A stretch of DNA of 63,782 bases, counting the filler, from Octopus bimaculoides (Eukaryota): NCBI RefSeq assembly GCF_001194135.2. It is 4 parts of 4 records of this genome, joined end to end, with 100 filler letters (N's around TTAATTAATTAA, not from the genome) between each part and the next. Parts side by side here need not be neighbours in the genome. Positions count along the whole stretch, not along the records: positions 36,112 to 62,417 come from NC_068998.1; 3 more parts are not named here. One strand, written 5' to 3'. A program made the position numbers and the translations under genes. The notes below the pieces were generated by a model. It had not been told where the DNA came from, made no database searches, and saw only the letters and a list, made by a program, of their open reading frames with translations. Below, one piece after another: positions 1-63,782 of the stretch. Every line of letters starts with the position of its first letter. Positions within the stretch are counted from its first letter, which is position 1.

Positions 1-13903: not shown

Positions 13904-14439
13904 TACATGGTATGCATGTGTATACATACATACATACATACATATATATANNNNNNNNNNNNNNNNNTATATATATATATATATATATACCAAATGATTA
14001 GAAGACAAAGGAAATTCTTTACCACATCTTTGATTATTCGTTACAATTGTTTCTGTACCAACTCTACTCTAGTTTCCCACAAATTAACGTAATGTTTGCA
14101 GTTTTTACACATTAGAGAGGCACTTCATCAGATTTGCATACATGAAGAACTGTAGCTAAGTTGTTTGGGTGTCCACACATCAGTAAGTGGCTAATCCAGC
14201 GATGTGTACGAGTAATGTTGCCCTGCTCACCTAGGTTGTATCATTCGAAAGTTGAAACAATGTGTAGTGTATTGCGACTAGCATTTTAAAAAACATTCTA
14301 TAGCCTGGTCAATTACATGTTCTGTGTGAATTTGCAATTTGATGACACGTCATTTGGGCAATGCTGCTGGAATATTTACCGTATCGTACAAAATACATAG
14401 CACTCACGGTGGCGTTAGAAGGAATGAAGTTTGTGTTTC

Positions 14440-14620
14440 TCCGTCAGTTACAACGTGTATCCCAGTTGATCCCATAAATAGAACTGACTTCCTGTGAAAT
14501 TAAAGTACAAGTACCAGAGCACCGCACAGAGATACGTACTCTTAACGTAATTCTCAGGGTGATTCAATGTACGTTGAACGGGACAAGGATTGCCCTTTGA
14601 AAAAACAGGTACAAGAGTGG
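14440..14620 (-). mobile_element. SINE family C, 3' half
   Basis: Reverse complement aligns by eye to 2670-2850. Confidence 0.6.
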
Positions 14621-16114
14621 AGTGGAACAACATGACATAAAGTGCCTCACAACGCGCCTTTCAGGGAGCGAATTAATAGTTTTTAATATGAGTTATTGTC
14701 TTTAAGTATATATAGTGAATATTTCTGTCGCTAATACACCACAATGTAATTCGTATCTACTATCTAGTACAAGTATTGCTATATGCATGAAAATTATAGT
14801 TAAATATCCACTAATAACGAAAATAAAACCTTGTCGAAATAATAGAACCAATTAGACTAAACGTGGTCAAAGACCAGACAATGGGAGAACCTTAAACAGT
14901 AAAAATCACAAACTGAAACGATATATGTTGCAGAACACAAGATACTCTAAACGATGGGCCAAAGTTGAATGTATTCAAATTTAACATCAGCAGAATAAAA
15001 TTTAATGTAAATTGTGATAGGTTCCCAATCATTAACTGCTCTATTGGAAATTGTTGTGGTTTCCACACTAAGAAATAGTATTCAGTCCAACGTCGTTCAC
15101 AGCGCACAAAACATTTATATACTGTCTGGGAATTACACGATATAAGAGAATCACCACTACTTACACTTTCATGTATTAGTATTGGATGCCCACATCACAT
15201 AACGCAAGTTACTGCACTAAACTACAACAGCAGCATAAAACTTATACAAACTGCTTAGAGACTAACAAGATTAATTCATAAAACGCGCTAGACTAAATGA
15301 AACTGAAAGTATAAACCACCATTAAATTAGTGTCCACTAAACATAATTTAAATAAAAAGGAAAAAAACTAATATAAAATATTCCTTATCATATCTATGTG
15401 CTGATGACTACTAACACAAAATTACATAAAGCAAAAACAATGTTATAAGGCAATTAACATTAAAATCACAAGCTATGATTATACCAGATAGCTAAGACAC
15501 ATGTTACATGTAACAACAATACCAACGGGAAAAAAAGCGAACTCAAAAGATTAATAGCTAAACGTCACTACTGTAAATGAAATTAAAATGATAAAGAAAA
15601 ATTAAACTAGTGTTTAATAAATGAAACTACAATGAATTAAAGAATAAACAAGCATAAAATATTGCTTATCAAGTTCATGTATTAATGACTGCTAAAACGG
15701 ATGTAACTTAACCAAAAACAAGCATTACACTAGAATTAATTAAAAAGCAAACCAATCAGTATAGGAAAAACGTAAAAACATTGTGAACCATGATTACATC
15801 AGTGATGCAGTAATCGTGTTGCAAGGCCAGTATAATGATTTACAGTTTTCCCTCCTACGCAACCTAGTTTCATAAAGGTCAAACTTAGCTGTGCTGTAAG
15901 TATAGGTGTGAAGAAACAAAGGGAGATAAACACTGGAAACCATTCAGAAACATTCGTTACTAACACATTAAGACGATAAACACTTAAGACTGTCTAGCAT
16001 TACTAAATACTACACGGATATTTCTGGGGATGGTCATATTTTGCTAATAAAACACACGCACTATTTTGTTGCTCTTTACTTCAGCGTCATCATCATCATC
16101 ATCATTATTATTGC

Positions 16115-16168
<54 letters not shown>

Positions 16169-16260
16169 CATTATTGGTTGTTTTGATTTTTTGTCAAAAT
16201 TCTTTTGTCACTCAACTTGTCAACTCTTCAACAACTATTTATGCCACGTGGGATAAAGAG

Positions 16261-16301
16261 TCGCTGCAGAGGTCACAGGAGGTGTGACGAAAGAGCTATG
16301 A
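16261..16301 (+). ncRNA. Minimal hammerhead-ribozyme-like motif with a core substitution (CTGCAGA)
   Basis: CTGCAGA-G-GTCACA ggagg TGTGAC-GAAA-GAGCTA: perfect 6-bp stem II; same family as 13142-13186; abuts a Penelope RT remnant. Confidence 0.5.
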
Positions 16302-16339
16302 AGAACAAACAAAACTAAGAAGAAAGCTGAAATAAAAAC

Positions 16340-16950
16340 CAAGCATATAGTACGTGTGTTTGGATCGACAGGTAATTCTTCATATGAAGTTTTGTCATTT
16401 AAAACTTCGTCACAAGCCGAAATATACTCACTTTTGCCCACAATTACAATAGCGCCTCCCTTATCCACCATCTAAATAACAATAGAATCATTATTAGCGA
16501 AACGACGGAGTGCGTAACGCAGGGGATTTGTGAGGTTATTCCAGCACTTCTTTCCCCTTGTTTTAAGGCTTTCTCTTATGCCTGCCTGACATGATTCAAG
16601 AAATTCCAGTAGTGCTTGTGAACGTCCATCCCAAACTTTACCTGGATACCAATTGGAATTCTTTCCAATCCAATTATGCAAAATTCGATCAACGCCATTT
16701 TTAATTTCAGTAAGTATAGGGTTTTCTGGTTCCTCGTTATCATTTTTTTAATATTCCTTCAGCCTGTGGCGATGGACAATCTGAAGTAGATTTTTAGCTA
16801 GTTTATTCTTCTCGAAATTCTTAGTGCATGACCAGAAACACAGTCCAAGCTCTAAGACAGAGATAACGTATGGTGAAAGTTGCAGTTTAGAAAAATTTAT
16901 TACCGACTTATTTTCTAGTGTTATGGATTTTCTTGAGCAAGTATTTTTCA
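16340..16950 (-). mobile_element. Penelope-like reverse transcriptase N-terminal remnant
   Basis: VINFSKLQLS...VLELGLCF, then NNLTNPLRYALRRFANNDSIVI*MVDKGGAIVIV..SEY...LNDKTSYEELPVDP; hallmark PLE ADKG motif region. Confidence 0.8.
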
Positions 16951-17149
16951 GAGTCTACTGACTACCTTTTCAGTTTTGCTCAAAGTCTTCACCTAAAACA
17001 TGAAACCTATTGGAGAAGTCATAACTTTTAGTCGTCATTCTAGGAATAATCCATTTCTGGGTGGGTGATAGAAAGTGAGTTACTTCTGCGGTTTTTGTAG
17101 CCATTTGAAAAATCTTTACTTTCGAGAAAGGAACAAATTTATTGTTTTC

Positions 17150-17665
17150 GAGGCAACATACACCGGAAAAAGGTAATGGACAAAAGGTGGAAGGCAAAAA
17201 TCCTCTGGAAGTTTGATTTCCAGACAGACAAAGTGTCAAAGCACCGAAGGCCGGATATTGTAACCATTACGAGGGACAAACAAGAGAGCCTAATAATCGA
17301 CGTAGCAGTGCCAGGAGAGAAACACATCGTCATGAAAGAAAGAGAAAAAGTTGATAAATATGGAGACCTGAGAATTGAGATCGCTAAAATGTAGAGGCAA
17401 CGAGAGTCGAACATAAAGATTATCACCATCGGCATCGGAACATTAGGTTCAATACCACCCAATCTGAAAAAAAACATCTGAAAACGTTAAAAATACTCGA
17501 CAATCTAGTTGTATTGCAGAAGTCGGCAGGCATTACTTGAGACTGCACCCATATTGCGTGAACTAATTTCTGAGGTCCTTGTCGCGAATTGACAAACAGT
17601 ACAACTCCCCGGTAGACAAAATATCTTCAATCAACAACCTCACGATATTGTATACTGTGAGACGT
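17150..17665 (+). mobile_element. R4/Dong-clade non-LTR retrotransposon 3' end (RLE domain) followed by (TAA)n
   Basis: ILWKFDFQTDK...RRPDIV...IIDVAVPGE...KEREKVDKYGDL...IGIGTLG; (TAA)n at ~17668-17735. Confidence 0.85.
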
Positions 17666-17666
17666 C

Positions 17667-17729
<63 letters not shown>

Positions 17730-17735
17730 AATAAT

Positions 17736-17944
17736 CTTGTCTACTATAGGCACAAGGCTTGACATCTTAGGGATGCGAATAGTCGATTGTATCGACTCCA
17801 GAGCGTAACTGGTACTTATTTCATCGACTCCGAAAGGATGAAAGGCAAAAACGGCCTCAGTGCAATTTTGAACTCACAGCATAAAGACAGAGGAGATAAC
17901 GCTAGGCTTTGTGCTTGCCGTGCTAACGATTCTGCCAGCTGACC
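17736..17944 (-). mobile_element. SINE family B
   Basis: Reverse complement of the family-B consensus, flanked by (TAA)n runs. Confidence 0.75.
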
Positions 17945-17951
17945 GAATTAT

Positions 17952-18023
<72 letters not shown>

Positions 18024-18182
18024 GCCTCGATGCAGTACTAGGCAGTGTCTCTAGTGGATTCTTATCTTAATTGATTGGAAATGTTATCATATACGTGTTC
18101 TATATTTAAGAGAGGAGAAATTATGTACATTATTTACATTATTTACATTTGACGGATGTTTGTCCTCATCTTGTTTGTTGTT

Positions 18183-18228
18183 AACACAACGTTTCGGCTG
18201 ATATATCCTCCAGTCTTCATCAGGTGTC
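18183..18228 (-). ncRNA. Minimal type I hammerhead ribozyme motif within a Penelope-type terminal repeat
   Basis: Minus strand GACAC-CTGATGA-A-GACTG gaggatatat CAGCC-GAAAC-GTT-GTGTT: intact core, 5-bp stem I (one G-U), 4/5-bp stem II, palindromic AACGTT stem III. Confidence 0.65.
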
Positions 18229-18499
18229 TTGAGGAAATTTCGAACCTGGGCTCTCATTCCTAAGGTATTTTTCGATGTTATTATATAATTGGAAGTGGAG
18301 AGACAAGTTACTGAAGAGATTGCAAGAGTGCAATGAAATGATTTAACAAAAACCTATATAAATTAATAAAGGACTGAACCAGTGCGTGTGTTTATTACCG
18401 GCATAATGCCTCTCCCAAGATGTTATTATTATTATTATTATTATTAATATTATTTNNNNNNNNNNNNNNNNNNNNNNNNNNNNNNNNNNNNNNNNNNNN

Positions 18500-18511
18500 T
18501 TAATTAATTAA
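18500..18511. other. Assembly gap linker TTAATTAATTAA (also at 36056-36067 and 62462-62473)
   Basis: Identical 12-mer flanked by 44 N on each side (100 bp total) three times. Confidence 0.9.
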
Positions 18512-18904
18512 NNNNNNNNNNNNNNNNNNNNNNNNNNNNNNNNNNNNNNNNNNNNTATATATATATATATATGTATGTATGTATATGTATATATATATAC
18601 GCTTGTTGACCTTGTAAGGAATATTATTGTCAACTTTGGTCTGCTGTCCGTTGTGGCGTTCTCTCTTTCTTTCATCAGTTTCAAAATCGAGTCCCTAATT
18701 CCTACTATTTCTATTTTGGTAGGCATGCCTCAACAACTGTCTCATCATTTGAACTTTACCTCTTTATACCTAATATATAAATACGCAAGTATTTATTCAC
18801 GTCACATCATTGGTTTCTATGGCTGCATGCATACATATTTATGTCATTATTCGGTTGTCCTGCTAAAGTTTCTTCTCTGGTACCACCTCTTAAAGTGGTA
18901 CTAG

Positions 18905-18954
<50 letters not shown>

Positions 18955-19009
18955 AAATGTTTAGTGGGAGAAATAAGAGAATCAGAAAGCAATGCATGAG
19001 TATATATAT

Positions 19010-19340
19010 ACTTTTGTACTCTATGCACAAGGACCTCGGCGGAATTTAACTCAGAGCATAAAGACAGACGAAATAGCGCCTATCATTTCGCCCGCTGTGC
19101 TAACGTTTCTTTTTTCTATATTGCCCACAGGGGACTAAACATAGAAAGGACAAACAAGGACAGACAAAGGGATTAAGTCGATAACATCGACTCCAGTGCG
19201 TAACTGGTACTTAATTTATCGACCCCGAAAGGATGAAAGGCAAAGCCGACCTCGGCAGAATTTGAACTCAGAACGTTTCGGCGGACGAAATACTGCTAAG
19301 CATTTCGCCCGGCATGCTAACGTTTCTGCCAGCTCGCCGA
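19010..19340 (-). mobile_element. Two adjacent SINE family B copies (one short, one near full length)
   Basis: CTCGGC(G/A)GAATTT(A/G)A(A)CTCAGA core occurs twice, at ~19035 and ~19250. Confidence 0.75.
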
Positions 19341-19996
19341 CTTAATATGAAAATAAGAATTATTTTATAGATTATATTGGTTTATCGAAAAGAATTCCTA
19401 GACATGTTATTATTATTAATACAATATAAAATTCTAAAACTATATGTATCAGTTATAACGAAATTAAAAATAAAAATACCTTTGGAAACGGGTTCATGTA
19501 CGTGTATGTGCGTGTGTGTGTGCACGTGTGTGTGTGTGTACGTGTGTGTGTGTATGTGTGTGTACGTATTTATCTGTTTATGCGTGTGTGTGTGCATGTA
19601 CGTGTGTATGTGTGAGTGTGTACGTGCGTGTGTGTGAGTACGTGTGTTTACACAAAAGAAATAAATATATATTTATTTGAACATCCGTAATTTATCGATT
19701 CGAAAGTTCGTTCGGTGTACTGGCACGCGTGACGGTTTGACATTTAGGATTCGACTGGCACAGACATTGAAGTCGAGCTGTTGTGAGATTTCCATCAACA
19801 AAGCCGCTGATAGGACAATTGACTCGTCTTTTGGGTGTTAATTCTGAAACTTTGTTACTTTAGGAAAAATATCAAATCCTTGTAAATAAGTAGCAAAATG
19901 TTCTAGAAATGTTGCGTAATACTTGTGTCATTAAAAGGAATAAATATCGATCTCTCCCCACTCTCCCTCTATGTGTGTCTGCGCGTGTGAATGTAA

Positions 19997-20029
<33 letters not shown>

Positions 20030-20084
20030 ATGAACTAAAAAAAGATTGCACACACGTTAACAGCGACATGGTCATAAAGGCGAC

Positions 20085-20290
20085 AAGCTGTCAGAAGCGT
20101 TAGCACGTCAGACAAAAAAAAACAACACTTATCGGCATTACGTACGGAGTTCAAACCCTGCTCATGTCGAATTTACTTTTCATTTTCTCGGGGTCTATAA
20201 AATAAGCACCAGCTTGAGCCCTAGAATCGATGTAATCGACGAGTCAGCACCCCACCCAAAATTTCAGACCTTGTGCCATTAATAGAAAGG
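20085..20290 (+). mobile_element. SINE family B, diverged
   Basis: AAGCTGTCAGAAGCGTTAGCACG...GTTCAAACC...GATGTAATCGAC...CTTGTGCC. Confidence 0.65.
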
Positions 20291-20929
20291 GTCACCGTGC
20301 GCCAATATTTATGGTCGGGATCCTTGCTTTCCTGATATCTATTTACACTGGCACAAGAAAGCGTGTTGTGCACCATCTTTACCAGTTTCTTCGCTTAGTT
20401 CTCTATTCTAAAGATCAGGTACGCAATTCTACCATCATCCACGGCCTCTCAAAATTTATGAGAAGTAGATGATCCTCCTGACCAGTGGAACTGCTTTCTT
20501 CATGAAGAAGCGAAAGTGCATACGCCCCAATCTGGTTCAGTGTTTTTCGCGATAAAATATGGCAGTCTTGCATCAATACAACAATAAAGCGATGTAGATG
20601 CTAACCATTTTCTATGGATCATTCGGGAATTAATCCTTTTTAGTCCTTTTCTAAGTGAAATTCACAATTTGTTTTCCGTATTTGTCGTTTTAAGGCGGCT
20701 GTAAACCATGTGTGTGTGTGTGTGAATGGAAAGCAAAGACTAAAAATAAAATTCTATAATTAGAATTCTAAATTTATAAGAGGGTGTAGAAGGATGTTAA
20801 TGATAAATTAAGGGTTAGGAATATGAGAAAAGGGGGTTGGATACAGAACTACACACTAAGTTGAGGGGACTAAAATACTGAAACTTTTAAGGATGTAAGT
20901 TTGTAATTTTAAAAAAATACATGAAACCC

Positions 20930-20965
<36 letters not shown>

Positions 20966-21119
20966 NNNNNNNNNNNNNNNNNNNNNNNNNNNNNNNNNNN
21001 NNNNNNNNNNNNNNNNNNNNNNNNNNNNNNNNNNNNNNNNNNNNNNNNNNTTCTCTCTCTCTCTCTCTCTCTCGTATCTATCTACCTCATTTTAAAATTT
21101 TTTATCCTCCACCAGTTCT

Positions 21120-22286
21120 GAATCGTACCTAAATCTTCGGTCCAAAGATAGAAGCCACCCTCGCGCACGAACTTACATCTTCTTACGCCCAGTTTCAACC
21201 AATACTTTTTTTGGTATAGTGCTATTCTGATTTCCAGGAAATCAACACCATAATGATTGCAATTGCTCTAGAACCAAAACATAGAGGACACTGGAAAAAG
21301 CATTCTTGACTGACTGAAAACGGAATTTGAAACGATTTTGATAGATAATTATTTAGTTTGATAACCGAACAACTAGCACTATCCAATGTAGAGATTCGAG
21401 CTCTGAAAGGAGGACATAAACCATCTTCAGAGCTCGGGTTGCGGCGGTCGATCTTGATCCTACAGAACGCCTGTAGACTGAACGAATACTCAGTGGCCTA
21501 CCAGATAGATCTGGTTCCGATCTTTACGATGTACTGCATAAGCTGGAGAGTGAAAAGAACAGATTTCCTAGAGTTTCCACAGGTTTGTGCTTTTCCCACT
21601 AAAACACCAGCAACACAGGTCAACCTCTTGGCAATCGCTTTGCCAAAATTAGTAAAATTTCTAAGCGTAAAACTGTTTATTACGCCTCCAAAGCTCGGTT
21701 CTTTTTTAACTAGCGTCACCAAAACTTGTCTTACACAAATAAAAAATGCTCCCTGTCTATTGTCAGTTGCGGTAGCTATCTATTAAGATAATAATGAACG
21801 ACTGTAGCCTGTTGCATTATTGCTCATTGGGCTGATCGTCCAATTAATTAATTATCTGCTCTTTTAGCTGTTGGAATTGGTTATTCGCAGTAATTTTTAT
21901 GGTAGGCATCGAAATTAGCCAGCTTCATCTATTTTTACTTTTTATTCTTACGAACAGATCCATAAAGTGCTGCTGAAAAACTGCACGCTTCTGTATGAAT
22001 TTGGAAGGAATGCGTCTGTTGCTGCCCATCAAAGACCGAAGCTTGGATTGGATTTCCTACGGAACCTATGCTAACGGGGTCTATCGATCAACTTTCGATC
22101 TCTCACATTGCACAGTTCACGTCGATGCACAAACAACGCACCCTTCGAGGAAATGGTCAAGGACCATTCTTGCAATAAGCACGCTGGATGCGGTGCATTT
22201 TTATGTTCGTTTCTTCGAATCGATTGACTCGCAACTCCACTCGTGGGTTATTCTCTATTGCACCTTTGCTAAAATAAGTAAAATCT

Positions 22287-22334
<48 letters not shown>

Positions 22335-22892
22335 NNNNNNNNNNNNNNNNNNNNNNNNNNNNNNNNNNNNNNNNNNNNNNNNNNNNNNNNNNNNNNNNNN
22401 NNNNNNNNNNNNNNNNNNNNNNNNNNNNNNNNNNNNNNNNNNNNNNNNNNNNNNNNNNNNNNNNNNNNNNNNNNNNNNNNNNNNNNNNNNNNNNNNNNNN
22501 NNNNNNNNNNNNNNNNNNNNNNNNNNNNNNNNNNNNNNNNNNNNNNNNNNNNNNNNNNNNNNNNNNNNNNNNNNNNNNNNNNNNNNNNNNNNNNNNNNNN
22601 NNNNNNNNNNNNNNNNNNNNNNNNNNNNNNNNNNNNNNNNNNNNNNNNNNNNNNNNNNNNNNNNNNNNNNNNNNNNNNNNNNNNNNNNNNNNNNNNNNNN
22701 NNNNNNNNNNNNNNNNNNNNNNNNNNNNNNNNNNNNNNNNNNNNNNNNNNNNNNNNNNNNNNNNNNNNNNNNNNNNNNNNNNNNNNNNNNNNNNNNNNNN
22801 NNNNNNNNNNNNNNNNNNNNNNNNNNNNNNNNNNNNNNNNNNNNNNNNNNNNNNNNNNNNNNNNNNNNNNNNNNNNNNNNNNNNNNTCTCTC

Positions 22893-22931
<39 letters not shown>

Positions 22932-22992
22932 CTCATTCTTTCTCAGTCTCTCTCTTTCTCTCTCTCTCAATCTCACTCTTTCTCAGTCTCTC

Positions 22993-23035
<43 letters not shown>

Positions 23036-23900
23036 GAGGCTTACCATTTCTTATCAACAATTGTACGCGTCATTTCCCGCTTAGCTAATTCACTAATCTG
23101 GTCCCTGAATTTCATTCCAGGAAAGATGCACTCAGTTTCTAGTATCTGAAAGTCTGTCTACTGGAGTTATCTGATTTAACTGCAATCGCTCAGACATTCG
23201 CGGTCTGTGTAACCAAATGCCCAAAACTGTGGACCATCTGCTTCTACACTACCCCTATTGGTTAATCTTACGAAAACACCAAGTACAAACTGGTTGATCT
23301 GCTGCAATTTGATCAAACATACATTAGCGATGCCAAGAAATACAGGCAATGTCTGTCAGGTAATTGAAAATACTTGAGCAGGTTTCCATAGATTTTAGAT
23401 AGTTCTCCTGTATCTCCTACTTCTACACAGCCCTTGCCTGCATCTAAGATTTCATTCAAGTCGCCCACGAACGCTAATGGGCGAGGTGTTTCTTGGAGTG
23501 ACTCTAGATGTATAATGAAATCTGACTGTCGAGCCCCTGGCGTAGTGTGAACAGCCCCCAGTCTGAAAGTTTTACATTCTTTAGTGTTGTTCACGTTCAA
23601 AACCATCGACTGGCTTTCCAGGTCCAGGTCCAGGAAGACCGTGCATTCATCTATATTCAAACGTTTCCGAAACAACACTGCTACACCACTCAATCCTAAC
23701 TAGTCGATGAGAGTTTCTTAATCGGCCAGAAGGAGAGAGAAAACGGAAATCCTGTGTCTCGGTGATGGCTACTACAACTATACTTAGTAACCTGAGGCCG
23801 ATCAGCATGTATCTCTGCTTCCACGCCGACCTCAGGCCACGTGTATTTATACAACCTACTCTTTAAGAACATGGTATCGAGCAAAAGAGTAAGAAAATCC
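21120..23900 (-). mobile_element. L1/Tx1-clade LINE ORF2 remnant (APE plus RT pieces), interrupted by (CT)n and a gap
   Basis: SGVAVLFRK...FRLGAVHT..G.RQSDF..HLE...LAFVGDLNEILD (APE); FRDQISELAKREMTRTIVDKKW; LYVLVLEQL (RT4-like). Same family as 43080-47400. Confidence 0.65.
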
Positions 23901-24639
23901 ATCTACTTCGTTTATTAATTATTGGTAATCCGGGTCTTAGAATTTTTTGTCCTGGGGCCCTCCGGTTTAATAATAGCAAGTACAACAAAGGTTATAGTGA
24001 AAATATGCTGACTATAACGATGATGATGGTGGTGGTGGTGATGATGGTGATGATGCTGGTAATCGACACAATTAAACAAAGTAGTGATTAAATAACATTG
24101 TTACATCAGTAATATAACGCTGATAAAGACTCTTAATCAGTAATTATCAATTTACGTTAATTATTCTCAACTAGTATGAGATTTAAAGTTTCGATTACAT
24201 GTTTTTCCTTATTTTAAATGTTAACATATTAATACCACTGATAACTGTAGCATGCTTTTGGATTATCAGGCAAAGGAGTTTAACGGTGGATAATAATTGT
24301 GACCTATAACGACTAGACAAGCATAACATTTTCATTTTATTTTTTGCAAATCAGTCCTCCAAGCAAATAAATAATCCGTTTCAATGATTTTATCAGAATT
24401 ATTAACAACAGCAACATTAGAACCACTGGATGGACAGAAACCAATTCGATAGCTTCCATCTGTTCGCTAAACTTGCTAAATGTGGCAGTTTAATCTTCCT
24501 CAAAATCATACTATACTGCTTAAAAGAAAGGCTTTGAATTCAAGAAGAGAGGATGATGCCAGCTCTTTGGACATTGGTCTAATCAACGAAGCTTGACAAG
24601 AACAACAACAACAACGTCAACACCAGCGAAGAGGAGCCA

Positions 24640-24830
24640 TCGAGGGAGTTTCTCAATTTACACCCAGCGTATATAATATATTTGCCTGAACAGGGACACA
24701 GTGTGCCACGCGTCAAGTGTCAAAGTGATCGCAGAGCAACGTGAGATGATGTGTTTTGCTCAAGAACAAAACACACCACCTGGTCTGACGATCGTGAGTA
24801 CAACATCCTAACCACTAGGCATGGCGTCCA
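24640..24830 (-). mobile_element. tRNA-headed SINE, family E
   Basis: Minus strand GCCATGCCTAGTGGTTAGGATG...TTCTTGAGCAAAACAC; tRNA-like head and CORE-like segment. Confidence 0.55.
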
Positions 24831-24883
24831 TTTGATGGAGGGAGTGAAGGAATGTACGGCACATATATTTGATCTTTATAAGC

Positions 24884-25610
24884 CAGTATTTCCCAAACTT
24901 TTCGTGCCAAATTGCAATATCGCCCACCTATCAGCCAAAAAATGCTGTATCGCTCACCAGTGTAAAAAAGAAACCTGACACAATCGACTGCATCGACCTC
25001 CAACGGATTGCTGTACCAATTTAGAATATTCAGTGCAATAACATCTTGAAATCGCTCCACCATGTCATCGTGCAATGATTGTAAATAGTTGCGATATGTA
25101 GTTAAATCCTCATCAACCAATTCATCTTTCAAAGAATCAAGGTGTGAAAATTGATCGAACTGACATTTTGAAATGTTAGTCTTATACAACACCAATTTCG
25201 AAATGAAGACGCACAGGCAAGAATATTACTGAGTGGAATATTATGTTCAAAAAGGAAAGACTTGAGAGTGTGAAAAACAGTTGCACCTTTTGAATCAAAC
25301 AGAAATTTCTCTGTGAATAGCATTTCCTTACAAGGTTGAAAGTTTTCGCTGAAATACCGAATGTATACCATCATCAAACACTGATTGTCCACAACAGTTG
25401 AGAGAATATTAGTATTAATGAGCTGACATTTGACATCGTTGGCCATTTCATTGATGCATCGAGAAATCGTGTAATTGTTAAGTGAGATCTTCTTCATAAT
25501 GTTATCGTATTTTTTGTGTATAACGGTTGACAAAACCTCTTCGATAAGTGGGCGAAGTAATGTTTCTCCAATTGTGTGAGACTTCCAAAACTTAGCAACA
25601 AAGCAATGCA
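24884..25610 (-). mobile_element. hAT (Charlie/Buster-like) transposase remnant with terminal repeat
   Basis: KSHTIGETLLRP...ISLNNYTISRCINEMANDV...MVYIRY...EMLF...KGATVF and YLQSLHDDMVERFQD; TIR-like CAGTATTTCCCAAACTT at 24884. Confidence 0.8.
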
Positions 25611-25683
25611 ATGTTGTAATGGGACTGAACCCGGAACCATGTGGTTCGTAAGCAAGCTACTACCACACAGCCACTCTTACGCC
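25607..25683 (-). mobile_element. SINE family A, tRNA head only
   Basis: Reverse complement of GGCGTAAGAGTGGCTGTGTGGTAGTAGC...GGTTCAGTCCC. Confidence 0.75.
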
Positions 25684-26099
25684 TACTATTCATATTTATT
25701 TATTTTTATTGGTTTGCTCTTGTGAGTGGGATTGTGCTTATGGCCTTCGGTGAGATCATTGTAAGTCAACGTTCCACTTTAACTGTTGCAAGTCAACGGT
25801 TGCAGGATAAATATCTTCAGGGTAGGAAATGAGATGACTGACTTTCTAAAGGCAGAAGTCGAGGCTTAATGATTAAACAAAGGCCTGAGAAGACTGATAC
25901 AGTTTTGAGTGATGAGAAAAGGAAATACGACTGTCGGGAAGTGTCCGAGTGGAAATGTCGCGAAACCAGCTATTTTCAAGAAGCAGGTTTTACCGTAGTT
26001 GCAGTAATAAGGCAGATGGAATGAACAAAATGTCTGCGGGGCAAAAGTTGGATCGCGTTAGTAAGTGACTATTTTCCGAACAGTTTTAATCCGAATGCA

Positions 26100-37020: not shown

Positions 37021-40000
37021 ATGTTCTCCTTGGAGCGTACTCATTATTATAGCAGTCACATCTTCCTGTTTTATCTACTGCTGTTGGTTACCGCACAACA
37101 GTATAGTCTTCGATTGGACGAACACAACTCGCCTCCTGACGTTATACCTACTAGTCCATACAACTTGAAGTACTCAGTACCATTAAATGAACTGACTAGT
37201 TATCCAATTTTTGCCTATTTTTATAGGTTGGATGGAAGTGAAGTTAAGGATGGTTCTCTAAACGATCAAGAAGTAACAGTGACCAGTAGGAGTACTACGA
37301 ACGTTGACAGCTGGAGAATGTCCGGTGGTAAGCTATGTCAAAATACTAATCCTGATGTATTTCTACCCATGAGATATAATCGCCACACATATGTCAAGAA
37401 ATGTGGCTCGACAATCGGACCGACCACATTAAAAGTGAAAGTATTCAATGGAACCATTATAATCGATTGGCTTATGCATTCTCACGAAAGGTATTTAGTG
37501 CCAGACATCGACCGAATATATAGAATCGATGTCCCTGGTCTATCTATTCGGATAGACACGTATCCTTTCCGTATAACCACTCCTGCTGCTAAACTCGTCA
37601 TCACCAAACACCCACCGTCAAACATCCAAGCCAACACAGGTTTTAATGTTACGGCCGAGATACATGATAATGTAGGTAAAGTTATTACGTCGGGTCTAGA
37701 CTCCATCGCTTTTGTAGAGTTGACTGTACCATATCGCTATAAAGAATTTTATTATCGAAGGAATTTAGACATGATGTTGAAACACACTGACATCCGATTG
37801 GCAGGCAGTTCGACCATGATACACCAAAGTACCAATGATATAATTATACGAAAACAAGCCGTAGCAGGTAAAGTTATATTCGAAGACATTCGGATTTTAG
37901 ATGTTGTAGTCGGCTTTCGCTTGAATTTAACTATGTATATGGCGAGAGATCCATGGATCAGAATACCGAACTGTAAAACTTGCTATGATGATTTAAGTCG
38001 TAAAAACATTTATGAATCCGAAAACTATGTTAAATTTTTTGATTTATCCGACAGCATTCTTGCAGGAATTCCAGCTATGGCTTTTACGAAACCTATTAAT
38101 GTTGAAGCCCAGAGACTTGCAAGTTTACAAATTATTCACAATTTAAAATCAACCAGTTCATCTATCAAAATTACTCGAAATTTTCCTATTCCAGGAGAAA
38201 TGAAAATAATGATTATAGATGTTAATGGGAATAGAATTTACTCTGGTCCAGATTCCAAGATAAACATCGATGTTAAAACGACCCCCCCGAATATATGCCT
38301 TTCAACGGACATGACAAAAACGATAATAGATGGCTTGGTGGAACTAAGAGGTTCAATATGTTCAATTTCTAGTTCGGTGAGGTTGATAATTTCCTCAACT
38401 TCACATGCAGGTGTAAGCGTTCAAACTCCAATTTTTACTGTGATTGGTCTAGTTCATATAGGGCACATTGGGGATTTCAATACAGCTGGAACGATTAAAA
38501 GTCCTTATCCACATATAGATACTTTTGTAAAATTCGCTGCTGCTGACATAAGCTGGGGCGGGATTCCTGGAATTTTTGAACAGTATGGTATGTCAATTGC
38601 AGTTGAATCAATCAACACTAATGATGAAATAGAATTTACTGTTCAGCAGTACCAAATGTATAAAGAAACACATCAAAATAGCGAATCGGAATTGAGAGGT
38701 ATCCTTCTGTCAGCAAGTTCATTGGTTACAAAAGCCGTAGCCAGAAACTCAATGATAGACAACATTCCGGTCATTGCATTGACTGAGAAAGATAATTCTT
38801 TTCTGCGATACAATTTATTCAATAAAATTTGCTGGGGATGGCCAGAAATTTACAGTTTTTTTCTGAAAGCTTGTAAAGATAGAAGATGGCTCCAGATGTC
38901 ATCTATCAGCTCCAGCGAAAAGTCTGTTGATATTGAATTCTTCAACAGTGCACAAATATTCGACGTTAAGATCACAATGCCAGTGATCGTCCCAGAATTC
39001 GACTCTTACAGCGATTCCCCTTGGCAACCAGAATTTTATGGTGAAGCAATGAGATTTCTAAAGGATGCCGGGACAAAAATAATTATTTGTTTTGCCACTC
39101 GCTCTTTACCATACATTTTGCGTTCTGGAATCCGATTTGGTATTTCTGCACTTGATGGTTATCAGTGGCTTTTTATAAGTGAAAATGCTCGATCCTTTCC
39201 TTTAATGAACGAAGCCGTCTGTCAATGGGAACCGAAATGTACCCATGCTTATCGTGGGTCACTACTATTCATAGAAACTTACGATTTTGGAAACTTCCAG
39301 ACAGAAAGATGGCTACATACACTCGAAAGATTTTATAGTATTGACAGAACAGAGTATTTAGGAAGTAAAGCAATATATCCAAATGAAGAACTAGCATCTT
39401 ATTTGGCACTGGGTTATGATGCCATGTGGTTGTTGGCTCAAGCAATCAGCAACATAGTTTCCAGACAAAAGACCGCTTTTGGAGATGAAATTTCAAACGA
39501 ACTGAAAAAAATTAATTTGAATGGACTGTCAGGAAAGGTGCGTCTCGATGAGAGCGGTAAAAGATCTGACTTTATGGGAAGTATCATTTTGATTAATCCC
39601 ATCGGCAATGTTTCTGAATCCCACCCTAATTTAGTAGCCCTCCCGATAAGACTTATACTATGGAAAGATTCTGGTGAAATAGAGTTGAATTACCAAGCTA
39701 AATACCCATTGAATAAGCCTCCATATAATTATGTACTACCACCAATGTCGCTTCCCGTGGCTGATACGTACAATATTAGAACATATCATTCAGTTTCAGG
39801 AATGATTAGCGAGCATGAAAATAAATTAATTGAAGCTCCAAACGAACCATGGCCATCTATAAGCTTTGAACGGACGGAGAAGTTAGTAACACCTTTTAGG
39901 TGTAAACAAAACTGTGGTGATCTTATATCGGAAGACGATGTTACAGTCTTCAATAATGGTGTCTGCATTGCGGAGAACGTGTGTGTGTGTAACAAAGGAT

Positions 40001-42072
40001 ATTTAGGAGATGGATGTATTAATGTTTCATGCAGTTGCGTTCATGGCGGATGTAGCTCGCCAGACATATGTACCTGTAAATCGGGCTGGAAAGGGTCGCG
40101 CTGTGACCAACCGGTATGTAACACTCCTTGCAAGCATGGAAAATGCGTGAAGCCCGATAAATGCCAGTGTGAATCATCAATGTGGCTCGGTAAATATTGC
40201 TCAATACACCTTGCAGCCATTCTCGTTCCAGTTATTTGTTCTCTGGTGTTGCTCATATGTTTTATATATCTATTGATAAGGTATTTAATCAAACGCATCC
40301 AACTCAGAACTGCACTGGCAAATCTCGAGTGGCTCGTTATCTGGGACGAAGCTGTTAAAATCGATTCTCAAGAAAAAGATACGAAGAACGTTTCAACTGC
40401 GACCCATGTTAGTCGAATGTTTAATGACTTGTACACGTGGAAGCGTGAGAAATGGTTTGTGAAACGCTTCAACTGTAGAACCATTGACCTTGATGATGAA
40501 GCGGTCCGACTAGAAATGGTTGAACTGACGACTTTGAATCACAAAAATTTAATCATTTACGGTGGAGCCTGTCTCACATATCCAAACGTGTCTTTTTTTC
40601 TTGAGCCAGCGAATAAGGGCAGTCTTGAAGATATTCTTATCAATGATGCTATACAACTTGGTTGGGATTTCCGATTTTCTTTTCTAAAAGACATCTGCTG
40701 TGGAATGGATTTCATTCACAGTAAAACTAATATTGGCTCTCATGGACGTCTCAAATCATCGAATTGTTTACTTGATAACCGCTGGTGCATTCGTTTGTCC
40801 GGTTTTGGCTGTCCATCAATTCGCTATGGACAGTACCTTATGGCTGGAGAAGAGAAAGATTGGCAGACTGAATTATTAAAGATGAACGAACTTTTTTGGA
40901 CGGCTCCTGAACTACTAATAACTGTTGAGTGTCTAAATGATGTTCAGATGGGTACTAAAGAAGGGGATATTTATTCATTTGGAATAATTGCTTCTGAAAT
41001 TGCCACCCGAGACATACCGTTCGCTTATGAACGGATGTTCCTATCTGTAAGCGCTATTTTGGATCTCATAGTGGAGAAAGACAGTCCTCTTCTAGAAGAG
41101 GAGAGAAAAGTATGGCAGTCAATTGGAGGCGATATATTTGTTATTCGGCCACAACTTAAAAGCGAGCATTTGCCTGAAGGGAAAACAACTCAGAGAAAAT
41201 TTCTCAAAATGCTTGAAGACGTATGGAACGATGAACCTCTGCTCAGACCTCCATTTTCAAAGCTTCTTGCAGTGTTAGATAATATTCATCCGACAAAGGG
41301 AGAACTAATGGACAACTTAATTCGACTATTGGAATCTTATTCCAATAATCTTGAACAAGTGGTGATTGAGCGCACCCACGACCTCGAAGTAGAAAAGGCA
41401 AAAATTGATCATATTATAAGTCAAATGTTGCCCAAGAAAGTGGTAGAGGAATTAAAACACGGAAATAAAGTGGAACCAGAAGACTTCAGCTGTGTCACTG
41501 TATTCTATAGTGATATAGTCGGATTTACAACGATCGCGAAAAACAGCCAGCCTATGCAAGTGGTTGATCTGTTGAACAACCTCTACAGTACATTCGATTC
41601 TATACTGCACAAATATGACGTCTACAAAGTGGAAACTATCGGAGATGCCTATGTTGTTGCAAGTGGCGTCCCCGAACGAAATGGAAATGCTCATGCAGGT
41701 GAAATTACGACAGCAGCGATGGACTTAGTCATAACCATGTTGGCAATGAAAGTACCGCATTTACCCGACTGTAAACTTCTGTTGCGTATCGGCGCTCACT
41801 CTGGACCAGTTGTTGCCGGAGTTGTTGGTTTAAAGATGCCTCGCTACACCCTTTTTGGCGACACAATGTTAATTGCAGCCACGATGGAATCGACTTCAGA
41901 ACCTTTGCGTATTCAGCTTAGTGAACACACAGTAAAAATTCTTGATCAACTCGGAGGATATGAAACTGAGCTACGCGGAGAAATGACTGTTGCTGGACGT
42001 GCTCTAACAACATTCTGGCTGATAAGTAAAGACGGATACGAAGGAACTCTTCCTCAGGTTGTGTGTCAATAA
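37021..42072 (+). CDS. Intronless receptor-type guanylate cyclase-like protein, 1683 aa (SP - 3 Ig-like modules - ANF receptor domain - 3 EGF - TM - pseudokinase - coiled coil - cyclase with degenerate C2-side residues)
   Basis: Uninterrupted ORF. Hydrophobic signal aa ~1-25; LALGYDAMWLLAQA and NGLSGKVRLDESGKR (ANF receptor); three Cys-rich EGF units aa 961-1060; TM aa ~1064-1086; HGRLKSSNC, FWTAPELL, GDIYSFGII (rGC kinase homology); YSDIVGFT, VYKVETIGDAY, GLKMPRY (cyclase). Confidence 0.93.
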   Translation: MFSLERTHYYSSHIFLFYLLLLVTAQQYSLRLDEHNSPPDVIPTSPYNLKYSVPLNELTSYPIFAYFYRLDGSEVKDGSLNDQEVTVTSRSTTNVDSWRMSGGKLCQNTNPDVFLPMRYNRHTYVKKCGSTIGPTTLKVKVFNGTIIIDWLMHSHERYLVPDIDRIYRIDVPGLSIRIDTYPFRITTPAAKLVITKHPPSNIQANTGFNVTAEIHDNVGKVITSGLDSIAFVELTVPYRYKEFYYRRNLDMMLKHTDIRLAGSSTMIHQSTNDIIIRKQAVAGKVIFEDIRILDVVVGFRLNLTMYMARDPWIRIPNCKTCYDDLSRKNIYESENYVKFFDLSDSILAGIPAMAFTKPINVEAQRLASLQIIHNLKSTSSSIKITRNFPIPGEMKIMIIDVNGNRIYSGPDSKINIDVKTTPPNICLSTDMTKTIIDGLVELRGSICSISSSVRLIISSTSHAGVSVQTPIFTVIGLVHIGHIGDFNTAGTIKSPYPHIDTFVKFAAADISWGGIPGIFEQYGMSIAVESINTNDEIEFTVQQYQMYKETHQNSESELRGILLSASSLVTKAVARNSMIDNIPVIALTEKDNSFLRYNLFNKICWGWPEIYSFFLKACKDRRWLQMSSISSSEKSVDIEFFNSAQIFDVKITMPVIVPEFDSYSDSPWQPEFYGEAMRFLKDAGTKIIICFATRSLPYILRSGIRFGISALDGYQWLFISENARSFPLMNEAVCQWEPKCTHAYRGSLLFIETYDFGNFQTERWLHTLERFYSIDRTEYLGSKAIYPNEELASYLALGYDAMWLLAQAISNIVSRQKTAFGDEISNELKKINLNGLSGKVRLDESGKRSDFMGSIILINPIGNVSESHPNLVALPIRLILWKDSGEIELNYQAKYPLNKPPYNYVLPPMSLPVADTYNIRTYHSVSGMISEHENKLIEAPNEPWPSISFERTEKLVTPFRCKQNCGDLISEDDVTVFNNGVCIAENVCVCNKGYLGDGCINVSCSCVHGGCSSPDICTCKSGWKGSRCDQPVCNTPCKHGKCVKPDKCQCESSMWLGKYCSIHLAAILVPVICSLVLLICFIYLLIRYLIKRIQLRTALANLEWLVIWDEAVKIDSQEKDTKNVSTATHVSRMFNDLYTWKREKWFVKRFNCRTIDLDDEAVRLEMVELTTLNHKNLIIYGGACLTYPNVSFFLEPANKGSLEDILINDAIQLGWDFRFSFLKDICCGMDFIHSKTNIGSHGRLKSSNCLLDNRWCIRLSGFGCPSIRYGQYLMAGEEKDWQTELLKMNELFWTAPELLITVECLNDVQMGTKEGDIYSFGIIASEIATRDIPFAYERMFLSVSAILDLIVEKDSPLLEEERKVWQSIGGDIFVIRPQLKSEHLPEGKTTQRKFLKMLEDVWNDEPLLRPPFSKLLAVLDNIHPTKGELMDNLIRLLESYSNNLEQVVIERTHDLEVEKAKIDHIISQMLPKKVVEELKHGNKVEPEDFSCVTVFYSDIVGFTTIAKNSQPMQVVDLLNNLYSTFDSILHKYDVYKVETIGDAYVVASGVPERNGNAHAGEITTAAMDLVITMLAMKVPHLPDCKLLLRIGAHSGPVVAGVVGLKMPRYTLFGDTMLIAATMESTSEPLRIQLSEHTVKILDQLGGYETELRGEMTVAGRALTTFWLISKDGYEGTLPQVVCQ

Positions 42073-42189
42073 ATGCTGAACCGGTTGCGCCTTGGCAGTG
42101 CATTCTTGTACATTTTTTTCAACCTCACTATTGTTAGAGTTATTATGATAACCAGTCTCAAATTATTGTTATCGCCGTTGTTGGTATAT

Positions 42190-42321
42190 AGTAATAATAA
42201 TGATGATGGTGATGATGATGACAACAGCAACAACAATACCAGCAGTAATAGTAGTAATAGCAGCAGCAGCAACAACAACAGCAGCAGCCTCAGCAGCAGT
42301 AGTAGTAGTAGTAGTAGTAGT

Positions 42322-42394
<73 letters not shown>

Positions 42395-42420
42395 ACAATA
42401 TCAACAACGATAATAATTAT
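42190..42420. repeat. Compound AAT/GAT/CAA/AGC/AGT trinucleotide tract in the probable 3' UTR
   Basis: Read directly. AATAAA candidates at 42068-42073 (overlapping the stop), 42497-42502 and 42514-42519. Confidence 0.85.
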
Positions 42421-42689
42421 TTCATTGATCACAAGGACTAATACAAGGACAAGAAACAAAACATTGGACATTAATATCAAGTAAACAGGTGAAATCAATA
42501 AACGTCAGTGGATAATAAAATATTAACAAGAAAAGATTTGCAAAGAGAGTAGGGGCAACCAACTAAAAATTTTTTTTTCTGGCGGGGGATCTACACCAAG
42601 TTCCGGATTACTTTGACACATCAAAAGTAAAATCTCCTCTCTATGGTTCTTGCCGTTCATTTACAGTCGCAAAATTATAGAAGGTCTAT

Positions 42690-42905
42690 TTAACCTATTT
42701 CTAATTTAGGCACAAAGCCAGCGATTTTGAAGTGGGGTTTAGTCGATACCATCAAACACCAGTACTTGAATGCTACTTTATTTTATCAATCCCGGAGGCA
42801 CGAAAAGTAAACTTGTACTCGGTGGTGAACTCAGAATATAAAAAGCCGATAGAAATATCGTAAAGTATTTTATCCCAACGCTCTAACAATTCTGTCAATT
42901 CACTG
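42690..42905 (-). mobile_element. SINE family B, diverged
   Basis: GGCACAAAGCCAGCGATTTTG...GAACTCAGA...TTCTGTCAATTCACTGCC. Confidence 0.65.
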
Positions 42906-42910
42906 CCAGT

Positions 42911-42960
<50 letters not shown>

Positions 42961-43079
42961 ACAATGATGATGATGATTTCTTTTAATCTTCACCGAGGTA
43001 ACAGATAGTGGGACGGATACAAAGACATATAAAGAGTGAGGATTTATTTATAATGGAATGATAAAAAGAATCATGAAAT

Positions 43080-46000
43080 ATTAGTATTCATGATGATCAT
43101 GATCATTACTCAATCCTTCTGATAGAGGAAGATTCAAGGGCCAATCGAAGAACTCCACCATTTAAGAACTCCCTTAACATCAAGAGAAACTGCTCCCCCA
43201 CCTCCCAGTTATTACAGGCTTATGCTGAGAACGTTTTCATTTTCACCTACTTCTCAATAAATTCATTTATCTCCGCCATTAATATTTTTCAGATTGCTGG
43301 AGTGGATCATTCACTGATCCTTTTGACCGATCGGTAGTGGACATTCTAGATAAGCGCTTAGTCTCAGTCTTTTCTTCACGCTGGACTGCAGCTCTGTCAA
43401 GAAGACAAGCTGCAAAGAAATACCTCACGAATGGTACAGAGAATGCCTAACGCACCATGGTGCTGGCAGCAGATGGACTACACTACTAGTAGAATACGTC
43501 CTTTTCACAATAAATTGAATACCAGATGCTCCAATTTGATCAGATTGTAATTAGAGCAATGCACAATGGTCAGATGGTAAATCATAACTGAGCCGATGTT
43601 GGTATTCGTTACTTTTGCCCGACCTCCGAACTTTTAAGGACAGCTTCCTTTAAGCCCATTTCTAGGTAAAGCTGGCTACCCTGTTCGTTACCTTATTCCA
43701 GTTCCGATTCACCTAGATGTCAGAACCGAACCAGACACCGAGCAGTTTAATCGGTTCCACGACACTACCCATGGCATAGAACTGCCTCTCCAGGTACCGA
43801 TCTGCAAGCTCATGGATTTGTCCGGGTTGATCTTAGTTTATTAATAATATCATCTCGTATTCCTCTGGAATAATCTTTTCTACTATAGGCACAAGGCCTG
43901 AAATTTGGGGGAGGGAGATAGTCGATTTCGTCAACCCTGGTGTTTCACTGGTACTTAATTTATCGACCCCGAAAGGATGAAAGGAAAAGTCGACCTCGGC
44001 GTAATCTGAACTCAGAACGTTGCAGCAGACGTGCTAATGATTCTGCTAACATTCCTCTGGAATAATGCAGAACGCCTCCACTTCACTGGATGAACCTGTT
44101 CAGGATTGCGCTTCCTCGACCTGAACACCGATGACAAGCACCGATATTTTCGCTAACACCTTGGCTAAAATATTTGCAGAGTTGTGTACCGAAAATTGTC
44201 TACGAGGTCTCTTTACCATGTCCTTTCTCAGCAGTATCACCACTCTCCAGCTCACAGCATTAGAAATTATTCCGTTCTCTACTAGTCGCAATAGACATCT
44301 CCCAAATGATTGCCAAACAAGTTTGACATGAATTCGAACAAAATCGAAGTGCAGGCCATCCAAACAATTCATGTGCAACTGCTCCTCGCCTCCAATATTT
44401 CAGCTGCTTTCCACAGCATTTCGTAACTTCTGACCAGAGTGGCGACAAGCCACCGAGATTCGAAATCAGTCCACTACCATCTTCAACCTATCGCTCGCCT
44501 GAAAAGACGAGCAGTGTGTTGTCGAAAGCCGCACCCACTTATCCGGAACCGTGTTGCACGAGCCTGCCATGACCCGTTAAAGACCTAATTGTGGTTTCGT
44601 AACACGGTTCATAGCCCTGGCAACGCAACCTTCGCATTTCACACTGAGGAAATGGCCAAGAGCCATTCTCGCTGCTAACATATCGGTCGCGATTCCTTTA
44701 ATAGTTATCCCTTCTAGATTGCTAACTCCAACTTTTTTCTTCCTATCGCTAGCTCTTTGCTAAACGCTACTGTGTCAGATCTCATCGCTCATTTAAGGGT
44801 GTCCCACCACTGTTTGTTAACGATTTCTCCCGTCAAATGCTATTAATGAATTAGTTAATTCATTAATATGGTCCTTGTTGCCTTTGCGCACCAGTAAGGA
44901 CACATTAAATTTCCAGTAACCTGGTCCTTGTCTAGAGGTCCTGTCAAAGTCGATCGAATAAATCGCAAATTTGTGGTCTGTGTAGTTGATGTCCACATTA
45001 TCCCCATCGGCTTACCTGTCAAATACTCTATCTAGTAACGATCTAGACGATCTATTGCAATTGTTTTATATCCACACTGGCACGTCAGAGAAATCGAGTC
45101 AGTACCTGTCAGATAATTGAAACTTCTGAGCAAGTTTACGAGGTTTTAGCACTCCTTCTTGACTCTAGCTCCACATTCTCTCCGTGCGTCTTCAATACTG
45201 TTACATTCCCCTACAAGTGATGATAATCGGACGTTTCTAACTAGGGCTCCTACTAATCTTTTTTTTTTCTACCGCTGTTTCTATACTAAACATTATCGAT
45301 TCTATTTTAATCGCTCTTTTTTTAAAGCGTACCTACATTTGTTGTTAAACGATTGCTCCCGTCATCGCTCAATTAATTAATTCGCTTATCCGGCCTCTGT
45401 GAGCTTGGCGCGCGAAAGCAACGCATTCAGCTTCCAGTAACCGGGATCCTGACTACAAAATCTATCTAGGTCAACCGTATAGAACACAGATTTGTGATTT
45501 GGGTAACAGACGATTTTAAATTGTGGACAATCTGTGCTATCCTATCTGCAAGTCTATTGAATACTCTATCTAGAAACGATCTGAACGATCCGATTCATTT
45601 TGCTCACGTTCACAATAGTACATTCTGGAAATCCAGGTGGTACGTGACAGATTGTTGGAAACGTCTGAGTAGGTATGTAAGACTTTTGCACCTCCTCTTT
45701 TGTTAGCTAGGTCTACACAGTCCCTACATGCATCCAAGATACTGTTCCGATTACCCATATGCACTAAAGAGCGACACGTTTCTAGGAAGGCCTCAAGACA
45801 CCCGAAGAAGTTCGGCCGACCGCGCTCCTGCCGGGGCGGCGTGGGGGTACTTGTTTGTTTGAAGGTATGACCTTTACTGCTGGTCAAATACCACCGACTT
45901 ACCTTCTAGGTCCCGGAAGATGGTTTGTATCACAATATCTAACCCTTTCTAAAACAGCACAGAGACTTCGCCCCCCCCCTATTCCATCAGGTATAGAGAT

Positions 46001-47400
46001 CCATGTACCTCGTAGCCACCAAAAGTGAATGTGAAGGCTCGTATCCCAGAAACTCTGATCTCGCTGATGGCCATCACATCAACAGCAAGTGTTTGGAGGT
46101 CGTTGAGTAAGTGCCCCTGTTTCCAAGACGACTCCAGTTTACGTGTATTCACGCAGCCTATTTTGAGTAAGGTTATGCTCGATAAGAAGGTACCTCTTAC
46201 CTTATTCTTGTGGAAGGACCGTTGTTTTACCCTTCCGGCCAGTTGTGGATATTTCCACAAGGAGTTCTTAATATATTCTTTTGTATATACACCCACGGAT
46301 ATTTTCTATTCCGCCGGGATATTTTGTTTTCAGTTTGTAGTATGCTTGTTGGTCAGTTCTTAGAATTTTAATGCGAGTTGGCACGTCATGTGGTGGTGTC
46401 ATAAAGTCATTGAGCTTAATGTTTGTATGTTGATAGGTATGTTCAATTAATTCTTTATCGTGTGCTTATGGCCATGTAGTTGAAATTTTTTTCTTTTCTT
46501 CAGTTTGCTGTTGCTGTTGGTGAGTGTGAATTTGGTTGCGTTTATGGTGGTATTTGTTGGTGTTTATGAGGATGATGGTGTTTGTGGTGATGGCTGTGTC
46601 TCTCGTGACGGTGGTGATTGTCATAGTGGAGTTGGTGTTGGTATTGCTACAGGGCATGTTGCTTTTAATTTTCTCCTGCCAATTTTATGTGTTTATGAGT
46701 TTACATCTTGTTTTCCTTTTCTTTCTCTTCTTACGAGGGCGGTTTTTTTTTTCATTGCATGACATATCAGAGTGATCAGAAGTGGGGTGGAGAATGTTCT
46801 GTGGCTTTGTATTAGTGCTGGGGGTTCTGTTGTTCATATTGTTAGTGTTGTGGCTTTTGTAAGAATTGGGTGTTTTCGAATTGGTACTGATGTCGTTTTT
46901 ATGGCTCATGCGGTTGGAGCCTCTGCTGTTGTTGTTATTGTCTCTGGGACTGTTGCTGCTGGTGTGTTTGCCCATTGGTGAGGTTGTGACTACTGTACTT
47001 GTCGCGTTGGTAAAAGTGGGTGGCTTGCTTCTTTCGTGAATGGTTTAAGACAGAAACCTTTTAAATGTGTCACAGATCCACATATGTAGCATTTTGGTTT
47101 TCTCCCTCCATTATCGCGAATAGATGGGGACCATCCGGGAGGTTGATCAAGTCAGCTATGTCTTCTGGCTTGTATAGTCAGTTCCATACCACTCCCTCAC
47201 TGTTTCAGTATTTTCTTTATCTCGAATAGTTTCATCCTCCTCTACACAAGCCAAGACGGCTGTCACCAAATAAGTGATAGTTCTGGTGACATGTTTATCA
47301 CTCTTACTTTTACTAAGCACTGGGGACTGGGTGGAGTTCTTCATTCCTCAGTGCTGTTCTAGAGTGAAATTTTACCTCATCTTCTGTCCCGAATCTCACT
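43080..47400 (-). mobile_element. Long degenerate L1/Tx1-clade LINE (ORF1-like region, APE, RT), split by a SINE
   Basis: KIGCVNTRKL...LLNDL..LAVDVMAISE (APE start); GPGYWKFNVSLL; NILAKVLAK..VLVIG..VEEAQS (RT); KLLGVWFG...NWNKV (post-RT); low-complexity N/T/Q ORF1-like region upstream. Confidence 0.7.
43875..44050 (-). mobile_element. SINE family B with a 16-bp target-site duplication, inserted in the Tx1 LINE
   Basis: ATTCCTCTGGAATAAT at 43859-43874 and 44051-44066. Confidence 0.85.
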
Positions 47401-48511
47401 TATACCGTGCGTTATTATTTTTTTTCTCTCGGGTGATATAAGCCTTGTTTCCAAACTCCCCCAAAGACACTTTTACATTTTAGCCTCGGTTGCATTTTCC
47501 GTGATGTTGTTCCGATGCCTCTCTGGGTGTTTTCCGGTGGCGGGTTACACGTTACACATTGTCGCCAGCTTGTTGACTATGTATTGAAATGCTTGTTTTG
47601 ATACTAACTGTTGCTAGTTGTCTTAGTAGAAAACTCCTGGTATCTTTTCTGCTTGGCTTTCACTTTTCAATTCCTTCAATTTTGTTCCAATTGATTTCAA
47701 ATTTAGGGTATTGATGTAGTTTTGTATGCTAATTATTGAAATGATATTCATTTTTGCCATAAATTAATAAAAAAAAGTTTATAGCTTTTAAAGTTTACAA
47801 ATTTGGGGTAATTTTAGCCAATCGAAAGCCACAGATACATTAGTGCCTGTTTCCATAGTAACAAGCCAAGCTGTTGTGTTGTCTGCTTTCCCGTTTGTTT
47901 GTTTGTTTTGTAATTACGTTCTCGTTATAAAATGTGTATTGTTTACATCAGTGTTTCCCAACCTATTTACACTCCCAGGCCCCACTAAAACTTTCCAGAA
48001 AAATGTATGAGCCACCGGTGATTGGAAAAAAAGCTTTATTTTTAATATTTTATCACAATTATTAAATAGGCAGTAGGTCTACGGTTATGGCCACTCTGTG
48101 GTCAGGTTTCTTAAGGAAAATTCAAATTCTACTATATTTAAGTTCATTTCAAGGTCAAACTGTACTTAATAAACTTTCTTTTTTTCAGGAAATTTTATAT
48201 TTGTTTAGACCTTTAATGAAAAGTATCCCTCATATTAAAACTTATCAACGCTAAATAGACGCTACCATGACTTAGTAAAACAAAACGAAGGTCAAATGCG
48301 TTGGCCTAATTGAAGCATGAAAAAGCATTTTTTCTTATAGAAAATGAAAGTTTGAAATTTCTTTTTTTGAAAAAAAGCGGAACAAAACATTTTCTTTAAT
48401 ATTTACTCATACTTGAAACTGTGAGTTAGTTATCTCTAGATATTTTATCCTTTCAACATAAAAAGTCATGATGAACTCAGGATAAACTTTGTCCAACCTT
48501 AGACTATTTTT

Positions 48512-49650
48512 GGTGCTACTTTGGCGTGTGATCTACAACTTAAAGGGCGATTACTTTAGGTTACTTTTTAGTTCCTTTTCAATTTCTAAAAACCTTTAAG
48601 ATGTTGGCTAAAGATTTTTTACAATAAATTCTTTTGTACATACTTAGCATGTCTTGCAAACAACTTGCACATGCAAGTGCTACTAGTCGAGAATTCCGCA
48701 TACCGGAAGCCAGCAAGTGTATGGGGTCATCAGGAGAGAATGCGCGCCGTTTCGGGACCTACCTCTCGATAGCATCAATGTGCACCCCGCCCCTTACTGA
48801 TATGAGGCCCAGCTTGCTAGATCAACTGGTAATTAAATATAGCTAAATATTACTCTAGCCATCGCTCATCGTCCCTTTTTAACCAAATTCAGTGGCTAGC
48901 CTTTTCCACTGTAGTTTGGATATCAGTCATGGTGGTATTCACCTTACGATGAGTTAGGCCTAACGATAACAACAGTCGTCTCACACTGAGTCCAACAAAC
49001 CCTCTACTTCGATTGGAAAATTCTCCGCTTTNNNNNNNNNNNNNNNNNNNNNNNNNNNNNNNNNNNNNNNNNNNNNNNNNNNNNNNNNNNNNNNNNNNNN
49101 NNNNNNNNNNNNNNNNNNNNNNNNNNNNNNNNNNNNNNNNNNNNNNATAATGGTCAATCTTTCGAGCCCGAGCGGCGTCCATGTTATCTTCATGAGGAAC
49201 CGTTAACTCGACTAGATTTACAACTTTCTTCCCTTCACACCTCATTAAAATGTTCGGTTTTTTCGTAACTGGGACGGGAAAGAGTCCCTGGCATCCTGGT
49301 AAATTTGCAGTCACCTCCTAATAGCCGTTCCACTTTTCATTTCTCACAGGAAGTTTCTTATTCTTCTTGAAACGGATCCGCTGACCTGAGCGCACGAAGG
49401 TAATGAAATCTCTAGTTGGTACTTTCAATGGATTTTTCAAAATTCTTACAATTTTAATAATAATAAAACCATGTTTCATTTATGTCTTTGTAAATAATAA
49501 TAATAATGATAAACCATGAATAAACAACGTAATAATTAAAATAAGCGATTAGATCACACAAGCTTGACATTCGCGAGTTTTGCAAAGAAACTAAAAACTA
49601 ACCTAAAGTGATCGCCCTTGAAGTTGTAAATCGCACGCCAAAGTAGCACC
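48512..49650. repeat. 62-bp inverted repeat pair (48512-48573 / 49589-49650) enclosing the Hero fragment
   Basis: 57/62 identity between the left arm and the reverse complement of the right arm. Confidence 0.75.
48850..49400 (-). mobile_element. Hero-clade-like RLE non-LTR retrotransposon 3' end
   Basis: KPNILM...KVVNLVELTVPHEDNMDAARARK..HY...RGFVGLSVRRLLLSLGL...VEKASH. Confidence 0.7.
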
Positions 49651-51384
49651 CAATTTTTTTTACAACAAATCGCCGTACCATTTGTATAAGATACATAACA
49701 AGATTAATAATTTATTGACTTCTAATAATTATATACTTTCCTTAAAGATATATCCACACTAGGGCATTAGAATAGCGCTATACTGTAGCAAACAGTCTTC
49801 ACACAATATGCTTGGCTCGAAGGATAGGTTTGGTTAAGCTGAGTATAGGTCTGTTTGCTGTGAAAAAAAGACTTTCACAATTCCATATCCCACTAAAAAA
49901 AAAAAGAAAGAAAAGAGTTGGATCCTGCGCCCCACCACTTTTTCTCGGGCACTACCGGTGGAATGTATTTCCCACGTTGGAAATCACTGGTTTACATGAA
50001 CTGAACTATTGTTTTTTTCTCGTAAACGTTCAGTTTCAGTTTCATTTGTTTGTTTTATCAGTATTTTTTCGCATTATATGCCTATTCCAAAATTTCACAT
50101 GACTTTATTCTTCAAAACTTATTAAATCTTCCGTCTTTGAATGTTTTGTCGTCCTTATGTTGTCATCACGTACAAAATGCCAGCTTCCAATACATAATTA
50201 TTGAAAGTAATCTCAAATAATGTTATATGAATATAAAAACTGCAAATAATATTGCTGTATGATGTAGAAACATATGTACCCAGGCAAAATTAAAGCCAGT
50301 CTATGTTCGGATTGTCCTTGCACAGGGGCCATCCAGACTCCCGTCTTCGCCGTGAGCAAGGATTTATCTTCTCTCTTCGCTCCTTTGCACCACATGGGCT
50401 CAACTAATCTCCCCTCTTCACCTAATCTTCCTCCTCTCTTCTTTTCCTCTCACACCAACTTCCTCCCACCCACCTCTCCTCTCTTGCTCTGATACCTACT
50501 TCCTCTCTTCACTCCTACCCACTTTCTACCTTCCACCCTCTCCCTTCATCGTCACCCCCTCCCTCGTTACCCCACCCCTACACATTCTAACCCCACCATC
50601 CCTATACAACCCATCCCATCACCACCCCATCACTTACACCCCACTCCCACATACCCCACACCACACCACATNNNNNNNNNNNNNNNNNNNNNNNNNNNNN
50701 NNNNNNNNNNNNNNNNNNNNNNNNNNNNNNNNNNNNNNNNNNNNNNNNNNNNNNNNNNNNNNNNNNNNNNNNNNNNNNNNNNNNNNNNNNNNNNNNNNNN
50801 NNNNNNNNNNNNNNNNNNNNNNNNNNNNNNNNNNNNNNNNNNNNNNNNNNNNNNNNNNNNNNNNNNNNNNNNNNTATATATAGAGAGAGAGAGAGAGACA
50901 GAGAGAGACAGAGAGAGACAGAGAGAGACAGAGAGAGACAGAGAGAGACAGAGAGAGGCAGACAGACAGATATATATATATATATATATATAATTTATGA
51001 AGGTATCATTTATTCTATTATTATCGAATATAACTATTTTAAGAATGATAATAACAGAATCAATGATACAGGCGACAGCAGGTCAAAAAAATAGCATTAA
51101 ATAGCCGAGGGATTAAAATTAATCAAAGGACATACTAAGTCTGTCTACCTGCTTGAAATAACAGTCAGATCTCGTTATTAAATCGCCAAAAATTCACTGT
51201 TGATAACTACAGAAATCAAACTAAGGCAAATTTGGTTAAGACAATCTACTTACATACATTTGGATTTTCGTGGACCAGTTTCTGCATGAGCAATATAAGC
51301 CTTAGCTTCTTCAGCACGTATTCCCACGCATTAGTATTTTTTAAGTAGTAGGTTGCAAGGCTGACTTTGTCTTGGTTTAAGGTT

Positions 51385-52310
51385 TTATGAGCATGGAAAC
51401 TTATTATGAGATTTTATAGATTTGGTGAAGTGCGTGAAAGATGAGTAGTACCTGTGTTTACAAGAATAAATAACATCAGAGAACCTATTAAGTAATGAGG
51501 AGTTATGAAGGCGAAGAATGGTTAACGATTCCTTTAGACATAACTTACACTTGCTAATGTTTTTATTGTAATTTTCCACCCCAGCATAAATACAATACCA
51601 TCTTTAACAAATCACCATTGAAAATCTCCTACTCCATCACACCTAATTTAGGATCTATACTCGCCTCCTCGAACAAACGCAAACTCCAACACCAGTCCTC
51701 TGAACACCTAAACTCTCACACTGCATCCCAAGTTAGCCCAAGTTAGCCCACACAACCCTAAATAAACCCCTCAATTAATTGATACTAGGCTCAAGCCATC
51801 AATCCACAATCGTACCTGCGCAATAACAAATACTAGCTGCAATGCCACCTCCCAATCCAATACAAATACAGCTCACACATCTGGTTCTTCCCCACTAACA
51901 ATGATTAAACTGACCTCAACCTCACTAGCAGTACATCCCAATCACGGAGCAGGTAGGAAAACTTGTAATTGTCGCGTATTTCAATTATGCCCCCTTGGAG
52001 GCTCCTGTTTATGCAAAAATGTAATATACAAGTACCGTGTTATAACACCACGCACCCACCAAGCAAGGATATATATCGGCGGCACTATAGATTTCAAGCG
52101 CCCCTACCATGCACGCATGAACTCTTTCACCAATCCAAATACTAAATTGTCTGCCTCCTTACCAACTTCAAATCCCAAAATATTCCATACATCCTATCCT
52201 GGTCCACAGTAGGCGAAGCTCCCCCATACAATGCAAAAATTGGCAAGTGTAAGTTATGTCTAAAAGAACTATTAACCATTTTCGCCTTCATAACTCCTCA
52301 TTACTTCAGA
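51385..52310. mobile_element. Penelope-like GIY-YIG remnants in inverted (divergent) arrangement
   Basis: + strand CNCR...CPLGGSCLCKNVIY...IYIGGT.DFK; - strand SKCKLCLKESLTI...LLNRFSDVIYSCKHR; 51490-51570 and 52227-52306 are ~85-90% inverted copies. Confidence 0.75.
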
Positions 52311-52337
52311 GAATCTTAGCCTCCCCACCAAGTATTT

Positions 52338-52732
52338 AGGAGTGACTGTGTGGTAAGTAGCTTGCTTACCAACCACATGGTTCTGGGTTCAGTCCCACTG
52401 CGTGGCACCTTGGCAAGTGTCTTCTACTATAGCCTCGGGCCGATCAAAGCCTTGTGAGTGGATTTGGTAGACGGAAACTGAAAGAAGCCTGTCGTATATA
52501 TGTGTATGTATATATATGTGTGTGTGTTTGTGTGTCTGTGTTTGTCCCCCCCAACATCGCTTGACAACCGATGCTGGTGTGTTTAAGTCCCTGTCATTTA
52601 GCGGTTCGGCTAAAGAGACCGATATAATAAGTACTAGGCTTACAAAGAATAAGTCCTGGGGTCGATTTGCTCGACTAAAGGCGGTGCTCCAGCATGGCCG
52701 CAGTCAAATGACTGAAACAAGTAAAAGAGTAA
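52338..52732 (+). mobile_element. SINE family A, full length
   Basis: Complete head, internal TA/TG microsatellite and tail. Confidence 0.85.
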
Positions 52733-55700
52733 TACCCCCACACCTTTGAAAACTAACTAATCTACCTCTACCCCCGCCCTACTCACATCCCTCTATTCAA
52801 TTCCATATTCCTCTATTGACCATAACACCCCACCACACCCCATCCAATACCAACTGAATGTCCTTGTCCTACCCGCCAGCCACTGAACCAGTCAACTCAT
52901 TTCCCTCAAATAATAGCCATCACTGTTTCTCAATCTCAACCTTCATACAAACTAACACAAAGGTCATTCTTCACATACTACCTAAACTATCATTCCCCCT
53001 TCTTCCACCTCTACTGCTATCACTAGCCTCATTATTAACCCTAACCCCCCAAACTATTTTCTCCTTCCACTACTCTCTATTTAAACACTACAACTCCTTT
53101 TTCTAATACACTTAGTTCTCCATTCCACCTTTAATCTCCATTCTGTCAACACTTCAAGTGTAAAATTCTTCCCTGAACATGGACACTGGTGGTATCCGAT
53201 GATGAAATCAAGTTACAAGCATTGTTTTGGACCACCAAGCCCCCAGAAACAGCTGTTGGATTCGTAAAACTCCTACTCAACCCCCTTAATGTATACATAA
53301 GTACATTTTTGTATCAAATGTATTTAATATTTTCTGTATATCGACTTGCCTAACATTTGTCCCTACATTTACTCCTGTACCTGCTCAAGTTCAAATCTCT
53401 TGAGCACTTCGAAGTGTATTCTATACAGAGAATACTCATCACCAGAACGGTCCCCAATTATGCCAACCTCTTAAGTACATTATATCATTATAAAACACGT
53501 TTTATTCTGATGAATACAGGAATTTAACAATGAAAGATATCTAAAATTATTTTAAATCCACGGCACATACATATTAATGATCCTACGACTGGCTCTTGCC
53601 GGTAATATTGTAAAATTCATGTATTTATCGGAAGAAATGTTTTTTTTTATAATGATATAATGTACTCATTGATCAATTAAAACATTTGTTAAAAACGGCT
53701 ATAATGAATTGACACCTGTCCATCAACTGTTATTTATTTATAATTCCCCTGTCTCGGAACATGGCCCTCGCATATATATTCCGAAGTATATTATGGACTG
53801 TATATTTAATATATATGTACATGTCTGAATAGATCAAGAGAGAATTATATATTCAGTCGGGTCCAGTTAACGGCATACATTACCCGAATATCCTTCTGCC
53901 AGTACTTTTGTACCAAGGTTGGAATTCATCTATAACTGTAGTGTGTACATTTTATTCCGACATAATTAGGTGCCTCAACTTTAAGCACCTTATTCAACTG
54001 GATCTTGTTATATTAGGTGTGTGTGTGCGTGTGTATATATATGCATATATATATATATANNNNNNNNNNNNNNNNNNNNNNNNNNNNNNNNNNNNNNNNN
54101 NNNNNNNNNNNNNNNNNNNNNNNNNNNNNNNNNNNNNNNNNNNNNNNNNNNNNNNNNNNNNNNNNNNNNNNNNNNNNNNNNNNNNNNNNNNNNNNNNNNN
54201 NNNNNNNNNNNNNNNNNNNNNNNNNNNNNNNNNNNNNNNNNNNNNNNNNNNNNNNNNNNNNNNNNNNNNNNNNNNNNNNNNNNNNNNNNNNNNNNNNNNN
54301 NNNNNNNNNNNNNNNNNNNNNNNNNNNNNNNNNNNNNNNNNNNNNNNNNNNNNNNNNNNNNNNNNNNNNNNNNNNNNNNNNNNNNNNNNNNNNNNNNNNN
54401 NNNNNNNNNNNNNNNNNNNNNNNNNNNNNNNNNNNNNNNNNNNNNNNNNNNNNNNNNNNNNNNNNNNNNNNNNNNNNNNNNNNNNNNNNNNNNNNNNNNN
54501 NNNNNNNNNNNNNNNNNNNNNNNNNNNNNNNNNNNNNNNNNNNNNNNNNNNNNNNNNNNNNNNNNNNNNNNNNNNNNNNNNNNNNNNNNNNNNNNNNNNN
54601 NNNNNNNNNNNNNNNNNNNNNNNNNNNNNNNNNNNNNNNNNNNNNNNNNNNNNNNNNNNNNNNNNNNNNNNNNNNNNNNNNNNNNNNNNNNNNNNNNNNN
54701 NNNNNNNNNNNNNNNNNNNNNNNNNNNNNNNNNNNNNNNNNNNNNNNNNNNNNNNNNNNNNNNNNNNNNNNNNNNNNNNNNNNNNNNNNNNNNNNNNNNN
54801 NNNNNNNNNNNNNNNNNNNNNNNNNNNNNNNNNNNNNNNAGAAGAGGTCAGAAAAGGGTCAAGTGATGGAGACACCGCTTCGAAGACCGTTGTGACTTCG
54901 ATGAACGCTTTGATGAATATAATGTTTTCAACACCCATCTAGCTTATATTAACCATCTAGACATCAAAACAAACAGTGGTTTTGCAAAAATGAAAACTAC
55001 CTAAAAGTGTCTAAAATCGACTGGAAATCACAAAATAAGCATTTTCAAGTTTTGTTGCTTTTTCATGGTTATTTGCCAAATTTTGTGAGTTTGTGTTTTC
55101 TGAAAACGGTTGTGACTTCGGTATTAGAGAAATAGAGGATTATTTATTTGCGTTACAATTTAGAAAAACAGTAAATAGTTGTCACTATAGTGCTCGGAGT
55201 TTCAAATGTCGGAGCGAAGAGCTACGACACATTCTCGTCGATTATTAATGGCAACAGACGCTATGAAAAGGAAATCATTAAATAAAAGGGAAGTAACTCT
55301 AATAGATGGAAAAAGAAAAATGAAAAGATACACGCAGCAATATTCTCACAATACATACACATAAACCTCCTGCGTTCACAACGTCTACATACATACACAT
55401 TCACACAAACATGTATACGTACATGTACACACACACGCACACACACAAATATATATGTATGTAAGTACTCATACATGCACACATATCCACACACATAACG
55501 CACACACACACACAGACACACACACACATACACACACACACACACACAACACACACACATATATATATACGCAACCTCATCCTCATATACACATAGTTGC
55601 TTACATGCATACAAGTAACATAATACATATATATTTAGACATTTATACGTATAAATATATGTATATATATACAGACATACATTCACACTCCCGCATACAT

Positions 55701-56001
55701 ATATATATATGTATACGTATGTATATATATTGTATGTATATATATGTGTATGCGTGTGTATATATGTGTATGTGTATATGTATGTATATGAGTATAAGAC
55801 TGTCTGGTGCATACGTGCGACTTTCATGCACACGTCCCCTTTACTTATACGGATATGCATATGATTGTATATGTGCGGGTGTAGGAGTGATATATATATA
55901 TNNNNNNNNNNNNNNNNNNNNNNNNNNNNNNNNNNNNNNNNNNNNNNNNNNNNNNNNNNNNNNNNNNNNNNNNNNNNNNNNNNNNNNNNNNNNNNNNNNN
56001 N

Positions 56002-57317
56002 ATACTATTTAAACGAAGATTCAGGTTAAACTAAAATTCTTAACGAACCTTTGGATTAAAAAACAATTTCAACGAAGTTTTACATTAAACTAAATTTCTT
56101 AACGAATTTTTCGTTTAAAATACAAATTAAATGAATTTTAGGTAAAACTATAATAATTAACGATTCTTACGTTTAAAATGCAATTTAAACGAAGTTTTAG
56201 GTTAAACTAAATTTCTTTCCGAATCTTACGTTAAGAATAACATTTAAACAAAGTGTTTGTTTAAACTAAAATTCTTAACAAATCTTTCGTTTAAAATACA
56301 ATTTAAAGGAAGTTTCAGTTTAAACTAAAATTCTAAACGAACCTTTATTTAAAAATACAATTGCAACGAAATTTTAGGTTAAACTAAAATACTTAATGAA
56401 TCTTTTCGTTTAAAATACAATTTAAACGAAGTTTTAGGTAAAACAAGAATTCTTAACGATTCCTACGTTTAATACACAATTTAAACGAAGTTTTAGCTGA
56501 AACTAAAATAAATAACTCATCTTACGTTTAGAATACAATTTAAACGAAGATTTAGTCTAAACTAAGTTGCATTTAGAATTCAATTTAAACGAACTTGTTG
56601 GTTAAACTAAAATTCTTAACGAATCTTTCGTTTAAAATACTATTTAAACGAAGTTTAAGGTTAAACTAAAATTCTTAAGGAATAATGTTTCACAAACTAT
56701 TTAAACGAAGTTTTAGGTTAAACTGAAATTCTAAACGAATCTTACGTTGAAAATATAATTTCTACGAAGTTTTATTTAAACTAATATCCCTAACGAATCT
56801 TACGTTTGAAATACAATTTAAACGAAGTTGTACGTTACACTAAACTTCTTCACGAATCTTACCTTTAAAATACAATTTAAACCAAGTTTTATGTTAAACT
56901 AAAATTCTTAACGATTCTTACGTTTAACATACAATTTAAATGCAATTTTAGCGTGTATAATTTAAACGAAGTTTTAAGTTAAGCTAAAGTGTTTAACGAA
57001 TCTTACGTTTAAAATACAATTTAAACGAAGTTTTAGTTTAAACTAAAATTCTCAACGAATCTTTCGTTTAAAATACATTTTAAACGAAGTTTTCGTTTAA
57101 ACTAAAATAATTAACGAATCTTCCGTTTAAAATACAATTTAAACGATGTTTTTGTTTAAACGAATATAATTAAGGCATGTTACGTTTAAAATAAAATTTA
57201 AACGAAGTTTTAGGTTAAACTAATATTCTTAACGAAACTTTCGTTTAAAATACAATGTAAACGAAGTTTTAGGTTAAACTTAAATTCTTAACGAATCTTT
57301 CTTTTAAAATACAATTT
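56002..57317. repeat. 59-bp AT-rich satellite, ~22 units, dimer of ~29/30-bp hairpin subunits
   Basis: Consensus AACGAATCTT(A/T)CGTTTAAAATACAATTTAAACGAAGTTTTAGGTTAAACTAAAATTCTT; unit starts at 56995, 57054 and 57113 (period 59). Confidence 0.9.
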
Positions 57318-57436
57318 TTTTCTCCTTCTTCTGCTGTTAAAGCCAAAAAAATGCCAAATACAGGAACAGAAAGAAAGAAAGAAAGGAAAGAGAAAGAATG
57401 GAAGAGATAAAAAAAGAAAGAAAGGAACCCAACAGG

Positions 57437-57442
57437 TTTATT
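57437..57442 (-). terminator. Candidate polyadenylation signal of the PGRP gene
   Basis: AATAAA on the minus strand ~110 nt after the TGA. Confidence 0.4.
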
Positions 57443-57551
57443 TTGATTAATATTTGGCTATCTTTAATGTTGACTTGCAGAACTGTCATTTATAACATTT
57501 AAGAACATTGTAAGTCATTTTACAAAATAAAACAGCAAATAATATGATGCG

Positions 57552-57901
57552 TCAGCCTATGATGGAACTTGGAGATGGTTTAGTGTAAGAGTAATGTTTC
57601 CACGTCTGTATAAGTTGGTAGAATTTGTCTCCAGGACATGATGTTTCCCTCACATCTCGGTGACCATATAGTCTGTAGTTGGCAGTAATTTTACCCAAGC
57701 ATACTCCATAGTCAAGAATGTTTTTAACGGCATCTAAGGCAAGATTGTTGGGAAGTCTGTGCATAAAGTTTCCCATCACAGACACAGCAATAGCAACTCT
57801 GTTGAAATGCAATGTATGGGCACCTTCTCTGTCCCAGCTACGGCCAACATAAACGCGTCCATCTTCTCCAACCAAGAAATTATAACCAATGTCGAACCAG
57901 C
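57552..57901 (-). CDS. PGRP: Peptidoglycan recognition protein (Amidase_2), terminal coding exon; upstream exons not found
   Basis: GWFDIGYNFLVGEDGRVYVGRSW..EGAHT...GNF...GHRDVRETSCPG..YQLIQTW; phase-1 acceptor TTTACAG|GC at 57902/57901; TGA at 57552-57554. Confidence 0.9.
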
Positions 57902-58299
57902 CTGTAAATATAAAAATGTATATGTGTGTGTGAGTGTGTAAGAAAAGACATTTAATAACAGAAAAGTATACTATGAGAATACATGCATGCACACACACTG
58001 ACAAGCTCACTGACACTGAGCGTGAGCTATATGCTTTTATAGAGAGAGAATATAAGGTTAAGATGTATAGAGAGGGGGGAAAATTTACCATGAGAAAAGT
58101 GAAAAATGAAAGTGATAGACAAATAGAGACATTCCTGTTTTCAGATTTGACATTTTAAAATTGTGAAGATTAAAAAAAAATTTTAAGTATGATGCACACT
58201 GGGTTTGAGTTTGTAATACATTTATTCCCGAAAAATTTTAGAAAAATCTTACGGGGGTTTTAAAGTTTGATCATTTTTTCCAATCAGAAAACAAGATAT

Positions 58300-58482
58300 G
58301 TACGGGAGAGCTATCATAAAAGGCCTGAAATTTGGAGAGGCGACTAGTCGATTACATCGACCGCAGTGTTCCGAAAAGATGAAAGGCACAGTCGACCTTG
58401 GCGGAATTTGAACTGAGAACGTGAAGACATACGAAATGCTGCTAAGCATTTGGCTCGGCGTGCTAATGATTCTGGCAGCTAG
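58300..58482 (-). mobile_element. SINE family B
   Basis: AGGCCTGAAATTTGG...GAAAGGCACAGTCGACCTTGGCGGAATTTGAACTGAG...TGCTAATGATTCTGGCAGCT. Confidence 0.75.
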
Positions 58483-58743
58483 AATAATGGTGAAACAGAG
58501 AATAAAAGTGTTGTTGATCTAAAAGAGTTATTTCTCGCATAAAATTATATTTTTTATAAATATTTACGAACGACATTGTATTTGAGACACAGATTTTGAA
58601 ATGGTGTGTCATTCAATTTGGTTAATTTATACTGCATACAGAAATAAAAACATATTACATACATACAGCTGCTTACAAAAATAGGGATTAATGTATAATT
58701 TCTTTCTATGTTCATAATTTTTTGCTTACAATATTGAAAAAAT

Positions 58744-59396
58744 ATGCCACCAAAGAAAAGACGTAATCTCTCCAGAAACAAGTATAAAGCAAGGAAGATT
58801 GTAGAAAATCAAAGGCGAGAGTCTGAAGAGAGAAGCGAGATGAGATTTTCTCAAGATCAACAAATGCATGTTGCAGCAATTAATGCTGGATCATTAAATC
58901 AATGTTTTAATGATTAAACAGGTCCAACAGAAAAGCTCTCAAAAACAAACTACGTACAAATTCGTTCTTCACAACTCCTGTAGCTGTTTTCAGATATGAT
59001 CCATCCGATTCTTATAAAAAGGATAACTCTTGGTGTGCTAAACATAAATTGTCGTTTCTGTTGAGCTTTAAACTGTTCAAATTCACAAATGGTATGTGCT
59101 GCTCAGGCGGTCAGGTAATATTACCAGCACTACCTTCTCAACCTCTTATGGATCTTCTAGAAGGCACTTCCATCCAGTCAGATTTTCTGAACAATATCAG
59201 ACAATACAACTCCGCATTTCAAATGACATCGTTTGGTGCATCTTAGAAGATAGATAAACATGAATTTATGCCGACATCAAAGTTGAAGGGCAAGCCTATC
59301 ACCTCATTGGTTCCCTGTTACCCACAAATGAACAACCACAGTTCCTCCAAATTTATTTTATAAGTGATGTAGGACAACAAACCCAAACGAGGTGTT
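58744..59396 (+). mobile_element. Helitron Rep/Helicase N-terminal remnant
   Basis: Broken frames: CRFC.AL..., GMCCSGGQVILP...FLNNIRQYNSAFQMTSFGA..., FMPT.K..GQAYHLIGSLLP..EQPQFLQIYFI. Confidence 0.8.
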
Positions 59397-60647
59397 AAAA
59401 TTTCAGATGTTGGATCGTGTTAGACACAGCACTGATTGCTGCAAAAGAGAGAGTATATCCACTGACAGCTTTTCGGTGCATTCAAAACTCACATACCCCC
59501 ACCCAATTTTCCATGACTGGTTAGGGCCTGAAATACTCCAAACGGACGCATAGCATGTTGCTTAGTCGAATTAGCCCATCATTTTCTCCACAAATGTTTT
59601 GTTGTCAATGCTGCACTTTCCCATATCACCTGTTTCAACATGACTGTAATATATTATACACAAACTATGNNNNNNNNNNNNNNNNNNNNNNNNNNNNNNN
59701 NNNNNNNNNNNNNNNNNNNNNNNNNNNNNNNNNNNNNNNNNNNNNNNNNNNNNNNNNNNNNNNNNNNNNNNNNNNNNNNNNNNNNNNNNNNNNNNNNNNN
59801 NNNNNNNNNNNNNNNNNNNNNNNNNNNNNNNNNNNNNNNNNNNNNNNNNNNNNNNNNNNNNNNNNNNNNNNNNNNNNNNNNNNNNNNNNNNNNNNNNNNN
59901 NNNNNNNNNNNNNNNNNNNNNNNNNNNNNNNNNNNNNNNNNNNNNNNNNNNNNNNNNNNNNNNNNNNNNNNNNNNNNNNNNNNNNNNNNNNNNNNNNNNN
60001 NNNNNNNNNNNNNNNNNNNNNNNNNNNNNNNNNNNNNNNNNNNNNNNNNNNNNNNNNNNNNNNNNNNNNNNNNNNNNNNNNNNNNNNNNNNNNNNNNNNN
60101 NNNNNNNNNNNNNNNNNNNNNNNNNNNNNNNNNNNNNNNNNNNNNNNNNNNNNNNNNNNNNNNNNNNNNNNNNNNNNNNNNNNNNNNNNNNNNNNNNNNN
60201 NNNNNNNNNNNNNNNNNNNNNNNNNNNNNNNNNNNNNNNNNNNNNNNNNNNNNNNNNNNNNNNNNNNNNNNNNNNNNNNNNNNNNNNNNNNNNNNNNNNN
60301 NNNNNNNNNNNNNNNNNNNNNNNNNNNNNNNNNNNNNNNNNNNNNNNNNNNNNNNNNNNNNNNNNNNNNNNNNNNNNNNNNNNNNNNNNNNNNNNNNNNN
60401 NNNNNNNNNNNNNNNNNNNNNNNNNNNNNNNNNNNNNNNNNNNNNNNNNNNNNNNNNNNNNNNNNNNNNNNNNNNNNNNNNNNNNNNNNNNNNNNNNNNN
60501 NNNNNNNNNNNNNNNNNNNNNNNNNNNNNNNNNNNNNNNNNNNNNNNNNNNNNNNNNNNNNNNNNNNNNNNNNNNNNNNNNNNNNNNNNNNNNNNNNNNN
60601 NNNNNNNNNNNNNNNNNNNNNNNNNNNNNNNNNNNNNNNNNNNNNNC

Positions 60648-61670
60648 CTTAAACCATTTTTTTAAGGTTTACGTTGATAGCGTTTCCCCTCTGCAAGCTC
60701 GCTATAAAACAGCTGTTTCGGCATGCGTTCATTGTCTGCCATTCGGACAATATGGCACCAAAGGCGTGACTCCAAGTCACCAAATGCTTTTGCTGCCCTT
60801 TGAATTCCCAGATGTATTTCTGTATCAAGATTTCCATCATTTTGTACAAAGTTTCCAAGGTAGATGAACGAATCCACAACCTCAAGTAACTTACCCTTAA
60901 CGAAAATTTTAGTGGGGTTACAAACAGCACCACACGCAGGTTGATGCATTACAAATGTTATTTTTCAATTTGATGGTCAAGCCAAAATCATCAGAGGCTG
61001 AGTCAAATGCAGATACAAGAGATTGCCGGCCTGTTTCAGAATGACTGACAAGATCGCAATCGTCAGTGTATAAATGTTCCCTAATGAGTGAAGTAAAAAC
61101 CTTCGTTTTGAATTTCAGTCTGGTCAGATTAAAAACGTTCCCTGTTGTTCGATACTTTATGTAAATACCATCCTCAGAAAAGTATGTGACAACATAACAG
61201 AAAAGTATATTGCAAAGTGGGTGGGTGCGTCAAGGTCTCCTTGCTTTACTCTATTTTCCACGGCAAAAGATTCAGAGAGCCTACCACCAAAGTTAAGTCT
61301 AGCTTTCATATCTTGATACAAAGCCCTGGTCATGCTTACCAATTTTTCTGGGCAACCTATTTTCCTTAGAATTAGCTAAATTAATACATTCAAGAGTTCA
61401 AACATTTTGTCACCCCCATATTTCAAGACTTCTGCACAGATTCCATCAGACCCTGGAGACTTATTGTTATTCAGTTTATTCACAGCTAAATAAATGTCAT
61501 TTAGAGTTGGTTCAAATGCCATCTCTTCTATAACTGGAAAGTGTTCGACTTTTTCTATCGTCCATGTCAGCGGATGATGTTCTATTCAAAAGTGCAGAAA
61601 AGTGTTCTACCCAGCGCTTATGAATAGAAGTGTCAGTCAGAAGCAAACGTCCATTTGCTGTTCTCACTGG
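60648..61670 (-). mobile_element. RTE-clade LINE RT remnant
   Basis: HKRWVEHFSALLN, NKSPGSDGI.AEVLKYG, FAVENRVKQGDLDAPTHF, LEVVDSFIYLG..., RMADNERMPKQLFYSELAEGKR. Confidence 0.8.
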
Positions 61671-62417
61671 AGCTAGCCACAATTGGCCTAGACACCTATC
61701 TGAAAAACTCTGAGGACAGGATGCTAAAACTTGTCTCAAAACATGAAAGCAAGAAAGCATCTTACTCAGTAACAAAACAGGCAAAGGAATATCTAAGTGA
61801 ATTCCAATTGCAACAAATTCAAGAATTAGACGAACTAGAAACACCCGCAGAAAAAGCTAAGCGCTTGAAAACCCGTGCTAAAACTGCTGCCTTAGATCTT
61901 ATGACTGATAAATGGCATGGAAAACTTCTCAATAGCAAATACCCAAAGAGAGCGAATAATGCAGATATTGACAAAGCCCTTACTCATCAATGGCTAATGG
62001 CCTCTGGCTTAAAATCAGAAACAGAGGGGTTTATCATAGCAGCCTAAGATCAATGCCTAACGAAAAAGAACTATCAGACCAACATATTAAAGAACGGCAG
62101 CTCCCCATTATGTCGTATATGCCAACAACATAATGAGACCATCGATCATGTTGTTTCCATGTGCAGTCTGCTTGCGCCTACAGAGTATCTCAACAGGCAT
62201 GATAGAGCTGCACAATATATTCACTGGGTAATATGCAAAAACCTGGACTTGTCCCATGATAAAAACTGGTGGGAACACAAACCACCCCCAGTACTTGAAA
62301 ATGATCACATCGCACTCCTCTGGAACGTTACCATTCAAACTGACAGAAAGATAGATGCAAATAGGCCAGACATCATACTGAAAGACTTGAGACAAAAATC
62401 ATGCCTCCTCATTGATA
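61665..62417 (+). mobile_element. R4/Dong-clade non-LTR retrotransposon, post-RT, CCHC and RLE region
   Basis: WHGKLL...LKSETEGFIIAA*DQ; CRICQQHNETIDHVVSMC (CCHC); LNRHDRAAQYIHW; TDRKIDANRPDIILKD. Confidence 0.85.
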
Positions 62418-63021
62418 NNNNNNNNNNNNNNNNNNNNNNNNNNNNNNNNNNNNNNNNNNNNTTAATTAATTAANNNNNNNNNNNNNNNNNNNNNNNNNNN
62501 NNNNNNNNNNNNNNNNNATATATATATATATATATAAATTTATAAATATATATATACACACACGTGCATATAGGCATTTACACATACACACATATAATTA
62601 TATACGCACACAAACACACTCACGTATGCATATGTCTGCAAAATCATATAATATCGTTGATATGCATTGAAAATTATTTTGGGAGAATAGTTAAAATTCT
62701 AATGAAATTAATTATGTATCTTATTTCAGTGATATGTTTTCTTATCATTCTCCCAGAAGAACCACGAAATTAATTCATTTGAAGTCATGATATCAAATGA
62801 AGGAAAGTTTGTGCGCGATTATTCCTACGTATATACGTATAAGTATGTGTGTATATATGTATGCATGTATGTATGTGTGTGTATGTATGTATGTATGTAT
62901 GTATGCATGTATGTACGTATGTATGTATGTGTGTATGCATGTATGTATTTATGTAGGTATGTTTATGTATATGTGTGTGTACATGCATGTAAAAATCTGT
63001 ATATGTATATATTTAAATATT

Positions 63022-63083
<62 letters not shown>

Positions 63084-63211
63084 TAGATAAAGTATTTATA
63101 CAAATACATGTTATGTAAAAATATATGCATATATATGTGTATGTATGTATATATATATATATATATATAGATAGATAGATGCATACATATCTACCTACAT
63201 ACATACATACA

Positions 63212-63247
<36 letters not shown>

Positions 63248-63349
63248 CAAACATATGTAGAAACCCAAGTGAATATAGTAGTACAGAAAATGCGTAACAA
63301 AGATATACGTACACGCAAGCGTGTGACTATACAGACGGATATTTGTGTT

Positions 63350-63387
<38 letters not shown>

Positions 63388-63782
63388 GACACACTAATGT
63401 AGATTTGATTTCTACTATCATCTAGTGAAATATAATTCTTAAAATGAATCCTGGCGATGGAGACTATATTGCAAGTAATTAAAAATTAAGTAATCTATAG
63501 CAAAACCTAATAACAGGTTATATTGCAAAATAAATAGTATAGTTGAAATTTTTAGACTTGTCTGATTAACAACTCAAAAAACGACGAACGGTGTAAAATG
63601 TCAGTTACAAGATATTCATATCTGCAAATTGAAAGATGAATATACGAAACCTGGGTGACGTCATCATTCTTCATGGAGTTATTGTATGCTCGCAATAGCA
63701 GTGATATTTACCTGCAAATGCGCCGGATCAGCCCTTAGAAACAGTGTTTCAACGATGACTGAACGAGTCGGCTATCTATCTG

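What the first reader, a model, noticed from the sequence alone, without database searches (positions are those of the whole stretch)
37096..40200. Unusual ectodomain: three tandem Ig-like modules, a Venus-flytrap domain and three EGF repeats on one receptor cyclase
Seen: ~450 aa precede the ANF-receptor domain and contain three related modules (aa ~35-188, 189-364, 365-476). They share a D..G..(I/V)..G..S motif (RLDGSEVKDGSLN / DNVGKVITSGLDS / DVNGNRIYSGPDS), a central G motif (VFNG / VAGKVIF / IDGLVEL) and an ending T.P(F/I).V (DTYPFRI / FTKPINV / QTPIFTV). Module 2 has an insert with CKTC. Three six-cysteine EGF-type repeats (aa 961-1060) sit between the flytrap and the TM helix. Established: NPR-type rGCs normally have only the flytrap domain outside the cell. 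Inference: the modules resemble beta-sandwich repeats of the bacterial Ig-like / fibrocystin-L C-terminal type, so this may be a shuffled adhesion-, matrix- or microbe-sensing receptor.
Basis: partly seen in the sequence, partly recalled or inferred. Interest (0 to 1): 0.7.

Follow-up and report, generated by a model that had tools for sequence, protein, structure and literature searches.

The report
Octopus receptor cyclase with composite ectodomain
This is a real single-exon Octopus bimaculoides gene for a receptor guanylyl cyclase-type protein with three Ig-like modules, a Venus-flytrap domain and three EGF repeats outside the cell; the design is shared by other molluscs and a centipede, has not been described as a family, and its cyclase lacks key catalytic residues yet is strongly conserved.

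Summary
Window 37021-42072 (+) is one uninterrupted 1683-codon ORF of Octopus bimaculoides. It encodes a signal peptide, about 450 aa with no Pfam match, a flytrap (ANF_receptor) domain, three six-cysteine EGFs, a TM helix, a kinase-homology domain and a cyclase domain.

AlphaFold2 with a 19-sequence alignment (pLDDT 85) makes the N-terminal region all-beta, and Foldseek matches tandem Ig-like arrays. Raw pairwise similarity between the modules is at chance level. Profiles do link module 2 to 3 (95%) and module 1 to 3 (69-77%). Modules 2 and 3 also match an unnamed ~104-aa tandem Ig-like repeat of giant bacterial proteins.

The architecture is not confined to cephalopods. It occurs in Argonauta, partly in a bivalve model, and in the centipede Strigamia, under generic names. 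O. sinensis RefSeq splits the gene in two.

Two further findings:
- The cyclase keeps its metal-binding Asp residues but has lost the catalytic Asn and Arg and the specificity Cys, yet evolves under dN/dS 0.02. This suggests a heterodimer subunit or a non-catalytic role.
- The ectodomain evolves almost neutrally, and module 3 is a sharply bounded divergence hotspot.

Verdict: a new variant of a known kind, of moderate interest. The ligand and any adhesion or microbe-sensing role are untested.

The parts
36962..36979 (+). Pyrimidine-rich tract ending in AG (ttgtgtttgtttttgcag), a possible 3' splice site. It would put a 5'-UTR exon upstream, with the whole CDS in one exon.
   Evidence: Read directly from the sequence. 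This is inference only; no transcript data.
37021..42072 (+). Complete uninterrupted CDS (1683 codons plus stop) of a receptor guanylyl cyclase-family protein.
   Evidence: The exact protein is found in O. bimaculoides GCA_001194135.2, chromosome CM046618.1. The O. sinensis orthologue is also one intact ORF.
37021..37095 (+). Signal peptide (aa 1-25; hydrophobic core IFLFYLLLLV, ...VTA|QQ).
   Evidence: Sequence; modelled as an N-terminal helix, aa 7-23. The cleavage site is inferred.
37096..37584 (+). Module 1 (aa 26-188): beta-sandwich with a ~43-aa insert carrying conserved C106 and C128. Probably a divergent copy of the same Ig-like domain type.
   Evidence: AF2 block pLDDT about 67-92, all-beta. 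hhalign to module 3: 69%, E 4e-5, 0/100 shuffles. With the insert removed: 77% to M3 and 48% to the bacterial repeat. No Pfam hit.
37585..38112 (+). Module 2 (aa 189-364): Ig-like core (189-306) with two insertions, then a ~45-aa insert containing C318-x-x-C321 before the last strand (FTKPINV).
   Evidence: hhalign to the bacterial 104-aa repeat: 97.6%, E 4e-12, over the whole domain. hhalign to module 3: 95%. AF2 pLDDT about 80-97.
38113..38454 (+). Module 3 (aa 365-478): compact Ig-like domain with conserved C426 and C447. It coincides with a sharply bounded divergence hotspot between Octopus species (the block is aa 347-478).
   Evidence: hhalign to the bacterial repeat: 87%, E 4e-6. AF2 pLDDT about 74-95. 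Nucleotide identity to O. sinensis is 74-84% here against 94-100% in the flanks.
38455..39720 (+). Venus-flytrap (ANF_receptor) domain, aa ~479-900 (Pfam core 670-854).
   Evidence: Pfam E 1.3e-11, 44.6 bits against a cut-off of 25.4. Orthologues match nearly the whole model. The profile hits GABA-B2, T1R2a, NPR-C and mGluR flytraps. No GPxC motif.
39721..39900 (+). Linker between flytrap and EGFs (aa 901-960), containing the conserved NEPWP motif.
   Evidence: Alignment A3. It evolves fast between Octopus species (78% aa identity).
39901..40200 (+). Three juxtamembrane six-cysteine EGF-like repeats (C961-C999, C1004-C1028, C1033-C1060).
   Evidence: All 18 Cys are invariant across the 8 aligned family members in A3.
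40207..40278 (+). Single transmembrane helix (aa ~1063-1086), followed by basic RYLIKR.
   Evidence: Only hydropathy peak, at 1059-1093; sequence.
40444..41271 (+). Kinase-homology domain (aa 1142-1417) with an rGC-type HGRLKSSNC loop and no catalytic Asp.
   Evidence: Pfam PK_Tyr_Ser-Thr E 2e-20; alignment to human NPR1.
41272..41472 (+). Linker / dimerisation helix (aa 1418-1484).
   Evidence: Aligned to the NPR1 linker. Weak HNOBA hit. 100% aa identity to O. sinensis.
41473..42024 (+). Class III cyclase domain (aa 1485-1668). Metal-binding D1498 and D1542 and E1538 are retained.
   Evidence: Pfam Guanylate_cyc E 7e-53. dN/dS 0.02 against O. sinensis.
41839..41892 (+). Degenerate catalytic motif PRYTLFGDTMLIAATMES, against canonical PRYCLFGDTVNTASRMES: Cys->Thr1610, Asn->Leu1617, Arg->Thr1621.
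   Evidence: Alignment to human NPR1 and paralogues. Identical in O. sinensis and Argonauta P0004. The same three positions are also changed in L001.

Best explanation
SHOWN. The feature is the ectodomain-coding part of an intact, single-coding-exon gene of Octopus bimaculoides. The gene encodes a 1683-aa type I membrane protein of the receptor guanylyl cyclase (rGC) family. The domain order is: signal peptide, three beta-sandwich (Ig-like) modules, Venus-flytrap (ANF_receptor) domain, linker, three EGF repeats, one TM helix, kinase-homology domain, linker helix, class III cyclase domain. Modules 2 and 3 are homologous to each other and to an unnamed ~104-aa tandem Ig-like repeat of giant, mostly bacterial proteins. 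Module 1 is probably a third, insert-bearing copy. The protein belongs to a family with the same layout in octopods, in a partial bivalve model, and in a centipede (modules 2+3 in the latter two). So it is an old protostome rGC subfamily that databases have not recognised, not a cephalopod-specific shuffle.

INFERRED mechanism. The distal Ig-like modules, which evolve fast (above all module 3), together with the flytrap form the recognition surface for an unknown ligand. The three disulfide-rich EGFs act as a rigid stalk that passes flytrap or dimer rearrangements to the TM helix. This is analogous to the cysteine-rich domain between flytrap and membrane in class C GPCRs. From the TM helix the signal runs through the kinase-homology domain and linker helix to the cyclase dimer.

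This subunit keeps both metal-binding Asp residues and the specificity Glu. It lacks the transition-state Asn and Arg and the specificity Cys, while the domain is under very strong purifying selection. A homodimer is therefore predicted to be catalytically dead or very weak. The protein most likely works as the 'metal-binding half' of a heterodimer with a paralogue that has a full catalytic set, forming one active site as in DAF-11/ODR-1, sGC alpha/beta or AC C1/C2.
For: Gene reality:
- ORF and domains.
- Exact match to GCA_001194135.2.
- The O. sinensis orthologue is one intact 1682-codon ORF, 94.7% nt identity.

Fold:
- AF2 pLDDT 85.1, pTM 0.78, all-beta over aa 26-478.
- Foldseek PDB top hits are PrgB Ig-like domains, complement/A2M MG arrays, the mastigoneme, SbsC and FdeC, at E 8e-10 to 1e-6.

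Repeat relationship: hhalign and shuffle controls. Link to the bacterial repeat (period 103-104 aa): M2 97.6% E 4e-12, M3 87% E 4e-6.

Family:
- Full-length homologues P0004 and P0007 (Argonauta hians) and P0005 and P0006 carry the same N-terminal region with flytrap, EGFs, kinase-homology and cyclase domains.
- P0008 (Sinanodonta, partial) carries modules 2+3, flytrap, EGFs and part of the kinase-homology domain. P0023 (Strigamia T1JDE2) carries modules 2+3, flytrap, EGFs, kinase-homology and cyclase domains.
- The EGF triple directly before the TM helix is present in all of them, with invariant cysteines.

Cyclase:
- Motif comparison with NPR1 and paralogues.
- Paralogues P0005 and P0007 are canonical.
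- Cyclase dN/dS 0.02 and intracellular pN/pS 0.14, against ectodomain 0.90, Fisher P 3e-8.

Against: - No expression, ligand or enzymatic data exist.
- A canonical partner paralogue has not been shown in the O. bimaculoides genome. P0005 and P0006 are from unnamed ENA assemblies, and P0007 is from Argonauta.
- The role assigned to the missing Asn and Arg comes from established class III cyclase enzymology (my knowledge plus PMC5225109), not from a test on this protein. Residual homodimer activity cannot be excluded.
- Module 1's homology is only suggestive. M1-M2 is 4-5%. The 77% and 48% values were obtained after I removed an insert chosen post hoc.
- Column-shuffle nulls are lenient for beta-rich profiles.
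- Module superposition could not be done.
- The EGF-stalk and Ig-recognition roles are analogies.
Confidence: 0.6

Rival explanations
1. Pseudo-cyclase or decoy. The receptor does not make cGMP in any complex. Its conserved cyclase, linker-helix and kinase-homology domains serve as a dimerisation or scaffold module, or as a dominant-negative regulator of canonical rGCs. The ectodomain acts in binding or adhesion.
For: Loss of Asn, Arg and Cys in the catalytic motif in O. bimaculoides, O. sinensis, Argonauta and L001. Strigamia P0023 and paralogue P0006 are also degenerate at these positions, and P0023 appears to have Asn in place of the first metal Asp. Strong conservation shows function but not catalysis.
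Against: Both metal-binding Asp residues and the guanine-specifying Glu are strictly kept in the octopod clade. That is the pattern expected for one half of a heterodimeric active site rather than for a purely structural domain. Canonical paralogues with the same ectodomain exist.
Confidence: 0.25
2. The three N-terminal modules are not repeats of one domain. Only modules 2 and 3 are Ig-like relatives. Module 1 is an unrelated beta-rich domain, and the shared motifs are generic beta-strand and turn patterns.
For: Pairwise similarity is at chance level. M1-M2 hhalign is 4-5%, and M1 against the bacterial repeat is 3.8% without editing. Module 1 is 163 aa, larger than an Ig domain.
Against: After removing the disulfide-bearing insert, the alignment extends through the 'central G' motif (77%) and reaches the bacterial repeat (48%, E 2e-4). 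The M1 end plus linker, PFRITTPAAKLVITKQPP, mirrors the bacterial inter-repeat consensus FxVTPAAAxQLVVTTQPP. The AF2 strand order is compatible.
Confidence: 0.25
3. Non-functional retrocopy or annotation/assembly artefact. The intronless ORF is a decaying processed pseudogene, or the N-terminal region belongs to a different gene.
For: The 5-kb coding region lacks introns, which from my knowledge is unusual for an animal rGC. O. sinensis RefSeq models two genes here. The related locus L001 has several frame breaks.
Against: The 1683-codon ORF is intact in DNA of about 38-41% GC. The orthologous ORF is intact and collinear in O. sinensis, so the split there is an annotation error. Intracellular pN/pS is 0.14 and cyclase dN/dS is 0.02. 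The same collinear architecture occurs in Argonauta, a bivalve and Strigamia. No poly(A) tract follows the stop codon.
Confidence: 0.03

Closest known systems
Natriuretic-peptide-receptor-type receptor guanylyl cyclases (GC-A/NPR1; PDB 9bcv, 9bcl)
   Same: Type I topology. ANF_receptor flytrap, single TM helix, kinase-homology domain with the HGxLKSSNC loop, linker helix and class III cyclase. The intracellular part aligns to human NPR1 at E 4e-114 (about 39% identity).
   Different: About 450 extra N-terminal residues forming three Ig-like modules. Three EGF repeats between flytrap and membrane. The flytrap is no closer to NPR than to class C GPCR flytraps and lacks the GPxC chloride motif. 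The catalytic Asn, Arg and Cys are replaced. The coding region is a single exon.
Obligate heterodimeric cyclases: C. elegans DAF-11/ODR-1 rGC, soluble GC alpha/beta, mammalian AC C1/C2
   Same: One subunit retains only part of the catalytic residue set, so a single active site must be assembled from two different chains (PMC5225109). Here the metal-binding Asp pair is kept and Asn/Arg are lost, under strong purifying selection.
   Different: No partner has been identified. The candidate partners (P0005- and P0007-type paralogues) keep a full set rather than a complementary loss. Heterodimerisation is untested.
Class C GPCRs (mGluR, T1R, CaSR): flytrap plus cysteine-rich stalk
   Same: A flytrap is followed by a compact disulfide-rich module immediately before the membrane. 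The flytrap profile hits T1R2a (E 7e-9) and mGluR flytraps; its best flytrap hit, GABA-B2 (E 6e-10), is a class C receptor that from my knowledge lacks the cysteine-rich domain.
   Different: The stalk here is three EGF repeats of Jagged/WIF1/teneurin type, not the class C cysteine-rich domain. The effector is a single-pass cyclase, not a 7TM domain. The mechanistic analogy is inference.
Tandem bacterial Ig-like repeat surface proteins (Big_1/invasin-like fold; e.g. Bdellovibrionales MAG proteins MCB0421093.1 and MCB0387123.1; structural neighbours PrgB, FdeC, SbsC)
   Same: Modules 2 and 3 align to the ~104-aa repeat (consensus QLVVTTQPPxSVTAGxxFxLxVxAEDAxGNVVTS...GVATFSGLTL...YTLxATS...FxVTPAAA) at 97.6% and 87% hhalign probability. 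Beta-sandwich fold.
   Different: Neither the octopus modules nor the bacterial repeat reach any Pfam or NCBIfam threshold; there are only faint Big_1, Invasin_D3 and Big_3_5 hits. The animal modules carry large insertions and disulfides. There are three copies on a signalling receptor rather than 7-29 copies on a giant protein.

Membership tests
Receptor (membrane) guanylyl cyclase | Type I topology: signal peptide and one TM helix between ectodomain and enzyme part | tested here: met
   Single hydropathy peak at aa 1059-1093, plus an N-terminal hydrophobic leader.
Receptor (membrane) guanylyl cyclase | Extracellular ANF_receptor / periplasmic-binding-protein-type flytrap | tested here: met
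   PF01094, 44.6 bits against a cut-off of 25.4. Orthologues cover model positions 6-349 of 353.
Receptor (membrane) guanylyl cyclase | Kinase-homology domain lacking the catalytic Asp, followed by a linker helix | tested here: met
   PF07714 E 2e-20. HGRLKSSNC aligns to NPR1 SHGNLKSSNC.
Receptor (membrane) guanylyl cyclase | C-terminal class III nucleotide cyclase domain | tested here: met
   PF00211 E 7e-53, 179 bits.
Receptor (membrane) guanylyl cyclase | Complete catalytic set allowing homodimeric activity (2 metal Asp, Glu and Cys for guanine, transition-state Asn and Arg) | tested here: not met
   The Asp pair and Glu are present. Cys->Thr1610, Asn->Leu1617, Arg->Thr1621.
Natriuretic peptide receptor subfamily (GC-A/GC-B) | GC-A-type ectodomain with the S(x)nGPxC chloride-binding motif, and natriuretic-peptide binding | tested here: not met
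   There is no GPxC anywhere in the protein. The flytrap profile is nearer to GABA-B2 and T1R2a than to NPR-C. Peptide binding is not testable with these tools.
EGF-like domain | Six cysteines with EGF spacing; match to EGF models | tested here: met
   3 x 6 Cys. PF07974, 26.9 bits against a cut-off of 22.1. The profile hits Jagged-1 at E 8.5e-24 and WIF1 at E 3.5e-23.
Bacterial Ig-like domains (Pfam Big_1 / Invasin_D3 / Big_3) | Score above the Pfam gathering threshold | tested here: not met
   No Pfam hit for any module even at E<=10. The related bacterial repeat itself is only faintly Big_1/Invasin_D3.
Ig-like beta-sandwich fold (E-set-like), tandem | Predicted beta-sandwich domains with structural matches to tandem Ig/MG arrays | tested here: met
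   AF2 pLDDT 85.1. There are 219 Foldseek PDB matches at E<=1e-3, led by PrgB Ig-like domains at 8e-10.
Three repeats of one domain | Modules superpose with the same topology | not testable with these tools
   Model coordinates are not exposed. Proxy evidence: hhalign M2-M3 95%, M1-M3 69-77%, M1-M2 4-6%.
Fibrocystin-L (PKHD1L1) C-terminal Ig-like type | Sequence or structure match to PKHD1L1 domains | not tested
   No PKHD1L1 sequence was available. None appears among the top 50 Foldseek PDB hits.
Obligate heterodimeric rGC (DAF-11/ODR-1 type) | The subunit lacks part of the catalytic set while retaining the complementary part | tested here: met
Obligate heterodimeric rGC (DAF-11/ODR-1 type) | A co-expressed partner supplying the missing residues; activity only on co-expression | not testable with these tools
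   Canonical paralogues exist in Argonauta (P0007) and in an unnamed assembly (P0005). There are no O. bimaculoides paralogue or expression data.

The most novel reading that the evidence does not exclude
This would be an ancient protostome receptor class. A fast-evolving, bacterial-type Ig-like module (module 3, possibly carrying long-lived divergent alleles), together with a flytrap, would provide species-specific recognition of a gamete, pheromone, chemotactile or microbial ligand. The signal would be read out through an obligate heterodimeric cGMP-producing pair, a receptor-level counterpart of sGC alpha/beta.
Probability: 0.2. Interest if true: 0.75.

Novelty: new variant of a known kind. 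Interest (0 to 1): 0.5.

Why it matters
- Receptor guanylyl cyclases are textbook 'flytrap only' receptors. A conserved subfamily that stacks three Ig-like recognition modules above the flytrap and an EGF stalk below it widens the range of ligands (macromolecular, particulate, cell-surface) that might be coupled directly to cGMP.
- The degenerate but strongly constrained cyclase gives a concrete, testable case of subunit specialisation in rGCs outside nematodes.
- The hypervariable module 3 marks where specificity probably lies.
- On the practical side, the work exposes a split-gene annotation in O. sinensis RefSeq. It also exposes an Ig-like repeat family, abundant in giant bacterial proteins, that Pfam and NCBIfam do not model.

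Tried and rejected
1. Pairwise Smith-Waterman and BLASTP between the three modules gave no signal above shuffles. Profiles were needed.
2. Pfam and NCBIfam on each module at E<=10 or E<=1, and phmmer of aa 1-500 against PDB, gave nothing or noise.
3. The first AF2 run, with a 4-sequence alignment, was unusable (pLDDT 43.5) and was not used for fold search.
4. The search for homologous proteins never returned more than three proteins (P0001-P0003). The single-sequence search found only these, the N-terminal profile found the same three, and the ectodomain profile found nothing, although P0004-P0008 are in the collection. Named taxon sampling therefore rests on 30 exact look-ups. Many ENA, Logan and JGI homologues remain taxonomically unassigned, so presence or absence in deuterostomes and cnidarians is unknown.
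5. Literature searches for this architecture found no description. The library is open-access only.
6. Gene conversion from a sampled paralogue as the cause of the module-3 divergence block was rejected. Neither Octopus species' module 3 is closer to Argonauta or to paralogues P0005-P0007, and there is no paralogous copy in the piece.
7. A recent retrocopy was rejected. No poly(A) tract follows the stop codon. O. sinensis shares the uninterrupted single ORF, L001 is collinear without intron-sized gaps, and P0069 (1446 aa) sits on a 4.5-kb contig.
8. A shared ancestral degenerate cyclase state for Strigamia and the octopod clade was considered because both have 'LIA'. It is left open, because an NJ tree places the canonical paralogues P0005 and P0007 closer to the window protein than Strigamia is.
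Full report
**What is at the coordinates.** The piece 36112-62417 has one long ORF, 37021-42072 on the + strand, of 1683 codons. There is no competing ORF of 150 aa or more on either strand within it. Its exact product is recorded from Octopus bimaculoides assembly GCA_001194135.2, chromosome CM046618.1, around 30.40 Mb.

Pfam places four domains:
- ANF_receptor, best stretch aa 670-854
- EGF-type matches at aa 964-1064
- a kinase-homology domain, aa 1142-1417
- Guanylate_cyc, aa 1485-1668, E 7e-53

Pfam finds nothing in the first ~480 residues. There is one hydropathy peak, aa 1059-1093, which is the TM helix. An N-terminal hydrophobic leader precedes ...VTA|QQ. The finding's range, 37096-40200, is exactly the mature ectodomain.

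**Observation check.** The 100 residues from C961 to C1060 contain 18 cysteines in three six-Cys units. These pass Pfam EGF_2. As a family profile, they hit Jagged-1, WIF1, Delta and teneurin EGFs at E 1e-23 to 1e-14. All 18 cysteines are invariant across the 8 aligned family members.

**Are the three modules related?**
- On the single sequence, no. Smith-Waterman scores are at or below the shuffle mean (z -0.6, -1.0, +0.4).
- An HMM search of 1.84 billion representatives with a 4-sequence profile recovered homologues. These gave a 19-sequence alignment (A2).
- With module profiles cut from A2, hhalign gives M2-M3 94-95% (E 1e-7 to 2e-8), M1-M3 69% (E 4e-5) and M1-M2 4-5%.
- Against 100 column-shuffled target profiles, the observed scores were 49.1, 33.4 and 21.0. 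The null was about 10.5 +/- 2 (maxima 16.8, 19.8 and 23.9). The observed score was reached 0/100, 0/100 and 1/100 times. This null is lenient for beta-rich profiles.
- I removed a 43-residue insert from module 1 (aa 92-134, carrying conserved C106/C128). The choice was post hoc, from the model's secondary structure.

Modules 2 and 3 are therefore homologous. Module 1 is probably a third, more derived copy.

**Structure.**
- AF2 with four sequences failed (pLDDT 43.5).
- With A2 it gave pLDDT 85.1 and pTM 0.78, with aa 26-478 almost entirely beta strands.
- Foldseek against the PDB returned 219 matches at E<=1e-3. The top ones are tandem beta-sandwich arrays: PrgB Ig-like domains (8e-10), complement C5 and A2M MG domains, the Chlamydomonas mastigoneme, the S-layer protein SbsC, and the invasin-like adhesin FdeC.
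- Low global TM scores (0.15-0.28) are expected for multi-domain queries.
- Model coordinates are not exposed to scripts, so the modules could not be superposed. This is the main gap in the 'one fold, three times' claim.

**Relation to bacterial Ig-like repeats.** Most of the 276 HMM hits are long proteins (up to 5336 aa). They match profile positions ~190-245, the start of module 2, between 3 and 29 times, with a modal spacing of 103-104 residues. The named ones are from Bdellovibrionales MAGs. Others carry a prokaryotic N-methylation motif or sub-threshold Big_3 hits.
- A profile of 150 such repeats aligns to module 2 over the entire domain (97.6%, E 4e-12), with two insertions on the octopus side. 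It aligns to module 3 at 87% (E 4e-6).
- The bacterial inter-repeat consensus FxVTPAAAxQLVVTTQPP closely resembles the module 1/2 junction, PFRITTPAAKLVITKHPP.
- Neither the octopus modules nor the bacterial repeats reach any Pfam or NCBIfam threshold. There are only faint Big_1, Invasin_D3, Big_3_5 and Ig_GEX2_N hits.
The 'fibrocystin-L' comparison was not testable.
- Similarity is remote (about 25% in the profile alignment) and does not argue for recent horizontal transfer.

**The family.**
- Full-length relatives with the same N-terminal region, flytrap, EGFs, kinase-homology and cyclase domains are P0004 and P0007 (both Argonauta hians, annotated 'atrial natriuretic peptide receptor 1-like') and P0005 and P0006 (unnamed ENA assemblies).
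- P0008 (the bivalve Sinanodonta woodiana, a partial model) has modules 2+3, flytrap, EGFs and part of the kinase-homology domain.
- P0023 (the centipede Strigamia maritima, T1JDE2, 'guanylate cyclase') has modules 2+3, flytrap, EGFs, kinase-homology and cyclase domains.
- Fragments occur in Tegillarca, Saccostrea and Gigantopelta.
- P0069, from a 4.5-kb metagenome contig, has only module 3 before the flytrap and has more EGFs.
- In every member the EGF block abuts the TM helix.
- In O. sinensis the orthologous locus is a single intact 1682-codon ORF, 94.7% identical at nucleotide level. RefSeq splits it into a 472-aa 'uncharacterized protein LOC118766412' and a 1160-aa rGC.
- L001, an unnamed assembly, carries a collinear copy with several frame breaks, either a pseudogene or long-read indel errors.
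- The single coding exon is therefore old within the group. No poly(A) tract follows the stop codon.

The architecture is not a cephalopod invention, but it is not annotated or described as a family either. Five literature searches found nothing.

**Flytrap and stalk.** The family ectodomain profile hits GABA-B2 (E 6e-10), T1R2a (7e-9), NPR-C (3e-7) and mGluR flytraps. The S(x)nGPxC chloride motif reported for GC-A-type ectodomains (PMC5225109) is absent. 'NPR-type' is thus only a database label. A flytrap followed by a compact disulfide-rich module at the membrane recalls class C GPCRs. I infer that the EGF triple is a rigid transmission stalk. This is analogy, not a test.

**Intracellular part.** From the TM helix to the C-terminus the protein aligns to human NPR1 (E 4e-114), with the rGC-type HGRLKSSNC loop.

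In the cyclase domain the two metal-binding Asp residues (YSD1498IVGF, ETIGD1542AY) and the Glu are present. The canonical PRYCLFGDTVNTASRMES is replaced by PRYTLFGDTMLIAATMES, giving Cys->Thr, Asn->Leu and Arg->Thr.
- The motif is identical in O. sinensis and Argonauta P0004.
- The same three positions are changed in L001 (RYTLFGETMQIAANLEA).
- Paralogues P0005 and P0007 are canonical.
- P0006 and Strigamia P0023 are degenerate in other ways.

In class III cyclases each active site takes the Asp pair from one chain and the Asn, Arg and specificity residues from the other (established enzymology; PMC5225109 for rGCs). A homodimer of this protein should therefore be inactive or nearly so. A heterodimer with a canonical paralogue would have one complete site.

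**Selection.** Nei-Gojobori comparison of O. bimaculoides with O. sinensis (dS 0.083 overall) gives the following:

| Region | dN/dS |
|---|---|
| Cyclase | 0.02 (99.5% aa identity) |
| Linker helix | 0 |
| Kinase-homology domain | 0.26 |
| TM and juxtamembrane | 0.15 |
| Module 1 | 1.16 |
| Module 2 | 0.66 |
| Module 3 | 1.50 |
| Flytrap | 0.57 |
| EGFs | 0.48 |

The whole ectodomain has pN/pS 0.90 against 0.14 intracellularly (Fisher P 3e-8). The 'degenerate' cyclase is therefore under very strong constraint, which argues against a decaying gene. The ectodomain evolves close to neutrality overall.

Within the ectodomain there is a sharply bounded block, CDS nt ~1040-1440 (aa 347-478, i.e. 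module 3):
- Nucleotide identity is only 74-84%, against 94-100% on both sides.
- Amino-acid identity is 62% and pN/pS is 1.40, which is not significantly above 1 (P 0.16).
- Synonymous divergence is also raised 2.7-fold (P 0.002).
- Framework residues are kept.
- Neither species' module 3 is nearer to Argonauta or to sampled paralogues.
- There is no donor copy in the piece.

Diversifying selection, old allelic lineages, conversion from an unsampled copy, or a local mutation hotspot all remain possible.

**Most likely mechanism.**
- Shown: a conserved, selected, single-pass receptor with the order Ig-like x3, flytrap, EGF x3, TM helix, kinase-homology domain, cyclase.
- Inferred: the distal Ig-like modules, especially module 3, and the flytrap bind a fast-changing ligand. 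The EGF stalk relays the change. The cytoplasmic part signals as the metal-binding half of a heterodimeric cyclase.
- Rivals: a non-catalytic pseudo-cyclase or decoy (0.25); module 1 being unrelated to modules 2 and 3 (0.25); a dead retrocopy or artefact (0.03).
The neighbouring PGRP exon (below) is only a neighbour.

**Novelty.** This is a new variant of a known kind. It is firmly an rGC-family protein. Its ectodomain architecture, subunit-type catalytic degeneration and hypervariable module have not been described in the literature I could search, and available domain libraries do not model the Ig-like modules. Interest is moderate (0.5). Everything functional is still inference, and the taxon range beyond molluscs and one myriapod is unresolved.

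Noticed in passing
window 38060-38454 (aa 347-478, module 3): Sharply bounded divergence block between O. bimaculoides and O. sinensis. Nucleotide identity is 74-84% against 94-100% in the flanks, and aa identity is 62%. pN/pS is 1.40 and synonymous divergence is also about 2.7-fold higher. Conversion from sampled paralogues does not explain it.
   Followed up: partly
window 41839-41892 (aa 1607-1624): The cyclase catalytic motif is PRYTLFGDTMLIAATMES, having lost the catalytic Asn and Arg and the specificity Cys while keeping both metal Asp residues. It is conserved in O. sinensis and Argonauta, and the domain's dN/dS is 0.02.
   Followed up: yes
L003 6001-11046 (O. sinensis GCA_006345805.1, CM016873.1): The orthologous gene is one intact 1682-codon ORF. 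It is annotated as two genes: a 472-aa 'uncharacterized protein LOC118766412' with a spurious intron, plus a 1160-aa rGC.
   Followed up: yes
window 57627-57890 (-), within ORF 57552-58091: Exon-like ORF encoding the C-terminal part of a peptidoglycan-recognition-protein / N-acetylmuramoyl-L-alanine amidase domain (Pfam Amidase_2, E 7e-14). It lies about 15 kb downstream of the receptor gene on the opposite strand.
   Followed up: partly
window 36113-36268 (-): Fragment of a mariner/Mos1-type transposase N-terminal HTH (Pfam HTH_48, E 1.4e-6) at the left edge of the piece, preceded by a stop codon.
   Followed up: yes
window 56002-57317: AT-rich satellite with a 59-bp unit (118-bp higher-order unit), about 22 copies, in the lowest-GC part of the piece.
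   Followed up: no
window 42298-42394 and 42900-42960; N runs around 49000-49150, 54060-54830, 55990-56000 and 59670-60630: (AGT)n and related trinucleotide microsatellites lie immediately 3' of the gene. Several assembly gaps (runs of N, seen as X in ORF translations) create artefactual long ORFs in all frames.
   Followed up: no
window ~36530-36610, ~42700-42800, ~43890-44000: Three copies of a short interspersed element sharing ...ggtactt(a/c)attt(t)atcga(c/t)c..gaaaggatgaaaggcaaa..., flanking the gene on both sides. Read by eye.
   Followed up: no
L001 10001-15018 (ENA ERZ21867824, ctg120598l): Collinear homologue (45% N-terminal identity, 64% intracellular) with at least five frame changes. 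It has the same class of cyclase degeneration (RYTLFGETMQIAANLEA). It is either a pseudogene or carries long-read indel errors.
   Followed up: partly
P0069 (JGI/IMG metagenome contig, 4.5 kb): Intronless 1446-aa family member with only module 3 ahead of the flytrap and at least four EGF-like repeats. Its motif is GESVNVASQMES (Arg->Gln). The source organism is unknown.
   Followed up: partly
P0009 (Bdellovibrionales MAG, MCB0421093.1): A 2566-aa bacterial protein with 14 copies of the unnamed 104-aa Ig-like repeat also carries MAM domains (Pfam E 7e-23). From my knowledge this domain is mostly found in animal proteins.
   Followed up: no

What the first reader, a model, noticed from the sequence alone, without database searches (positions are those of the whole stretch)
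41461..42030. Membrane guanylate cyclase that looks like a catalytic half-enzyme (alpha/C1-type): candidate heterodimeric or decoy receptor system
Seen: the domain keeps both metal-binding aspartates (D1498 in YSDIVGFT, D1542 in ETIGDAY, 44 apart), the phosphate Arg of LRIG (R1589) and the GTP-selecting Glu (E1538). The canonical MPRYCLFGDTVNTASRMES instead reads MPRYTLFGDTMLIAATMES (C>T1610, N>L1617, R>T1621), and VKGKG reads VAGRA (K>A1658). Established: class III cyclase active sites form at a dimer interface. One partner (adenylyl cyclase C1, soluble GC alpha) supplies Asp/Asp/Arg and the other (C2, sGC beta) supplies Asn/Arg/Lys and the specificity residues; canonical receptor GCs are homodimers carrying all of them. 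Inference: four losses on the C2 side with the C1 side intact, in an otherwise intact 5-kb ORF, looks like selected asymmetry rather than decay. The protein would be inactive as a homodimer but able to complete one site with a partner rGC, acting as an sGC-alpha-like co-receptor or a dominant-negative modulator. A-to-I editing cannot restore the residues (TTA and ACG cannot become Asn or Arg codons).
Basis: partly seen in the sequence, partly recalled or inferred. Interest (0 to 1): 0.88.

Follow-up and report, generated by a model that had tools for sequence, protein, structure and literature searches.

The report
Octopus half-site receptor guanylate cyclase
An intact, intronless octopus gene encodes a giant membrane guanylate cyclase that keeps one half of the shared active site and has lost the other half. 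A sister group of cephalopod genes shows the mirror-image pattern, so the two probably work as a pair, like the alpha and beta subunits of soluble guanylate cyclase.

Summary
Window 37021-42072 (+) is one uninterrupted 1683-aa receptor guanylate cyclase. Its cyclase domain keeps D1498, D1542, R1589 and E1538, but has T1610, L1617, T1621 and A1658 where human NPR1 has Cys, Asn, Arg and Lys.

It is neither decay nor an assembly error. The same pattern occurs in O. vulgaris, O. sinensis, a third octopod, two Argonauta copies and decapodiform relatives. The cyclase domain has dN/dS 0.02-0.06, while the N-terminal ectodomain has about 1.0.

The gene belongs to a mollusc-specific giant receptor-cyclase family. 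The family is multi-exon and fully canonical in abalone, and intronless in cephalopods. There it split into clade A (this gene), clade B and a doubly degenerate clade C.

Clade B keeps Cys, Asn, Arg and Lys exactly. Its conserved changes lie next to the two metal-binding aspartates. So A and B have damaged the two halves of the same composite site and preserved both halves of the other.

The best explanation is an A:B heterodimer with one catalytic site and one degenerate site. The closest precedent is C. elegans ODR-1/DAF-11. No biochemical or expression evidence exists, so this is a new variant of a known kind.

The parts
37021..42072 (+). Complete intronless ORF (1683 aa plus stop) of a clade-A giant receptor guanylate cyclase
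   Evidence: It is 91% identical to O. vulgaris 'receptor-type guanylate cyclase gcy-4-like'. The orthologous single ORFs are in L001 and L002.
37021..37095 (+). Predicted signal peptide (aa 1-25)
   Evidence: Hydrophobic N-terminus. AF2 models a helix at 5-25 with low pLDDT. This is an inference.
37096..38460 (+). Family-specific N-terminal region (aa 26-480): about four tandem Ig-like beta-sandwich domains with no Pfam model
   Evidence: AF2 pLDDT 86.4, all-beta. Foldseek finds only generic Ig-like arrays. dN/dS is 1.03 against O. vulgaris.
38461..39900 (+). Ligand-binding region of the ANF-receptor / periplasmic-binding-protein type (Pfam match aa 670-854 = nt 39028-39582)
   Evidence: PF01094, 44.6 bits. 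dN/dS is 0.83 against O. vulgaris.
39910..40212 (+). Three EGF-like modules (aa 964-1064)
   Evidence: EGF_TEN, EGF_PEAR1L and EGF_2 matches. The cysteines are near-invariant in alignment A1.
40210..40278 (+). Transmembrane helix (aa 1064-1086, LAAILVPVICSLVLLICFIYLLI)
   Evidence: Highest Kyte-Doolittle 19-residue windows in the protein.
40438..41271 (+). Kinase-homology domain (aa 1140-1417; HGRLKSSNC at 1241)
   Evidence: PF07714 and PF00069. Motif positions. dN/dS is 0.24 against O. vulgaris.
41281..41472 (+). Linker / signalling-helix (dimerisation) segment (aa 1421-1484)
   Evidence: Aligns to NPR1 795-840. There are no non-synonymous differences against O. vulgaris or the third octopod.
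41473..42024 (+). Class III cyclase domain (aa 1485-1668)
   Evidence: PF00211, 179 bits. dN/dS is 0.022-0.055.
41512..41529 (+). Intact alpha/C1-face motif D1498-IVGF-T1503 (first metal Asp plus phosphate loop)
   Evidence: Identical to NPR1, GC-C and sGC alpha1.
41632..41649 (+). E1538-TIG-D1542-A1543: purine-specifying Glu and second metal Asp, canonical
41785..41787 (+). R1589 of LRIG (alpha/C1-face Arg), kept
41848..41850 (+). T1610 (ACC) at the guanine-specifying Cys position
41866..41883 (+). M1616-L-I-A-A-T1621 replacing V-N-T-A-S-R: the ribose-binding Asn and the transition-state Arg are lost
   Evidence: The same positions in sGC alpha1 read V-T-L-A-N-K.
41992..42003 (+). A1658-G-R-A1661 replacing K-G-K-G: the phosphate-binding Lys is lost

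Best explanation
The gene encodes a functional receptor guanylate cyclase subunit of the alpha/C1 type. It can supply the metal-binding Asp pair, the phosphate loop and the LRIG Arg to a composite active site. It cannot supply the Asn, Arg and Lys that come from the opposite subunit. A homodimer should therefore be essentially inactive.

I propose that it makes cGMP only as a heterodimer with a clade-B paralog of the same cephalopod family. Clade B keeps the Glu/Cys/Asn/Arg/Lys face exactly and has altered its own Asp-face loops. Such an A:B dimer would have one fully canonical catalytic site (A Asp-face plus B Asn/Arg-face). It would also have one degenerate site (B Asp-face plus A Asn/Arg-face), which may serve as a non-catalytic nucleotide or allosteric pocket.

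Shown here: the residue pattern, its conservation under purifying selection, the reciprocal pattern in clade B, and the presence of both clades in the same genomes. Inferred: homodimer inactivity, physical A:B pairing, and any role for the degenerate site.
For: 1. Residue pattern against human NPR1, GC-C, sGC alpha1/beta1 and AC8/AC9 C1/C2. The window matches sGC alpha1 in which face is lost: GDTMLIAATMES against GNNVTLANKFES.

2. Selection. Cyclase dN/dS is 0.022 against O. vulgaris (1 non-synonymous, 13 synonymous differences), 0.033 against a third octopod and 0.055 against Argonauta (dS 1.5). The N-terminal domain gives 1.03, 0.75 and 0.29. Fisher P is 2.5e-7 to 3.7e-10. Codons for T1610, A1620 and T1621 differ synonymously among orthologs.

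3. The pattern is shared by all clade-A genes found: O. vulgaris, O. sinensis, P0002, two tandem Argonauta genes, and the decapodiform P0005, P0033 and P0181.

4. Phylogeny (1651 columns, 200 bootstraps). Cephalopod members are monophyletic, and clade A (100%) is sister to clade B+C (100%). Each clade has an octopod and a decapodiform subclade. Gastropod and bivalve members are fully canonical.

5. Complementarity. Of 83 columns invariant in canonical relatives, clade B changed only 5. Four of these flank the two metal aspartates (G>N/D and T>S/A/G/C in DIVGFT; G>S and A>S/T in TIGDAY; P = 0.009). Clade A changed 11, with 7 in the NTASR and KGKG motifs (P = 0.0015). No column on either face is changed in both clades. 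The positions lost in each clade also vary within that clade, while the kept face is invariant.

6. Clades A and B occur together in O. vulgaris, Argonauta and assembly ERZ21867824.

7. Precedents. ODR-1/DAF-11 is an obligate receptor-cyclase heterodimer in which each monomer supplies part of one site (PMC5225109). Co-expressed inactive GC-A/B mutants complement each other, and GC-A/B already work as asymmetric dimers with one catalytic and one allosteric site (PMC3765477).
Against: - No biochemical, interaction or expression data exist. The Logan contigs cannot be shown to be transcripts.
- Most clade-B members keep both metal aspartates. They may be active homodimers that need no partner, so the reciprocity is only partial.
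- The effect of G>N/D in the phosphate loop is inferred from adenylyl cyclase structures recalled from memory, not tested.
- I defined the motif windows for the enrichment test after seeing the alignment.
- The clade-A ectodomain evolves fast (dN/dS about 1 between close species), which is unlike a conserved shared co-receptor.
- Strong constraint on the cyclase domain could reflect a structural or dimerisation role rather than catalysis.
- One decapodiform clade-A paralog (P0006) has lost both aspartates. The Asp face is therefore dispensable in at least one copy.
Confidence: 0.55

Rival explanations
1. Decoy or dominant-negative subunit. The protein binds ligand or pairs with active receptor cyclases to lower cGMP output, and never contributes to catalysis.
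For: - The homodimer lacks Asn, Arg and Lys.
- NPRC suppresses NPRA and NPRB by forming heterodimers that cannot assemble a cyclase domain (PMC10334801).
- One decapodiform clade-A paralog (P0006) has also lost both metal aspartates, and clade C is degenerate on both faces. Fully dead members are therefore tolerated in this family.
Against: - A pure decoy has no need for the metal aspartates, the GFT loop or the LRIG Arg. These are invariant in all other clade-A genes, with cyclase dN/dS 0.02-0.06.
- A heterodimer with a complete partner would still have one intact site. It would be at most half-inhibitory, not silent.
- The tandem pair that includes P0006 shows relaxed cyclase constraint (dN/dS 0.20). 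That is what loss of catalytic need looks like, and the window gene does not show it.
Confidence: 0.2
2. Non-catalytic signalling receptor. The homodimer signals through its kinase-homology and cyclase-like domains as a scaffold or nucleotide sensor, a pseudo-enzyme that needs no partner cyclase.
For: The linker, the kinase-homology domain and the cyclase domain are the most constrained parts. The linker has no non-synonymous changes against two species. Nucleotide binding without turnover would still use Asp/Asp/Arg and Glu.
Against: - No precedent in receptor cyclases was found in the literature searched.
- It does not explain why the sister clade changed precisely the complementary face.
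Confidence: 0.12
3. The homodimer is still an active cyclase, using a non-canonical mechanism or working at low turnover, possibly with altered substrate preference (Thr in place of Cys).
For: - Thr at the Cys position occurs in an otherwise canonical receptor cyclase, P0025.
- The cyclase domain is strongly conserved.
Against: - Asn, Arg and Lys are lost together, and nearby residues that could substitute for them are absent.
- sGC alpha1 and adenylyl cyclase C1 domains with the same losses are inactive on their own. This is established knowledge, recalled and not tested here.
Confidence: 0.1
4. A decaying retro-pseudogene, or sequencing or assembly error at the catalytic motifs.
For: The gene is intronless and lies in a gap-rich draft region.
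Against: - The 5-kb ORF is intact in the window and in at least five other species or assemblies, with identical motifs.
- Cyclase dN/dS is far below 1 (P = 4e-8 to 2e-38).
- The whole cephalopod family is intronless.
Confidence: 0.01

Closest known systems
C. elegans ODR-1 / DAF-11 obligate heterodimeric receptor guanylate cyclase
   Same: Both are single-pass receptor cyclases with a kinase-homology domain, and each monomer lacks part of the catalytic residue set. One composite site is formed only in the heterodimer (PMC5225109). This is the closest mechanistic precedent.
   Different: - The cephalopod case arose independently, in a cephalopod-specific intronless family with about four Ig-like domains and three EGF modules added to the ectodomain.
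- Pairing here is only inferred, whereas the nematode pair has genetic and biochemical support.
- Clade B here keeps its metal aspartates.
Soluble guanylate cyclase alpha1/beta1
   Same: The window protein shows the alpha1 pattern: SDIVGFT, ETIGDAY and RIG kept, Asn and Arg replaced (GNNVTLANKFES in alpha1 against GDTMLIAATMES here). Beta1, like clade B, keeps NxxxR and diverges next to the aspartates (FSGIVGFN, VGDKY).
   Different: - The window protein has no H-NOX or PAS domains and is a transmembrane receptor.
- Its cyclase domain groups with receptor cyclases: 239 bits to NPR1 against 145 to alpha1.
- Beta1 lost the first Asp and the LRIG Arg. Clade B did not.
Membrane adenylyl cyclase C1/C2 pseudo-heterodimer
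   Same: There is one catalytic site and one degenerate pseudo-symmetric site. C1 supplies Asp/Asp/Arg and C2 supplies Asn/Arg/Lys and the base-specifying residues. AC9 C2 reads ASIVNFS, the same G>N and T>S as clade-B SDIVNFS.
   Different: In adenylyl cyclase the two halves are fused in one polypeptide, and the degenerate site binds forskolin. Here the halves are separate receptor genes with separate ectodomains.
Mammalian GC-A / GC-B (NPR1 / NPR2) homodimers
   Same: These are the best sequence matches among solved structures (E 4e-70). They share the ANF-receptor, TM, kinase-homology, helix and cyclase core. They already act as functionally asymmetric dimers with one catalytic and one allosteric nucleotide site, and inactive mutants complement each other (PMC3765477).
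   Different: The mammalian enzymes carry the complete residue set on each chain. In the cephalopod genes the asymmetry would be written into the sequence.
NPR-C (clearance receptor) as a heterodimerising inhibitor
   Same: It is a receptor-cyclase relative without catalytic capacity that pairs with active receptors (PMC10334801). It is the model for the decoy rival.
   Different: NPR-C lacks the whole intracellular enzyme. The window protein keeps a highly constrained cyclase domain with an intact Asp face.

Membership tests
Class III nucleotidyl cyclase domain (PF00211) | Significant match to the catalytic-domain profile over its full length | tested here: met
   179.4 bits against a cut-off of 21.9, covering profile positions 2-182 of 183.
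Receptor (membrane) guanylate cyclase | Architecture: signal peptide, ANF-receptor-type ectodomain, single TM helix, kinase-homology domain, linker helix, C-terminal cyclase domain | tested here: met
   Pfam domains in that order, the TM segment, and the alignment to NPR1 795-1024.
Receptor (membrane) guanylate cyclase | Guanine-specifying Glu and Cys pair | tested here: inconclusive
   Glu is kept and Cys is Thr. The otherwise canonical P0025 also has Thr.
Catalytically self-sufficient (homodimeric) class III cyclase | Each chain carries two metal Asp and Arg (one face) plus Asn, Arg and Lys (the other face) | tested here: not met
   Asp, Asp and Arg are present. Asn>Leu, Arg>Thr and Lys>Ala.
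Half-site (alpha/C1-type) subunit of a heterodimeric class III cyclase | Asp/Asp/Arg face intact, Asn/Arg/Lys face lost, and the pattern conserved under purifying selection | tested here: met
Half-site (alpha/C1-type) subunit of a heterodimeric class III cyclase | A complementary partner with an intact Asn/Arg/Lys face exists in the same genome | tested here: met
   Clade B is present in O. vulgaris, Argonauta and ERZ21867824. The partner is not itself deficient in the metal aspartates.
Half-site (alpha/C1-type) subunit of a heterodimeric class III cyclase | Physical heterodimerisation, with activity only when both subunits are co-expressed | not testable with these tools
   This needs co-expression, co-immunoprecipitation or FRET, and cGMP assays.
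Soluble guanylate cyclase alpha subunit family | H-NOX-like and PAS domains N-terminal to the coiled coil, and no TM segment | tested here: not met
   Pfam shows ANF_receptor, EGF and kinase-homology domains instead. The protein works like an alpha subunit but is not a member of that family.
Mollusc giant (about 1690 aa) receptor guanylate cyclase family | Conserved N-terminal region of about 455 aa, made of Ig-like domains, ahead of the ANF-receptor region, plus three EGF modules before the TM helix | tested here: met
   End-to-end alignment with 21 members at 29-85% identity and many invariant residues. Tree, ectodomain-only search and AF2 model.

The most novel reading that the evidence does not exclude
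Coleoid cephalopods independently reinvented an sGC-like alpha/beta enzyme at the cell surface. In this reading a single retrocopy of a canonical, multi-exon molluscan receptor cyclase duplicated. The daughters then partitioned the two halves of the active site between them. One or two alpha-like genes (clade A) now pair with several beta-like genes (clade B). This gives combinatorial ligand specificity from two fast-evolving ectodomains. It also fixes in the sequence the catalytic-site / allosteric-site asymmetry that mammalian GC-A and GC-B achieve dynamically.
Probability: 0.4. Interest if true: 0.7.

Novelty: new variant of a known kind. Interest (0 to 1): 0.55.

Why it matters
If the A:B pairing is real, it is another independent origin of split active sites in class III cyclases, after adenylyl cyclase C1/C2, sGC alpha/beta and nematode ODR-1/DAF-11. 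This one has an unusually clear history: a canonical multi-exon ancestor still exists in gastropods, followed by a retrocopy, a duplication, and complementary loss on the two faces of a single composite site. That makes it a clean natural experiment in how homodimeric enzymes become obligate heterodimers.

It also points to a family of large, fast-evolving, cephalopod-specific surface receptors that I found no description of in the literature I could search. Their ligands and tissues are unknown. Chemosensation and gamete recognition are obvious candidates, but only by analogy.

For annotation, names such as 'gcy-4-like' and 'speract receptor-like' hide the fact that these proteins are unlikely to be stand-alone enzymes. 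Several O. vulgaris gene models also fuse neighbouring genes.

Tried and rejected
- **Partner gene in the same piece.** tblastn of all family proteins against 36112-62417 found nothing outside the ORF. The downstream 20 kb is repeats and assembly gaps.
- **Expression evidence from Logan contigs.** L003-L006 come from four sequencing runs and L007 from another. The L003-L006 contigs are colinear with the genome and end in microsatellites, so they may be genomic unitigs and were not counted as transcripts. A literature search for the run and assembly accessions found nothing.
- **dN/dS for clade B.** The two tandem O. vulgaris genes have cyclase dS of only 0.06, against 0.34-0.42 elsewhere. This indicates gene conversion, so the ratio is uninformative.
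- **Naming the N-terminal domain.** Foldseek against the PDB gave only generic Ig-like arrays with TM 0.25 or lower. Pfam scans of unrelated proteins sharing the repeat gave no curated domain.
- **Biopython bootstrap.** It timed out and was replaced by a numpy Kimura-distance neighbour-joining bootstrap.
- **RNA-editing rescue of the window gene.** Rejected from the codons.
- **Pseudogene or assembly error.** Rejected.
Full report
**What is in the window.** The piece holds one long ORF, 37021-42072 on the + strand, 1683 codons with no interruption. Pfam places the domains in this order: ANF_receptor (aa 670-854), EGF-like modules (964-1064), a protein-kinase-like domain (1140-1417) and Guanylate_cyc (1485-1668, 179 bits against a cut-off of 21.9). 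A single strongly hydrophobic segment lies at 1064-1086. The first 480 residues or so match no Pfam model. The finding's coordinates (41461-42030) are residues 1481-1670, which is the cyclase domain. No other relative of this gene lies in the piece. The 20 kb downstream is repeats and assembly gaps.

**Checking the observation.** D1498, E1538, D1542 and R1589 are kept. C>T1610, N>L1617, R>T1621 and K>A1658 are changed. The codons are ACC, TTA, ACG and GCT, so A-to-I editing cannot restore Asn, Arg or Lys.

Some refinements are needed:
- The lost Lys is the first K of KGKG, the one also conserved in GC-C and in AC8 C2.
- Thr at the Cys position also occurs in an otherwise canonical receptor cyclase, P0025, so it is not clearly a loss.
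- Glu1538 belongs to the same face as Asn and Arg. sGC alpha1 keeps it too.
- Neighbouring residues changed as well: V1616M, T1618I, S1620A and G1661A.

**Relatives.** A search of the large protein collection returned a compact family of proteins of about 1690 aa that align end to end.
- The closest are O. vulgaris 'receptor-type guanylate cyclase gcy-4-like' (91% identity), an unnamed octopod (87%) and Argonauta hians (66%).
- O. sinensis falls in the same 90% cluster, and the window's own protein is on record from a 55.6-Mb scaffold.
- The window therefore comes from an Octopus species. O. bimaculoides is my guess, not a result.
- Gastropod and bivalve members (Haliotis, Gigantopelta, Potamilus) share the whole architecture at 33-40% identity.
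- A search of 1.84 billion cluster representatives with the ectodomain alone found only 19 hits below 1e-30. The family is small and restricted.

**Gene structure.**
- The Haliotis gene spans 92 kb with at least 25 exons.
- Every cephalopod member I could examine is a single ORF: the window, O. vulgaris L001, two genes in Argonauta L002, two clade-B genes in O. vulgaris L011, and four genes in assembly ERZ21867824.
- The cephalopod family most likely descends from a retrocopy that later multiplied by tandem duplication.

**Phylogeny and residue states.** I built a neighbour-joining tree on 1651 columns with 200 bootstraps. Cephalopod sequences are monophyletic (100%) against gastropods and bivalves. 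They split into clade A (100%), which includes the window gene, and clade B+C (100%). Each side contains an octopod subclade and a second subclade. The second is decapodiform, because one of its clusters contains a Sepia pharaonis protein.

Residue states:

| Group | Asp (alpha/C1) face | Asn/Arg/Lys (beta/C2) face |
|---|---|---|
| Gastropod and bivalve members | SDIVGFT, ETIGDAY (canonical) | CLFGDTVNTASRMES, VKGKG (canonical) |
| Clade A | SDIVGFT, ETIGDAY, LRIG kept exactly | Thr; Leu or Gln; Thr or Asn; Ala or Cys at the Cys, Asn, Arg, Lys positions |
| Clade B | SDIV(D/N)F(A/S/G/C), ETISDSY | CLFGDTVNTASRM and KG(K/R)G kept exactly in all but a few members |
| Clade C | degenerate | degenerate |

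Additional clade-A genes show the same state. These are a second tandem Argonauta gene and the decapodiform P0033 and P0181.

**Selection.** Nei-Gojobori estimates by domain:

| Region | vs O. vulgaris | vs third octopod | vs Argonauta |
|---|---|---|---|
| Cyclase domain | 0.022 (1 non-synonymous, 13 synonymous) | 0.033 | 0.055 (dS 1.5) |
| Linker helix | 0 non-synonymous changes | 0 non-synonymous changes | 0.132 |
| Ig-like N-terminal region | 1.03 | 0.75 | 0.29 |
| Rest of ectodomain (ANF-receptor region) | 0.83 | 0.60 | 0.33 |

The contrast between the cyclase domain and the N-terminal region is highly significant (Fisher P = 2.5e-7 to 3.7e-10). The substituted residues themselves are maintained through synonymous codon turnover: T1610 is ACC, ACT or ACA; A1620 is GCC, GCA or GCT; T1621 is ACG, ACA or ACT. 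Decay and assembly error are excluded.

**The key argument: complementary change.** Among 83 cyclase-domain columns that are invariant in NPR1, GC-C, P0025 and the four gastropod and bivalve proteins:
- Clade B has conserved changes at only five columns. Four of them sit directly beside the two metal aspartates (D+3, D+5, D-1, D+1).
- Clade A has eleven conserved changes. Seven are in the NTASR and KGKG motifs.
- No column in either face's motifs is changed in both clades. The single column changed in both (H1632Q) lies outside them.
- Enrichment is P = 0.0015 for clade A and P = 0.009 for clade B, and the two distributions differ at P = 0.01.

I set the motif windows from known catalytic motifs, but after seeing the alignment, so these P values are indicative only.

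In a head-to-tail class III dimer, each active site is built from the Asp face of one chain and the Asn/Arg/Lys face of the other. This is established from adenylyl cyclase and sGC work and is recalled here, not tested. In an A:B dimer, the A Asp-face and the B Asn/Arg-face are both strictly canonical, and they form one site. The B Asp-face and the A Asn/Arg-face are both altered, and they form the other. The altered positions also vary within each clade: Thr1503 is S, G, C or A in clade B, and positions 1617, 1621, 1658 and 1661 vary in clade A. The kept faces do not vary. One O. vulgaris clade-B gene has even lost the second Asp (ETISASY). The clade-B motif SDIVNFS repeats the G>N and T>S seen in AC9 C2 (ASIVNFS). 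sGC beta1 diverges at the same Thr and Ala positions.

**Co-occurrence.**

| Genome | Clade A | Clade B | Clade C |
|---|---|---|---|
| O. vulgaris | one gene on OX597831 | a tandem array on OX597825 | - |
| Argonauta hians | two genes | at least three (P0017, P0019, P0036) | - |
| Assembly ERZ21867824 | two genes in tandem | at least one gene | one gene, adjacent to a clade-B gene |

In O. vulgaris and Argonauta, clade B has more genes than clade A.

**Mechanism proposed.** The window gene is an alpha/C1-type half-enzyme. It should be inactive as a homodimer, and it probably makes cGMP as a heterodimer with clade-B paralogs. That dimer would have one canonical site and one degenerate pocket.

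Precedents:
- C. elegans ODR-1/DAF-11 is an obligate receptor-cyclase heterodimer in which each monomer provides part of one site (PMC5225109).
- In mammalian GC-A and GC-B, co-expressed inactive mutants complement each other. The homodimers already behave as asymmetric dimers with one catalytic and one allosteric nucleotide site (PMC3765477).

The cephalopod pair would fix that asymmetry in the sequence. I put this at about 0.55.

**Rivals.**
- A decoy or dominant-negative role has a precedent in NPRC heterodimers (PMC10334801). It does not explain the strict retention of Asp/Asp/Arg and the GFT loop. It remains possible at about 0.2.
- A non-catalytic scaffold role (about 0.12) and residual non-canonical homodimer activity (about 0.1) cannot be excluded without assays.
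- A pseudogene or artefact is refuted.

**Limits.**
- There are no expression, interaction or activity data.
- The Logan contigs end in microsatellites and may be genomic.
- Most clade-B genes keep both aspartates and may be active alone.
- The fast-evolving clade-A ectodomain does not look like a conserved shared co-receptor.
- The library searches found no paper on this cephalopod family. That shows only that nothing was found in the held library.

**Verdict.** The principle is already known from sGC, adenylyl cyclase and nematode ODR-1/DAF-11. What is new is an independent origin, apparently derived from a retrogene, in an undescribed cephalopod receptor family with a clear reciprocal partner clade. 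I rate it a new variant of a known kind, with interest 0.55.

Noticed in passing
window 37021-42072; L001 10001-15049; L002 10001-15046 and 17268-22334; L008, L009, L011, L012, L013; L010 3001-95546: All cephalopod members of the family are single uninterrupted ORFs. The Haliotis rufescens member has at least 25 exons spread over 92 kb. The cephalopod radiation therefore probably started from a retrocopy.
   Followed up: partly
window 37096-38460 (aa 26-480): The family-specific N-terminal region is predicted with confidence (pLDDT 86) as about four tandem Ig-like beta-sandwich domains. It has no Pfam model and no specific structural relative. It evolves at dN/dS about 1.0 between this Octopus and O. 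vulgaris, as expected for a rapidly changing ligand-recognition surface.
   Followed up: partly
L002 17268-22334: Argonauta hians has a second, intact clade-A gene 2.2 kb downstream of the ortholog. It was not among the called genes. It carries the same MPRYTLFGDTMLIAATMESS and VAGRI motifs. dN/dS between the two copies is 0.37 in the cyclase domain, with uneven dS along the gene.
   Followed up: partly
L008 10001-15097 (P0006) and L013 10001-15118 (P0181), contig ctg106761l of ERZ21867824: In a decapodiform genome, one of two tandem clade-A genes has also replaced both metal aspartates by Asn, and both codons are AAT. A-to-I editing of the first base would read as GAT (Asp), so editing could in principle restore both. 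The neighbouring gene keeps GAT. Cyclase dN/dS between the two is 0.20, which is relaxed.
   Followed up: no
L011 7382-12613 and 37004-42085 (O. vulgaris OX597825.1): The O. vulgaris gene models P0004, P0007 and P0008 ('speract receptor-like', 1866-2485 aa) join parts of neighbouring intronless tandem genes. For P0004, the DNA shows two separate complete ORFs of 1743 and 1693 aa.
   Followed up: partly
L011, cyclase domains of the two ORFs: The two tandem clade-B genes have dS 0.06 in the cyclase domain but 0.34-0.42 in the ectodomain and kinase-homology domain. This suggests gene conversion that homogenises the catalytic end.
   Followed up: no
L012 10001-15037 (P0020) and L009 8000-13102 (P0013), contig ctg89756l: A third subgroup, clade C (P0020, P0022, P0023), is nested inside decapodiform clade B. 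Its cyclase domain is degenerate on both faces (for example DTINEFH and GETVEIAFGM), yet the ORFs are intact. One lies about 12 kb from a clade-B gene.
   Followed up: partly
P0039 (Strigamia maritima), P0094, P0142: More distant receptor cyclases that share part of the ectodomain also lack the transition-state Arg: GEDVLIAQYLEA, VNVASQMES and VNIAESMES. Half-site or degenerate receptor cyclases may be common outside vertebrates.
   Followed up: no
window 42298-42394; 56002-57317; 49032-49146, 50672-50874, 54060-54839, 55902-56001, 59670-60646: An (AGT)n microsatellite lies just 3' of the gene. A satellite of about 59 bp (22 copies) lies at 56.0-57.3 kb. There are five runs of N, which are assembly gaps; the two longest (54060-54839 and 59670-60646) cause most of the apparent GC dips. 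The flanks are colinear with O. vulgaris at about 89% identity, against 94% in the gene.
   Followed up: no
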